This document shows, piece by piece, positions 1 to 64,000 of a stretch of DNA of 64,000 nt. The number at the start of each line of letters is the position of its first letter. The stretch's first letter is position 1. This DNA comes from Myxococcales bacterium (GTDB lineage Bacteria > Myxococcota_A > UBA9042 > JABWCM01 > BTVJ01), in the NCBI GenBank assembly GCA_045863395.1, contig BTVJ01000003.1, positions 160,001 through 224,000 on the forward strand. Direction: 5' to 3'. The notes beneath the pieces were generated by a model. It was not told where the DNA came from. It did not search any database and saw only the letters and a program-made list of their open reading frames with translations. The position numbers were made by a program, and so were the translations under genes.

Positions 1-273
1 GCCTCGCGGCTCCTCATGCTCACCGGCGCCAAGGGCGTGCTGCGGGACCCCGACGACCCGGCGACGTGCATCCCCCGCCTGACCGTGGCCGAGGCCCGAG
101 AGGCCATCGCCACAGGCGCGGTTCGCGGGGGGATGATCCCCAAGCTGGAGGAGAGCTTCAAGGCGCTGGAGCTCGGCGTGCCCCAGGTGCACGTCCTCAG
201 CCACGCGGAGCCCCACGCCGTGCTGACGGAGCTGGTCACCGAGGAGCGGTCGGGGACCCTGCTGGTGCCCTGA
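1..273 (+). CDS. argB: Acetylglutamate kinase, C-terminal part (5' end outside window)
   Basis: LTGAKGVL...GAVRGGMIPKLE...GVPQVHVL...GTL matches the amino-acid kinase (NAGK) C-terminus; frame is open from base 1. Confidence 0.85.
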   Translation, partial: ASRLLMLTGAKGVLRDPDDPATCIPRLTVAEAREAIATGAVRGGMIPKLEESFKALELGVPQVHVLSHAEPHAVLTELVTEERSGTLLVP

Positions 274-279
274 CGCCTG

Positions 280-756
280 CTACGGCCTCGTGACCACCAC
301 CTTCGCCTCGGGCAGATAGCCGCTGGTGCGGTCGTCCCAGGCCTCGTGGGCGTGGCTCACCTCGATGCGCAGGCCGAGCGCGAGGCCGTCCTTTCCCTCG
401 TCGATCTGGACGTCCTTGATCTCCTCGGCGTCGCCCTTCGTGAGCATGAGGCGCGCCGTGCCTTTGCGGGACTTTCCCCGCGGCGTCTCCACCGTCGTCC
501 ACGAGGTCTTGACGAGCTGGAGGACCAGGTCCGTGCCCTCCAGCTTGACCGCCCCCGTCCCCACCAGGTGGATCTCCTCGCCCAGCTTCGCCGTCGGCCC
601 CTTCCACGCGGCCGCCTCGGCCTGCTGCCTCTGGGCGGCCTCCCGCGCGGCGGCCTCCCGCTCCATCGCCGCCCGGTCGACCATCTGCTCCTTGGGGACC
701 ACCCGCTCCGAGCTGCCGCACGCGGCCAGCATCACCACCAGTGCCACCGTCCTCAT
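280..756 (-). CDS. Hypothetical lipoprotein
   Basis: AGGAGG upstream of ATG 756; MRTVALVVMLAAC lipobox. Confidence 0.75.
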   Translation of the reverse strand: MRTVALVVMLAACGSSERVVPKEQMVDRAAMEREAAAREAAQRQQAEAAAWKGPTAKLGEEIHLVGTGAVKLEGTDLVLQLVKTSWTTVETPRGKSRKGTARLMLTKGDAEEIKDVQIDEGKDGLALGLRIEVSHAHEAWDDRTSGYLPEAKVVVTRP

Positions 757-825
757 GTCGAGCCTCCTGTTCCTGATGGAGCCACGGGTGCACACATAGC
801 ACAGATCACGCGGACTTGGGGGGAA

Positions 826-1545
826 TCACGGGTCGAAGGCAAAGGCGCCGCTGATCGCCACCCCGACGAACCAGTCGCTCCACCTGCCGGCGGGGCCGAT
901 GCCCGCGTCCGCCTCGTGGTGCTGCACGTCCAGGCCCACCCCCACCATGCCCCCGTAGCGCGACCAGGTCGGCAGCACCAGGATCTCGATGATGCGCAGG
1001 TCCGGCGTGAACGCCCGCTCCTCGACCACCCCGCCCGTGATCCCCGACCCGGTCACCGTGTAGACGCCCGTGAAGGCCCAGGCGGCCGACAGGGCGACGG
1101 CGACCCCCAGGCGGTCCGCGCCCCCGATGGGTGCCGTCCCCGTGACGCGCGCCTCGAAGCCCACGACGCCCGCGTCCATGGACCAGGTCAGGGCGCCCCG
1201 GTCCGCCTGCTCCCCCGTGACGCCGATGGTCGGCCCCAGGTGGGCGTGCAGCGTGAAGCCGTCCAGGTCCGCGACCAGGCCCGGCGCGATGACCACGCGC
1301 GCGCCGAGCAGTTGCTCGCTGGGCATGGCGCCAAGCGCCCCCGGCGCCCACGAGATCGTCTGTGGCGCCACCCGCCAGATGGGGGCCGTGACGCCCGCGC
1401 CGAGCAGGGAGAAGCGCAGCCGGGGCTCGAGGGCGTCATCGAGGGACACGCTGGTGTCCACGTCGGGGGGGGCCAGGTCGCCGTCTGCGAGGACCGGCGG
1501 CGCGAGGAGCAGCGCCAGGGCGAACGTCAGGAGGCGCATCGTCAC
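826..1545 (-). CDS. Secreted, possibly outer-membrane beta-rich hypothetical protein
   Basis: Signal peptide MRLLTFALALLLAPPVLA; alternating hydrophobic strands; GTGA overlap with the upstream gene. Confidence 0.65.
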   Translation of the reverse strand: MTMRLLTFALALLLAPPVLADGDLAPPDVDTSVSLDDALEPRLRFSLLGAGVTAPIWRVAPQTISWAPGALGAMPSEQLLGARVVIAPGLVADLDGFTLHAHLGPTIGVTGEQADRGALTWSMDAGVVGFEARVTGTAPIGGADRLGVAVALSAAWAFTGVYTVTGSGITGGVVEERAFTPDLRIIEILVLPTWSRYGGMVGVGLDVQHHEADAGIGPAGRWSDWFVGVAISGAFAFDP

Positions 1546-2807
1546 TCCTCCCAGCCGGCGTCGAGGCCCATGGCGCGCACCGTGCCGCCCGTCACCGGGT
1601 CCACGATCAGGACGCGCCCGCTCTCGCCCGTCGGAACCCCCACGAGCAGCTCGGCGATGCCGTCGCCGGTCCAGTCCGCGAAGGGGCGGACCGTCGAGCC
1701 GAAGGTGTCGGGCCCCGAGAGCTCACGGATCAGCGTGAACGTGGCACCCGACAGCAGGAACACGAGGCCGCCCGAGCAGCTGGGGCTGTCGCAGGACATG
1801 GCCGCCGCGACGTCGGGCACCCCGTCGCCGTCCACGTCGCCCGCCCCGTGGAGCGACAGGCGGGGCTCGTCCACCCCATCCGGGCCGCGCAGCCCTGCCC
1901 AGGTATGGGTGACCTCGCAGGTGACGGGGTCGACCGCCACGATGGTCTCTGCGTCCTGGCCCGTGACCACGACGGGGGTCGCCGTCTCGCCCGTCCCGAC
2001 GACGGCCGCGACGGCTCCGTAGCCCAGCAGCGCACCGTCCGGGCCCTCGCAGGTGCGCACCCAGGCGCCGTCGACGCCCGAGAGCACGTGGAGCGCACCG
2101 CCTGGCCACGCCAGGGGCGCCCCGACCACCACGTCGGGCACTCCGTCTCCGGTGGCGTCGGGGCTGGGGGCCACCCCGAGCCCGAAGCCCTCGCCCGGTG
2201 TCACGCCCTCCACGGAGAAGAGGGCCCCCGAGCCCGAGAACACGGTGAGGCGCCCGAGGTTGCCCCCCTCCTGGGCGCCCCAGGACGGCGAGACCACCGC
2301 CAGCTCTTGCCAGCCGTCGTCGTCCAGGTCGTGGAGGGCTATCGCGGTGCCGCCGAAGGCCTCGCCCTCCACGAGCCCGGTGACGGTGGCCGTGTCGAGC
2401 AGCGCGCCGGGCTCCACCAGGTGGCACGCTCCGACGAAGGCCGCCTCCCGCGTCGACTCGAAGGGAGCGCACGTCACGAGGCGCGAGGCGCCACCGGGGC
2501 CTCGCAGCGTCGTCATGGAGTACCCGAGCCACGCCCGCCCCGTGGCGCCCGTCCAGCACCCCCGCGCCTCCCCCGTGGCGCCGGAGAGCACGCACACCCG
2601 GCCTGCCTCGACGCGGGCGTGATCGCCGCGGGTCTCCGTGGTCGCCGGGGCGCTGACCGCCAGCTCCGGCGTACCGTCGCCGTCCAGGTCGCCCAGCACC
2701 GCGATGGAGAACCCCCACAGGGTGTCCGATGGCAGCGCGGACTCGCCGCAGGCCGCGAGGGCGAGCGCCAGGAGCGCCCATCGCGGCGATGGGGTCACCT
2801 GGAGCAT
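1542..2807 (-). CDS. FG-GAP (integrin-alpha beta-propeller) repeat lipoprotein
   Basis: LALAAC lipobox; repeats GDLDGDGTPELAVSAP, DLDDDGWQELAVVSP, DATGDGVPDVVVGAP, GDVDGDGVPDVA, DWTGDGIAELLVGVP. ATG 2807 overlaps the upstream TGA. Confidence 0.85.
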   Translation of the reverse strand: MLQVTPSPRWALLALALAACGESALPSDTLWGFSIAVLGDLDGDGTPELAVSAPATTETRGDHARVEAGRVCVLSGATGEARGCWTGATGRAWLGYSMTTLRGPGGASRLVTCAPFESTREAAFVGACHLVEPGALLDTATVTGLVEGEAFGGTAIALHDLDDDGWQELAVVSPSWGAQEGGNLGRLTVFSGSGALFSVEGVTPGEGFGLGVAPSPDATGDGVPDVVVGAPLAWPGGALHVLSGVDGAWVRTCEGPDGALLGYGAVAAVVGTGETATPVVVTGQDAETIVAVDPVTCEVTHTWAGLRGPDGVDEPRLSLHGAGDVDGDGVPDVAAAMSCDSPSCSGGLVFLLSGATFTLIRELSGPDTFGSTVRPFADWTGDGIAELLVGVPTGESGRVLIVDPVTGGTVRAMGLDAGWEE

Positions 2808-3934
2808 CACGGCAGGTCGTCCGGGCAGGATCCCTGGCACTCCGTCTTGCAGGCGGTGACGCACAGGGCCGACCACGCGCCGGTGCAGCAGGTGGGGATG
2901 AGGTCGCACACGCACTCCTCGCAGCCGCAGCCATTGCAGCCGGGGGCAGTGGAGGTGGCGCACCCGGTACACCCGGTGCCGCACTCCTCGCAGGCGGCCG
3001 CGCACGTCGCGTCCCAGGCCACGTCGCAGCAGAAGGGGGAGGCCGCGCACACGCAGCCCTCGCAGGAGCAGCCCTGGCACCCGCCCTCGGCGCGCTCGGC
3101 GCATCCGGTCGGGCAGGGACCGCAGTCGGCGCCGCAGGTCTCGCAGGTCTCGCCGACGAGCGGGTCGCACTCCCCGTCGCCGCAGGGGGTGCAGGACCCG
3201 CACTGCTCGCAGGCGCTCACGCAGTCGGCCGTCCAGGCCCCCGTGCAGCAGGCGGGCTTCGCGGCGCACACGCACGCCTCACAGGCGCAGCCCGAGCAGC
3301 CGCCGAACGTGGAGACCGTGCACCCGTCCGAGCACGGCCCGCAGTCCAGGGGGCACGTGTCGCAGGACTCGCCCTTGGTCGTCTGGCAGGAGCCGTTGCC
3401 ACACTGCGCGGGGCAGGTGTCCAGGCCGTTGCCGCACAGCCCGTCGATGCAGTGCTCGTCCTTGGTGCACGGGTCCCCGTCGTCGCAGGGCCCGACCCGG
3501 GGCAGGTGGACGCACCCTTCGTCCAGGTCGCACTCGTCGTTGGTGCAGCCGTTCGCGTCGTTGCAGTCGACGGCCTTGCCGCCCAGGCAGAGCCCACCCG
3601 AGCACACCTGGTCCGTATAGCAGGCGTTCTTCCCGTCGCAGGGGGCGCCGTCGTTGACCGGCGCGAACAGGCACTTTCCGGTCGTCGCAGCGCACACCAT
3701 GGTCTGGCACGGGCCCGGGTCCCCCTTGCCCGCGCAGTCGGCGGCGGTCGCGCACTCGGGCTCGGGGTCGGGGACGGTGCCCAGGTCGAGCCAGCCGGTG
3801 ACGATGTCGGTCGTGGCGTCGACCGCTGGGGCGGCCGTGTCGGGGCCGGCGTCCTTGGCGGACTCCTCCTCGGCGGCGCACGCCCCGAGCAGGGTCGCGA
3901 CCACCCAGAGCGCCACGGTTGCAGTTCGGCTCAC
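2807..3934 (-). CDS. Cysteine-rich lipoprotein (myxobacterial/Dictyostelium-type Cys repeats)
   Basis: LLGAC lipobox; CDGKNACY, CNDANGCTNDEC, CDDGDPCTKDEHC; three GCxGCxCExCVC..CC..W..C units. Confidence 0.8.
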   Translation of the reverse strand: MSRTATVALWVVATLLGACAAEEESAKDAGPDTAAPAVDATTDIVTGWLDLGTVPDPEPECATAADCAGKGDPGPCQTMVCAATTGKCLFAPVNDGAPCDGKNACYTDQVCSGGLCLGGKAVDCNDANGCTNDECDLDEGCVHLPRVGPCDDGDPCTKDEHCIDGLCGNGLDTCPAQCGNGSCQTTKGESCDTCPLDCGPCSDGCTVSTFGGCSGCACEACVCAAKPACCTGAWTADCVSACEQCGSCTPCGDGECDPLVGETCETCGADCGPCPTGCAERAEGGCQGCSCEGCVCAASPFCCDVAWDATCAAACEECGTGCTGCATSTAPGCNGCGCEECVCDLIPTCCTGAWSALCVTACKTECQGSCPDDLP

Positions 3935-4044
3935 GGCACACCTCCTGACGGCGTGCAGCTTGCCCCTGCGAGCCGGGCGGATGCAAGTCCGACCTCCGCA
4001 GCGCGCTCCGGTCCGGTTCGGCCTGGCCGGAACGTGCGCCGGTT

Positions 4045-4071
4045 TAAGTAAGTATCCAGTTCCGCCGTTGC
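4045..4071 (+). promoter_or_regulatory. Possible sigma-28 (FliA)-type promoter
   Basis: TAAG(4045)-N15-GCCGTTGC(4064) versus consensus TAAA-N15-GCCGATAA, in an AT-rich patch upstream of the FliD-like gene. Confidence 0.3.
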
Positions 4072-4131
4072 CCCGATTTGGTTAGACTCTGCCGTCCCCG
4101 GTGCAATCGCAGCTTTGAGGGGTGCTCAGAC

Positions 4132-5298
4132 ATGAAGATCTCAGGCGTCAACCCGGCCCTCGTGGGCCCCGCGACCCGTCCCACGCCCTACGCGAGCCGC
4201 CCAGATGACGCCCCCAGCCGCGGGCGCGGGGACGCGGAGCAGCACGCGCGCTTCGTCGAGAAGGCCACGGCGCTCAAAGGGGCGGCCGGGGAGCTCGCTC
4301 ACGCAATCGAGGCGACCCAGCGGGTCGTGACCTCCGGCCATGTGACGTCGTCGCGGACCCTGGGGCTCGACGAGGCGCTGCTCCAGATGGCGGGGACCCG
4401 GACGGCCCGGCGGATGCCAGACTCGAAGCGCCCCATGGCCCAGGTGCCGGCGCTGTCCAGCGTTCGCCGAGGCGACTTCTCGGTGAACGGGTACCAGATC
4501 GACGTGGACCCGTTCTCGGACTCCCTGACCGACGTGCTGGCGCGCGTCGAGCTCCTGTCGCCGAACACCCGCGCTACCTTCTCTGCGGCGACCAACAAGG
4601 TGATGCTCGCCAGCCGCGGCGACAGGAGGCTGGTCCTGGCAGACGGAGAGGCGGCCTTCCTCCAGGCGATCAGCGTGTTGCCCGGGCGGTTCGCGGCGGA
4701 CGCTGCGCGCGATGCCGAGGCAGCCCAGGAGGCCGCGCGGGCGGCGGAGGCGGCGAGCGCCCAGGCCGGGCAGGGCGACTCCCTCGCCGCGGAGGAGGCC
4801 GCGAAGGCAGCTCAGCAGACCGCCGACAGGGCCGCCCAGGCGGCGGAGCAGTCGGCGGCTCGGGCCGAGATCGAGTCCGCGGTGAGCCGGTTCCAGGAGG
4901 CGTTCAACCAGTTTGCGGCCATCGAGGAGCCGCTGGTCACCTATGACAACGGTGGAAAGGTCACCGTCGCCGCGTCCGGTCGCACGCAGCTCGACCGGGT
5001 GGTGTCCGCGGGCTACAGCCGCGCGGGCCTCGAGGGGGCCAGCCTGGCGTCGGCCCGCTTCGACGTGGGGCCTGAGCTGTCGTTCCGCTTCGACAACCCA
5101 CGCGGGGTGATGCAGGTGGACGCCAACGCCATCGCCGAGGCAGTCGTCAATGGGGGCTCCGTCGCCAGCCGCTTCCTCCTCGGCGACCCGGCGGAGGGCA
5201 GCACGGGGCTCGTGCAGGAGCTGAGCGGACGCCTGACCGACTTCCTGCAGCTCGCCCGCGGCGAGGCCACCATCTTCACCCCGGTGGGTGTCGCGTGA
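4132..5298 (+). CDS. FliD (flagellar cap)-like protein, shortened/divergent
   Basis: GDFSVNGYQIDVDPFSDSLTDVLARV...ATFSAATNKVMLAS, IESAVSRFQEAFNQ and GVMQVDANAIAEAV...GLVQELSGRL resemble FliD middle and C-terminal segments. Confidence 0.5.
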   Translation: MKISGVNPALVGPATRPTPYASRPDDAPSRGRGDAEQHARFVEKATALKGAAGELAHAIEATQRVVTSGHVTSSRTLGLDEALLQMAGTRTARRMPDSKRPMAQVPALSSVRRGDFSVNGYQIDVDPFSDSLTDVLARVELLSPNTRATFSAATNKVMLASRGDRRLVLADGEAAFLQAISVLPGRFAADAARDAEAAQEAARAAEAASAQAGQGDSLAAEEAAKAAQQTADRAAQAAEQSAARAEIESAVSRFQEAFNQFAAIEEPLVTYDNGGKVTVAASGRTQLDRVVSAGYSRAGLEGASLASARFDVGPELSFRFDNPRGVMQVDANAIAEAVVNGGSVASRFLLGDPAEGSTGLVQELSGRLTDFLQLARGEATIFTPVGVA

Positions 5299-6769
5299 CC
5301 GGTCCGTGACCGACGCCCCCGCCCGCCCGCACCGTGTCCTCGGTGGCTATGAGCTGCTCAGGCCGGAGCGATCCCCCGGCTCGTGGCTCGCCCGCGTGCG
5401 GGACACCGATGGCTTTCAGCGCAGCGTCGTCGTCCGCGTGCTCGACCCTGCGGAGCTGGTCGATGGCCGCCTCTCCCTGGAGGTCGCCGAGCGGCTCCGA
5501 CTGATCGCCGATCGCTCCCACCCCTCGCTGATGGCGCTCCTCGACGTGTGTCGCGATGGCGACACCATCTTCGCGGTGATGGAGCACGTCCCAGGCTCGG
5601 ACCTCGAGGCGGTCGCCCGGGCCGCGCCCGGAGCCCTCCCGCCCGACGTGATCGCGAGCATCGGCAAGGACGTGTGCCTCGCCATCGAGGCGCTCCATGG
5701 CCGACCGGGAGCCCGCGCGGGGGCGCAGCCGCTCGTCCACGGGGCCATCGACGGTGGGGCGATCCGGCTGTCGCGCCGGGGAGAGGTGCGCCTGACGGTC
5801 CCGGCCCTCGCCCTGCCCGCGTCCGATCTCCCGCACGATCCCGTGGAGGATCTCTTCTCCCTCGGGCTGGCGCTGCGCCCCCTCTGCGGACCCGGAACGG
5901 CGCTCGCCAGTGTGCTCGCGCGCGCCACCACCGTCCACCCGGAGCTGCGCTACCAGAACGCTGGCGCCATGAGGCTCGCCCTGGATCAGGCGCTCCGCAG
6001 CCTGGACCCCAACCTGAGCCCCCGCGAGCGACGCCGCCGTAGCGACGCGCTCCAGACGCGGCTTGCAGCGCTCGTCGCGCTGGCTCAGGAGAGGGAGGAG
6101 GCGCGGGGGGAGCCCGGCGGCCTCATCCCGATGGACCGCCACGACTTTGCGCCGGGGCCGGGGTCGATGTTCATCGAGGTCGAGAGGGGGGAGGGCCCGA
6201 GCGACCCGCCTCGGCCCGGGGCGCCCGTCGCGCCCGTGCGCCAGCGCCGCGACCGGCACACGCTGGAGCTGGTCCCCACCGCCGATCAGGGGCTGCACGC
6301 CCACGCGGCGATCCCCCTCGCCGCCGCGCCGGGGCGACCAGCCGGCGCGACCCTGGAGCACCTCGCGGCCGGGCCCTCCCACGACACGGAGGAGACGCCC
6401 GCCCTCTGGCAGCACATCGAGGGTGACGCCGTGGCGGCACCGCCGGCCCACGTCGAGCTGTCCGACCTGCTCGTCGTGGACGCCATCCCGCGGCCCGGTG
6501 AGCAGCCGACCGTGCCCCCCCCAGCGCCCGAGCCGCCCCCGCCGAGCCCGGTCCTGTCGACGCGAGCGGGCTACCGCAGCGAGAGCCGGCGCATGCCGCT
6601 GCTGGCGAGCCCGCTGTTCCGGCTGCTGGTGGTGGCCGTCGTGGTGCTGGTCTCGTTGCTGGTGTGCCTCGGCGCGCTCCTGGTCGACCGGGGCCACCGG
6701 CAGGCCGCCATGGACGCGCTGCCCAGCGCGTCGTGGGAGGGGGAGCCCGGGTCCATCCCGTCGCTGTGA
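5288..6769 (+). CDS. Membrane-anchored Ser/Thr pseudokinase
   Basis: LGGYELL, GFQRSVVVRVL, HPSLMALLDV, VMEHVPGSDL, PELRYQNA; VHGAID replaces HRD and TVP replaces DFG; Pro-rich linker and C-terminal TM helix. Alternative start GTG 5306. Confidence 0.7.
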   Translation: MSRDRSVTDAPARPHRVLGGYELLRPERSPGSWLARVRDTDGFQRSVVVRVLDPAELVDGRLSLEVAERLRLIADRSHPSLMALLDVCRDGDTIFAVMEHVPGSDLEAVARAAPGALPPDVIASIGKDVCLAIEALHGRPGARAGAQPLVHGAIDGGAIRLSRRGEVRLTVPALALPASDLPHDPVEDLFSLGLALRPLCGPGTALASVLARATTVHPELRYQNAGAMRLALDQALRSLDPNLSPRERRRRSDALQTRLAALVALAQEREEARGEPGGLIPMDRHDFAPGPGSMFIEVERGEGPSDPPRPGAPVAPVRQRRDRHTLELVPTADQGLHAHAAIPLAAAPGRPAGATLEHLAAGPSHDTEETPALWQHIEGDAVAAPPAHVELSDLLVVDAIPRPGEQPTVPPPAPEPPPPSPVLSTRAGYRSESRRMPLLASPLFRLLVVAVVVLVSLLVCLGALLVDRGHRQAAMDALPSASWEGEPGSIPSL

Positions 6770-6887
6770 CGCCGGGCGCCCGGGAGATTCGTCGGTGCCC
6801 TGTGAGCAAGCGCCAGCGCCGAGGGTCCAGAGTCGCCCGGCATCCTGGCGCTCGCGCCCTCATGGACGGGCAACGGCCACACGGGCC

Positions 6888-7568
6888 CTAGCGCAGCGAG
6901 AGCCCGAGGGAGATGGTCACGTCGCCGTAGAGGTCGTCGTGGCGCCCGTTGACGTAAGGGTTGTTCCAGTTGCGGCCGTCGACGCGGTGGAACGGGACCC
7001 AGACGCCGCCGCTGAGGTGCAGATCGAGGCCGGCGCTCTCGGTGAGCCAGACGGTTCCGGCCAGGCCGGTCTCGAAGGTGGCGCAGTGGTTGACCTGCGT
7101 CGCGGCGTAGCCATCCCCCTCGTCGGCCAGCGGCAGGTAGCGGTAGCCGAGCAGGGCCAGGGGCTGGAGCGTCCACCCCTCGCCGGCGGAGTCCCGCCCG
7201 TCGACGACGACCCACGCGAGGCCGCCGCGGACGAAGGCGTCGACGTGGAGTGAGGGGCCGAACATCGACATGGTGAGCGAGGTGCCTGCCTCGACCGTGC
7301 CGCGCTCGAGCAGGTCGAAGGCGAGGCCCAGGCGCGCCCAGGTCCACCCCACGTTCCAGCTGTGGCTGGTCGCGGGGGAGAGGCGGATGTGGATCGCGGA
7401 CAGGGTGGCGGGCGCAGGCTCCACTGGCGGAGCAGCGTTGCTCCCGGTGGGGGGATCCACCGTGGAGGCAGCGGCGCCGGGTGAGGGCGCGGCGGCGCGG
7501 GCCACGCCAGGGGCGAGCGACCACCAGAAGAAGGCGAGCAGCGCGGCTGTCGACGGGGGGCGGCTCAT
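6888..7568 (-). CDS. Secreted, putative outer-membrane beta-barrel protein
   Basis: AGGAGG RBS before ATG 7568; signal peptide ending VARA; amphipathic strands ending DVTISLGLSLR. Confidence 0.6.
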   Translation of the reverse strand: MSRPPSTAALLAFFWWSLAPGVARAAAPSPGAAASTVDPPTGSNAAPPVEPAPATLSAIHIRLSPATSHSWNVGWTWARLGLAFDLLERGTVEAGTSLTMSMFGPSLHVDAFVRGGLAWVVVDGRDSAGEGWTLQPLALLGYRYLPLADEGDGYAATQVNHCATFETGLAGTVWLTESAGLDLHLSGGVWVPFHRVDGRNWNNPYVNGRHDDLYGDVTISLGLSLR

Positions 7569-7979
7569 CTGGGGCCTCCTGTGATGCGGTGTCGAGCCTG
7601 GCCTCTGGGCGTGCGTGACGGTCACGGTCCCGCGCAGCCCCGGCTGCAAGACGGATGCCTGTCCGTACCGGCGGCTCCTCGTGGGCGCCCTGGAGTCCAC
7701 GTTCCATCCGCGTAGCCACTCAGGCTCGCGAATCCGCGCGGTTGCCACCGCGGTCATTGCGCACCTGTTTGGTCCTGTTTTCGTCGTGCTTCTCCACGCT
7801 TTCGCCCCCGGCGCGCCCGATCGGGTGGACACACCAAGCCACAGGATCTAGCATTCAACGGCCATCATCAGTGGAGCGGGCGACGCGCAGATCGCCTGTC
7901 AATCCAGTGGGTTGAATGATCCCAGGCGAGGGGACTGGTGTGTCCGGCGCACGTGCTCGAGCAGGGACAGGTGGTGCAA

Positions 7980-14430
<6,451 letters not shown>

Positions 14431-14441
<11 letters not shown>

Positions 14442-16986
14442 CGGGGCCACCACAGCGGGAGCCTCCGGTGGCCCTGCGAGGCAGGATCCGAAGGATCGCA
14501 CTCCCGAGGCCGGGTTGAGAGGGGGCGCCCCTCCGGCGAGCGGGTCTGCCGCCCCCGTCACGCGGCACGTCGCCGCCGTCCGTGTCGTCACGGCGCCGCG
14601 TGGCGTGACGGCTCGGCCCGTCGAACCCGGGCGAGTCGCGGTCTCTCCCGTGGCTCCGGTCACCCACGCGTCGCATCCGCACTCTCCGGCACGAGCCCCG
14701 ACCTCCAGGGTGGAGCTCGCTCGGCCACCGGCCGGGTCTGCCTGCGCGCTGGTGGTCGACGACACGCCGGAGAAGCTCATGGCGCTGTGCGCCTCTCTCG
14801 AGGGGCTCCCCCTCGAGGTCATCGCGGCGCGGTCCGGGGAGGAGGCGCTCCGGTGGCTCCTTGATCGCGACTTCGCGGTGCTGCTGCTCGACGTGGCCAT
14901 GCCGGGGCTCTCCGGCTTCGAGATCGCGAGGCTCGTGCGCCAGCGGCTGCGCACCGAGCACACGCCCATCATCTTCGTCACGAGCATCGGCACCGATGAC
15001 GCCCAGGTGGCAGAGGGCTACGAGCTCGGCGCGGTCGACTACATCTTCGCGCCCGTCAACCACCACGTCCTGCGCGCCAAGGTGATGGCCTTCGTCGAGC
15101 TCTTCCGCAAGACTCGGCTGCTGGGGGAGCAGGCCCGCCAGCTCGAGAATCAGACCAGGGAGCTGGCGGCGAGCCAGCAGAGCTTTCGCAGCATCGTGGA
15201 CAAGTCTGCCGACGGGATCGTCGTCGTGGACGCCGACAACCTCGTGCGCTTCGCAAACCCGGCGGCGGTCCGGTTCTTCGGATGGCGCGCCGCCATCGTG
15301 GGAGAGCCGTTCGGCCACCGCATCGAGGCGGACCGCACGGTGGACATCGTCGTCTCGCGCCCAGGCGGACCAGGGGTCGTCGCCGAGGTCTCCGCCGTGA
15401 GCACCGAGTGGGAGGGCGAGGCGGCCACCCTGTGCGTGCTTCGCGACGTGACGCCACGCAAGCGCGCGGAGGCGCGACTGGCAGAAGAGAAGGAGCGTCT
15501 GTCGGTCACGCTCCGCTCGCTGCGGGACGCGGTGGTCACGACCGACACGGAGGGGCGTGTCGTCCTCATGAACAGCGGCGCCGAGCTGCTGCTCGGCCAC
15601 AAGCTCGACGAGGTGCGCGGGGCGCCGCTGCGGTCCCTGGTGGAGCGGATCGAGGGAGCCAACGGCAGCATCGGCCGCGCCCTGGAGTCGGTGCTCGACC
15701 GCCAGACGGACGGCTTCCGCGAGGGCCGAAGCGCGCTGCCGCTCCACGACCGCGTCCTGCACTACCACGTTGCGCCTGTCGTAGACGTCGCGGGAGTCAG
15801 CTCGGGCGCCGTCCTCGTGCTGCGAGACATCACCGAGCAGCAGCGCGTCGAGGCCGAGGTCCTCAGGACCAACAAGCTGGAGTCGCTCGGCGTGCTCGCC
15901 GGAGGGATCGCGCACGACTTCAACAACATCCTGGCCGGAGTCATGGCGAGCGTCTCACTCGCGGAGGTGATGGTCCGCTCGCAGGTCCCCGCCGCCGCTG
16001 ACCGCCTGCGGACGGCGACAAGGGTGTGCGAGCGGGCGCGGGACCTGACCCGGCAGCTCCTGACCTTCTCGAAGGGAGGCGCCCCCATCCGCGAGACCCT
16101 GTCTCTCGCCGAGGTGCTCCCCGACGCGGTGGACCTGGCGCTCGGCGGCTCCAGCGTGGCGTGCGACCTGCAGATTGCGGACGACCTGTGGGCCGTGGAG
16201 GCGGACGCGGGGCAGCTCGGCCAGGCGGTGCAGAACGTGACGCTGAACGCGGTTCAGTCCATGCCGCTCGGGGGGCAGGTCGTGATTCGGGCCGAGAACG
16301 TCATGTACGCCGATGACCAGTCCCTGCCGCTGAACCCTGGGCCACACGTCAGGGTCACCATCGAGGACCACGGGCCTGGGATCCCGCCCGACCTGCTCCC
16401 GCGGGTGTTCGACCCGTTCTTCACGACAAAGGACATCGGTACGGGCCTGGGCCTCTCCACGACGCTGTCGATCCTGCAACAGCACGACGGGCACGTCGTC
16501 ATCGAGTCGGAGCCTGGCAAGGGGACGACCGTGACTCTGTACCTGCCCGCGGTGCTGGAGTGCCCGCAGCCGAGGTCCCGGAGCGAGCACTCGGAGCTCC
16601 AGGCGGGGACGGGGACGATCCTCGTGATGGACGACGACTGGGCCATCCGCGAGCTCGCGGGCCAGTGCCTCTCCCAGCTCGGGTACGACGTGTGCTATGC
16701 GTCCAACGGCGAGGAGGCGATCAGCGCATACCGGGAGGCGCTCGGGCGGCAGCAGCGCATCGACGCGGTGATCCTGGATCTCACGATCCGTGGCGGCATG
16801 GGCGGGCGAGAGGCCGTAGCGCGGCTGCTCGACCTCGATCCGACCGTCCGGGCCATCGTCTCGAGCGGCTACTTCAACGACCCCGTCATGGCCGACTACC
16901 GCGGCTACGGCTTCAGCGGCATCCTCAGCAAGCCTTACAGCGTCGCCGACCTGGGTCGCGTCTTGCGCGAGGTGCTCGCGAGCTGA
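14431..16986 (+). CDS. Hybrid histidine kinase REC-PAS-PAS-HisKA-HATPase-REC
   Basis: [13 protein letters not shown]; two PAS-like segments; [28 protein letters not shown]-terminal ILVMDDD..ILDLT..KP; overlaps the upstream kinase. Confidence 0.93.
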
Positions 16987-17069
16987 GTGGGCCGGGGCTT
17001 GGGCGCCCAGGGCCGGATCGCAGGCCACCACCTCCTCTGGCGGCGGACCGCGTGTGATTCACCGCATCG

Positions 17070-17235
17070 ACAGGGTCAGCAACAAGTAGCTGCACGCCCC
17101 TCATGGCCGCCTTCGGGCGGCTCGGCCCCGGCCAACCCCGGGAGGTACCAGGAGTGCATCCGCGGGGTTGGCCGAGGCCGATCCGCCGCGAACTCGGCGC
17201 ATGAGGGCCGCGCCCATATTTGTTTCTGACCCTGT
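17070..17235. mobile_element. ~166 bp palindromic intergenic element (MITE-like or structured RNA)
   Basis: ACAGGGTCAGCAACAA (17070-85) pairs 15/16 with TTGTTTCTGACCCTGT (17220-35); inner helices CCCTCATG/CATGAGGG and CGGCCAACCCCG/CGGGGTTGGCCG. Confidence 0.5.
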
Positions 17236-17365
17236 GAGAGCCTGTGAACCGCGACGCGGGTCGGCCTGAGGCGCCTCTGGATGCCTCTCCCGTGCCCGAG
17301 CTCCCCCGCTGAAGTCATGGCCTCGCGTGCGCCGGATGACGTCGAGCCGGGGGGGCGCACAGCGT

Positions 17366-18802
17366 TCACCGGGGAGGGAGCACCTGCATGACGGCGAGCT
17401 GCTCGTTCTGGAAGACGGGGCGGAAGCGGTGGCGGTTGCGCAGCACAAAGGGGGCCAGCTCCTGCATGTCGCGCTGTGACCACACCGCGATGACCACGTA
17501 GCGGACGCCGGCGCCGTCCAGGGCGGCCCACTGCTCGGCGTCCGTCGCCTTCGGCGTCCAGGAGATGCTGCGGCGCCCGGTGAGCAGCGCGAGCGGGCGC
17601 GGCTTGCAGAAGGCCCAGACGGCATCCGGTGGTCCCTCGGCGCGAGCGAAGGCGAAGAGCTGCTGGCTGGACGGCAGCATGACGCCCTCCTGCACCGGCC
17701 CCATGTCCACGGTCTCGTACTTGGACGCGTAGCTGCCGAGCGTGAGCGCCACGAGCCCCGCCTGGAGCCAGGGCCGGCGGTCTCGCGTGAGGCGGTCGGC
17801 GCCCTCCACGGCGTAGAGGAGCAGGGCGGGGATGACCGGCACCAGCAGGCGGGCCAGGTAGTAGGGCCAGATGATCACGGTGCCCAGGTAGAGCGGCAGG
17901 AAGACCTCCAGGGCAGAGGGGCTCTCCCGGACCCGGCGAGCATAGCCGACGAGGGCGAGCAGGCACGTCGCGACAGTGAGCGCCAGGGTCGGCGGCTCCC
18001 AGCGGCCGTTGTCGAACAGCGCGGCGATGACGGTCGGGTAGGTCTCCAGGTTGCGCAGGATGACGTCCCAGGAGAGGACGAACACGTCGCCATAGCTGCC
18101 CACGACGCTGATGAGCGCTGCTTGGATCGCCGCGGGCACGGCGAAGGCGACGAGCGCCACGGCGAGGTCGCGAGGCCGGCGGGCGCGGGAGAGCAGCGCC
18201 GCCGCCATGCCCGCCACGAGGAGCATCCCGACGCTCCGCGTCCCGTAGGCGAGGTACGCGGTCAGGCCCGCAGCGGCGGCGAGCCCTGGCGCCGCCCCAC
18301 TTTGCCAGCGGTCCTGGACCGCCCCCCACAAGGCGAAGGTCGCGTAGATGAACAGCACGAAGGTCAGGTCCGGCTTCACGCCGTTCGAGAAGTGCCAGAC
18401 GTAAGGGTTGAGCCCGAAGAGCGCGGCCACCGCGAGGGCGCGCAGGTGGCCCGTGCGCTGGCGCGCCAGCGCGTAGATCGCCAGGAGCGACGCGAGGAGC
18501 GACAGGAGCGGCACGATCTTCAGCGCGTCCAGGTCCACGCCCGTGACGGCGAGCACGGGGGCGAGCAGCAGCGGGAAGACCGGGGGATAGGCCCGCGGGG
18601 ACAGGCCCGGGTCGTCCGGGTTGTAGATCCAGGGGGTGTCGGTGTAGCCGGTGCCCTCGACGATGGACCGGGCGTGCATGACGTAGAGGGCGAAGTCTCC
18701 GCCCCAGTCGTGGCCGGGGCGGAGGGTCAGCAGGTAGAAGGCCCCGACGACGACGATCAGACCCACGACCGTCGCGATGCGCAGGGTCCTGGTCTGGTTC
18801 AC
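17366..18802 (-). CDS. Multi-pass membrane glycosyltransferase (GT-C / ArnT-PMT-like)
   Basis: GGDFALYVMHARSI, YPPVFPLLLAP, KPDLTF, many TM helices, TRSVG; GGAGG upstream of GTG 18802 (alternative ATG 18823). Confidence 0.7.
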   Translation of the reverse strand: MNQTRTLRIATVVGLIVVVGAFYLLTLRPGHDWGGDFALYVMHARSIVEGTGYTDTPWIYNPDDPGLSPRAYPPVFPLLLAPVLAVTGVDLDALKIVPLLSLLASLLAIYALARQRTGHLRALAVAALFGLNPYVWHFSNGVKPDLTFVLFIYATFALWGAVQDRWQSGAAPGLAAAAGLTAYLAYGTRSVGMLLVAGMAAALLSRARRPRDLAVALVAFAVPAAIQAALISVVGSYGDVFVLSWDVILRNLETYPTVIAALFDNGRWEPPTLALTVATCLLALVGYARRVRESPSALEVFLPLYLGTVIIWPYYLARLLVPVIPALLLYAVEGADRLTRDRRPWLQAGLVALTLGSYASKYETVDMGPVQEGVMLPSSQQLFAFARAEGPPDAVWAFCKPRPLALLTGRRSISWTPKATDAEQWAALDGAGVRYVVIAVWSQRDMQELAPFVLRNRHRFRPVFQNEQLAVMQVLPPR

Positions 18803-18874
18803 CTCCGTACCTCCACGGGTCATGGGGAGAGAGCCGCTCGGCGGAGACGGTCGCCGCGGGTCGCACTCTCGGGA

Positions 18875-20713
18875 TCAGCGCATCCGGTCGGTGCCGACCC
18901 ACTCGTCCCAGGAGTCGGCCCAGCCGTCGTAGTGGATCAGGTAGCGCTCGCCGTCCACCTTGCGGATGGTGGCCTTGTACCAGGAGCTGCCCCACAGGAC
19001 CTCGATGCTCTGGCCGAGGGCGTAGCGGCCGGCCGTCGCCGGCGGGGGCGGCGCCGCGGGGAGATCGCTCGCGAGCAGGCGGATGCGGTCGGTCGTGACC
19101 CACTCGTCCCACGAGTCCGCCCAGCCCTCGTAGTGGATCAGGTAGCGGTTGCCGTCCTTCTTGCGGATCACGGACTTGTACCAGCCGCCGGTCGACTGGA
19201 CCTCGACCGTCTGCCCGAGGGCGTAGGCCTCGATGGGCGCCACGGGGATCACGACGACCGGCTTCGGCGGCGTGGGGGGGCGCACGCGCTCGGGGCCGAC
19301 CCACTCGTCCCAGCGCTCGTCGTAGCCGTCGTAGCGCACGTAGAAGCGGCCGGCCTTCTCAGCCAGGATCTTCGCGGGCCACCACTTGCCGTTCCAGAGC
19401 ACCTCCACGGGGCGCGCGTTCACGGGGACGGCTACCGGCTCCACGTCCTTGCCGAGCTGCACCCGGTCGGCCGCCACGCACTCGTCCCAGGCGGGGCTGC
19501 CCCCGATGAACCGCACGCAGTAGCGGTCCCCCTGGCGCTCCTTCACCCCCGCCGGCCACCACGCGCCGCCCCAGTCGACCATCACCTGGCGGGTTGCCTG
19601 GGAGACGCCCGGGCCCCCGAGCGGCCCGCGGAGGCGGTCGCCGGCCACCCACTCGTCGCGGTCGCGCGGCCACCCGGCGTAGGAGATCAGGTGGAAGGGG
19701 CCGTCCACGCGCGCCACGTCTCCCTCGTAGGTGAGGCCGTCGAGGGAGACCAGGACGCCGCTCTTCGGCGCGTACGACGGCCACTCGATCGGCTTGAGGT
19801 CGGACTTCTGGACCTGCACGCGGGAGGGGTCGCCATCCTTCAGCAGCTCCACGGTGACGCTGGCGCCCTGGTCGCTGAGGATGCGCCCCACCTTCCACTC
19901 GCCCTGGCGGACCTGGACGTAGGGGTTGCCGGGCACCTGGGCGCGAGGGGCCCGCTCGGCGCGGCTCAGGGCGAAGTCCTTGGGCCAGCCCTTGTTGGTG
20001 TAGCCGGCCTTCTCCCCGTCCCGGTGGGCGAGGGCCTCCGTCAGCTCGTCGGACAGCTCCCGCAGGGTGATGGCGCCGTCTCCGTCCCGGTCGGCCTCGG
20101 CGCGGCCCGCGAGGGCGTCGATCAGCGTGCGGGTGAAGGTCCACGTCCGGGTGGAGGCGTTGGACGCCGTGGCCGACGTCAGCGCCGCCACGTGCAGCGA
20201 CTTGCCGCCGAGGGTGCGCGCGACGTCCTGGAGCGCGCCGCTGTGTCGGGCGTCGGCGAGCAGAAGGACGCGCTTGCCGCGAAACCCCTTGGCGAGCCAC
20301 CCGGCGATGGTCGAGACCTGCCACCCGGTCTGTGGGCGCCGGGCGTCGGTGTCGTAGCTCGCGAAGGACACCGTGCCGTCGGCTCCTTTCAGGCCCTGGC
20401 CGGCGTAGTAGACGATCAGCGTCGCGTCGGGACCCGCGAGGCCCGCCAGGCGCTGGCCGGCCTCGCGGATTGCCGCCGTGGTGGCGGCCTCGTCGAGGAG
20501 CACCATCCGGTGGTCGTCGGGGACCCCGAGGGCCGCCAGGCGCTCGTCCAGGGCGCGGTCCAGGCGCTTGGCGCTCGGCATCGGGGCGAGGTCCGGGTCC
20601 TTCCAGCGCTGGACGCCGACGATCAGCGACCAGGTGTTGGACGGATCCAGCGGGGGGGCCGCGGTGGCGGTCGCGGCGATCAGGATCAAGGTGAGGGCGA
20701 CGGCTGCTCTCAT
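18875..20713 (-). CDS. Secreted caspase-like (C14, catalytically degenerate) protein with EF-hand-like loop and 5-6 Tudor/Agenet (chromo-barrel) repeats
   Basis: Signal peptide; WSLIVGV, LIVYYAGQG, LLLADARHSG; ADRDGDGAITLREL; repeats such as YLIHYEGWADSWDEWV and FYVRYDGYDERWDEWV. Confidence 0.8.
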   Translation of the reverse strand: MRAAVALTLILIAATATAAPPLDPSNTWSLIVGVQRWKDPDLAPMPSAKRLDRALDERLAALGVPDDHRMVLLDEAATTAAIREAGQRLAGLAGPDATLIVYYAGQGLKGADGTVSFASYDTDARRPQTGWQVSTIAGWLAKGFRGKRVLLLADARHSGALQDVARTLGGKSLHVAALTSATASNASTRTWTFTRTLIDALAGRAEADRDGDGAITLRELSDELTEALAHRDGEKAGYTNKGWPKDFALSRAERAPRAQVPGNPYVQVRQGEWKVGRILSDQGASVTVELLKDGDPSRVQVQKSDLKPIEWPSYAPKSGVLVSLDGLTYEGDVARVDGPFHLISYAGWPRDRDEWVAGDRLRGPLGGPGVSQATRQVMVDWGGAWWPAGVKERQGDRYCVRFIGGSPAWDECVAADRVQLGKDVEPVAVPVNARPVEVLWNGKWWPAKILAEKAGRFYVRYDGYDERWDEWVGPERVRPPTPPKPVVVIPVAPIEAYALGQTVEVQSTGGWYKSVIRKKDGNRYLIHYEGWADSWDEWVTTDRIRLLASDLPAAPPPPATAGRYALGQSIEVLWGSSWYKATIRKVDGERYLIHYDGWADSWDEWVGTDRMR

Positions 20714-20756
20714 GGGTGCTCCTGGTGTCTGGTGGTTTCGGACGCGCACCATAGCA

Positions 20757-20800
20757 TGGCGCGGAGTCGCTGGCATCATCGTGAACGGCGGGGCCCCGAC
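20757..20800. repeat. 44 bp dispersed direct repeat, copy 1
   Basis: TGGCGCGGAGTCGCTGGCATCATCGTGAACGGCGGGGCCCCGAC; one mismatch to 29494-29537. Confidence 0.9.
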
Positions 20801-21032
20801 GGCGCAGCCCAGCGCACATTCACCGCTCTCGGAGCCAAGGGCTGCGTCGCGGTGCGACGACGTCCCGGCGGCGGCGCGCTCGACGGCCGTCGCGTCGCAG
20901 GGCGCGGACAGGGGCCGCATCGATCCTGCTGCCCGGCCATGGGTCCAGGACGTCCTGGTCGCGGGTGGGTGCGCTCCGGTTGGGACGTGCTACCATGGGC
21001 GGCCGGGAAGCAACCCACACGAGGAGCGGGCG

Positions 21033-22163
21033 GTGACGAACGGGCGAGGTCTGGTGGTGGTGCTGTTGGTTCAGGTCCTGTGGTCTTGTGAGGGCGACCC
21101 CGCGGAGCAGGACGGGGGTGGGGCGATCCTCGACGGCGCGAGCGGGTCACAGGACGCAGGTCCGGGGGCAGATGGCGGGCAGGACGCGGGAGCCGTTGGC
21201 GCGGACTCCGGCGCCGTGGTGGGTGGGGATGCGGGAGGGGCGGGTGGTGACTCGTCCCCCACCGTCTCCCCGCTCCTCGACCTCTACGAGCTGGGCGGAG
21301 ACGCGTGGCCGGAGAGCGTCGCCTTCGATCCGGTCACCCGCGCTTTCTTCACGGGCAGCTTGACCCGCGGGAACGTGACGCGCACCGACGGGGTCACGGG
21401 CGCGCTCTCGGAGCTCCACCCGGGCAACGGCGACGGGTGGCTCACCCTCGGCCTCGAGGTGGACGCAGCGCGTCGGCGCCTGTGGGTCTGCACCGTGAAG
21501 GGCAAGTCCATCGAGCGCGGGGAGGTGCTCCTCCTCGATGTGGACTCCGGGGCGCTCACGGCGCGGGTCGATCTGGAGGAAGCCGCGCCCGGTGCGGCGT
21601 GCACGGACTTCGCTCTCCGCTCGGACGGGGTGGCCTTCGTGACGGACCGTCAGGCTGGTCGCATCTACGAGATCGCCGCGGGCGCGCAGCCCGTGCTGAA
21701 GGTTCTCGTGAGCGACCCGCTCCTCGACCCGGAGGCCATCGGTCAGAACGGCATCGTCCTGTCTCCCGACGAGAAGACGCTCATCAGCGGCAAGTACCTG
21801 CCGCCGCGGCTGATTCGGGTGAGCCTGGACACGCCTGCCCCCGTGGTCACGGCGCTGGATCTCGACTTCGGCGATCTGGCCGGTGGCGCTGACGACCTCG
21901 TCATCTTCGACGGGCGCATCCACGTCGTCGTAGAGGACACCGTCGCCGAGGTGGTCATGAACGCCGACTGGACCGCGGGCTCCGTGACCGCGGCGATCCC
22001 GGTCCACCCGAACGGGGACGGCTCCCTCCAGGGCGGCTACTCGGGCCTCACCGTCGCGGAGGGCGCCGTGTACGCCTCCCGCAGCGACGTGCTGAAGTTC
22101 GCGGTCGGGGCGGTCAACGTGGAGCCGTTCGTGATCCGTCGGCTGAGCATCCCTCCGCTGTGA
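21033..22163 (+). CDS. SMP-30/gluconolactonase-like beta-propeller lipoprotein
   Basis: GAGGAG RBS; VLWSC lipobox-like; PESVAFDP, LGLEVD..RRLWV, FVTD, NGIVLSPD. Confidence 0.75.
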   Translation: MTNGRGLVVVLLVQVLWSCEGDPAEQDGGGAILDGASGSQDAGPGADGGQDAGAVGADSGAVVGGDAGGAGGDSSPTVSPLLDLYELGGDAWPESVAFDPVTRAFFTGSLTRGNVTRTDGVTGALSELHPGNGDGWLTLGLEVDAARRRLWVCTVKGKSIERGEVLLLDVDSGALTARVDLEEAAPGAACTDFALRSDGVAFVTDRQAGRIYEIAAGAQPVLKVLVSDPLLDPEAIGQNGIVLSPDEKTLISGKYLPPRLIRVSLDTPAPVVTALDLDFGDLAGGADDLVIFDGRIHVVVEDTVAEVVMNADWTAGSVTAAIPVHPNGDGSLQGGYSGLTVAEGAVYASRSDVLKFAVGAVNVEPFVIRRLSIPPL

Positions 22164-22295
22164 CGGCGCTGCCGGGATGCTGCGCCCCTGCGTGGAGTGC
22201 GTGACAGCGGGCCTTCGCGTCGTGCGCTTCGGCGCGGTGGTCCACCAGCAGCGGGTCGGGCAGCGCCGGGGGGCGGCGTTGCTCCCAGGCGCCGA

Positions 22296-23102
22296 TCAGG
22301 CCAGCGCGGGCTGCTCCGGTGGAGCGGGGGCGGGCTTCACGGCCGCCTTGGGCTTTCCGTCCACGGCGTGCAGCGCCGGGAAGCCGTCCAGCGCATCGGG
22401 CTCGCCCCGAAGGAGCCAGAGGGCCGCGGCCCGCACCTCGTCGTAGCTCAGCCGCAGCAGGGTGAAGACGCGCTCGGGGAGGTCGGCGGGCGCGCCCGGC
22501 AGGCGGACTCCAGCGATGGTCGCGAGGATCTCGTCGCCGTCGCGTCGCGCGTCGCTGGCGTCCGTCGCGCGCCAGTACTTCGTGTCGATCTCGAGCACGG
22601 AGCGGTGCGCGTCGTAGAGGACCGCGAGCCGCTGCAGATCGAAGGCCAGGTCCGTGTGACCGCCGCCTGATCGGATGGACGCAATCTCCTCGCCGGTCTT
22701 CGGCAGATCCCCCAGGTAGTAGGTGACGGCGGCGAGCATGCGCGACCGCCGGGAGACGGCATCCTCCACCAGCTTCACGGGCAGCCTGGCCCTCGTCGCG
22801 ACGGCGTCCGCCTGCAGCCCCTGCTGGTACAGGTGCACGGCCGCCCACCCCAGGTCGGCGAGGCGCGCCAGGTGCACCGGCGAGAGCTCGGCGGGCGGCA
22901 GCGCGGCAAACCGGGCGGCAAGCGCCTCGTCGTCGGTGATCCGCCGCGCCACACCGATGGCGCGGAGCCCGATGGTCAGGAGCCCCGCCGTGATCCGCTG
23001 CACCTCCCCCGGCGCCAGCGCCTCCGCCGCCTCCCGCACCGCCGCCAGCGCCGCCTCACCCCGCGCGGGGGTATACTCCAGCTCCTGCGCGTCCGTCGTC
23101 AT
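22296..23102 (-). CDS. Hypothetical alpha-helical protein
   Basis: AGGAGG RBS; coherent 268 aa ORF (IRSGGGHTDLAFDLQRLAVLY; LLRLSYDEVRAAALWL); no recognised domain. Confidence 0.7.
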   Translation of the reverse strand: MTTDAQELEYTPARGEAALAAVREAAEALAPGEVQRITAGLLTIGLRAIGVARRITDDEALAARFAALPPAELSPVHLARLADLGWAAVHLYQQGLQADAVATRARLPVKLVEDAVSRRSRMLAAVTYYLGDLPKTGEEIASIRSGGGHTDLAFDLQRLAVLYDAHRSVLEIDTKYWRATDASDARRDGDEILATIAGVRLPGAPADLPERVFTLLRLSYDEVRAAALWLLRGEPDALDGFPALHAVDGKPKAAVKPAPAPPEQPALA

Positions 23103-23449
23103 GGACCACCTCCTGTGGAGAGCGGTGCCTGTCACCTACCCCAGGGGACCCGCCCGCTCCATCTGTGTCATCGGTCGCGGAGTGTGTGTCGCTACGGTCG
23201 AAAAGGCAAGCTCCCATTGTACGAGCCGATGGTGGACGATCCGAGCAAGGTTCCGAACGATCCTCACCCCTGCGCCGAGCGTCCCGGCGCCCTTCGGTGC
23301 CGCGCGCGCTTCGCCGGGGAGCCACGGAGGGCCGCCGCGGACGATCCGGTGGCGCGCTTGACGGCGGTCGGCGCGGCGCCGACGATGACTCGAGGCCGCT
23401 GGCACTGTACCTGCTGGAAGCTGCCGCCGAGGGTCCAAGGAGAGCCGCC

Positions 23450-23677
23450 GTGCTGAAGTCCGTGCGCGCCATCGTGGACGAAGAGGGGACCGTCCGAGTC
23501 CCGGAGCCCATGAAGCTCGACCGCCCGACGATGGCCATCCTCACCCTCCTCGACGACGGAGACGCTGCTGAGTCGGCCTCTCATCCAGAGACCGCCATCT
23601 TGAGCGAGACAGCCCTCGATGACTGGAGCAGGCCCGAGGAGGACGAGGCATGGGCGTACCTGCAGCCGGATCGGTAG
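23450..23677 (+). CDS. Putative antitoxin of MazF/PemK-type TA pair
   Basis: AAGGAG RBS; C-terminal TAILSETALDDWSRPEEDEAWAYLQ acidic motif; overlaps the toxin gene. Confidence 0.7.
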   Translation: MLKSVRAIVDEEGTVRVPEPMKLDRPTMAILTLLDDGDAAESASHPETAILSETALDDWSRPEEDEAWAYLQPDR

Positions 23678-23982
23678 TCCTGCTCCCCTTTCCCTTCTCC
23701 GACCTGTCACACTCCAAGCGGCGTCCAGCGGTCGTTCTTGCGAGCGTCGGGCAGGGTGACTGCGTGCAGGTGACGAGCAACCCCTATGGAGCTCCCCATG
23801 CCATCTCCAATGCCGACGGCGACCTCGCCGAGGGCGGCCTGCACCACGAGAGCTTCGCGCGCCCCGGCAAGCTCTTCACGGCGAGCGAGAGCCTCTTCGT
23901 TGCGACACCTGGCCGGCTCCGACCCGCGAAGCATGGGGAGCTGATCGCCGTAGTCGGCCTTCTGCGCTTCGGGGCGCACTGA
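23650..23982 (+). CDS. PemK/MazF family toxin
   Basis: GSVVLLPFPFSDLSHSKRRPAVVL...QVTS...SFARPGKLFT. Confidence 0.85.
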   Translation: MGVPAAGSVVLLPFPFSDLSHSKRRPAVVLASVGQGDCVQVTSNPYGAPHAISNADGDLAEGGLHHESFARPGKLFTASESLFVATPGRLRPAKHGELIAVVGLLRFGAH

Positions 23983-24036
23983 ACGTTCGTCGTGGGGGAG
24001 GGTCAACCCGGCGCCTGGTGGGGGACCGCGCCTTCG

Positions 24037-24354
24037 GAACGGCAGGGCTCGTTCCTGAGGACCGCGAACGCCCCCCACGAACGGTAGGGACCGTTCCACA
24101 AGACCACCAACGCCCTCCGCGAACGGTAGGGACCGTTCCGCTAGACCACCAACGCCCTCCGCGAAGGGTAGGGACCGTTCCGCAAGACCACCAACGCCCT
24201 CCGCGAAGGGTCCCCACCGTTCCTCGAACCGTTCCAGACGCCGTCGGTCCCCCTCTGTAACGGTGGGGACCGTTCCCCGAGCGTCTCCCGGGAACGGTGG
24301 GGACCGTTGTATATGGCAGGTTGACCGTCTCGGCGAACGGTGGGGACCGTTCCC
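24037..24354. repeat. 42 bp tandem repeat with palindromic core, plus scattered core copies
   Basis: Units at 24037 (degenerate), 24079, 24121, 24163 and a partial at 24205; core GAACGGT(A/G)GGGACCGTTC recurs near 24259, 24292 and 24336. Confidence 0.9.
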
Positions 24355-24434
24355 CGGCCCCTCCCGTCAGCGCCGTCCCGACGGTGCCCACTCCGCCGAT
24401 GACCCGGCAGGAGGCCGCTTGCCAGAACCGGGCG

Positions 24435-24872
24435 ATGAGCAGCGCGTACCACGCGCGCTACGGAGCGCTGGAGCTGCGGCGCCGGGGGGCTCGGGGGAGG
24501 TCGAGGCCCTCGGCTCCGCCCTGTTCGGCGCCCGAGTCGACCTGAACCCGCACCAGATCGAGGCCGCCCTGTTCGGGCTCCGCGCCACCGCCGAGAGTGG
24601 CCGGCTGCTCGCCGACGAGGTGGGCCTCGGCAAGACCATCGAGGCGGCCTTCGTCCTGTGCTGGCGCGCCGCGCCCGGGAGGCGCCCACCCTGGACGACC
24701 AGCGCGCGCTCCAGGCCGCCATCCTGGGCGTGGAGCCAGCGCGCGGCCCGCCGCCTTCGCCTTCGCCGTCGAGGACGAGGACGAGCTCCGCGCCCGCCTC
24801 CCCGAACTCCTCGACCGCATCGAGCAGCTCGCCCAGGCGAGTGAGCGGATGCCCGTGTTCACCGTGGTCTGA
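24435..24872 (+). pseudogene. SNF2-family helicase remnant (N-terminus joined to C-terminus, frameshifted)
   Basis: MSSAYHARYGALELRRRG, frameshift, then ALFGARVDLNPHQIEAALF..LLADEVGLGKTIEA (motif I); after ~100 bp, FAVEDEDELRARL..VFTV resembles the family C-terminus. Confidence 0.75.
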
Positions 24873-25029
24873 CCCCATGTGCAGGGGCCAGGAGAGGCCA
24901 CGCGAAGAGGGAACGCGGAGGAGGCAGCCGAATGGGACGGGTAGCCATCGACCGCAGTGTTCTCATTCGGGCGCTGGCCGCGACGCCCATGGACGTCGCG
25001 GCTGTGGCTCACGTTACGTCTGCCGAGAC

Positions 25030-25830
25030 CTATGTAGAGACCCTTCGATAGGTGTCAAGGTCGATGCTCGAGATCTCGCTCCGAGGAACGAGTTTGTAGT
25101 GGCGCTCGTCCACCATGCGAACATCCTCTCCGTCAATGGTGAGCTCGAACAGGGCGACCAACTGGTCCTCGATGAACTGCGCTCCAACGGGGCGGCAGAT
25201 CAGTGACGGAAATTTCTCCAAGCAGCAGCGAACGTCCTGCTTCGTCTGAACGGCACCGAGTTGGTCCGAGCCTCCCTTGGCCTGAATGGGTATGACGAAC
25301 TGTCTGCCGTGCTTGTCCACGCCCACATAGACTTCGTCAATCTCAATCTGTCCAATCCCTTTGACGGTCGTGCGAAGATGATTCTGGAGAGAGTACGTGG
25401 CAAGACCAAGAAACAGGTCAATCAACCGATTGTATCGAACCACGGCCAGCAGCGCCTGCTCATCCGAAAGGGAGTATTGAGAGATGATCTCGGGAGTGGC
25501 ATTGGGAATCTTGATGGGTTGGAGCAACGGATTAGGCCGGATTCTGTTGATCGGGACCAGACGGAACGTGTAGGTGGAACGGCCGGTGCCCTCGATGACC
25601 CACACCTTTCCTGCGGGCTGCGTTGCAGCGATGGTTGAAGGCATTGCCGTTCGATACCGAATGGAATAGAGGACGTCGCCGAGGTTCTTCGGAAGATCCA
25701 TCCCAAGCGTGGCGGCGGCAGCGACAAGGTCCTGCCGGTGAAAGGGGATGTCCTCGCAGCCGGGTGTGTAGGAGTCCAGGAAGACCCTCTCGATCAATGC
25801 CACATACCGATTCTGAGTGCTGCTACCCAT
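25030..25830 (-). CDS. Type II restriction endonuclease-like protein
   Basis: NRYVALIERVF, PKNLGDVLYSIRYR, QIEIDEVYVG..IPIQAKGG (PD-(D/E)XK-like); overlaps the methylase; lower GC. Confidence 0.7.
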   Translation of the reverse strand: MGSSTQNRYVALIERVFLDSYTPGCEDIPFHRQDLVAAAATLGMDLPKNLGDVLYSIRYRTAMPSTIAATQPAGKVWVIEGTGRSTYTFRLVPINRIRPNPLLQPIKIPNATPEIISQYSLSDEQALLAVVRYNRLIDLFLGLATYSLQNHLRTTVKGIGQIEIDEVYVGVDKHGRQFVIPIQAKGGSDQLGAVQTKQDVRCCLEKFPSLICRPVGAQFIEDQLVALFELTIDGEDVRMVDERHYKLVPRSEISSIDLDTYRRVST

Positions 25831-27163
25831 GTGATGCGTCGCCTGACCTGGTTGACACTTCGATATCAATCTGTCTGCGCTTCGTTGCACCGCTCTTGCG
25901 ATCCCTGCGGGCAATTGGACTCTCGACACACCAATATGCTGCAGCATCCGACACTGACATGGCCAGGAGCGCGGGCGAACCCAAGGTCAGATGTGCCAGG
26001 TCTGCGGGAGTCCGTGACCCGCCGCACAGGCCAACCAGTTGAAGCGCGACAGCCCTCGCAAGAGGGGGAGGTACTGAGTTCCCCACCTGGCGTCCGCCGT
26101 GCCACTTGGTCACGTGAAACCGAAACCAGTCGGGGTAGCCATGGAGGCGAGCCATCTCGCGCACGGTGATGCACCGCGGATGAACGTAGTGAATCGGGCG
26201 AGGGCTGGTGAACGCCCCCCGCGCTGAATCGGTACCCGCACGTAGCTTGTTGGAGACGCCGTCAGCGGTGAGCTTGTAGAAGCGGGAAATGGGCTCGACG
26301 GTGCCAGGGGCCGTTGACGCAAAGCGTCTGCGGGAGATCGCCGAGTGCTCGGTACGCATGCTGGATGTCATGGCTGTACAATCCCAGGAGCGTCTGTGGC
26401 CGTCGTGCCAGGAGGAGTCGGAGAGGCACCGAAGCTCTCTGGAATAGAAAGACGCGGGAGGGACAAGCTCGACTTTGACGGTGTCGGAGTCAACGAGATC
26501 GGGAAACAGGTCAGCGTCGGGCAGGTCCGAAAGAGCATCGCTACACGATGGTCCCAGATCCAAGTCCAGGAGCGAGGAGCCGCGTCGTGGCGGCGGTGAG
26601 GAGACAGAGGGTGGGTAGCTGGGCAGGATACAGCCCTTTCGTGCGCCCATCAGAATCAGCCGCTCTCGATCCTGGGGTACGCCATAGGCACAGGCGTTCA
26701 GCACCTGCCACGGCTTTCGCACAATGTATCCATTCCTCTCAAATGCCAGGACCAACTCCTGCAGGAACTCGCGGTGCTCGCCGAGAGTCAGTCCCTTGAC
26801 GTTCTCGAATACGAAGTAAGAGGGTTCCAACTCGAGCACGATCCGTAGAAATTCACGGACGAGCTGGTTTCGGGGATCGTCCAGGGCTCGCTGGCCCATC
26901 AAGGAGAACCCTTGACACGGGGGACCACCAAAGACGACAGCGACGCCGCGCTTCGCCGCGGACGTTCCCGATACGATGTCTGCACCCGAGAGGCCGACGA
27001 TGGAGCGAGGGACAGTCTTGACGTGCGGAAAGTTGTAGTGGTGAACGGCTGCGTGCACGGGGTCCATCTCGACGGCAGCGACGACGTCGAAACCGGCCTG
27101 CTCGAACCCAAGGGACATGCCCCCAGCGCCTGCAAACAGGTCTATCGCAATGGGGCGCATCAT
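25823..27163 (-). CDS. dcm: DNA (cytosine-5)-methyltransferase
   Basis: IDLFAGAGG, GGPPCQGFS, FENVKG, YGVPQDRER, TVREMARLHGYPD, QVGNSVPP. Confidence 0.95.
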   Translation of the reverse strand: MMRPIAIDLFAGAGGMSLGFEQAGFDVVAAVEMDPVHAAVHHYNFPHVKTVPRSIVGLSGADIVSGTSAAKRGVAVVFGGPPCQGFSLMGQRALDDPRNQLVREFLRIVLELEPSYFVFENVKGLTLGEHREFLQELVLAFERNGYIVRKPWQVLNACAYGVPQDRERLILMGARKGCILPSYPPSVSSPPPRRGSSLLDLDLGPSCSDALSDLPDADLFPDLVDSDTVKVELVPPASFYSRELRCLSDSSWHDGHRRSWDCTAMTSSMRTEHSAISRRRFASTAPGTVEPISRFYKLTADGVSNKLRAGTDSARGAFTSPRPIHYVHPRCITVREMARLHGYPDWFRFHVTKWHGGRQVGNSVPPPLARAVALQLVGLCGGSRTPADLAHLTLGSPALLAMSVSDAAAYWCVESPIARRDRKSGATKRRQIDIEVSTRSGDASHG

Positions 27164-27318
27164 ACCTCCCGCCACGGCTGTGATGCCGTGGTGCTCGCTC
27201 AGACGCCCCTCAAGTAGCATGGCTGGGGCTGCTCGTCAAACGTTCAGTGCGACGCGGGCGGCGTCGCGAGCGCGTGGAGCAGGGCCGGCCGGGCGTCCTT
27301 GAGGCCACGTCGCCGGAC

Positions 27319-27842
27319 ATGCACCTCACTCACCCGCTCGTGGGGCCACGGACCCGAAGAAGGCGATCATCCAGGTCAGGACGGAGCCGGTGCCGCCCAA
27401 CGACGGTGAGCTGGGCTTTGTCCGGGACCTGGCGAAGTACCTCGCCACCCGGCCAAGGTTGCTCGAAGGAGCATGGATCCACCTGCTCCGCAACCCGGCG
27501 AAGAGCGGCATCGGCTTCGAGGGCTTCTACCCGGACTTCATCGTATGGGTGGTGCGCGGCGCCGAGCAGTGGGTGATCTTCGTGGACCCGACGGGCCTGT
27601 CGAGGGTGGGCGCCGCGGACTCGAAGTTTCACGCCTGGAAGAAGCTGAAGGAGTTCGAAGCGCGCCACCCGGGCATCCACCTGGACTCGTGGATCGTCTC
27701 GGTCACGCCCAAGGGCGCCCTGGGCTGGGGCGTCACGGACTGCCCGGCGATGCTCGTCCTCTTCAGGGCGGACCCGAGCTACGTGGCTACGCTGTTCGAC
27801 CGGGCGCTGGCGGTGGAGACGGTCGCCGCCCCCGGCGCGTGA
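27319..27842 (+). pseudogene. C-terminal fragment of a type III restriction (Res)-like endonuclease
   Basis: HLTHPL, frameshift, then NDGELGFVRDL..LLRNP..GIGF..FYPDFIVW..FVDPTG; helicase part absent; DPKG motif reads DPTG. Confidence 0.65.
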
Positions 27843-28018
27843 CTCGCTCCGGGACTGACTCCCCCGCCTGCGCCACCTGTGCCACCTGCGCCGCCTGCGC
27901 CACTTGGGTCGCCAGCGGCTCCCGGCCTCCAGCGGTGGACGGGACACGGGCGATGGTGCTGCGAAGGCGCAGAGCCGGTGGGAGCGTCTCGACGCGGGGC
28001 GTCTCCCGGATGGTCGAG

Positions 28019-29191
28019 TCAGTCGGACTCGCCTTCCTGGTCGTCGTCCACTCCAAGCAGCCCCCGAGCGAACTCCCCGTGCTCCTCGTGGTCGACCCAT
28101 CGATGGGCCAGGTCGCGCGCCTCCTCGTGGTGCCCCTGCTCCGAGAGCAACCAGGCCATGGTCAACTCCGCCCCCGGCAGGTGTATCCGAGCCTTCTCGT
28201 CCCCAAGAGGTGCGCGGCAACGCAGAGCGTCGACCAGCGGCCTCACACGGTCCAGCCCCTCCTCGACACGCCCGCACTCCCCCAAGAAGGTCGACAGGTT
28301 GACCACGGTCCAGGGGGCCTCGTCGCTGGCGCTCACCGCCCACCGGAACATGCCCTCGGCCTTGATCGGATCGTCCCCGCGGCGATACAGCATCGCCAGC
28401 TCCGTGTAGAGTTCAGGATCATCGGGGCGGTGTTGGAGCGCCTGTCGGAGCATCTGCACTGCTCGGACGAGGTCGCCCTCATCACGATACCGGCGAGCCT
28501 CGTTGGCTGCTATCTCCCATTCGGCGCGCTGGTCCGTTGCTCCCTCTCCATCCCACTCCGCGACGCCGGTGGACACCAGCGCTTCCTCCCCGCAGTCGCC
28601 CGCAAAGACTCGCTCGACCCACACCATGTCACCACGTTGGACTCCGAGGTGCCCTTGCGCCGGCTGGTTCAGCAGCGTGCCCACCCACAGGTCGCCGAGG
28701 ACCGTCTCCTCCAGCCTGATCCACACGCGCTCGGGCTGGCCGCTCCCTACCGCCAGGATGACCTGCACGTCGTCGGGATACCCATCGGCGCGAAAGCGAT
28801 CAAGCGCCTCCTCCTGGCGGAAGGCCGTGTATCGCGCCGAGTTGTAGTGCGACAGCCAGCCGGGCGGGTCCTCCAACCGAAGCGCCCGCCTCTCGGCGGA
28901 GCGCAGCACCCGCACGGTGTCGGGGTCCCAGCAGCCGAATTGAATGATGAGCATCGTCGTGCCCTGTCTGCCAAACCGCGGTCCCGTGGCCTCGACTCGC
29001 CCACCTGGGCCGATGGTGCAGGCGGTCTCTGCCCACATGCGAAGCCCTGTCAGGTGGTCGGCGAAGATGTACCCCACGAGGGGCACTCCGGGGTTCAGTC
29101 CTGCCTCGGGTACGGGCCTCAGGAGTTCAGGCACGAGCACCCACTGCTCGAAGGTCGTGGCCGGAATTCCAGCGAGTCGGCGTCTATCCAT
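28019..29191 (-). CDS. Hypothetical protein with DUF2314-like segment and TPR repeats
   Basis: GAGGAG RBS; PERVWIRL..GTLLNQP..GVQRGDMV; TPR helices (LRQALQHRPDDPELYTELAMLY). Confidence 0.6.
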   Translation of the reverse strand: MDRRRLAGIPATTFEQWVLVPELLRPVPEAGLNPGVPLVGYIFADHLTGLRMWAETACTIGPGGRVEATGPRFGRQGTTMLIIQFGCWDPDTVRVLRSAERRALRLEDPPGWLSHYNSARYTAFRQEEALDRFRADGYPDDVQVILAVGSGQPERVWIRLEETVLGDLWVGTLLNQPAQGHLGVQRGDMVWVERVFAGDCGEEALVSTGVAEWDGEGATDQRAEWEIAANEARRYRDEGDLVRAVQMLRQALQHRPDDPELYTELAMLYRRGDDPIKAEGMFRWAVSASDEAPWTVVNLSTFLGECGRVEEGLDRVRPLVDALRCRAPLGDEKARIHLPGAELTMAWLLSEQGHHEEARDLAHRWVDHEEHGEFARGLLGVDDDQEGESD

Positions 29192-29493
29192 CACCATCTC
29201 CTCGGGCACGGTTGAATCGCCCCCACGCGCAGAACCTATCACATCTGACTCCGGAGGATGTGCATTCCTTGCGCCAGCGTGGCGCCGGCGGTGGTCGACG
29301 ACGGGCCGCCGTACGCAGGAGGTGCGCATCTTCGCGCGACGCCTCGTGCCATCGCCCGGGTCTGCGGCCGGCGCGGTCAGGCGGCGATGCCTGCCCGCCG
29401 CAGCGCCTGAGTGGAGCCGTCCACGTCTTGTAGAGTCGCGACCGCGAGGCTCCCCCTGCCGTTGGGCTTGTCGTCGCTTCGGGCACCACGGGG

Positions 29494-29537
29494 TGGCGCG
29501 GAGTCGCTGGCATCATCGCGAACGGCGGGGCCCCGAC
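29494..29537. repeat. 44 bp dispersed direct repeat, copy 2
   Basis: TGGCGCGGAGTCGCTGGCATCATCGCGAACGGCGGGGCCCCGAC. Confidence 0.9.
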
Positions 29538-29557
29538 CGCGCGACACCCCCACCCGG

Positions 29558-30985
29558 TCACCGCTCCCAGAACCAGGCGGAAAGCGCCGCTGTGGCGAGC
29601 GCGTCCAGCGTGAAGATGTGGGGGGCGGCGGTGGGGAGGAGCGCGCAGGCCACCGCCCCGACGAGCTGGATGCCAGCGACGAGGCCGAGCCAGCGGGCCT
29701 CCCGGCTCGTGGCGCCGACCGCGAGGGCGCCGGTGAGCAGGAGATCGGCCGCGAGGACGTAGGCGTGGCTCGTGCCGAGGCGGAGGGCTATCAGGCGGTT
29801 CACCAGCATCAGCCAGGCCATGCCGAGCCCCACGACGGCGACGCGGCGGTTGATGGCGTTGCGTGCCAGGGAGCGGCGGCCGAGCCAGGCGGCGCCGGTC
29901 AGCCCGAGGGCCGCCGCGAGGGCAGGGGGGAGGAGGCCGCCCGGCGTCGCCTCCGGGCGGAAGGTGCCCGTCAGCATCAGGGCCTCCATGGTCCCGGCCA
30001 GCGCGACGATGACTGCGAGGAGCACGCGCCGCTGCCGGCGCCCGACCTCCAGGTCGAAGCGGTCGTCCCCCGCCGCGCGCTCTATGGCGTTGAGACAGGC
30101 GTCCAGGCTCGGATAGCGCTCGGATGGACTGACCCGGAGGCCCCGCGCCAGCGCGTCGAGCACCCGGCGCCGCCAGCCGGTCTCCGTCGTAGATTTGGGG
30201 CCCGCCTCCATGGACTGGCGCAGGGTCCGCAGGTCCTGCCCGGGGAACGGGCGCTCGCCGGCCAGCGCCTCCCACAGAGACACGCAGAAGGCGAACTGGT
30301 CGGCGGCGGGGCCTACCTCCGAGGAGTCAATCTGCTCCGGGGCCATGTACGCCGGTGTCCCCATGATTGCGCCGGCGACTGTCAGCTCGCTGTCGAGGGA
30401 CACGGGACCCGAGATCAGGGAGTCCAGACCCACCTGGGAGTCGCCCGCGGCTCGCGCCAGGCCGAAGTCCAGCAGGCGCACGCGCCCGTCGCGGTCCACG
30501 AAGACATTGTCCGCCTTGAAGTCCCGGTGGACGAGCCCCACCCGGTGGGCCTCGGCGAGCCCCCGCCCGGCCTCGATCCAGGCGCAGATCACCTCGCGGG
30601 CGGGGCGGCCCTTGTGCCAGGACTTGAGGGTCTCCCCCGCCAGGTACTCCATGGCCAGGTAGACGTGGCCCTCGTGCTCGCCGACGTCGTGGACAGCGAC
30701 CACGTTGGGGTGCTGGAGCCTGGCCAGCGCCTGGGCCTCGCGCAAGAGCCGCGCCCGCCCCTCCGTCCCGCCTCCCTGGTTCGCCAGCAGCTTGACCGCA
30801 ACGGGCCGGCCGAGCAGCGGGTCCTGCGCCAGGTACACGACCCCCATGCCGCCCCGGCCCAGCTCCCGCTCCACCACGAAGCGCCCGATGGTGGACGGCG
30901 TCTCCGCCTCGACGGGCTCGCCACCCTGCGACGGCGCCATGGTGGCGGTGCGCTCGAAGGCCTCTGGGTCGCCGTGGGTGGACAT
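29558..30985 (-). CDS. Ser/Thr protein kinase with C-terminal multi-TM domain
   Basis: LGRGGMGVVY, VAVKLL, HRDFKADN, DFGLA, GTPAYMAPEQ; several TM helices. Start 30985-30997. Confidence 0.92.
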   Translation of the reverse strand: MSTHGDPEAFERTATMAPSQGGEPVEAETPSTIGRFVVERELGRGGMGVVYLAQDPLLGRPVAVKLLANQGGGTEGRARLLREAQALARLQHPNVVAVHDVGEHEGHVYLAMEYLAGETLKSWHKGRPAREVICAWIEAGRGLAEAHRVGLVHRDFKADNVFVDRDGRVRLLDFGLARAAGDSQVGLDSLISGPVSLDSELTVAGAIMGTPAYMAPEQIDSSEVGPAADQFAFCVSLWEALAGERPFPGQDLRTLRQSMEAGPKSTTETGWRRRVLDALARGLRVSPSERYPSLDACLNAIERAAGDDRFDLEVGRRQRRVLLAVIVALAGTMEALMLTGTFRPEATPGGLLPPALAAALGLTGAAWLGRRSLARNAINRRVAVVGLGMAWLMLVNRLIALRLGTSHAYVLAADLLLTGALAVGATSREARWLGLVAGIQLVGAVACALLPTAAPHIFTLDALATAALSAWFWER

Positions 30986-31017
30986 GGGCGGCATCATTGC
31001 TGCGGTGGGGACGTGGG

Positions 31018-32430
31018 TCAAGGGCGTCGTGGCTCGACCGGGGGGCGCTCGCGCGTGGGGCTCTCCAGGGCGCGAAACCGGGCCTCCGCCTCGCGCGCCT
31101 CGGTGCGGTGGTCCACCAGCGGCTGCGGGTAGCGCAGCCCTGGTGGGCGCTTGCGCTCGAGGCCGTGGATCTCCTCCGAGGTCAGCGCTGCCAGCTCCGG
31201 GACCCAGCGCTTGATGTACGCGCAGTCGGGGTCGAAGCGCGTCCCCTGGGTCCAGGGGTTGAACACGCGGAAGAAGGGCTGGGCGTCGGCCCCCGTGGAC
31301 GCGACCCACTGCCAGTTGCCGTTGTTGACGCACGGGTCGTAGTCCACGAGGTGCCGCGCGAAGTGCTGCTCGCCGTGGCGCCAGTGGAGGTGGAGGTCCT
31401 TGACGAGGAAGGACGCGGTGATCATGCGGGCGCGGTTGTGCATGAAGCCCGTCGCGGCGAGCTCCCGCATGCCCGCGTCCACGATGGGGAAGCCGGTGCG
31501 CCCCGCGGCCCACGCCTCCAGCAGGTCGGGCGCCTCGTCCCAGGCGACGGCGTCCAGCTCGCGCCGCCAGGCACCCTCGAAGACGCGGGGGTGAGAGAAG
31601 GCGAGCTGCGTGAAGAAGTCGCGCCAGTGGAGCTGGCGCAGAAGCGGGTGATCGGCGCCGAGGGCCTTCGCGACGGCGTGCCAGGCCTCCCGGGCGGAGA
31701 TTGCCCCCGTCTTGAGGTGCGCCGACAGGCGGGTCGAGTCCACCGCCGGAAGGTCGCGGTCCGCCGCGTACCCGGCGTGGTCGGGCAGGCTGGCGATGGC
31801 ACGCAGGGCCTCCGTGCGCCCGCCGCGCACCGCCAGCGGACGCTCGGGGAGCCGGGCGGCCGCGAAGCCGGGCGGCGCCTCGAAGGGCAGGGGAGGGGCG
31901 ACCAGGCGCCCTTCTGGCGGGAGTCCTCGGGGCGCGGGGACGGGTCGCTGGCTCGCCGCCCGGTGATAGGGCGTGAAGACGCGGTAGGGGCGCCCGCCGG
32001 TCAGGATCGTGCCGGGAGCGTGGAGCAGCGCGTCCGCGTGGACCAGGAGCGGCGCGCCGACCTCCTCGCACCGCCGCTCGATCAGCGCGTCACGGCGCAT
32101 GGCGAAGGGCGTGTGGTCGGCGTTCGCGAACACCGCCTCGACGCCGGCCTCGCGGACGAGGCGCTCGGCCACCTCCTCCGGAGGACCGACGAAGCGCAGC
32201 AGGCGCGCGCCGAGGGGGCGGAGCTGCCGATCCAGGTCGTCGATGGCCTCGAGGTGCACCAGCAGGGCATTGCGGGCGAACCACGGCGCCGTGGGGTCGA
32301 GCTGGCGCGGGTCGAAGACGAAGCACGGCAGGACCTCCCCGGAGGCCTCGAGCGCCTCCAGGAGCCCCGTGTTGTCGTGCAGGCGCAGGTCTCGCCGGAA
32401 CAGGAAGGCGGCGCGGCGAAAGCGGGTCAT
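31018..32430 (-). CDS. phrB: Deoxyribodipyrimidine photolyase (class I)
   Basis: FRRDLRLHDNTGL, TRLSAHLKTG, QLHWRDF, GRTGFPIVDAGMREL..GFMHNRARM, DYD..NNGNWQW, RVFNP. Confidence 0.95.
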   Translation of the reverse strand: MTRFRRAAFLFRRDLRLHDNTGLLEALEASGEVLPCFVFDPRQLDPTAPWFARNALLVHLEAIDDLDRQLRPLGARLLRFVGPPEEVAERLVREAGVEAVFANADHTPFAMRRDALIERRCEEVGAPLLVHADALLHAPGTILTGGRPYRVFTPYHRAASQRPVPAPRGLPPEGRLVAPPLPFEAPPGFAAARLPERPLAVRGGRTEALRAIASLPDHAGYAADRDLPAVDSTRLSAHLKTGAISAREAWHAVAKALGADHPLLRQLHWRDFFTQLAFSHPRVFEGAWRRELDAVAWDEAPDLLEAWAAGRTGFPIVDAGMRELAATGFMHNRARMITASFLVKDLHLHWRHGEQHFARHLVDYDPCVNNGNWQWVASTGADAQPFFRVFNPWTQGTRFDPDCAYIKRWVPELAALTSEEIHGLERKRPPGLRYPQPLVDHRTEAREAEARFRALESPTRERPPVEPRRP

Positions 32431-32521
32431 GTGCTCGGTGCCTCCGTCACTGGGGCCGCGCCAGCCTGCGCGCCGCCCCGCTCATGCACGGATCTTGGCC
32501 CCGCGGCTGCGCGGCCAGGCC

Positions 32522-35500
32522 CTACCAGTGGTCGGGCCCCAGCACCCCGTCGAGGGTGAGCCCGTGGGTCGTCTCGACTCCGCGAACCAGCGCGTCCAGG
32601 TCCTCCGGGAGCGGACGCGCCGACCACAGGCGCGCCGTGCCGTCCCAGGCGGCCGTCACGAGCGTCTGCTGCGGGAGCCACTCCACGAAGGCCACCCGCT
32701 CGTCGTGGCCTCGGAGGCGCAGGCGCAGCTCCCCGGTGCGCCCATCGAGCACGTCGGCGGTGCCGTCCGCCCTCGCGAGCGCCACCAGGGCGCCGTCGTC
32801 GCTCAGGGCGACGTCCAGGATGCCCTGGCCGGCTTCCACGGCGAGCTCGGGGCCGCCGACGAGCGTGAGTCGTCGCGCCGTGACCACCGCGACCCGCGCC
32901 CCCCCACGCGACAGGTGGACGGCGACGGCGTCCGGGACCCTGAGCAGTGGGTGGCGCTGCGGCCCCTCACCGGCCCGCATCAGCTCCACCAGGCCGTCCT
33001 TTCGCAGCAGGACGGCGGCGTCGCCGTGCGCGTCCGCCTCCAGGTCCCGATAGGCCTCCTGCGTCGTGTAGCCCGGCAGCCGCCGCCCGGTCGCGTCCCA
33101 CGCCACCGGGCTCGTGTCATAGGTGATCCCGAGCGCGGTCCCGTCGCGGAGGGTGGCGACCCGTGCCATGGGCTCGATGGCCAGCTCGGCGGTGCGCTCC
33201 CAGGTGGTCGTGTCGTAGGCGAGCCCCCCCGGCGTCGCTGCGCAGGCCAGGAGGAGCCGGCGACCGTCCCGGCTGAAGGCCGCGCGCTTGACGACCACGT
33301 CGCCGGCGGCGCGCGCCCCGTACACCAGGGTGGCTCGGGTCACCCCGGCCCGATCCACGACGGTGACCTTGCCGTCGCCGCGGGTCAGCGCGAGCAGCGA
33401 GCCGTCCGGGCTCGGCGTGGCGCCGGTGAGGCCGACGCCTTGCGCCTGCGCGAGGCGGTTGGGGCCGAGGTCCTCGGGGAGGGCGAAGCGCCGGAGCCGC
33501 TCGCCGGCCGTGACCACCGCGTCTCCGTCTCCCGCGAAGGTCGCCGCATCGCCGGCAGACGCCGCCAGCCGCCCCAGCGACGCTCCGCTCGCCGGTGACC
33601 ACAGCGCCGGCCCGCCCCGGTCGAGCACCACGATGGCGCGCCGCCCGTCCGGCGAGAGGACGACGCGCTGCACGTTGTCCGTGCCCATGGAGGCGGTGAC
33701 GCCAGCGCTCCCGTCCGCGCCGATCACCCCGATGCTCCCCTTGCTCGTTCCGGCGATGAGCGTCTCCCCGTCCTTCGAGACCGCAATGGCGCTGATCACA
33801 CCGACGAGGCCGAGCGGCCCCGACACCACGGGTTGCGGGAGGCGCCCCGTCCACCGCGCGATGCTGCCGTCGATGCACGCGACGACCGCGCCGCCGTGGG
33901 GGTGCCCGGCGATGGCGGAGGCGGTGGAGTCCGTCGCGCAGGCGGGGACCGCGATGGACGCCCCACCCTCGTCGAACAGCTCGATGGCGTTGGCGGAGAG
34001 CAGCACCGCGTGGCTCCCGTCGGACGCGAGCGCCAGGCCGTAGGGGCGTTGGGCCCGGAGCTCCTCCGCGCCCGTGGCGAGGGAGCGCAGCACCAGCTCG
34101 CCGCCGCGGGTCAGGGTGGCGAGGTGGCGGTCGCCGACCACGACCGCCGAGGTCGCCGCCTCCGCCGCCCGCCACCGCTCACGCGGCACCCCGCGCGTAT
34201 CCCAGACCTCCAGGTGGTCGGGCGCCAGGCAGGCCCCCGTCCCCTCGCCGAGCACCCACCGGTGGCAGGACATGGGCAGGTCCAGCTCCACCGTTGGATG
34301 GCCGGACGCCCCGGTCGCGGCGAGGAGGCCTGCTGCCTCGGGGCCAGGGCGCAGGCGCAGGGCGTGGGCCGCCAACACCTCCAGCTCGGGGCGGGCGTCA
34401 GCCGCGAGCGCCACCCGGGCCTGCTGGACCAGGGCCGCCGCCAGGTTGCGGGAGGCGCGCTCCCTCGCCTCCACGGCCTCTCCCTCCGCGTGCTGCGCGG
34501 CGCTGCGCTCCTGCACCACCCTCATGGTGGCCAGCGCGCCCAGCACCCCCAGGATCACGAGCGCCCCCGCTGCGACCGCGAGGGGCGCACGCCAGGCCCG
34601 CACCAGCCGGCGGAGCAGGTCCCACGCGGAGTAGCGGTGGGCCGCGACCCGCCTGCCCTCCAGAAAGCCGCGGACGTCGTCGAGCAGCGTCGCGGCCGTC
34701 TGGTAGCGCCGGTCGGGCTCCGCGGCCATGGCGCGCTCCAGGATGGCGAGGAGCTCCGGTGGGGCCTCTGGCACGTCGGCGCGGAGGCGACCGGCGCCCT
34801 CCCCGGGGAGGGGCGCGCGGCCCGCGATCAGGTGGAACAGCGTGGCGCCGAGCCCGTAGACGTCCGAGCGGGCGTCCGCGGCGCGTCCGTCCGCCTGCTC
34901 CGGGCTCATGTAGGCCGGCGTGCCGAGGATGGCGCCGGCGACGGTGGCGTGGGGCGCTGGAGCGACCGCGGTCCACCCCAGCTCCGCCTCCCCGTCCATG
35001 CGCGCGAGGCCCCAGTCGACGACCTGCGTCTCGCCGAACTCCCCCACCATCACATTGGCCGGCTTGAGGTCCCTGTGGACGATCCCCAGGTGGTGGGCGT
35101 AGGCCAGTGCCTCGCACGTCGCCAGGTAGTGGCGGAGGAGCCCGAGGCGAGCGCCGAGGCTCTCTGTGGCGCCGATGGCGTCCTCCAGCGACCGCCCCCG
35201 CACCAGACGCATGACGTACCACGGGCGCCCCGACGGGCTCTCCCCCGCGTCGTAGACCGGGACGATGGCCGGGTGCTCCAGCAGGGCGGCGATGCGTGCC
35301 TCGCGGTTGAGCCGGGCGTCGGCGCTGCCGGGGTCTGCCGCCGGGTGGGCCTCCTTGAGCGCCACGTCGCGACCGAGGCGTGCGTCGCGGGCCACGAGCA
35401 CGCGGCCCATGCCGCCCGCGCCCAGGAGGGACCGCCGCTCGTAGCGACCGTCCTCTGCTGCCGGTCCCGGCGCCGAAGCCCACCCGACGTCGGCGACGCT

Positions 35501-35590
35501 CCACAGGGGCGCGCTGTGCGGCGCGGCGCCCGCCTCACCCCGAGGTGCGACTTCCCCAGGGCGCCCGGACTCGGTGTTGTCGCGGCCCAC
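32522..35590 (-). CDS. Ser/Thr kinase with TM helix and WD40 beta-propeller
   Basis: LGAGGMGRV, VALK, HRDLKPANV, VDWGLA, GTPAYMSPEQ; ends GHDERVAFVEW..LVTAAWDGTARLW. Confidence 0.92.
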   Translation of the reverse strand: MGRDNTESGRPGEVAPRGEAGAAPHSAPLWSVADVGWASAPGPAAEDGRYERRSLLGAGGMGRVLVARDARLGRDVALKEAHPAADPGSADARLNREARIAALLEHPAIVPVYDAGESPSGRPWYVMRLVRGRSLEDAIGATESLGARLGLLRHYLATCEALAYAHHLGIVHRDLKPANVMVGEFGETQVVDWGLARMDGEAELGWTAVAPAPHATVAGAILGTPAYMSPEQADGRAADARSDVYGLGATLFHLIAGRAPLPGEGAGRLRADVPEAPPELLAILERAMAAEPDRRYQTAATLLDDVRGFLEGRRVAAHRYSAWDLLRRLVRAWRAPLAVAAGALVILGVLGALATMRVVQERSAAQHAEGEAVEARERASRNLAAALVQQARVALAADARPELEVLAAHALRLRPGPEAAGLLAATGASGHPTVELDLPMSCHRWVLGEGTGACLAPDHLEVWDTRGVPRERWRAAEAATSAVVVGDRHLATLTRGGELVLRSLATGAEELRAQRPYGLALASDGSHAVLLSANAIELFDEGGASIAVPACATDSTASAIAGHPHGGAVVACIDGSIARWTGRLPQPVVSGPLGLVGVISAIAVSKDGETLIAGTSKGSIGVIGADGSAGVTASMGTDNVQRVVLSPDGRRAIVVLDRGGPALWSPASGASLGRLAASAGDAATFAGDGDAVVTAGERLRRFALPEDLGPNRLAQAQGVGLTGATPSPDGSLLALTRGDGKVTVVDRAGVTRATLVYGARAAGDVVVKRAAFSRDGRRLLLACAATPGGLAYDTTTWERTAELAIEPMARVATLRDGTALGITYDTSPVAWDATGRRLPGYTTQEAYRDLEADAHGDAAVLLRKDGLVELMRAGEGPQRHPLLRVPDAVAVHLSRGGARVAVVTARRLTLVGGPELAVEAGQGILDVALSDDGALVALARADGTADVLDGRTGELRLRLRGHDERVAFVEWLPQQTLVTAAWDGTARLWSARPLPEDLDALVRGVETTHGLTLDGVLGPDHW

Positions 35591-35596
35591 GGGGGC

Positions 35597-36490
35597 CTAC
35601 ACCTCGTCCACGGTGACGTCGCGGGGGTGCAGCACGACCTCGAACACGCCCGTGCCGCTGGCCCGCACCAGATCGGGGCGCACCCGGGCGCGGCGCAGGC
35701 GGTCTCGCAGCCGGAACATGGCGACGTCGAGCTTGCGCCGCAGGCTGTCCCGCCCCTCGTCGTGCCCCCAGAGCTCACCGGCCAGGGCCTCCCAGGACAT
35801 GGGGCGCCCGGCCGCGATCAGCTCGCTCAAGATGCGCGCCGACAACCCGGTGATCACGACGGTCTCACCGTCGCGGGCGATGTGGACCGTGTCGTAGCGC
35901 GCGACGATGCGGAGCGGTCCGGCGAGGCGGCTGGCGGCTGTCGCATCCGTGATGGAGGCGACCGTCGGCACGGCGACCGCCCGGAAGGCGCGGCCCTCCG
36001 CCGTGAACGCATCCCCGGGAAGGAGGGGGCGCGGCGGCTCGGAGCCCAGCCGGAGCGTGAAGCCGAGGCCGCTCGACCAGATCACGGCGGCGGCCGCCGG
36101 GTGGACGCTGGGCTCGAGGGACGGGCGAGGTCGGAGCACCAGGGAGCAGGCGCTGTGCAGCACCTGCCGCGCCAGCCCGTCGCCCTCCAGCGCCAGGACC
36201 GCCTCGGGGAGGGTGACGTCCTCCACCGTCAGGTCAAGGCCCGGGGCCAGGCTCACGACGAGCCCGGGGGTCAGCTCCACCTCCCCGAGCCAGTGCCCTC
36301 CGACGCCGATGCGCCCCCGCAGCCCGACGAGGCGGAGCTCACCGCCGCGCAGGCTCACCATGGCGTGGGCCTCCGACACCCGCGGGTCGTCGAGCTGGAG
36401 CCGCGCGGACCACAGCCTTCCGATGAGCTCACCGTGGCCCAGGGTGGCTGACTCGCCGGTCGGCAGTCGGAACAGTGCCTCTACGCGCAT
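35597..36490 (-). CDS. FHA-domain protein with C-terminal winged-helix-like domain
   Basis: LIGR..LDDPRVSEAHA (FHA); C-terminal ARILSEL..WEALAGELWG..LDVAMFRLRDRL (OmpR-like wHTH); ends 6 bp before the kinase start. Confidence 0.75.
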   Translation of the reverse strand: MRVEALFRLPTGESATLGHGELIGRLWSARLQLDDPRVSEAHAMVSLRGGELRLVGLRGRIGVGGHWLGEVELTPGLVVSLAPGLDLTVEDVTLPEAVLALEGDGLARQVLHSACSLVLRPRPSLEPSVHPAAAAVIWSSGLGFTLRLGSEPPRPLLPGDAFTAEGRAFRAVAVPTVASITDATAASRLAGPLRIVARYDTVHIARDGETVVITGLSARILSELIAAGRPMSWEALAGELWGHDEGRDSLRRKLDVAMFRLRDRLRRARVRPDLVRASGTGVFEVVLHPRDVTVDEV

Positions 36491-36665
36491 CACGGGGGAG
36501 GACTCTAGCGGGGCCACCCCAGGCGATCAACGCGGGCCATGTAAGAAGCGCGCAGGGACATCGGGGCCGTCGCCGCCGCTACAGTGCAGGCTCAAGCCAA
36601 CATGCGACGGTCTCGCCCGCAAGGATCGTGCGGCCGTCGCTCCAGAATCACGACGAGAGGTCACC

Positions 36666-39479
36666 ATGAGCACGTGGAACGAGATGCGCACCCGCCGGGG
36701 ACCGGGCTCCCCGAGCGGGCGGTTCGGGCGAAGCCTCACCCTCTGTCTTGCGCTCGCGCTCGCAGGCAGCCTCTCCGCCTGCGAAGACGAGGCGGCCTCT
36801 CCAGCGGGCGGGGGCGGGACGGACGCGGGCACGATCACCACGGACACCGGAGGCACGGGGGCAACCGACGGCGGCGGCGGAGGCGGTGGGACGGACGCGG
36901 GCACGATCGCCACGGACACCGGAGGCACGGGGGCAACCGACGGCGGCGGCGGAGGCGGTGGGACGGACGCGGGCACGATCGCCACGGACACCGGAGGCAC
37001 GGGGGCAACCGACGGCGGCGGTGGAGGCGGTGGGACCTCGGACACCGGGAACGGCTGCGCAGATGGGCTCCGGTGGAGCGGCGGGAGCTGCGTGGACATC
37101 GACGAGTGCGCCGAGGGCGGTCACGACTGCGACGCCAATGCGACGTGCACGAACACTCCGGGGGCCTTCACGTGCAAGTGCAAGTCGGGCTTCGGGGGCG
37201 ACGGCAAGACGTGCGTCGAGGGCGCCTGCGACCCCGGCTACAAGAAGAGCGGGTCGGGCTGCGCCGACATCAACGAGTGCAGCGAGGGGCTCCACGACTG
37301 CCACGCCAACGCGTCCTGCACCAACCTGACGGGCTCGTACTCCTGCGCGTGCAAGTCGGGCTACACCGGCGACGGCAAGACGTGCGCCGAGATCCCCTGC
37401 GACCCGGGCTTCAAGAAGAGCGGGACGATCTGCGTGGACATCAACGAGTGCAGCGAGGGCCTCCACGACTGCGACGTGAACGGGACCTGCACCAACTCCA
37501 CCGGGTCGTTCTCGTGCAAGTGCAAGACCGGCTACACCGGCGACGGCAAGACGTGCGCCGAGATCCCCTGCGATCCGGGCTTCAAGAAGAGCGGGACCAT
37601 CTGCGTGGACATCAACGAGTGCACGGAGGGCCTGCACGACTGCGACCCGAACGGGTCGTGCAGCAACATGACGGGATCGTTCACGTGCAAGTGCAAGTCT
37701 GGCTATGAGGGCGACGGCAAGTCCTGCACCGAGATCCCGTGCGCCCCGGGCTACAAGAAGAGCGGCTCGGGCTGCGTGGACATCCACGAGTGCAACGAGG
37801 GGCTGCACGACTGTGACCCGAATGCCTCCTGCTCGAACTCCACCGGCTCCTACTCCTGCAAGTGCAAGACGGGCTATGAGGGAGACGGCAAGAGCTGCGC
37901 GGACATCGACGAGTGCGCCACGGGCACCCACACCTGCGACGCCACGACCTTCTGCAAGAACACGGTGGGCGCCTTCACCTGCGACTGCGCCCCGGGCTAC
38001 TCGAAGGCCGGCTCCAAGTGCTTCGACATCAACGAGTGCCTGGACGGTACTGACGACTGCGTGGCGTGGTGCCAGAACGTTCCGGGATCATTCAACTGCA
38101 TGTCGACGGTGGCGGATGAGACCAGCCCCTACTATACGAAGACCTGCGACCCTGACTTCTCGTTCCACCAGTACAACTGGAAGGGCACGCCGCCCAACGA
38201 GACCTACGAGTACCAGACCAAGCTGATCGCGGACTGCCGGTGCGGCAACAACCGCATGCCCGTGCCGCTTGGCGGCCTGGCCATCTGCCAGAACCCGCTG
38301 GAGCTGCCGATGAGCTACGGGTTCGGGGCGGGCCCGACCATCCGCGAGCTCCCGAACGCGGGCATCCTGGGCGGCACCTTCGACCCGGAGACCCGCCTGA
38401 TGTATGTGGGCATAGAGTGGCAGGGCACCTTCTACGAGGACCAGGGCGCCATCCTGGCCATCGACGCCGACTCGGGCGACCGGACCATCATCTCTGGGCA
38501 GTGGCTGGACCCGGCCAACGGCTACGCGACCTACGGCGAGTCGGACCCGACCGACAAGACCTTCTGGACGGATGACATCATCGGCGGCCCCGCCTACAAG
38601 AACCCGCTCGGGCGCGTGTACCACGTGCGGCTCGGCCAGGACGGGTATCTCTACGCCTTCACCGGGGACAAGGACAACTACGCACACATCGTCCGCGTCG
38701 ACATCGCGACGGGCAACCGGAAGGTCATGTGGACGGAGAAGCGCTTCCTGGACCCGAAGAACCAGAACGAGCCTGCCCACGTCCAGTGCCCGAACGGCAT
38801 GAAGCTCGAAGGGTCCACCACCTGGGCCCAGATCTACGACTACGGCGGCTTCGAGCTCGACGCCAACGGCGACTACCTGGTGACGGTCCTCCAGAACGGC
38901 ACGACCAGCAACATCACGCCCAACGGCATCATTCGCATCAAGAAGGACGGCACGGACTGCCAGTGGGTCACCCGATTCGGCATGGGCACCAACAACGAGT
39001 TCTACGGCCAGACCATCGGTACGGGCCCGCTGGCACAGTTCTCCTTCGACGCGCTGTACCTCCACCAGGGGTTCCTGTACGCCGTGACCTCCAGCAACGC
39101 CATCGCCTTCAAGATCGACCCCACCACGGGCAACCGCACCATCGTCGCCAGCGACGCGGTCGGCACGGGGGCGCTCGTCGGCGTGGACTGGCTGAGCTGG
39201 GACCCGACCCGCAACATCATGTGGACCGGGGGCACGGGAGCGGGGACGACCATCGTCTCCTGGGACCTGGTGACGAACCAGCGGTCGAGCCACATCGGCC
39301 TCAAGGTCGCCAAGCCCAAGCAGTTCCAGACCGCGTCCGGGCCGCTCGACACCTGCTGCATGATCCACCTGCCGGGCTGGGTGGACACCGCCAACGGGCA
39401 CCTGCTCGTCGGCTTCAGCAAGTACGCCATCCTCCGCTTCGAGCCCGAGTCGGGCAACTCCGTCATCCTGTCGCTGTAG
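36666..39479 (+). CDS. Large lipoprotein with 7 calcium-binding EGF-like domains and a beta-rich C-terminal domain
   Basis: LSAC lipobox; DI(D/N/H)EC..C..C.N..G.(F/Y).C.C..G(F/Y).GDG..C repeats; ~460 aa propeller-like tail. Confidence 0.9.
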   Translation: MSTWNEMRTRRGPGSPSGRFGRSLTLCLALALAGSLSACEDEAASPAGGGGTDAGTITTDTGGTGATDGGGGGGGTDAGTIATDTGGTGATDGGGGGGGTDAGTIATDTGGTGATDGGGGGGGTSDTGNGCADGLRWSGGSCVDIDECAEGGHDCDANATCTNTPGAFTCKCKSGFGGDGKTCVEGACDPGYKKSGSGCADINECSEGLHDCHANASCTNLTGSYSCACKSGYTGDGKTCAEIPCDPGFKKSGTICVDINECSEGLHDCDVNGTCTNSTGSFSCKCKTGYTGDGKTCAEIPCDPGFKKSGTICVDINECTEGLHDCDPNGSCSNMTGSFTCKCKSGYEGDGKSCTEIPCAPGYKKSGSGCVDIHECNEGLHDCDPNASCSNSTGSYSCKCKTGYEGDGKSCADIDECATGTHTCDATTFCKNTVGAFTCDCAPGYSKAGSKCFDINECLDGTDDCVAWCQNVPGSFNCMSTVADETSPYYTKTCDPDFSFHQYNWKGTPPNETYEYQTKLIADCRCGNNRMPVPLGGLAICQNPLELPMSYGFGAGPTIRELPNAGILGGTFDPETRLMYVGIEWQGTFYEDQGAILAIDADSGDRTIISGQWLDPANGYATYGESDPTDKTFWTDDIIGGPAYKNPLGRVYHVRLGQDGYLYAFTGDKDNYAHIVRVDIATGNRKVMWTEKRFLDPKNQNEPAHVQCPNGMKLEGSTTWAQIYDYGGFELDANGDYLVTVLQNGTTSNITPNGIIRIKKDGTDCQWVTRFGMGTNNEFYGQTIGTGPLAQFSFDALYLHQGFLYAVTSSNAIAFKIDPTTGNRTIVASDAVGTGALVGVDWLSWDPTRNIMWTGGTGAGTTIVSWDLVTNQRSSHIGLKVAKPKQFQTASGPLDTCCMIHLPGWVDTANGHLLVGFSKYAILRFEPESGNSVILSL
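36816..37036 (+). repeat. 72 bp coding tandem repeat x3 (Gly/Thr linker)
   Basis: GTDAGTI(T/A)TDTGGTGATDGGGGGG starting at 36816, 36888 and 36960. Confidence 0.9.
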
Positions 39480-39499
39480 GGGTCGGGTCGCCCATCGAC

Positions 39500-39526
39500 G
39501 GGGGCGGCTTGTCGAGGCCGCCCCCC
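39500..39526 (+). terminator. GC-rich hairpin downstream of EGF gene
   Basis: GGGGGCGGC-N8-GCCGCCCCC; no U-tract. Confidence 0.4.
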
Positions 39527-39544
39527 TGCGCTACCCTGCGGCCC

Positions 39545-40219
39545 ATGGAAGACCTCTACTTTCGTCAGATCCCTGTCGGCCCCATGTCCAACTTTGCCTA
39601 CGCCATCGGCTCGCTCTCGACGCGCGAGTGCGTGCTGGTGGACCCGGCCTGGGAGGTCAGGGCGCTCCTCGACCAGCTCGACGAGGACGGCATGACCCTG
39701 ACCGGCGCGCTGGTCACCCACTACCACCCGGACCACTGCGGCGGCTCCATGTACGGCTTCGCGGCGGAGGGGCTGCCCGAGCTGATGAAGCTCCGGCCGG
39801 TGCCGGTCCACGTCAACGAGCACGAGGCGGAGGGGCTCCGGCGGGTGACGGGGCTGTCCGCGTCGGATCTGACCCGGCGCGCCTCGGGGGACCGGGTGGT
39901 GGTCGGTGGGGTCGAGCTGACCTTCCTCCACACCCCGGGTCACACGCCAGGGAGCCAGTGCTTCCTGGTCGGCGACCGCCTGGTGAGCGGCGACACGCTG
40001 TTCCTGCAAGGGTGCGGCCGCGTGGACCTGCCCGGCGGGGACGCGGCCGCCATGTACGAGTCGCTGACACAGCGCCTGTCGGCTCTCCCCGACGACACGA
40101 TCCTCTACCCGGGCCACCTCTACTCCCCGGAGCCCCACGCCCCGCTCCGCGACGTCCGCCGCACCAACTACGCGCTCCTGGTGCCGACCCTGAAGGACTG
40201 GCTGCGGATGATGGGGTAG
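39545..40219 (+). CDS. MBL-fold metallo-hydrolase (glyoxalase II-like)
   Basis: THYHPDHCGG, HTPGHTPGS, SGDTLF..GCGR, YPGH. Confidence 0.9.
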   Translation: MEDLYFRQIPVGPMSNFAYAIGSLSTRECVLVDPAWEVRALLDQLDEDGMTLTGALVTHYHPDHCGGSMYGFAAEGLPELMKLRPVPVHVNEHEAEGLRRVTGLSASDLTRRASGDRVVVGGVELTFLHTPGHTPGSQCFLVGDRLVSGDTLFLQGCGRVDLPGGDAAAMYESLTQRLSALPDDTILYPGHLYSPEPHAPLRDVRRTNYALLVPTLKDWLRMMG

Positions 40220-40252
40220 GGGGCCGCGACGACGGATGTCAGCGCGCTGGAG

Positions 40253-40654
40253 TCAGTCCGTCGTTGGCAACACCCTCACGGTGATCTCCCGGCACCTCGT
40301 GAGGTCGCCGTCGTTGCTCAGATAGGCCGAAGCCTCCCAGGCGATGGCCGTGGCGAGGTGGATGGCGTCGGGAACCTTGAACCCGTACCTTGCGCGGAGG
40401 TCTGTGGCGATGTCCACGACCCGGCGGTCGATCTCGACGGCCGGCAGGCCGCCATCGAACAGCGCGTTGTATCTCTGGACGAGGTCCAAGTCTCCATCCC
40501 GAAGCGGCTTGACTCGGCACTCGATGCGGGTGAGCTGTGACGTGAAGAGCGGAACGGGGTCATAGCCTGCGACGAGCGTTCGTGCAGCCTCGCGTACTTC
40601 AGGCTCCCCTTCCGTCAGATAGATGATGATGCAGGAGTCCAGGTAGACGCTCAT
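40253..40654 (-). CDS. vapC: PIN-domain (VapC-like) toxin
   Basis: VYLDSCIIIY..E, RIECRVKP, PDAIHLATA, SND. Confidence 0.9.
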   Translation of the reverse strand: MSVYLDSCIIIYLTEGEPEVREAARTLVAGYDPVPLFTSQLTRIECRVKPLRDGDLDLVQRYNALFDGGLPAVEIDRRVVDIATDLRARYGFKVPDAIHLATAIAWEASAYLSNDGDLTRCREITVRVLPTTD

Positions 40655-40860
40655 TCAGAGTCCCACGAGTCCCGCGCCTCCCGGAGCTGCTCGTCAATCT
40701 CCCCGCGCGACCGCTGCCCCTGTGGCAGTTGCGCCAGAAGATCGTAGATCGTGCGGGATGCACCACGGATCATCAGTCTCGCGTCATTTGGGGGAGGCAG
40801 GAGCTGCAAGTATGGCCGAGGGGAGCGCGGCTCGATGAATCGCGAGGGCAACGCGGTCAT
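40651..40860 (-). CDS. Putative antitoxin
   Basis: C-terminal RSRGEIDEQLREARDSW motif of PIN-associated antitoxins; ATGA overlaps on both sides. Confidence 0.65.
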   Translation of the reverse strand: MTALPSRFIEPRSPRPYLQLLPPPNDARLMIRGASRTIYDLLAQLPQGQRSRGEIDEQLREARDSWDSE

Positions 40861-41852
40861 TGGACTCTCCCATGAATCAAGGCAGCCAGGTCTGCGCTGG
40901 CGTCCGGGGTCAGGTCAAGGCGGCCCTGCTTGAAGAGTCTGGCCATGGTGGCGTGTTCGTCGACCCACACGAGCCTGTCCTCTAGCCGCAATCCGGCGAA
41001 CCCAGTGTGCTCGAATCGTCTCCGCAGACGCTCTCTGACGAGCTCCGGAGCCTCCGTGCGGCGGTTGACGACTGGCACCACCGTCGGGAGCTGCTGACGA
41101 AGCGCCACGAAGGCCTCCATGGCGGCGAAGAGGTCTGAGCGGTCGGCGCCGGTCACCAGGAATGCACGGACGTCCAGTCGTTGTCCCGAGTCGAGGGACG
41201 GAAAGCCCGTTGGTAGGGGTCTGTGCCCGTGGATGTGCGCGCAGAGCGACAAGACCTCGGTCGCAAAGCCGAAAAGCCCCGGAGACAGGTCGATGACGAC
41301 ATGGGTCGTCTCCGGCATCTGCTCTGCGACACTCGCGAGAATCCAGGCGAACCGCCGGGTCCAGGGCCCCAAGGGCTCCGTCACCGGCAGCCAGGCCAGC
41401 GCTTGTCCGACGTCCCGCGGGAGCGACGACGACGGGAGGTAGGCCACCCCGTCATCGGGATCGGACCTCCAGACGGCGCTCGCGATGAAGCACTCCTGCT
41501 CCGGGTAGGCCCCTCGATAGCCGAGCACATCGTTGAAGAATGGGGGGGGAGGTGCTTCCCCGTCTGTTGCGAGACCCCGGGCGTCACGGGCTGCCAGGGT
41601 CTCTCCCCGCGACATCCAGGCCCCCGTGGGCGGTGCACTCAGGTCCAAGGCACCGGCTGCGGTCCTCATGCTGCGTGGTGCGCACAGGTCGAGACCGTCG
41701 GCGAGCGATGTGCCGGTCAGGTCGCCGTCTACCACGAGCGGACGGCCGCCCGTCGCAGACAGGACCTGTGACAACCCCACAGCCAGCGTCGACTTGCCGA
41801 CGCCGCCCTTGACGGAGCACAGAACCCAGACATGGAGGGGGGGGACGTTCAC
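40857..41852 (-). CDS. ParA/MinD-like P-loop ATPase
   Basis: SVKGGVGKST (deviant Walker A), LVVDGD, VVIDLSPG, VVNR. Confidence 0.85.
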   Translation of the reverse strand: MNVPPLHVWVLCSVKGGVGKSTLAVGLSQVLSATGGRPLVVDGDLTGTSLADGLDLCAPRSMRTAAGALDLSAPPTGAWMSRGETLAARDARGLATDGEAPPPPFFNDVLGYRGAYPEQECFIASAVWRSDPDDGVAYLPSSSLPRDVGQALAWLPVTEPLGPWTRRFAWILASVAEQMPETTHVVIDLSPGLFGFATEVLSLCAHIHGHRPLPTGFPSLDSGQRLDVRAFLVTGADRSDLFAAMEAFVALRQQLPTVVPVVNRRTEAPELVRERLRRRFEHTGFAGLRLEDRLVWVDEHATMARLFKQGRLDLTPDASADLAALIHGRVQ

Positions 41853-44800
41853 TCTATCTGCTCCAAGGCGGCAAGGAGCTGCCGCACTCGAACATCATGC
41901 TGCCAGGGGTCGCGCGTCGCAAGCCCGGCGAGGATGACGCGCGCCTCATCCCGCCCCGCGGGTGGCGCCTCCATTGCCGCAGAGCCGAGCGCCAACGCCA
42001 CGGCGATCCGGTCTCCGCCGTTCTCTGCGACCAGGCGGTCCAGCTCGTCCACCTCGCCAGCGAGCTGGTCGGGACTGGAGCGAGCGGTCGCCAGCAGGTG
42101 ACGTCCGGCAAAAGCCGCCCAGTTGGGGTGCTGTGCCCGAGCCGCAAGCAGGCGGTGCACTCCGGGGTCGACGGGGATCCGGCCCAGGGCGTGGAGCGCC
42201 ACTGACACGGCGAAATGAGCGACATCTCCCAGGGTCTCTGCGCCAGTGCGGTGGAGCACCTCGAGGGCCTCCAGCTCCGAGTCGCTCGCCTCGTCGATGG
42301 CCTGGGCGGCGGCGACGAGCACCACGGGTCTCACGGGATCTGGTGGTGTGTCGGGCAGGTGTTTGGGACGACCGGCGTCCTTCAGCCAGCGCAGGCGGAC
42401 GTCCGGCGCCAGGGAGGCCCACTGGTCGGAGTCCAGCCGCAGGAGGACGAGCATCGCGAGGTCTGGCACCGTGGCGGCGGGGCTCCAGTCGACCACGGCG
42501 TCCGTCCGCCCTCCACGTCGGTGCTCCCGCTCGTCGGGGGTGGGCTCGCGGCTCGCGAGCTCTCGCAGGACGGCCAGCACACCTCGAGTGGCGACGCTGT
42601 GCAGCTCCGCGCCGTCCCGCGACCGGGCCAGCTCTTCAGACGAGCGCAGCGCGTGGAGCACTGCCATCGTCCGAAGCTGGCGCCCCCCGGCGTATCGCGC
42701 CGGGTCCGGGACGTCCGAGCTGTGCGGAGCCCCCCAGGCATCGAGCCCGTGCTCGTCCAGCCGCTGCATGAAGGCCTGCCGGGCCTCGAGAGGAGCTGCA
42801 TCGAGCAGCGTGATGAACCAGGTCGCGAGGCGCCAGGTCAACCACATGCGCTCGCGAGGGGGAGCGTCGGCGCCGGCGAGGCTCTCGACCACCCGCTGGC
42901 ACAGCCGCAGGATCTGAGGCTCGCGCCTCGCGAACCCTGGCTGCGCGCGGCGGGGCAGGGTCGCCGCTGCGTCGCCCGTGGGCGAGGTGGTTGGCACGAG
43001 CGTCCCGATCACGCCCTCCACGAGTCGGGGGAGCTCGGATCTCAGGTCGACCTGGCCGGCGGGGAGGTCCCAGACCGCCTTCTGCGCGGCAGCCGCCCGG
43101 AGCACGACGAGGCTCGCCGAGAGCCACCCCGTCGGGACGGAGTCTGGATCCCTCATGTGTCCGAGGGCCTCGTTGAGCAGCTCTGCGCTCCGCTCGTCCG
43201 CGTCAAGGAGTGTGGCAGACAGGTTCGCCAGCGGTCCCGGGATTCGCGCGAGCATCAGCAGGAGCTCCCACTTGTCGCGGCGATGCGACCAGGCGCCCGT
43301 CGTGAGCCGGTCGCGCAAAATCTCGACGAGGGGGCCGTCCGGTAGGGGACCAGGCTCGGAGAGGATCTGTCGCAGCTCGTCGACGTCTTTCAGCGTCGCG
43401 AAGGGGACGCCCCCGAGCTGCCAGGAGAAGAGCCAGGATGGGTCCTGGCGCATGTGGCGCCACGGGGCGCGCGCGGCCGCCACCGCGGCCGCCTCGAGGC
43501 GCGCGCCATCAGCGGGGTCGCTGGCCGCACCCAGGAACGCATCGTGGAGGCGCCCGTCCAGCGGCCCGAAACGCGCGGCGGCCCAGGTGGCCCATGTCCC
43601 AAGCGCTGAGGCGCCCAGGCGGAGGACGACGGCCTCCGCGGGGACCTCCGCAGCGACCGTCAGGCCCCCGGCGTCCTCATAGGTGAACTGAATGTCCCCG
43701 TCGGCGTCGACGAGCGCCCGAGGCTGTGCTTCCACGAGCGACACACACCGCTGCACGAGCTCCAGGAGCGACACGAACCTCGTCCCACCGTCCCCGCTGA
43801 CGCGCAGCCCGACGCGCTCCAGAGGTTGTTGCTCCCACTGCGAAGAGGCGATGACCAGGGTGGCGAGGGCGCCCCGCGTGAGGGCATGGGGCCCGGTGTC
43901 GGCGGCGAGCGCCAAGGTCGCCTGCTCGAGGCTCACCAGCTCGGGGGGCGGCCCCTCGCCCGAGTCCTGGAGGCGCGGGCCCATTGACACCCAGAGGTCG
44001 GAGAGCGCGCGCTGTGCGGGCTCTCGCCGAGACGGGGCTCCCTGGACCCACCGCCCGATGGCGGTCCACATGCGGCCCGCCGGAGCGTCCATACTGCTCG
44101 CGTAGGCGTCGCCCTCACGCGTGAAGGCGGCGAGGGGGGTGCGCAGGGCTGCCAGGCCGAGGAAGACCAGCAGCGGCTGCGTCAGCGCTCCAGGGTCGGC
44201 GACGCTGGACGGCGGCGCGTCACTAGCGCTGTGTCGCGCCAGCAGGAGCGACTTGCCGGACTCCTCCGCCGTGTCGAGCAGCGCGCGCGTCAGCCTCTCG
44301 GCGGCTTGCAGGTCTGCGCCGTCCGGGAGCCACGTGTCTGCGAGGGCCGCTGCAAACGTCTGCGCCACGAAGAGGACGAGCGGCCCCTGCCCCAGGTGGG
44401 CCCGGCGGAAGGCGGCTGGCACTGCGGCGAGCAGACGCGCGGGTCTGCCCTGATCCAAGGTGGCGTACCGCCTCGCGAGCTCCTTCAGGAGGTCTGAGCC
44501 GAGCGCCTCGATGGTGCCGTGCTCGGCGAGCTGCTCTCGCTTGGGCATGGCCTCGGCCGGGGGGCACAGGCGGTCGACGAGGTCTGGAAGGTGGACCTCG
44601 CGCTTTCGCACGGACGTCCTCTCGTGATGGAGGGTCGAGGCCAACGACGGTAGGGGCGCCAGCGCTCTGGCGGCATCGAGGAGCGCCACCGGATGGAGGG
44701 CGCTGGCGGCGGCCTCCGCCACGAGGATGCGCCTCTGACCATTGCACCACCGCCAGCGTTGAAGCAGCTCCCTCAGATAGTCTGCTGCGAGCGGGTGTCG

Positions 44801-47800
44801 GTCGCGGACCTCCGGGTCATCGAGCTCTGGCACCGGCGGGCGGCTGTCCACGCGGATCCAGCCCTCCTGGCGTCCAAGCTGGAGCCAGGCGCGAAGGTCG
44901 CGGGCCGCGCGGTGCGCCTGAATGGCTAGCCTGTCGCGATCCCACCGGTCATCGATCAACCTCGCCGTCTCGGGGCCCACATGGACTGGAGTTGCGCGTA
45001 CGAGCGCGTCCAGCGCGCCGGCGGCCTCGAATCGCCACAGGGGCGCGTAGCGGAGGACGACGGCGGGCGGGAGCAACCCCGAGGTGGGGCGCCCGTCGCC
45101 GAGCGCGCCTTGGATGATTTGCTCCGCCTGGTCGCGGGGCAAGACCCCCGCAGAGAAGAGGGCGCGGACCAGCGTCGCGGTGGAGAAGGCCCCGCTGGAG
45201 GGCTCGACTGTGTCATCGACGAGCACGGCTCCGAGCTGGATTGCCAGCGCCGTGTCCGAGTCGTCCGGACCCCGGTGAGCCGCGCCGGACGGCCGGTGCC
45301 AGTCGATTCCGGGTGCGTCGCAGGCTCTCGCGCGAATCTTCATCAGCGTGGCGTGCTCGGCGGCCGGTGGGATCTCGATGGCCCGGACGGCCTGCTCGAA
45401 GACGTCCTCGAAGACCACGAGCCTCCAGCCTGGGCGCTGGTCTCGCAGCGCGTCGAGGAGCCCGAGATGGTGCAGCCACAGGATCTCCAGTGCTCCGACC
45501 AGGAGCTCCACCCCGGCGCTCGGGAGCGGATCGCTCTGCGGGTTGGGCAGCGGGGCAGGGTACGTGCCAGGCTCACTGCGCTCAGCGACGAGGTGCGCGA
45601 ACAGCTCCGCCGGAGGCCGCCCCAACGCCGCACAGAGGAGCGAGAAGGGGACCGCTCCCTCGCGCCAGTTCTGCTCGGTGGCGGCGGCGGTGGCCGCACT
45701 CAGCCGAAGGAGGTCGAGCCCCACCTCCGCGGGTATCCGGGTGACGACGTCGCGCTGCGCGAGGGAGTCCATGTCGGGTGGTGGGAGCTCGGCAGGCCAA
45801 TCCAGCGCCGAGCAGACGCGAAAGTAGGCTCCATGCGCGGCTGGGTCCACCGTGGTCGCCAGCTTGTCGTGGAGCGCACGCCCCATGGCGATGAGCGTAG
45901 CCCTCCGGTCGACGCTCCCCGCCATCGCGAGCAGGATCCCGGTCGCGTCCCCGAGCTCCTTCGCGGTCAGCGCTGCCCAGCCTACGTGCCCGGCTCGCAG
46001 GATCGCCGCCTCGGCGTCACGCTCCTGCCCCCGCATCAGGTGCTCCCGGCCGAGCTGGATCCACGCCTGTGGCGAGTCCGTTGCGTCGGCGTAGCGGGTC
46101 CAGCAGGAGACTGCCTCTGCGGGGGCGACGCTGCTGGCCGCCAGGGCCCGTGCCTGGAGCACGTCAGGGCCTGTCTCATGCGCGAACGGAACGAGCAGCT
46201 CCCAGGCGCGCTGCAGGAGGCGGCGCGGCTCCTCTGTGCCGCTCGCCGCGCAGGCCATGGTCACGCCCGCCACCCGACGGAACCGGGAGCACGGGAGAGC
46301 GGCGACGGCAGCCTCCATGTGTGGAACGGCAGCCTGGAGGTCGCCGGCGTGGGTCAGAACCTGAGCAGCGACCCACTCGATGGGGCCACGGCCGGGCCAC
46401 TGGCGCGCCAGCTCCTCTGCGAGCGGACGGGCCTCGTCGGGGTCTCGCTCCGCGACGCTCCCGACGGCCTCCAACCGACGCAGCCACGGATGCACGTCGA
46501 GCCTCGAGCCCAGCTCCGCGTCTGGTGCCGGCTCCTGCGGATACTCCGCCTGGAGGCGCCGGTGCAGCTCGGCGGTGCGCGGGTCCATCGTCAGCCATGC
46601 GTACCGCGTCTCCAGGCTGAGCCGCGCGCCTCTCAGCGGGCCTGGGAGCGTCTCGTCCGGGAGCTCGCGGAGAGACTCCTCGAAGCGGCGGACCACCTCC
46701 GGCCGCTCCGCCACGGGGATGGGCTCCTCCTGAGCGGGGAACTCCAGGACGGTCGCGGAGATGGCACGCAGCAGGCCGTCGAGCGCCGCCAGCCGCCACC
46801 GGGGCAGCGTCTCCTGATCGAGCGCACGCAGCATCAGTCGGGCGGCGGACCAGGCCCTGCCGCGGTCGACGAGGTGCCGTGCAGCAGGGAGCGTGACCAT
46901 CAGCTCGTCTGCGAGCGGCTCGGGCATGCGCCCCTCGGCCAGTGCGAGGAGCTGGCGGGCGAGCGCAACGGCCCCGTCGCCCTGGGCGGGCAGCAGCGCC
47001 CTGGCGCTCTCCAGCTCCCGCACCTGGACCAGCCCCTGCGCCAGGACTCCTCTCCCCTTGTCGTCGAGCGGCTGAGGGTCCACGGCCAGGAGGACCTCTC
47101 GTGCCTCATCGACGCGCTGGAGACAGAGCAGGGAGGAGGCCACGTTGAGGCGCAACGCCTCGGCGTTCCTCCTGGTCTCGGCATCAGCCCTGGAGGGGAG
47201 GGCGTCGACCAGCTCGAGTGCGCGCCGATAGAGGGCAAGCGCTTCCTCGAACCGACCCTCGCCGAAGCGCTGGCGGGCGTCTCGCAGCTCGTGGGGCAGG
47301 TGCGTCACGACGACACGCGCGAGTCGCGTGCCAGAGCGCTGCGCCCGCCGGTCACGGGCCTTCGCGGCCAGCGCCTCGAGGAAGGGCGCGACCTGGTCGA
47401 GCGATGTGAGCCCGATCAGTCGCAAATGGCCGTCTGCCCTCGCCGTGACGAGCCGAGACGTCGGCTCGAGCCAGAACGGTCCAACTCGGTGGCCCTCGAA
47501 GTCAGCCAGGCATCGCGTGATCTCATCGACGAGGTGGGGGTCACCGTAGCCGTATCCGACCAGCAGGACCTGGCCCTGCGTGAGAAAAGCGCTCAACACC
47601 CGCCGCCAGGCCTCGGCATTGTGATACACGCCGCGGAAGTCCGCATGCGTCAGGACGAGGTCGTGGTGGCTCGCTGCGTCGCCGTGCAGCTTCAGCACGT
47701 GACCCACGTCAAACCGGGCGATGCGCTCCACCTCGCTGATGGTGCAGACCTCGGCGGGGCCGCCGCGCTCTCTGAGCGCCCGCTCGAGCAGGCCGTCGTA

Positions 47801-48175
47801 GTTCGTCGTGAGGAACGCGGCCCCCGGCAAGGCAGCCAGCGCCCGATGGGTGATGGTCGGCCGCAGCGTGGGGTCGGAGAAGCGAGCGGCGACCTGAGCC
47901 TTCGCCCAGCCCTCGGGGAGCAGGCTCGCCGCGGTGATCGGATTGCCGCACCTGGCTTCACGGCGCGCTTCTTCGGACGTAGCCGCGTCAAGCAGTCCCG
48001 CGGACTCCGCTTCGTCGGCGAGCTGCTCCACGAGCTCGCGCCACCCCGGAAGCCCGGGGGGCGCGTCGGACTCGGAGTCCGCCCGGGAGGCCCCCGCCCC
48101 CACGACAACCAGCAGGCGGTCCGAGGCCGCGGCGTCGACGAGGTCCTCGGGGATGGGCGGAAGGTCTGGTGTCAC
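41849..48175 (-). CDS. Large SIR2-domain + TPR protein (putative defence effector)
   Basis: VVVGAGAS..LPGW, TTNYD.LLE, LKLHGD, LVLT..DF, VGYGYGDP (SIR2_2-like), followed by TPR-like helices; 2108 aa; CAGGAG RBS upstream. Confidence 0.85.
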   Translation of the reverse strand: MTPDLPPIPEDLVDAAASDRLLVVVGAGASRADSESDAPPGLPGWRELVEQLADEAESAGLLDAATSEEARREARCGNPITAASLLPEGWAKAQVAARFSDPTLRPTITHRALAALPGAAFLTTNYDGLLERALRERGGPAEVCTISEVERIARFDVGHVLKLHGDAASHHDLVLTHADFRGVYHNAEAWRRVLSAFLTQGQVLLVGYGYGDPHLVDEITRCLADFEGHRVGPFWLEPTSRLVTARADGHLRLIGLTSLDQVAPFLEALAAKARDRRAQRSGTRLARVVVTHLPHELRDARQRFGEGRFEEALALYRRALELVDALPSRADAETRRNAEALRLNVASSLLCLQRVDEAREVLLAVDPQPLDDKGRGVLAQGLVQVRELESARALLPAQGDGAVALARQLLALAEGRMPEPLADELMVTLPAARHLVDRGRAWSAARLMLRALDQETLPRWRLAALDGLLRAISATVLEFPAQEEPIPVAERPEVVRRFEESLRELPDETLPGPLRGARLSLETRYAWLTMDPRTAELHRRLQAEYPQEPAPDAELGSRLDVHPWLRRLEAVGSVAERDPDEARPLAEELARQWPGRGPIEWVAAQVLTHAGDLQAAVPHMEAAVAALPCSRFRRVAGVTMACAASGTEEPRRLLQRAWELLVPFAHETGPDVLQARALAASSVAPAEAVSCWTRYADATDSPQAWIQLGREHLMRGQERDAEAAILRAGHVGWAALTAKELGDATGILLAMAGSVDRRATLIAMGRALHDKLATTVDPAAHGAYFRVCSALDWPAELPPPDMDSLAQRDVVTRIPAEVGLDLLRLSAATAAATEQNWREGAVPFSLLCAALGRPPAELFAHLVAERSEPGTYPAPLPNPQSDPLPSAGVELLVGALEILWLHHLGLLDALRDQRPGWRLVVFEDVFEQAVRAIEIPPAAEHATLMKIRARACDAPGIDWHRPSGAAHRGPDDSDTALAIQLGAVLVDDTVEPSSGAFSTATLVRALFSAGVLPRDQAEQIIQGALGDGRPTSGLLPPAVVLRYAPLWRFEAAGALDALVRATPVHVGPETARLIDDRWDRDRLAIQAHRAARDLRAWLQLGRQEGWIRVDSRPPVPELDDPEVRDRHPLAADYLRELLQRWRWCNGQRRILVAEAAASALHPVALLDAARALAPLPSLASTLHHERTSVRKREVHLPDLVDRLCPPAEAMPKREQLAEHGTIEALGSDLLKELARRYATLDQGRPARLLAAVPAAFRRAHLGQGPLVLFVAQTFAAALADTWLPDGADLQAAERLTRALLDTAEESGKSLLLARHSASDAPPSSVADPGALTQPLLVFLGLAALRTPLAAFTREGDAYASSMDAPAGRMWTAIGRWVQGAPSRREPAQRALSDLWVSMGPRLQDSGEGPPPELVSLEQATLALAADTGPHALTRGALATLVIASSQWEQQPLERVGLRVSGDGGTRFVSLLELVQRCVSLVEAQPRALVDADGDIQFTYEDAGGLTVAAEVPAEAVVLRLGASALGTWATWAAARFGPLDGRLHDAFLGAASDPADGARLEAAAVAAARAPWRHMRQDPSWLFSWQLGGVPFATLKDVDELRQILSEPGPLPDGPLVEILRDRLTTGAWSHRRDKWELLLMLARIPGPLANLSATLLDADERSAELLNEALGHMRDPDSVPTGWLSASLVVLRAAAAQKAVWDLPAGQVDLRSELPRLVEGVIGTLVPTTSPTGDAAATLPRRAQPGFARREPQILRLCQRVVESLAGADAPPRERMWLTWRLATWFITLLDAAPLEARQAFMQRLDEHGLDAWGAPHSSDVPDPARYAGGRQLRTMAVLHALRSSEELARSRDGAELHSVATRGVLAVLRELASREPTPDEREHRRGGRTDAVVDWSPAATVPDLAMLVLLRLDSDQWASLAPDVRLRWLKDAGRPKHLPDTPPDPVRPVVLVAAAQAIDEASDSELEALEVLHRTGAETLGDVAHFAVSVALHALGRIPVDPGVHRLLAARAQHPNWAAFAGRHLLATARSSPDQLAGEVDELDRLVAENGGDRIAVALALGSAAMEAPPAGRDEARVILAGLATRDPWQHDVRVRQLLAALEQIE

Positions 48176-48506
48176 CGATGTCTCCTGGCTCTCCCGTGTC
48201 GCGAGTACCCCGCAGACGCATCCAGAGTTCCCGAACGCGGCATGCGCGTCAACGCTAGCGCAGGACCAGCGCCCCGCCTCGCAGCCATCAGGGTTGAACC
48301 ATGGCGCTGCTGCATCGTGATGGAAGATGTAGCCGCGCTCACCATCGAGCGTGGTTCCGCACCCTGGGGGGTCTTCTCGCTCCGGCAGCCCACGCCTCGG
48401 GGCTTGCTCTCCAAGGGCTGGTCCCCGCGTGGGCGACCGCGCTCACTTTGCCAGATGACACGCACCGGCACCTGTGGTACGGTCCTGCATTCCCCGGAGG
48501 ACAGCC

Positions 48507-49859
48507 ATGACGAGCACCCGCGCCCAGGCCGAGCGTCAAGCCGCCACGTCGCCCGTAGCCACTGATGTGACCGCGCCAGAGGCCCCAAGCCGCGCCAACG
48601 GCTTGCTCGGGGGATTGGAGGGCTACGCGGCCCAAGCCGCCCGCCTCTCGCCCCAGGGGCAGGTGGGTGGCCAGCCTGTCGCCGCCCCGGACGCTGCCCA
48701 CGGCGCCGCCACCACCACCCAGGTCGCCCCCTCGGTGACCACCGACGCCTCCCCCGTCGCCGAGCCTGCGTCAGCGGATGCGCCGGCCGGCCCGGAGGCG
48801 CTCAGCCCCATCCGCCAGGCGATCATCGAGCGCTGCAACGCGCTGGATGGCAAGGGCGTCGGCGACAAGGAGTTCGACGCCATCTGCACGGAGACGTGGT
48901 GGCGCGAGCGCCAGGAGCTGGAGAAGAACAACAAGAAGTACAACAAGGAGCAGCTCGCGACGGACGTCGCCAAGTGGGAGCGGGAGCGGTCGCAGCACGA
49001 GGGCGACAAGGAGTGGCTGAAGAAGCACCCCAAGCCCATGCGCAAGGACGACTCGCACTTCACGACGTGCATCGCGGCGCAGAGCAAGGTGCTGGAGATG
49101 GCGCTCCAGGCGACGGGCACCGAGATCAAGGACTCGAAGGTCCTCTCGTACGGCACCATGGGCCGGCTGGAGGCGAAGAAGCGCGGCGCCTGGGTGGAGG
49201 CGAAGGTCGGGATGTCCGAGCGCCCGAAGCCCGGAGACATCCTGGTGCTGGAGATGCGCGGCGCCCCCGACAAGGTGCAGGCCGACATCGACGGCGAGAG
49301 CTCGGCCTACTCGCTCTTCGCGACGAACGTCAAGAGCCTCGAGAAGCAGCTCGCGCAGCAGCGCGCGGCCGCCCAGAGCACGACCGCGGCCATCGCTGCC
49401 GCCGCCACCGCGAAGGTGCCGCAGATCGAGCAGAAGCTGGCCGCTCTCCGGGCAGCCCACGACGCAAAGATCGCCGCGCTGCAGGTCAAGCTCGACGAGG
49501 CCCGGCTCACGACGGCCGCCACGGCGGGCACCGAGCGGGCGCTCAAGGGCGGCAACCGCGTGGGGGGCCTCGAGTTCTCCCACGTGGGCATCTTCACCGG
49601 CAGTCAACCGGAGCTCGACGCCAGCGGGCTGCCCACCGGCCGCGAGATCTGGTCCACCTTCGATGGGGGCGCGCACGTCCCCGGCAAGGTCGACGACCAG
49701 GGCGCCAAGAGCGGCAAGCGCATCTACGATCCGCGCACCAACGAGATCGTGGGCGCGAAGACCGGGCCCGGCGGTATCGCGACCCAGGACGGCAAGACCC
49801 GGTGGCTCGGGGGCTGGACGAACGTGGACTCCCTGGTGACTCCGGCTCAGCGCCGCTAG
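48507..49859 (+). CDS. Hypothetical protein with split NlpC/P60- or CHAP-like motifs and coiled coil
   Basis: GGAGG RBS; FTTC...PKPGDILVL...[coiled coil]...FSHVGIF...TFDGG...GWTNVD. Confidence 0.55.
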   Translation: MTSTRAQAERQAATSPVATDVTAPEAPSRANGLLGGLEGYAAQAARLSPQGQVGGQPVAAPDAAHGAATTTQVAPSVTTDASPVAEPASADAPAGPEALSPIRQAIIERCNALDGKGVGDKEFDAICTETWWRERQELEKNNKKYNKEQLATDVAKWERERSQHEGDKEWLKKHPKPMRKDDSHFTTCIAAQSKVLEMALQATGTEIKDSKVLSYGTMGRLEAKKRGAWVEAKVGMSERPKPGDILVLEMRGAPDKVQADIDGESSAYSLFATNVKSLEKQLAQQRAAAQSTTAAIAAAATAKVPQIEQKLAALRAAHDAKIAALQVKLDEARLTTAATAGTERALKGGNRVGGLEFSHVGIFTGSQPELDASGLPTGREIWSTFDGGAHVPGKVDDQGAKSGKRIYDPRTNEIVGAKTGPGGIATQDGKTRWLGGWTNVDSLVTPAQRR

Positions 49860-50033
49860 GCAGGAGTCTCCCCGTGTGACAGAGGCCCGGTGGCGGTCGT
49901 CGCTGCCCGCGGGTGGGGAGACTCCAGGCAAGGCTGGTCCGGCGAGAGCCGGAGACAGGGGGCCGAATCCGCTCCAACGGGTGGGGGGCGCGGATCCGCG
50001 GGTGTCAACCGAGCCTGCAGCCCCCCGGCGGGG

Positions 50034-51752
50034 TCAGAGCTTCCCCGTCTTGATGTCCGCCAGGAGCTCGTCCGCCGCCGCGATGCCCGAGAGCGCCGCG
50101 CCCTCCATGTAGCCCTGCCAACTGTAGAATGAGTCCGTGTGCTCGCCGGCGAACTTGAGGGGGCCGGCAGACTGGCCCTCCAGGCCGGCGATGGTCGTGA
50201 AGTAGCCGGGCTGAGGGCAGGAGTAGGACCCGAGGCTGTAGCGCTGGGAGGTCCAGTGCCCGCGCACGGCGACGTAGCGCCCGCCCACCGTGGAGGCGCG
50301 GGAGGTCACGCCGGGCCACACCTGCTCCAGGTCCGAGAGGAACGCCCCGACCTGCGCCTGGACGGGGTCCGACGGAGCGTCCGTCGGAACGGCGTAGGGG
50401 CTGCCGGTGTGGCAGCTCCCGCAGCTCAGGGTCTGGGAGCTGCCGCCGGGCAGGGGGGCCAGGGTCTGGAGCGCCGCGCCCCGGTTGCCGCCGGAGTAGT
50501 CGGTGAGCACGGCCGTGGCCCCCGCGGTGGTCCAGCTCGTCTCCCACGTCGTCTGGACATTGGGCTGGTCGGTGTAGACGGAGCCGTTACAGCCCTGCTC
50601 CGCCCAGGGGCGCCCGTCGAAGCCGATCATGGTCTTGGCGTTGGTCCCGTAGGGGAGGTCCTTGATGGCGCGGAGCTTGTCAGCCGACAGGCCGAGGGAG
50701 GGGTCGAGTACAACGCCATTCGAGTTCGGTGCCCGCAGCACGGAGAACGGCACGGTCAGCACCACCGCGTCCGCGAGGACGGAGGGGGCGCCGTCCGGCG
50801 TGCCGAACCAGAGCTGGTACTTGCCATCGCTGCCGCGCGCCAGCTTGCGGAGCCGCGCGCCCATGACGATCTGGCCCGGCATGGACGCCGCCAGCCCCGC
50901 CGGGATCCGGTCGTTGCCCTCCACGACGTGGTACCGCTCGTCGCTGAACACGCCGAAGGGGGTGAACTTGGAGCGCCGGTCGAAGTGGATGAAGCACATC
51001 AGGTTGAGGGCGCTCTGCTCGTGGATCTCGCGGCCGTACTCGATGGTGTAGGCCACGTCGAGGACCTTGCGGATGATGGGCAGGTCCCCTGCCTTCTGGT
51101 CGAGCCAGGTCGCGAGATCCGTGAAGTCCAGGGCAGCCTCCTGGGCGTTGTGCTTGAAGAACGTGGGCTTGCCGAGCTTCTTGAGGTCCGGCCGCGCGCG
51201 CCCCACCAGCTCCCGCCACTCGGCGACCACCTCGGCCTCGGTGCGCTTGGCGCCGCCCACGTGGTAGAACACGTCGCCCGGCGCCTTCGCTACGTCTTCC
51301 AGGGTCAGCCCCAGGCCCTTCGCGTACCCGATCAGCGTCTTGTGGCCCGTGTCGATGAGCTCGCCGCCGCGCTCCGCCACCTGGCCTGGGAAGGCGTCGG
51401 TCGAGGAGATGCGCCCGCCGATGCGCGACGGGTGCGCCTCGTAGATGGTGGCCAGGATGCCCTTCTGGCGCAGGCGGTCGGCGCAGGCGAGGCCGCCCAT
51501 GCCGGCGCCGATGATCGCGATGCTCGGGGCCGACGGCTGCTTCTTGGCGGCGAGGGCCTCCAGCGGCCAGGCGGCGCTGAGGGCGGCGGCGCCGGCGACG
51601 CCACGCAGGAAGTCGCGGCGCCGCATGTTGGCGCGGTGCTCCAGCGTCTGCGCCGCCTCGACGGCGTCCTCGGTGCGGAGGTGGCGCGCGTCGGCAAAGC
51701 GTGCGATGCGGAGCGCGCGGCTCAGGTCGGTCAGCAGCGGGGTTCTCGCCAT
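50034..51752 (-). CDS. Flavin monoamine oxidase family protein with twin-arginine motif
   Basis: RRRDFL; IIGAGMGGL, RIGGR, ERGGELID, GSYS, FAGEHT..QGYMEGA. Confidence 0.9.
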   Translation of the reverse strand: MARTPLLTDLSRALRIARFADARHLRTEDAVEAAQTLEHRANMRRRDFLRGVAGAAALSAAWPLEALAAKKQPSAPSIAIIGAGMGGLACADRLRQKGILATIYEAHPSRIGGRISSTDAFPGQVAERGGELIDTGHKTLIGYAKGLGLTLEDVAKAPGDVFYHVGGAKRTEAEVVAEWRELVGRARPDLKKLGKPTFFKHNAQEAALDFTDLATWLDQKAGDLPIIRKVLDVAYTIEYGREIHEQSALNLMCFIHFDRRSKFTPFGVFSDERYHVVEGNDRIPAGLAASMPGQIVMGARLRKLARGSDGKYQLWFGTPDGAPSVLADAVVLTVPFSVLRAPNSNGVVLDPSLGLSADKLRAIKDLPYGTNAKTMIGFDGRPWAEQGCNGSVYTDQPNVQTTWETSWTTAGATAVLTDYSGGNRGAALQTLAPLPGGSSQTLSCGSCHTGSPYAVPTDAPSDPVQAQVGAFLSDLEQVWPGVTSRASTVGGRYVAVRGHWTSQRYSLGSYSCPQPGYFTTIAGLEGQSAGPLKFAGEHTDSFYSWQGYMEGAALSGIAAADELLADIKTGKL

Positions 51753-51882
51753 GGGGACTCTCCACCAGCTCAGGTTGGGGTACGCGGGTGGCGGTACTCT
51801 CGCACGGCGCCCTCCAACCGGGCAAGGCAATTATGGTGATCCTGGTCTGTAGATCTGGTGCTGCGGTTGGCACCGGACCGCG

Positions 51883-51912
51883 TTGACGGCCCGGCGTCCT
51901 CGTCTCTATGCT
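51883..51912 (+). promoter_or_regulatory. Sigma-70-like promoter of the radical SAM genes
   Basis: TTGACG-N18-TATGCT. Confidence 0.5.
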
Positions 51913-51952
51913 GCCCGGGACCGGCCGAGCCGGGTGGCACAGGGAGAGAGAC

Positions 51953-53101
51953 GTGGTCGAGCCGCAGAGGCGCTGGTCGGACGAGGTCGCGAGGCACCTG
52001 CTGGCGCCGCTGCTGCGCACGCCCGTCTCCCGGTCGGGGTGGCGCCTCGTGAGCTGGGACGCCGAGCAGGGCATCTGCGTGTCCCTGGCCAAGGGGGACA
52101 CGGTGCTCCTGGTGGAGCTCGAGGACCGAGACGACGCCCGCCCTTGCTTCGACCACACGCGCCTGTTCAACGCCACCGTCCGCCGCCAGTTCCAGGCCAC
52201 GGTCCCGATCACGGACGAGGATCGGGCGGTCACCGACGCGCTGCTCGCCATGGTGCGGCGCCGCGAGGCGGATCTGGAGCTGCCCGAGCGCTCGGTCTCC
52301 AGTCGCCGCACCCACGTGCGGACCATCGAGGTGGACCGGGTGCTCATGCCCGAGGGGCAGGGCCACTACTACCTGAACCCCTACGTGGGCTGCATGATCG
52401 GCTGCTCCTTCTGCTACGTGATGGACCGCGCCGATCTGTCGCGGCGCCTGGAGGGGCTGCCGGCCGTCCCCTGGGGGAGCTGGGTGGACGTCAAGGTGAA
52501 CGCCCCGGACGTACTGAGAGAGGAGCTGCGCCGTCTGCCGCCGGGGCTCGTCCGCATGAGCCCCATCGTCACCGACCCGTACATGCCGCTGGAGCGCAAG
52601 TATCGCGTCACGCGCCAATGCCTGGAGCTGCTGCTGCCGGCGGGGTTCCGCCCCGTGCTCCTGACCCGGGCGGCGCGGGTGGTGGACGACCTGGACCTGC
52701 TCCGGGCGTGGCCCAACGTCGCCGTGGGGCTGTCCATCCCCACCGACGACGACCGCTGGCGCGCCCTGTTCGAGCCCGGCGGCGACCCCATCGAGGAGCG
52801 CTTCGAGGCGCTGGAGGCGCTCGCCGCGGCCGGCGTCAGCACCTTTGCGGTCGTCCAGCCCATGCTCCCCATGGACCCCGAGCGCCTCGCCGCCCGCATC
52901 GGGCCCCTGGCCCGGGCGGTGCGCGTGGACCGCATGCACGACCTCTGGCGCGTCCGGCACCTGTATGAGCAGGGGGGCATCCCCTGGGCTGCTGAGGACG
53001 CGTTCTTCGTGGAGACCGAGGCCGCGCTGCGGGCGAGCTTCGCGAGGCAGGGGGTTCCCGTCGACGACCTGGACGATCTGGCGCCGCTGGTGGCCGGGTG
53101 A
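51953..53101 (+). CDS. Radical SAM protein, SplB/spore-photoproduct-lyase-like family, with N-terminal extra domain
   Basis: LNPYVGCMIGCSFCY, VDVKVNAP, TDPYMPLERKYRVTRQCL, FEPG..ER. Confidence 0.85.
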   Translation: MVEPQRRWSDEVARHLLAPLLRTPVSRSGWRLVSWDAEQGICVSLAKGDTVLLVELEDRDDARPCFDHTRLFNATVRRQFQATVPITDEDRAVTDALLAMVRRREADLELPERSVSSRRTHVRTIEVDRVLMPEGQGHYYLNPYVGCMIGCSFCYVMDRADLSRRLEGLPAVPWGSWVDVKVNAPDVLREELRRLPPGLVRMSPIVTDPYMPLERKYRVTRQCLELLLPAGFRPVLLTRAARVVDDLDLLRAWPNVAVGLSIPTDDDRWRALFEPGGDPIEERFEALEALAAAGVSTFAVVQPMLPMDPERLAARIGPLARAVRVDRMHDLWRVRHLYEQGGIPWAAEDAFFVETEAALRASFARQGVPVDDLDDLAPLVAG

Positions 53102-53153
53102 GTGGGACTGTCCGGCGGACGCGGGCAGGGGCGCTGGGGCTCGCGGTGCCCCC

Positions 53154-54869
53154 GTGAAGTGCCTCATCGAGCTGGGGGACCGGTGCAACGACCGCTGCGC
53201 CTTCTGCGCCGTCGTCGGGGAGCCGCTCCTCGACGAGGAGACCGTCGGGCGCCACATCGACCGGGCCGCCGAGCTCGGGTGCTCCATGGTGGTGCTCGGC
53301 GGTGGGGAGCCCACCATCCGCCCCGATCTGCTGCGCCTGGCGTCCCGGGTCGCCGCCCGCGGCATGGACCTGGGGCTCCACACCAACGGGCGCATGCTCG
53401 CGGTGCCGGGGCTGCTCGAGCGCCTCTGCGCGCGGCGGCTGCGGCACGTCCAGGTGGGCGTACATGGCCTCGGGGCCGCCCACGACGCCATCGTGGGGGA
53501 GATTGCGTTCGCGCAGACCTGGGCGGGGCTCGTCGCCGCCGCCCGCCATGTCGCTGTGGACGTGCGGTGCGTGGTCACGGACCGGAGCGGTGACCTCGGG
53601 GCGCTCGTGCGGGCCGCCGAGGTCGCCGGCGCGCGGGTCACGCTCGCGCCCGTGGAGCCCGTGGGGGCGGCCTCCACCGCGATGCTGCACCCCGTGGAGG
53701 CCGCGCGCCGGATCCGCGAGGCGCTGGAGGGCACGGGCGCCCTGCACGCGGGGGTGCCGCTGTGCCTGCTGCCGGGGCTCGAGCACCGCGGCACCGACGC
53801 GCGTGCGCGCGGGGTCGCCTACGTCGCCCGGCACGAGCTGCGGGCCCTCGCCGAGGATCGCGTCCAGCCGCCGCCATGTACGGACTGCGCGCTGCGTGGC
53901 CGCTGCCCGGGGCTCCACCCCGAGGATCTGCGGCGCTGGGGGGCCGACATGCTCCGGCCCGTGCGCGGCGAGCGCTCCAACTCCTTCCACCTGACGCCCA
54001 GGGGCGAGCTCCCGTGGCCGGATGGCGCGCCCTGCCCGCTGCTGCGACGAGGCGTGGGCGCGCTGGACCCGCTGCGCCAGGCGCTGCTGCGGACAGCAGG
54101 GCGCCTCGTGCTCCACGAGACGCGCACCCGGGACTTCGCTCCAGCGGAGCTGGGTGCCGTCCGCGCCCGCGGGCAGCTCTACCTGGACGCGAGCGACAAG
54201 GAGGCCCCCGACGACTTCGCGACGGACCTGCGCAAGCTGGCCCCCGACCCGGCGTGTCCGCCGTGCCCGCTCCGCTCCGGCTGCCCCGGCGCGTGGTGCG
54301 TCCTCCCCGGCGACGTGTTCGGGCCCGACGACGCGGTGGTGGCGCGGACCGTGGCGTCCCTGCGGGGTGACGTCCTGGACGTGGGGTGCGGCGACGGCCG
54401 CTACGGGGACGCCCTCGCGCCGCTCGTCGCCTCGGGCGCCATCCGCTATCGGGGCCTCGACCCGGACGGCGCGCGCATCGCCGGCCTCCGCGAGCGCTGG
54501 CCATGGGCCACCCTGGAGGTCGCCTGCGCCGAGGACGTGCCCCTGGACCCCGCGAGCCTGGACCACGCCCTGCTCCTGCGGAGCTGGAACCACCTGGCGG
54601 ATCCGCGCGCCGTCGTCGAGCGCCTGCTCGCGGCGCTGCGCCCGGGCGGGACCCTCCTCGTCGCGGACAACGTGGCCTTCGGGCTGCTACGGACCCCAGC
54701 CCAGGCAGCACGGGCGGAGGCCGGAGGCGCCGCCTTCGAGCACTGGCGCAACGACGGTGCGGCGGAGGCGGCGGCGCGCCTCGTGGGGCTCCCCCTGCGA
54801 GAGCTGCTGCGACGCGAGGTCGGCCCCGGGACCAGCAACCAGTGGGTCCTGCGGTGGGAGCGCGCCTGA
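53154..54869 (+). CDS. Radical SAM + two SPASM-like Cys clusters + class I SAM methyltransferase fusion
   Basis: CNDRCAFC, GGEPT, TNG; CTDCALRGRCPG; CPPCPLRSGCPG; VLDVGCGDG..LRPGGTL. Confidence 0.85.
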   Translation: MKCLIELGDRCNDRCAFCAVVGEPLLDEETVGRHIDRAAELGCSMVVLGGGEPTIRPDLLRLASRVAARGMDLGLHTNGRMLAVPGLLERLCARRLRHVQVGVHGLGAAHDAIVGEIAFAQTWAGLVAAARHVAVDVRCVVTDRSGDLGALVRAAEVAGARVTLAPVEPVGAASTAMLHPVEAARRIREALEGTGALHAGVPLCLLPGLEHRGTDARARGVAYVARHELRALAEDRVQPPPCTDCALRGRCPGLHPEDLRRWGADMLRPVRGERSNSFHLTPRGELPWPDGAPCPLLRRGVGALDPLRQALLRTAGRLVLHETRTRDFAPAELGAVRARGQLYLDASDKEAPDDFATDLRKLAPDPACPPCPLRSGCPGAWCVLPGDVFGPDDAVVARTVASLRGDVLDVGCGDGRYGDALAPLVASGAIRYRGLDPDGARIAGLRERWPWATLEVACAEDVPLDPASLDHALLLRSWNHLADPRAVVERLLAALRPGGTLLVADNVAFGLLRTPAQAARAEAGGAAFEHWRNDGAAEAAARLVGLPLRELLRREVGPGTSNQWVLRWERA

Positions 54870-54935
54870 CGCCCACCGCCAGCGCGCTCCGTAGGGGGCG
54901 CGCTCCGAACGCGGGCCACAGCGCCGCGGGTGACG

Positions 54936-56213
54936 CTACCTGCGGCGCCGTCGCAGGCCAAGCCAGGCGGCGAGGAGCGCGATGGCCGCCGGGGCGACGC
55001 CGACCGGGGGCGTGGCGGCACAGCCTGCGGGGGGGGCTCCCCCGCAGTCGCCGGCAGCGCAGGTTGGAGCGCCCGGCCCCGGGGTGTTCGCGGTGCCTGC
55101 GTCGGGTCCCGGCGCAGGGGCGCTCGGCCCATCCCCCTGCGTGTCTGCACCAACCGGACTGGGCGCCGTCACCTGCACGGGGATGATCGCCACCTCGGCG
55201 GGAGGCGTCGCCGAGAACCGGACGACGCGCCGGTCCTGGCCGCTCGGGCTCACGAGCCTCATGTCGTCTGCGACCTCGAGCCGGACGACCTCCCACTGCG
55301 ACGGCACCTCGACCTCGACCTCGAGGGGCACCGGGGCGTCCTGACCCGTGACGCGGAGGTGGATCTCGCCTGGCGGTCCCGGGAGCGGCTCCACGAGCGC
55401 CGCATCCCGGGCGCGCACGTAGTCGGCGACCTCCACGAGCGGCGCGACCCACACCTGGGGTCCCAGGGCGGCCAGGTGGTCGAGGGCGGCCGCGTAGACG
55501 GCCACGGGGACCGGCTCCCACCCCTCCTGGGTTGGGCTGAGCGGCTCGTCCGGGTCGCGCAGGCCGTGCACCCCCACGACCAGCCACGCGCCCTCGTCGA
55601 GGGTGAGGTCGATCCACCCTTGGATCTCGGTGGCCTCCGTGTCGGACAGGGGATGAAGCGACCGCACCAGGAAGAGATCGTCGGGCGAAGGCGGGTTGAG
55701 GTCGGAGAGCCCAGTGCGCGCGGCCTGGTAGCCAGCGGCGGCGACAGCGGCCACGGCGGCGGGGCTGGTCTTCGAGAACGGGAAGGCGAGGCTGCGCCCC
55801 TGCGTCGCCCCGAAGTGCTCGACGATGGCCTCGCGGGAGGTCTGGACCTCCTGCGCAAGCGCCTCGGGAGCCAGGGCGTCGAGCGCGACGTGCGTCACCG
55901 AGTGCGAGCCGATCTCGTGACCGCCGTCGGATAGCGGCCGCCATGCCTCCCACTGGTCCTCGTCGTCGAGCCAGCTCGTCACGACGTAGAAGGTGCCGCG
56001 GAACCCCCGGTCCTCCAGCAGGCGCCGCATGAACACCCGCTGGCTCACGTAGCCGTCGTCCATGGTGATGCTGACGGCCGCCTTGGCTCCGCCCCGCCAG
56101 GGGAGGAGCGTCGTGTCACCGGGCGCCCCACCGGCTGGGCCGGAGGCCATCGAGAGGGCCACCCCCATCGCGGCGCCCAGCGCGGTCCGACGACGTGCTC
56201 CAGCTACTCTCAT
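54936..56213 (-). CDS. Polysaccharide deacetylase (NodB-like) with MYXO-CTERM-like tail
   Basis: SITMDDG, GTFYV, GHEIGSHSVTH, LAFPF; C-terminus GCAAT..IALLAAWLGLRRRRR. Confidence 0.88.
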   Translation of the reverse strand: MRVAGARRRTALGAAMGVALSMASGPAGGAPGDTTLLPWRGGAKAAVSITMDDGYVSQRVFMRRLLEDRGFRGTFYVVTSWLDDEDQWEAWRPLSDGGHEIGSHSVTHVALDALAPEALAQEVQTSREAIVEHFGATQGRSLAFPFSKTSPAAVAAVAAAGYQAARTGLSDLNPPSPDDLFLVRSLHPLSDTEATEIQGWIDLTLDEGAWLVVGVHGLRDPDEPLSPTQEGWEPVPVAVYAAALDHLAALGPQVWVAPLVEVADYVRARDAALVEPLPGPPGEIHLRVTGQDAPVPLEVEVEVPSQWEVVRLEVADDMRLVSPSGQDRRVVRFSATPPAEVAIIPVQVTAPSPVGADTQGDGPSAPAPGPDAGTANTPGPGAPTCAAGDCGGAPPAGCAATPPVGVAPAAIALLAAWLGLRRRRR

Positions 56214-56384
56214 GGGTCGTCTGCTCCTCGCGACGGGTGCCAGCCACTGAGTGGGGAGGCTGCACCCGCGCCGAGCCAGTGTATCGGATGAACGGGCGGG
56301 GATCCTTACGCAGACGTGTGACCGGGAGTGACCGTGACGAGCGGGAAGGCCGGCGGGGCCCGCTGCGTGGCCGCCCGGCGCCCG

Positions 56385-56414
56385 TTGACGCCCGCGGCGA
56401 GTCGGCGCTACGGT
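56385..56414 (+). promoter_or_regulatory. Sigma-70-like promoter upstream of gapN
   Basis: TTGACG-N18-TACGGT. Confidence 0.4.
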
Positions 56415-56455
56415 GGGGACCTCACGCTACCGGCGCCGCCGCCCAAGGAGCACCA

Positions 56456-58069
56456 ATGACCGAGTCCTTCGCAGCCCTGTTCCCCCGCAGCCTGGACGAC
56501 GTCCCCCCAGAGCACCGGCTGGAGCCCATCGAGCAGCGCGAGTGGCTGGTCGGGGGTGAGCTGCGCACCTGGGAGGGGCCCGTGCAGCGGGTCCGGTCCG
56601 TCGTGTGCGCAGGCCCCGACCTCCAGCGCGTCGACCTCGGCAGCACCCCACAGCTTGGGGCGGCCGAGGCCCTCGCCGCGCTGGACGCGGCGGACCGCGC
56701 GTGGGACCTGGGCCGCGGGGCCTGGCCGACCATGCCGGTCGCGGAGCGCATCCGCTGCGTCGAGGAGCTGGCGCGACGTCTCGCCGAGCGGCGGGAGGAG
56801 GTAGCGCGGATCCTGATGTGGGAGGTGGGCAAGGCGTGGACCGACGCGCTCAAGGAGGTGGATCGGACTGTCTCGTATATCCGCGACACGGTCACCGCGC
56901 TCATGGAGCTCGACCGGAGGTCCGCCTGGCCCGTCGTCGAGCAGGGCGTGTTCGGCCAGATCCGGCGCGCGCCGCTCGGGCCGACCCTGTGCATGGGGCC
57001 CTTCAACTACCCCCTCAACGAGACGTTCACGACGCTGGTCCCGGCGCTGATCATGGGGAACCCCGTGATCTTCAAGCCGCCCAAGCTCGGGGTGCTCCTG
57101 CACCGGCCCCTCCTCGAGGCCTTCCGAGACGCCTTCCCGCCGGGGGTCGTCAACACGGTCCATGGGGACGGCTCCACGGTCGTGGGGCCGCTCATGCAGA
57201 GCGGGCGCCTCGCGTGCCTCGCATTCATCGGCTCGAGCCGGGTCGCCGGCATCCTGAAGCACCAGCACCCGAAGCCGCACCGGCTGCGCGCCGTGCTCGG
57301 CCTCGACGCGAAGAACGCCGCCATCGTCCTCCCCGACGCCGACCTGGACCTGACCGCCCGCGAGTGCGTGACCGGCGCGCTGACCTTCAACGGGCAGCGG
57401 TGCACCGCCCTCAAGCTCCTGTTCGTCCACCGGAGCATCGCGGAGCCGCTGCTGGAGCGCATGGCGGCGGGGATCGACGCCCTCCGAGGGGGCATGCCCT
57501 GGGAGCCCGGCGTCGGGATCACGCCGCTCGCCGAGGACGACAAGGCCGCGTGGCTCGGGGAGCTGGTCGCCGAGGCCGTCGCATCTGGCGGTCGCGTCGT
57601 GAACCGGCGCGGCGGGGAGTCGGCGGGCACTTATTTCCAGCCCGCGCTCGTGTGTCCGGTCGCGCCGTCGACCCGGCTCTGGCGGGTGGAGCAGTTCGGG
57701 CCCGTGGTGCCGGTGGTGCCCTATGACGACGTGGAGGAGCCCCTGCGCCACGTCGTCGAGTCTGACTTCGGGCAGCAGGTCAGCCTCTTCGGGCAGGATC
57801 CGGCGACGCTCGGGGCGCTCATCGACCCACTCGTCAACCAGGTCTGCCGCGTCAACCTCAACACGCAATGCCAGCGCGGCCCCGACACCTTCCCATTCAC
57901 CGGGCGCAAGGACTCCGCGGAGGGGACTCTCTCTGTCTCCGATGCGCTTCGTGTATTCTCCATCCGCAGTCTCGTCGCTGCGAGGGCGGACGACGCGGGC
58001 AAGGAGACCGTCCAGCGGATTCTGCGGGCGCGCACGTCGAAGTTCCTGTCGACGGACTTTCTGATGTAG
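56456..58069 (+). CDS. gapN: NADP-dependent non-phosphorylating glyceraldehyde-3-phosphate dehydrogenase (ALDH family)
   Basis: GPFNYPLNE, FIGSS, LGLDAKN, FNGQRCTA, EQFGP, QCQRGPDTFPFTGRKDSAEGTLS; AAGGAG RBS. Confidence 0.85.
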   Translation: MTESFAALFPRSLDDVPPEHRLEPIEQREWLVGGELRTWEGPVQRVRSVVCAGPDLQRVDLGSTPQLGAAEALAALDAADRAWDLGRGAWPTMPVAERIRCVEELARRLAERREEVARILMWEVGKAWTDALKEVDRTVSYIRDTVTALMELDRRSAWPVVEQGVFGQIRRAPLGPTLCMGPFNYPLNETFTTLVPALIMGNPVIFKPPKLGVLLHRPLLEAFRDAFPPGVVNTVHGDGSTVVGPLMQSGRLACLAFIGSSRVAGILKHQHPKPHRLRAVLGLDAKNAAIVLPDADLDLTARECVTGALTFNGQRCTALKLLFVHRSIAEPLLERMAAGIDALRGGMPWEPGVGITPLAEDDKAAWLGELVAEAVASGGRVVNRRGGESAGTYFQPALVCPVAPSTRLWRVEQFGPVVPVVPYDDVEEPLRHVVESDFGQQVSLFGQDPATLGALIDPLVNQVCRVNLNTQCQRGPDTFPFTGRKDSAEGTLSVSDALRVFSIRSLVAARADDAGKETVQRILRARTSKFLSTDFLM

Positions 58070-58122
58070 GTTCGCGCCAGCAGAGTCTCGTGTCGCACCA
58101 GGGGGGGGAGGGGAGACTGGCC

Positions 58123-61100
58123 ATGACGGGGAGCGCGGTGGCAGGTGGCGGGGGCGCGGCGCCGGGGCGCCTCGACGTCGAGGCGGTGCGGTTCGCGGGG
58201 GAGATTGCCTACGCGAGGGCGCTCGAAGAGACGGGTCTGGTGGCAGCCCTCGGAGAACGCCTCGCCACGCCAGACGGAGAGCGGATCCGGCGGACGCTGA
58301 TGGCGCGCTCGCTGCGCCTCACGGAGGGCATGGCGCCCGAGCCCTATGCGGCGGCGAGGTGCTGCGCGGCGCTGTTCGGGATCGACCGACCCATCGAGAT
58401 CTATCAGGCCGCCGGCGAGGAGAACGCGGCCATGCACCTCGTCGACTCGCCCGTCCTGCTGGAGATTCGCGGGCGCCTGCTGTCCCTGCTCGACGAGCCG
58501 GGCCTGGTCTCGGTCATGGGACACGAGCTCGGGCACTACCTGGCGCACGGCCTATGGAATCCCCACCAGGGCGCGGCGTCGTTGGCCAACGGGATCCTCG
58601 CTGGGGGCGACGCGCCGCCGGAGCTGCTCTCTCTGGCCTCGCGCATGAGCATGGCGCGCGAGATCACCGCGGACCGCTTCGGCCTGATGGCTTGCAAGGA
58701 CCTGACCGCCGCGCTGCGCTGCGAGATGGTGGTGACCACCGGGCTCTCGGCCGGGTCCCTCACGTGGGATACGGTCGCCTACCTGGCGCAGTGCCGTGAG
58801 CTGATGGAGGCCACCCTCGCAGAGGGCGGCACGGCCCTCGGCGGCACCCACCCGGAGCACAGCCTGCGGGCCTGGGCGCTGTGGCTCTTCAGCGAGACGG
58901 ACGTGTATGCCCGGTGGGCGGGGACCGGTAGCGGGAGCCGCGCGCTCGCGCAGGTCGACGAGCTGCTGCTCCGGGTGCTGGGGCGCGACGACGTCTCGGT
59001 GGGGACTCCCGCCGCGCTGGAGGAGCCCGTCCGCGAGCTGCACGAGTGCGCCCTGGCGTGCTGCGTTCTGGTGGCGCTCTCGGACGGGGAGCTGCACGAC
59101 ACGGAGGCGGAGGCCATCGAGCGGGTCTTCGCGACGCTGGTGCCCGACTGGCGGCGTTACCTCGACTGGGACATCGCCTGCGAGCGGTTCGCCGAGACCG
59201 CCGTGGTGGTGGCGGCCGCCGGACCCTCGGCCCAGCGCTCGCTGCTCTCCCTCATGGTGCACGTGCTCGGGGCCGACGGCACCGTCGAGAGCCTCGAGCT
59301 GGACGTGGTGTGCGCCATCGGGGACGCCCTCGGGTGCGGGCCCCTGTTCCGGCGGCTGCTCCCGCTGGCCCTGCGTGCCTTGGGGGTGGAGGTGCCGGAC
59401 CTGGAGGGCCGCAAGGCACCCCCCATCCCCATGCCGGCGCGGCGCGACGAGGCGCACGCGGCGCTGGCGGTGTTCTTGGAAGGGGTCGCTCGGCGCGGTG
59501 GGGGAGAGGTCACGTTGCGGCGCCTGCTGCGCCTGCTCGGGGAGCGGCAAGCGAGCGACCAGGCGCTCGCGACGGTGCGATCCGCGCTGCGGCGCGCGGA
59601 CCTGCGCTGCGAGCCGGAGCCGAGCGACCGCCTCGACGAGGTGCTCCGGCTCGACCCCACGCCGGAGGCCAGCGCCCGACGGCACGGGCGGCCTCCGGCG
59701 CCGGTGCTCGGCGCCGACCAGGAGACGCTGCGCCGCGCGCTGCTCCGCCTCCGCGAGAGCCTGGTCTCGGGGGACGGCCGGAGCCCCGCCATCCGGTTGC
59801 GCCAGGCGCGGACCGGGCGGGCCTTCGACCTCCATGACCTCGAAGCGGTCTCGATGGGCCTCTCGGAGCGCGCGCTGGCGCTCGTGCGCGGCGGCAAGGA
59901 GGCCCGGCTCGTCGACGCGGCGGAGGTCGGGCGGCACGATGGGGCGAAGGCGGTCGCCCAGGAGCTGATCGCCATGGAGCGCGAGCACAAGCTGCGATTC
60001 GAGGAGACCGGGGCCCGGGACCTCTACGTGGGCTACCCGTTCCTGGCCGGGCAGGCAGCGGGTTACCTGGTGCGGGCGCCGCTCGTCCTGTACCCCGTGG
60101 AGCTCGTGCGCAGTGATCGTGGGGCCCGGAGCTTCTCGCTGGCGCCGCGGCGCGACGAGCCGCCCATCGCCAACCAGAGCGCCATCCGGCTCCTGTTCTC
60201 CAAGAAGGGCTATGCCCTGCCCGACGATCTGGTGGAGCGGCTCGACGAGCTGGCCGCCGACGGGCCCGAGGCGCTCCTCGGGGAGCTCGCGCGGCTCGGC
60301 GTGAGCCCCCGCGTGCTGACGGGGCAGCTCGGGCCGCTCACGGATCGCCTCACGGAGCTCCTCGCGTGGGCTGCGGACCGCCTGGACGTAGAGGAGGTGG
60401 CCGTGCTGGGGCTGTTCCCCCAGTCGAGCTCCGACCTGCTCCAGGACTACGACAGCCTGCTCGCGGCCCTCGCGGAGGGTGTCCACCCTGGTGAGGCGCT
60501 GGGCTGCGCGGCCGAGCTGCTGCCCGCGGACCTGCGGGAGCGGGTGACCGGTGGCGCGGCGCCCGCCAGCGCGCGCAACGAGCCGCTCACCCCTGTGCTC
60601 TACGCGGACCCGAGCCAGCGGGCGGTGCTGGCGCGGGCGCGGTCCGCCCGTGCGCTGGTAGTGGATGGCCCGCCCGGCACGGGGAAGAGCCAGGTGATCG
60701 TCAACCTCGTCGCCGACGCCGTTGCGCGCGGGGAGCGGGTGGCGGTCGTCTGCGAGAAGCGCGCGGCGCTCGACGTCGTGGTGCAGCGCCTCGAGAAGGT
60801 CGGCCTCCGCCACCTGCTGGGGCTCGTCCACGACGTCCACGACGACCGCCGCGGGCTCTACCGCCAGATCGCAGCGCGCCTGGAGGAGGCCGCGGACCGG
60901 ACCTGGGACCAGGCCGAGGCCGCGCGGCTCACCCAGGAGGCAGACGCCCTGGGCGCGGCCCTGGACCTCCGGTCCGCGGCGCTCGCGCATCGGGCGGGGG
61001 CGCTGTCCGTCGGGGAGCTGCACACGTTTGCGTCGGGGCTCACCGTCACCGGCGGGGGCCCACTGGGCGCCACCGGGGGGCCGAGGGTCGTCGCTCCACC

Positions 61101-63954
61101 CGCCCCGCCCGGCGTCCGGCAGACGGGGGCGGTCCCACTCCCCACGGTGGCAGGGCTGGGGCGCTTGGACCTGCGGGAGGCCGAGTCCCTGGCGGGGCAC
61201 GTCGCGGGCCTTCGACCGTTCGCCGACCTGTTCGCCGCCGGGTCGCCGTGGCGGGCCCCCGATGGAGAGCGCCCGAGCGTGGCCGGGTGGGGCGCGGACC
61301 GCATCGACGCGGCCACCCGTGCCTTGGAAGGGGCTCTGGCGACGGCCCGCGCCTGGGAGGCGCACCGCGCCCGCATCCAACAGGGGCTCGACGGGTCGCA
61401 CCGGGCGGCCCTGGTCGCGGTCAGGGACTCGCGGGACGCCCGGACCGACGGTGCCGCTCGCGAGGTCTTTGCGGCGATCCTGGCCGCGGGAGAGCGCTCC
61501 CGGGAGCACCTCGAGGTCGTCGCAGCGGCAGACGCTACCTGGGCGGAGGTCGGCGACGCGGTCGAGCGCGTGGGCGCGCGCATCGCCTTCGACCCGGGGC
61601 AGGAGCTCGAGGCCGCCCTGCCGGTGGCGTCGCGGTGGGCCGGGCGCCTGCTGCGGTTCTTCGCGCTGTCCTGGTGGCGGGCCCAGAGCGCGATCCGGCG
61701 AGCCCTCGCCGCCCACTGGCCCGAGCGTGCGGCCCAGAGGGTGGACGGGGGCCTGCTCGCAGAGCTCCGGACGCGGCTCGCCGCCACGCGCGCCTGGAGG
61801 GCCCTCGACGCCGCCGCGGGGGTCCTCGGGCTGCGCGGCATGGCGGGTGGGCTCGACGGGGCCAGGGAGCTCGCGCGCCGCCTGGGCCCTGCCCTCCGGC
61901 GCGCGCTGCCCCTCCTGAGCCATCGCGCCCTGCTGCTGGGGGCTGGCGCCTGGCCGTCCCCTCCGAGCCCGGACGCCCTGGACGCCTGGGACCGGGAGGT
62001 CGACGCGCGGATCGCGCTGCTCGAGGCGCAGGAGGCGCACGCGCGGGCGTCAGAGCCGGTGCGCGCGCTGCTCCCGTGGACGCCGCCGCTGCCCTCCGCA
62101 GAGGCGGTCGCCCGCGCCCTGGATGCGTGGCGGCGCGACGCGTGGCGCCTCGTGGACGCTGACTCCCGGGTCGCCTCTGCGCGGGCGGTGTTCGATCAGG
62201 CAGGGAGCATGGTGTCGCTGCTCGCGGACGCGGGTGGCGACTGGGCGGAGCGCGTGCGGCTGGCGTGGGCGGAGGCCCGCATCGCAGAGGTGGAGAGGAT
62301 CGCGCCGCACGTGCGCCTGCTGGAGACACCCGTCCCCCACGGTGACGAGCCCGCCGCAGCGGCCCGGCTGCGGGCCCTCGTCGACCAGATCGCGGCGAGA
62401 GAGACCGACCGCCTGCTGGCGAACCGCGACCGGACGGAGCTGCTCCGGGCCGTAGCGGAGCCGGGCAAGCGCCGCACTACCCTCCAGGCGGCGCGAGAGG
62501 CGATGCTCAAGGACGCGAAGAAGCAGCGCAACATCCTGCCGCTGCGCAGCTACGTCCGGCGGTTCGCGGGGAGCGGCCTGCTCGACGTGCTGCCGGTGTG
62601 GCTGCTCTCGCCCGAGACCCTCGCGGTGCTGTTTCCCCGGGAGCCTCTCTTCGACGTCGTGATCATCGACGAGGCCTCCCAGTGCACGGTGGAGCACGGG
62701 CTGCCCGTGCTGATGCGCAGCCGCAGGGTCGTCGTCGCGGGCGACGACAAGCAGATGCCGCCGACGTCCTTCTTCCAGTCCCAGGCTTCGGAGGAGCCGG
62801 AGCCCGACGACGAGCGCCGCGAGGCGCGCGACCTGCTGGACGCCGAGTCGCTGCTCGTGCTGGCGCGCACCCGGGTCGAGCGCGTGGGCCTGCGCTGGCA
62901 CTACCGCTGCCTGTTCGAGGAGCTGATCGCGTTCTCGAACTTCTCCATGTACGGCGGTGGGCTGCACACGGTCCCCTCGACGGCGTCCCCCACCTCGGCG
63001 CCTGCGCTTCGCTGGGTGCAGGTGGAGGGCGCCACCTACGACCGGGGCGCCAACGTCGTGGAGGCCCGGCGGATCGTCGACCTGGTGCATGAGCTGCTGG
63101 CGCGCCCGGCGCGGTCGACCATCGGCGTCGTGACGTTCAACCTCGTCCAGCGGCGCGCCATCCTCGACGAGGTCGACACCCGGCGGGCCACGGACGCCGA
63201 CTTCCGGGAGCGCTGGGACGAGGCGGCCGGCCGCGACCTCGTCGACGAGCGGCCCTTCGTGAAGAACCTGGAGTCGGTGCAGGGCGACGAGCGCGACGTC
63301 ATCATCTTCTCGCTCGGGCACGCCCCCGTCGAGCGCTGCCGCAAGGACGGCCGGGTGGATCGCACGGTCCCCGCCCGCTTCGGGCCCCTCGGGCAGAAGG
63401 GCGGCGCGCGGCGCCTCAACGTGGCGATCTCGCGGGCCAGGCGCGAGACCTGGGTGGTGAGCTCCTTCGAGCCGTCCCTCCTGTCGGTGGCGAAGAGCCT
63501 CCACGACGGCCCGAGGCTGCTCAAGGCGTTCCTGGAGTTCGCGTGGCACCTGGCAGCAGGGCGCCGGGCGCAGGCGGAGCGGCTGCTCGCGCTGGTGCGG
63601 GACGGTGAATCAGGCACAAGCACGTCCTCGCGCCGGACCCTGCCAGGAGGCTACGTCCCCCTTGAGGCGCAGATCGCGCTCGCCCTCCAGGAGCGGGGCT
63701 TCGCCTGCGAGCTCAACGTCGGCAGCTCCGGGTTCCGGGTGCCGCTCGCCGTGGTGGATCCCAAGGACCCGGCCCGCTACGCGCTGGGCATCCTGTGCGA
63801 CGACGGCGAGGTCGCCGAGCCCGCCTTCGAGCGCCACGTCCACGTCCCCACGGTCCTCGACGCCCGCGGCTGGCGCATCGTCCGCGTGAGCGCCCGCGAG
63901 TGGCACAGGCGGCGAGACGACGTGCTCGCGCGACTCCACGCAGCCATCGGCTGA
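58123..63954 (+). CDS. M48 metallopeptidase-TerB-DUF4011-SF1 (DNA2/NAM7-like) helicase-degenerate restriction-endonuclease-like fusion
   Basis: GHELGH, REITADR, THP; LSDGELHDTE and ADGTVESLE (TerB); EETG..LYVGYPFL..RAPLVLYPVEL (DUF4011); GPPGTGKS, IIDEASQ, GDDKQMPP, HYR, VQGDERD, RLNVAISRAR; C-terminal LDARGWRIVRV. Confidence 0.88.
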   Translation: MTGSAVAGGGGAAPGRLDVEAVRFAGEIAYARALEETGLVAALGERLATPDGERIRRTLMARSLRLTEGMAPEPYAAARCCAALFGIDRPIEIYQAAGEENAAMHLVDSPVLLEIRGRLLSLLDEPGLVSVMGHELGHYLAHGLWNPHQGAASLANGILAGGDAPPELLSLASRMSMAREITADRFGLMACKDLTAALRCEMVVTTGLSAGSLTWDTVAYLAQCRELMEATLAEGGTALGGTHPEHSLRAWALWLFSETDVYARWAGTGSGSRALAQVDELLLRVLGRDDVSVGTPAALEEPVRELHECALACCVLVALSDGELHDTEAEAIERVFATLVPDWRRYLDWDIACERFAETAVVVAAAGPSAQRSLLSLMVHVLGADGTVESLELDVVCAIGDALGCGPLFRRLLPLALRALGVEVPDLEGRKAPPIPMPARRDEAHAALAVFLEGVARRGGGEVTLRRLLRLLGERQASDQALATVRSALRRADLRCEPEPSDRLDEVLRLDPTPEASARRHGRPPAPVLGADQETLRRALLRLRESLVSGDGRSPAIRLRQARTGRAFDLHDLEAVSMGLSERALALVRGGKEARLVDAAEVGRHDGAKAVAQELIAMEREHKLRFEETGARDLYVGYPFLAGQAAGYLVRAPLVLYPVELVRSDRGARSFSLAPRRDEPPIANQSAIRLLFSKKGYALPDDLVERLDELAADGPEALLGELARLGVSPRVLTGQLGPLTDRLTELLAWAADRLDVEEVAVLGLFPQSSSDLLQDYDSLLAALAEGVHPGEALGCAAELLPADLRERVTGGAAPASARNEPLTPVLYADPSQRAVLARARSARALVVDGPPGTGKSQVIVNLVADAVARGERVAVVCEKRAALDVVVQRLEKVGLRHLLGLVHDVHDDRRGLYRQIAARLEEAADRTWDQAEAARLTQEADALGAALDLRSAALAHRAGALSVGELHTFASGLTVTGGGPLGATGGPRVVAPPAPPGVRQTGAVPLPTVAGLGRLDLREAESLAGHVAGLRPFADLFAAGSPWRAPDGERPSVAGWGADRIDAATRALEGALATARAWEAHRARIQQGLDGSHRAALVAVRDSRDARTDGAAREVFAAILAAGERSREHLEVVAAADATWAEVGDAVERVGARIAFDPGQELEAALPVASRWAGRLLRFFALSWWRAQSAIRRALAAHWPERAAQRVDGGLLAELRTRLAATRAWRALDAAAGVLGLRGMAGGLDGARELARRLGPALRRALPLLSHRALLLGAGAWPSPPSPDALDAWDREVDARIALLEAQEAHARASEPVRALLPWTPPLPSAEAVARALDAWRRDAWRLVDADSRVASARAVFDQAGSMVSLLADAGGDWAERVRLAWAEARIAEVERIAPHVRLLETPVPHGDEPAAAARLRALVDQIAARETDRLLANRDRTELLRAVAEPGKRRTTLQAAREAMLKDAKKQRNILPLRSYVRRFAGSGLLDVLPVWLLSPETLAVLFPREPLFDVVIIDEASQCTVEHGLPVLMRSRRVVVAGDDKQMPPTSFFQSQASEEPEPDDERREARDLLDAESLLVLARTRVERVGLRWHYRCLFEELIAFSNFSMYGGGLHTVPSTASPTSAPALRWVQVEGATYDRGANVVEARRIVDLVHELLARPARSTIGVVTFNLVQRRAILDEVDTRRATDADFRERWDEAAGRDLVDERPFVKNLESVQGDERDVIIFSLGHAPVERCRKDGRVDRTVPARFGPLGQKGGARRLNVAISRARRETWVVSSFEPSLLSVAKSLHDGPRLLKAFLEFAWHLAAGRRAQAERLLALVRDGESGTSTSSRRTLPGGYVPLEAQIALALQERGFACELNVGSSGFRVPLAVVDPKDPARYALGILCDDGEVAEPAFERHVHVPTVLDARGWRIVRVSAREWHRRRDDVLARLHAAIG

Positions 63955-64000
63955 CTGAGGAAGGTCTGGCAGCGGGGCGACGTGTGGCGGACCCGGTCCA

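Follow-up and report, generated by a model that had tools for sequence, protein, structure and literature searches.

A giant SIR2-TPR-PIN-fold protein and a dedicated ParA-family ATPase form a two-gene unit with exchangeable effectors in myxobacteria-like organisms

In the present study, the conserved unit of a cassette from a Myxococcales bacterium has been found to consist of two genes, encoding a giant protein and a dedicated ParA/MinD-family ATPase, and not of the four genes that lie together at this locus. The C-terminal module of the giant, rather than its SIR2, TPR or PIN part, travels with ParA, and known conflict parts are assembled around this previously undescribed module-ParA core. 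It is highly likely that the cassette is a conflict system of some kind. We hypothesize that it works as a ParA-gated abortive-infection receptor/NADase, horizontally spread in myxobacteria-like organisms, a reading to which we give about half of the weight. The window referred to below is the whole stretch of DNA analysed, 64,000 nucleotides in length, and its cassette comprises the following genes.

40253..40654, minus strand: VapC-like PIN toxin, second gene of the variable slot (133 aa; PF01850, E 4e-15)
40651..40860, minus strand: putative antitoxin, first gene of the variable downstream slot (69 aa; named from size and position)
40857..41852, minus strand: ParA/MinD (SIMIBI) family ATPase (331 aa; Pfam CbiA/ParA)
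41849..48175, minus strand: giant SIR2-TPR-HTH-PIN-PIN-C-terminal helical module protein (2108 aa; GTG start, AGGAG upstream)

The conserved pair and its variable downstream slot

The first-pass annotation had described four minus-strand genes joined by 4-nt overlaps, and both the open reading frames and the overlaps (GTGA, ATGA and ATGA) were recovered. Each of the four genes is single-copy in the genome. The GC3 of the cassette (0.74-0.85) is lower than that of most flanking genes (0.92-0.96), which suggests acquisition. The neighbouring genes encode a kinase, an EGF-repeat protein, an MBL hydrolase and an oxidase; judged by these genes, no defence island was present around the locus, and no sigma-70 promoter, terminator or meaningful repeats were found at it. 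RNA-library contigs from three studies overlap parts of the cassette but equally cover all flanks and were therefore not counted as a sign of cassette transcription; no credible empty-site joint was observed among them.

Altogether, 34 loci were examined, and 26 were retained after removal of three without a family ParA (L175 and L182, which carry the same frameshifted giant, and L181, which ends at a contig edge), three with less than 250 nt upstream and two duplicating L020. The partner gene ends within 20 nt of the ParA domain in 24 of these 26 loci, comprising 16 giants and eight short partners. The exceptions are L019, with a 5'-truncated ParA remnant in a genome without a giant match, and L095, in which an intact family ParA adjoins a LuxR-type gene. 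Partner matches were observed in 0 of 139 loci of other ParA proteins, in a comparison whose partner profiles were partly built from the same loci, so that the scores are not independent. The co-occurrence of ParA with large effector-TPR proteins, which had been proposed as a check, was thus borne out by the 16 giant loci. In searches that started from the giant, ParA was the next gene in five of the six new loci with downstream DNA (one of the five being L020 again), and the exception was frameshifted. ParA stays directly downstream across giants of only about 25-30% identity, with both flanking slots replaced. Moreover, the identities of ParA and of the C-terminal module are correlated across 15 giant loci (rho 0.85; reached in 0 of 5000 permutations), which shows that the two are inherited jointly. 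Agreement of the trees also follows from plain co-transfer, and joint inheritance is no proof that ParA and the module bind each other.

The two genes after ParA had been annotated as an antitoxin and a PIN toxin belonging to the system. The PIN part of this assignment stands: like type II VapBC toxin-antitoxin systems, the 133-aa protein of the window has a PIN domain with four acidic residues, D6, E45, D96 and D115, at the canonical positions. The 69-aa product has no family match in Pfam, PADLOC or NCBIfam and is a putative antitoxin by size and position. A fixed four-gene operon with this pair as a constant part was rejected, since unrelated genes take the place after ParA at other loci. 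The slot is conserved, and its occupant changes from locus to locus: four unrelated PIN-toxin pairs (the window, L011, L012 and L014), Uma2 nucleases (L016, L018 and L173), an HNH pair (L017), a weakly matching HEPN-like pair (L176), a protein of about 160 aa together with a His...Cys protein that is presumably permuted papain-like (L013, L015, L020, L179 and L180), and genes without assignment (L177 and L093). The VapBC-like pair of the window is one such occupant.

The eight loci of a short clade consist of a partner of 550-690 aa, truncated by a contig end in two of them, followed by ParA and a protein of about 160 aa, with a metallo-beta-lactamase-fold enzyme in the seven loci where that position is visible. 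The short partner aligns with aa 1628-2108 of the window giant (hhalign 98.2%, E 3e-14, 433 columns); that is, this region exists as a stand-alone ParA partner of about 650 aa. Because the partner is essentially the C-terminal module alone in 8 of the 24 linked loci, the module and ParA form the core of the system. A clade that keeps these two without N-terminal effector, TPR or PIN would also fit a different division of labour, in which ParA and the C-terminal module are the first-line defence, coating or mis-segregating phage or plasmid DNA, and SIR2 and the downstream toxin are back-up killers. Giants without an effector or with a degenerate one exist, and the same model has been proposed for other ParA systems (in the available part of Li, Burroughs, Aravind, bioRxiv 10.64898/2026.10.19.760177). 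However, a nuclease or toxin lies downstream at nearly every locus and the catalytic motifs are kept in 29 of 37 SIR2 members, and we consider such a DNA-directed role unlikely.

The ATPase had been called ParA-like, in agreement with its Pfam CbiA/ParA match and its KGGVGKS and DxD motifs; it has one Walker B Asp. A family search of proteins of 182-580 aa found 126 at E<=0.001 among 8000 scored. The 120 of them listed, apart from the window's own protein, show 30-51% identity, mostly over their length, and the window ParA belongs to a distinct family of its own. A PDC-M28B, Mrp, MinD or BcsQ identity was rejected, the likeness being confined to the Walker A region and far below the NCBIfam cut-offs. 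In 77 aligned rows, S13, G16, G17, V18, G19, K20, S21, D44 and D188 are invariant, while K15 is present in 75, N263 in 76 and T46 in 67, Q not being among the four commonest letters at the last position. The first Walker B Asp is Asp in 67 of the 77 rows and His in the window copy, and the sensor-1 region of the family reads D-x-D-L-T-G. ParA is 289-380 aa long in the 24 loci, and a ParA domain was found in 0 of 151 giants.

Among 401 genomes from the phylum of the window, the giant core matched in 3 and ParA in 4, with only two to five candidates scored per genome; in two myxobacterial orders the giant core matched in 7 of 301 and 1 of 201 genomes. A search of plasmids with the giant gave 43 records, none covering 80%, and in the 15 listed the match is confined to SIR2. 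One locus was observed in viral contigs. The named ParA hosts are myxobacteria (Myxococcus, Sorangium, Byssovorax and Polyangiaceae), and the further hosts are unclassified Deltaproteobacteria or proteobacteria MAGs. With such hosts, and with stand-alone ParA-family ATPases such as McdA, ParC and PomZ commonly positioning cargo, ParA might have no part in defence and might instead position a large protein complex for signalling or developmental cell death. This is very unlikely in our view, since the rare and patchy presence, the fast divergence, the lower GC3 and the exchange among NADase, phosphoesterase, nucleosidase, protease and nuclease domains are unlike a housekeeping role.

Architecture of the giant protein and exchange of its effectors

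The giant is divided into the following parts, all on the minus strand.

47351..48133, minus strand: SIR2 domain, ThsA/DSR2-like, variable effector slot (aa 15-275; Pfam and ThsA alignment)
45806..47308, minus strand: TPR solenoid, predicted sensor (aa 290-790; Pfam TPR matches)
45581..45718, minus strand: HTH-like helical unit ahead of the PINs (aa 820-865; conservation, modelled helices)
45146..45520, minus strand: PIN fold 1 (aa 886-1010; structural neighbours, conserved E897)
44561..45070, minus strand: PIN fold 2 (aa 1036-1205; T-A-D/E motif conserved at 1152-1154)
41852..44305, minus strand: C-terminal helical module (aa 1291-2108; model, conservation)

An N-terminal SIR2 domain with intact motifs and TPR-like helices had been noted in the first-pass annotation, and both were confirmed. 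SIR2_2 matches aa 120-241 (Pfam, E 2e-20), and the motifs are GAGAS at 26, TNYD at 124, KLHG at 162 and GYGYGD at 207, with N125 and H164 as the residues of catalytic type. The TNYD/HG motifs align with the TTNYD and HG of ThsA (E 4e-12), and the GAGxS, TxNYD, HG and GY motifs of ThsA/DSR2-type SIR2 NADases are all present. Among the 37 SIR2-type relatives, both motifs are kept in 29 and one or both are missing in 8. TPR matches lie at aa 299-336, 574-628 and 702-728; the TPR region shows low conservation between relatives, and the solenoid is predicted to act as the sensor. The giant had been said to hold no NTPase motif, and accordingly neither a Walker A pattern (motif scan) nor a P-loop Pfam family was found in it. 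Membrane anchoring was rejected, the best hydropathy window being 1.6.

Two segments had been noted as weakly recalling degenerate PIN domains. They start at aa 890 and 1039, each where a strand followed by a helix begins in the confident model of this region (aa 780-1290; pLDDT 88), and the strand pattern of this model fits two PIN folds. In VIA-align, PIN domains ranked highest (best Z 7.0, rmsd 3.3, 119 residues) and PIN or VapC was named in 14 of the top 29 titles; at a Z below 8, the strength of the match lies in the consistency of the neighbours. Foldseek with the same region returned no significant match. The first catalytic Asp is missing from both folds: at this position of PIN 1, Gly occurs in 74 and Ser in 39 of 121 rows and Asp is not among the six commonest letters, with E897 present in 113 rows, and in PIN 2 the first Asp is not conserved, with D or E at 1154 in 120 of 121 rows. 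From these residues, we infer that both PIN folds are inactive or non-canonical nucleases that retain a binding pocket. In 25 of 121 members, a deletion has removed the second half of PIN 1 and the first half of PIN 2, so that the remaining halves are joined. The HTH-like unit carries the family motif YRxGxLxFxxLC, and the Atlas points from it to PF24407 clusters as a lead (score 0.86). When proteins of 509-2000 aa were searched by words with the HTH-PIN alignment, none matched, which is weak evidence. The C-terminal module of about 820 aa is the best conserved part of the giant. Its confident model (819 aa; pLDDT 83, pTM 0.85) predicts a helical solenoid without a specific structural match: whole-model fold searches gave generic HEAT/ARM and designed repeats only (best Z 8.2), Foldseek gave karyopherin/HEAT rows only at a TM of about 0.2, and an Atlas search gave no coherent family.

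A profile of aa 780-1960 matched 273 representatives at E<=0.001 and 193 at 1e-30 (50% clustering). N-terminal labels falling into twelve classes were assigned to 107 of 151 proteins, the remaining 44 being fragments or without a clear N-terminal label. The large classes are SIR2 (37), C-N hydrolase-like (30) and calcineurin-like (17), followed by EAD-type adaptor (5), none (5), CHAT or TIR-CHAT (3), PNPase (2), EAD1 with degenerate SIR2 (2), DUF4062-like (2), degenerate SIR2-like (2), caspase (1) and NACHT (1), several of the small classes having been labelled by eye. For representatives, Pfam matches were above the cut-off for calcineurin, PNPase, EAD1, TIR and DUF4062 and below it for caspase, NACHT and EAD5. 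The C-N hydrolase label comes from motifs and weak PADLOC matches and not from Pfam, FPE being present in 29 and CxD in 26 of the 30 members; these motifs presumably represent the C-N hydrolase triad. The N-terminal classes are typical conflict effectors. Loci were observed for the SIR2, C-N hydrolase, EAD1-degenerate-SIR2 and TIR-like giant types only. The swapping of effectors, also proposed earlier as a check, is visible on the C-module tree of 94 labelled proteins, which requires at least 27 label changes, compared with a possible minimum of 11 and a shuffled mean of 49.5. Thus, effectors partly follow clades and have been swapped repeatedly. Five members of about 1800 aa begin without a recognisable effector, and NACHT or AAA modules are rare in relatives and N-terminal only.

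Comparison with known systems

A precedent that the first-pass annotation did not name has to be added. The TPR-GreA/B-C-PIN proteins, which have 13 swappable effectors and are mostly stand-alone genes (Kaur et al. 2021, PMC8195603, in its available part), resemble the N-terminal half of the giant. A variable N-terminal effector (SIR2, PNPase, TIR and EAD, with calcineurin in the PMC8195603 table) is common to both, as are TPRs, then a helical unit, then a PIN region, in the same order. A weak likeness extends to the top three Atlas clusters of the HTH-PIN region (0.87-0.89), which serve as leads, and to a Deinococcus member listed in PMC8195603, with which this region is colinear (hhalign E 0.013; 7.0 bits, 1 of 200 shuffles higher). 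PF20698, which together with PF24407 represents TPR-GreA/B-C-PIN in Pfam, matched below its cut-off in 2 of 23 giant members (best E 0.0018) and was absent in the window giant; in 201 genomes of the phylum, PF20698 matched none and PF24407 one, below the cut-off. The Deinococcus reference, searched in plasmids, matched itself only.

Several differences were observed as well. The window giant has no GreA/B-C before the HTH; the model of aa 780-888 has no strand of three or more residues, and the TPRs reach 728. In the Deinococcus member, a beta-rich unit that we take by eye to be GreA/B-C lies just before the helix aligning to giant aa 819. Pfam also misses GreA/B-C in this control, so that absence in Pfam is no test. 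Unlike in TPR-GreA/B-C-PIN proteins, the first PIN Asp is lost in the giants, which continue for about 900 aa beyond PIN 2, including the extra C-terminal module, and the module profile finds no match in the Deinococcus member. Among the effectors of the giants, C-N hydrolase is a major one, whereas 'nitrilase' has 0 matches in the PMC8195603 table. The same table has one TM+SIR2+TPR+PIN+PIN+TM row, of 2304 aa and with no neighbour annotated, and its Sorangium and Myxococcus rows are of another system. A dedicated ParA gene follows the giant at 16 loci, whereas the TPR-GreA/B-C-PIN genes of PMC8195603 mostly stand alone. In view of the weak colinear similarity to such proteins, the giant might act alone as an auto-inhibited effector-TPR-PIN protein, with ParA and the downstream pair as passengers or a separate addiction cassette; one ParA-less giant exists, and co-transfer would explain the tree agreement. 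However, the ParA-less copy is frameshifted, ParA is kept downstream despite the divergence of the giants and the replacement of both flanking slots, and the module that tracks ParA is the very one missing from TPR-GreA/B-C-PIN. We regard a giant acting alone as quite unlikely.

The first-pass annotation knew of no stand-alone ParA partner for a SIR2 domain, but a survey of 28 immune ParA systems includes a ParA-sirtuin pair, along with TA-ParA and APE (10.64898/2026.10.19.760177, available part). In this survey, ConB1 couples ParA to a sirtuin gene, and in ConB2 ParA goes with captured TA units whose toxins are of the C-N hydrolase, REase or papain-like type. The coupling of ParA to a sirtuin or other effector is common to ConB1 and the window family, and the toxin types of ConB2 are also found around window-family ParA. 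The comparison of ParA motifs uses the definitions in the available survey text. PriB1-type ParA of ConB1 has N starting Walker A and Q two after DxD, whereas the window family has S13 in 77 of 77 rows and lacks the Q; in ConB2 and APE, R replaces the Walker A lysine and sensor-1 is followed by PG, whereas the window family has K20 in 77 of 77 rows and D-x-D-L-T-G. The KGGVGR model gave 27 bits on the window ParA against a cut-off of 90. By motif, the window ParA thus fits neither immune ParA clade of the survey. In addition, ConB2 ParA is fused to a C-terminal sensor, whereas window-family ParA is stand-alone (among the 182-580-aa proteins searched) and its predicted sensor is encoded by a separate upstream gene of 1700-2500 aa. 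The APE layout, with a helical partner, then ParA, then a variable effector, is nearest to the short clade; its ParA is of the ConB2 type, and the partner there folds as an alpha-alpha toroid and carries a long charged helix. For the window module, searched as a whole, the matches were HEAT/ARM-like. A giant TPR-double-PIN partner is not described among the immune ParA systems in the available part of the survey.

The SIR2 domain is homologous to those of DSR2, Thoeris ThsA, SIR2-HerA and SIR2-bearing Avs, the likeness being limited to aa ~1-245. DSR2 and Avs couple SIR2 to large helical sensors, and SIR2-HerA pairs SIR2 with a separate ATPase. Membership in Dsr1, Dsr2 or ThsA was rejected, SIR2 alone being shared and the NCBIfam Dsr1/Dsr2 scores being 11-22 against a cut-off of 1400. 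No SLOG/Macro, STAND or HerA domain was detected in the giant; Avs proteins have a central STAND NTPase in the same chain, whereas the giant has no such ATPase motif or family. The PIN systems of DefensePredictor differ from the window system (PMC13092281, available part). The system is not named by any of the PADLOC, NCBIfam or Pfam profiles, those of PADLOC and NCBIfam recognising just the SIR2 domain and the Walker A region, and the giant-ParA pairing was found without description in the literature searched, with subscription papers mostly outside its scope. The composition proposed for the operon has to be corrected, the constant core being ParA and the C-terminal module, which also occurs without SIR2, TPR or PIN.

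Proposed mechanism and meaning

Herein, we propose that the cassette probably serves bacteria as a suicide system against viruses: a giant sensor carries an interchangeable toxic enzyme, and its own ATP-driven switch is nearly always encoded next to it. We infer ParA-module binding, NADase activity and a role in defence. The ATPase would dock on the C-terminal module and keep the giant off in one nucleotide state. Sensing might occur through binding of a phage protein to the TPRs, or of invader nucleic acid to the HTH and the pseudo-PIN pair. This would then flip the ATPase cycle, the giants would cluster, and the clustered SIR2 domains would destroy NAD+, so that the cell stops or dies. ParA may play in trans the part that belongs, in Avs proteins, to a STAND NTPase acting in cis, and the downstream VapBC-like pair may be a second effector or an addiction module.

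The ParA-gated reading is argued for by the linkage, the agreement of ParA and module distances, the effector swapping and the near-invariant ATPase motifs, together with the ThsA-like SIR2 motifs, the patchy spread, the lower GC3 and the short clade that retains module and ParA. Other observations speak against it: L095 has a family ParA with other neighbours, the frameshifted giant of L175 and L182 has no ParA, 8 of 37 SIR2 members are motif-deficient, five giants are effector-less, the window ParA has a Walker B His, there is no defence island, the related TPR-GreA/B-C-PIN proteins mostly act alone (PMC8195603, available part), and plain co-transfer also yields tree agreement. More tentatively, and with some doubt, the module and ParA may be an undescribed NTP switch that serves as a universal socket for N-terminal and downstream killers, forming an NLR-like receptor with a separate SIMIBI ATPase whose tandem pseudo-PINs sense RNA and do not cut it.

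If the ParA-gated reading is true, a family of effector-swapping immune receptors would be added for myxobacteria, multicellular bacteria with little-tested defences. The two-gene system would allow a direct test of the predicted immune-switch role of ParA, with an NAD+ read-out and single-residue controls on both sides. Moreover, the natural series of full giant, collapsed PIN and module only would serve to dissect the sensing from the switching parts.

Altered and displaced copies of the giant and its ParA

Among the loci examined, the following carry a giant of this family or its dedicated ParA-family ATPase in altered form or setting.

L011 466-5715: SIR2 giant without most of the HTH-PIN region; SIR2, C-terminal helical module and ParA kept
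L013 1477-6081: SIR2 giant without the TPR region; SIR2, C-terminal helical module and ParA kept
L095 781-2342 with its downstream region: family ParA that is intact and has a 175-aa LuxR-HTH gene as its upstream neighbour
L175 2795-9728 (= L182): frameshifted C-N-hydrolase-type giant without ParA, within an IMG/VR viral contig

The giants of L011 and L013 are natural deletion variants. Five giants of ~1800 aa (P0199, P0210, P0218, P0225 and P0235) are effector-less and begin with the TPRs, and the P0178 giant is fused with an IS66 transposase. The genome containing the frameshifted L175 giant also carries an intact giant-ParA copy (L176). In L095, several hexapeptide-repeat-like ORFs adjoin ParA on the opposite strand and the surroundings look phage-like by eye; speculatively, this ParA is possibly a captured decoy of the giant-ParA system.

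Neighbouring genes

L013 7577-8266 and L015 11448-12200: recurrent pair after ParA, ~160-aa plus ~235-aa protein; also in L020, L179 and L180
Window 25030-27235: low-GC pair, C-5 cytosine methylase (Pfam E 1e-60) plus 318-aa ORF, ~13 kb from the studied locus
Window 36668-39479: gene for a secreted protein carrying EGF-like Cys repeats in tandem (by eye)
Window 51950-54869: radical-SAM-like gene pair (by eye)

The recurrent pair, whose ~235-aa member has invariant HxG and TCAxF motifs, gave no match in Pfam or PADLOC and is a candidate new TA pair. Beyond it in L015 (12234-15798) lie an 8-oxoguanine glycosylase-like gene and, by eye, a QueC-like gene on the opposite strand. The methylase and the 318-aa ORF, which matched no family, probably constitute a restriction-modification unit. 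The EGF-repeat protein and the radical-SAM-like pair are unrelated to the giant-ParA finding.

A short four-gene clade, and large ORFs near family loci

L022-L025, L098-L100 and L174: ~650-aa helical partner, ParA, ~160-aa beta-rich protein and metallo-beta-lactamase-fold enzyme
L099 3876-8525 and L173 11946-14162: large NTPase-containing ORFs close to family loci, defence-like by eye

Divergent genes next to two short-clade loci (L098 2279-7025 and L100 2048-4729) resemble, as judged by eye, GTPase-centred ternary conflict systems. The short clade itself is a candidate separate system in its own right and, being smaller than the giant system, offers the smaller one for testing.
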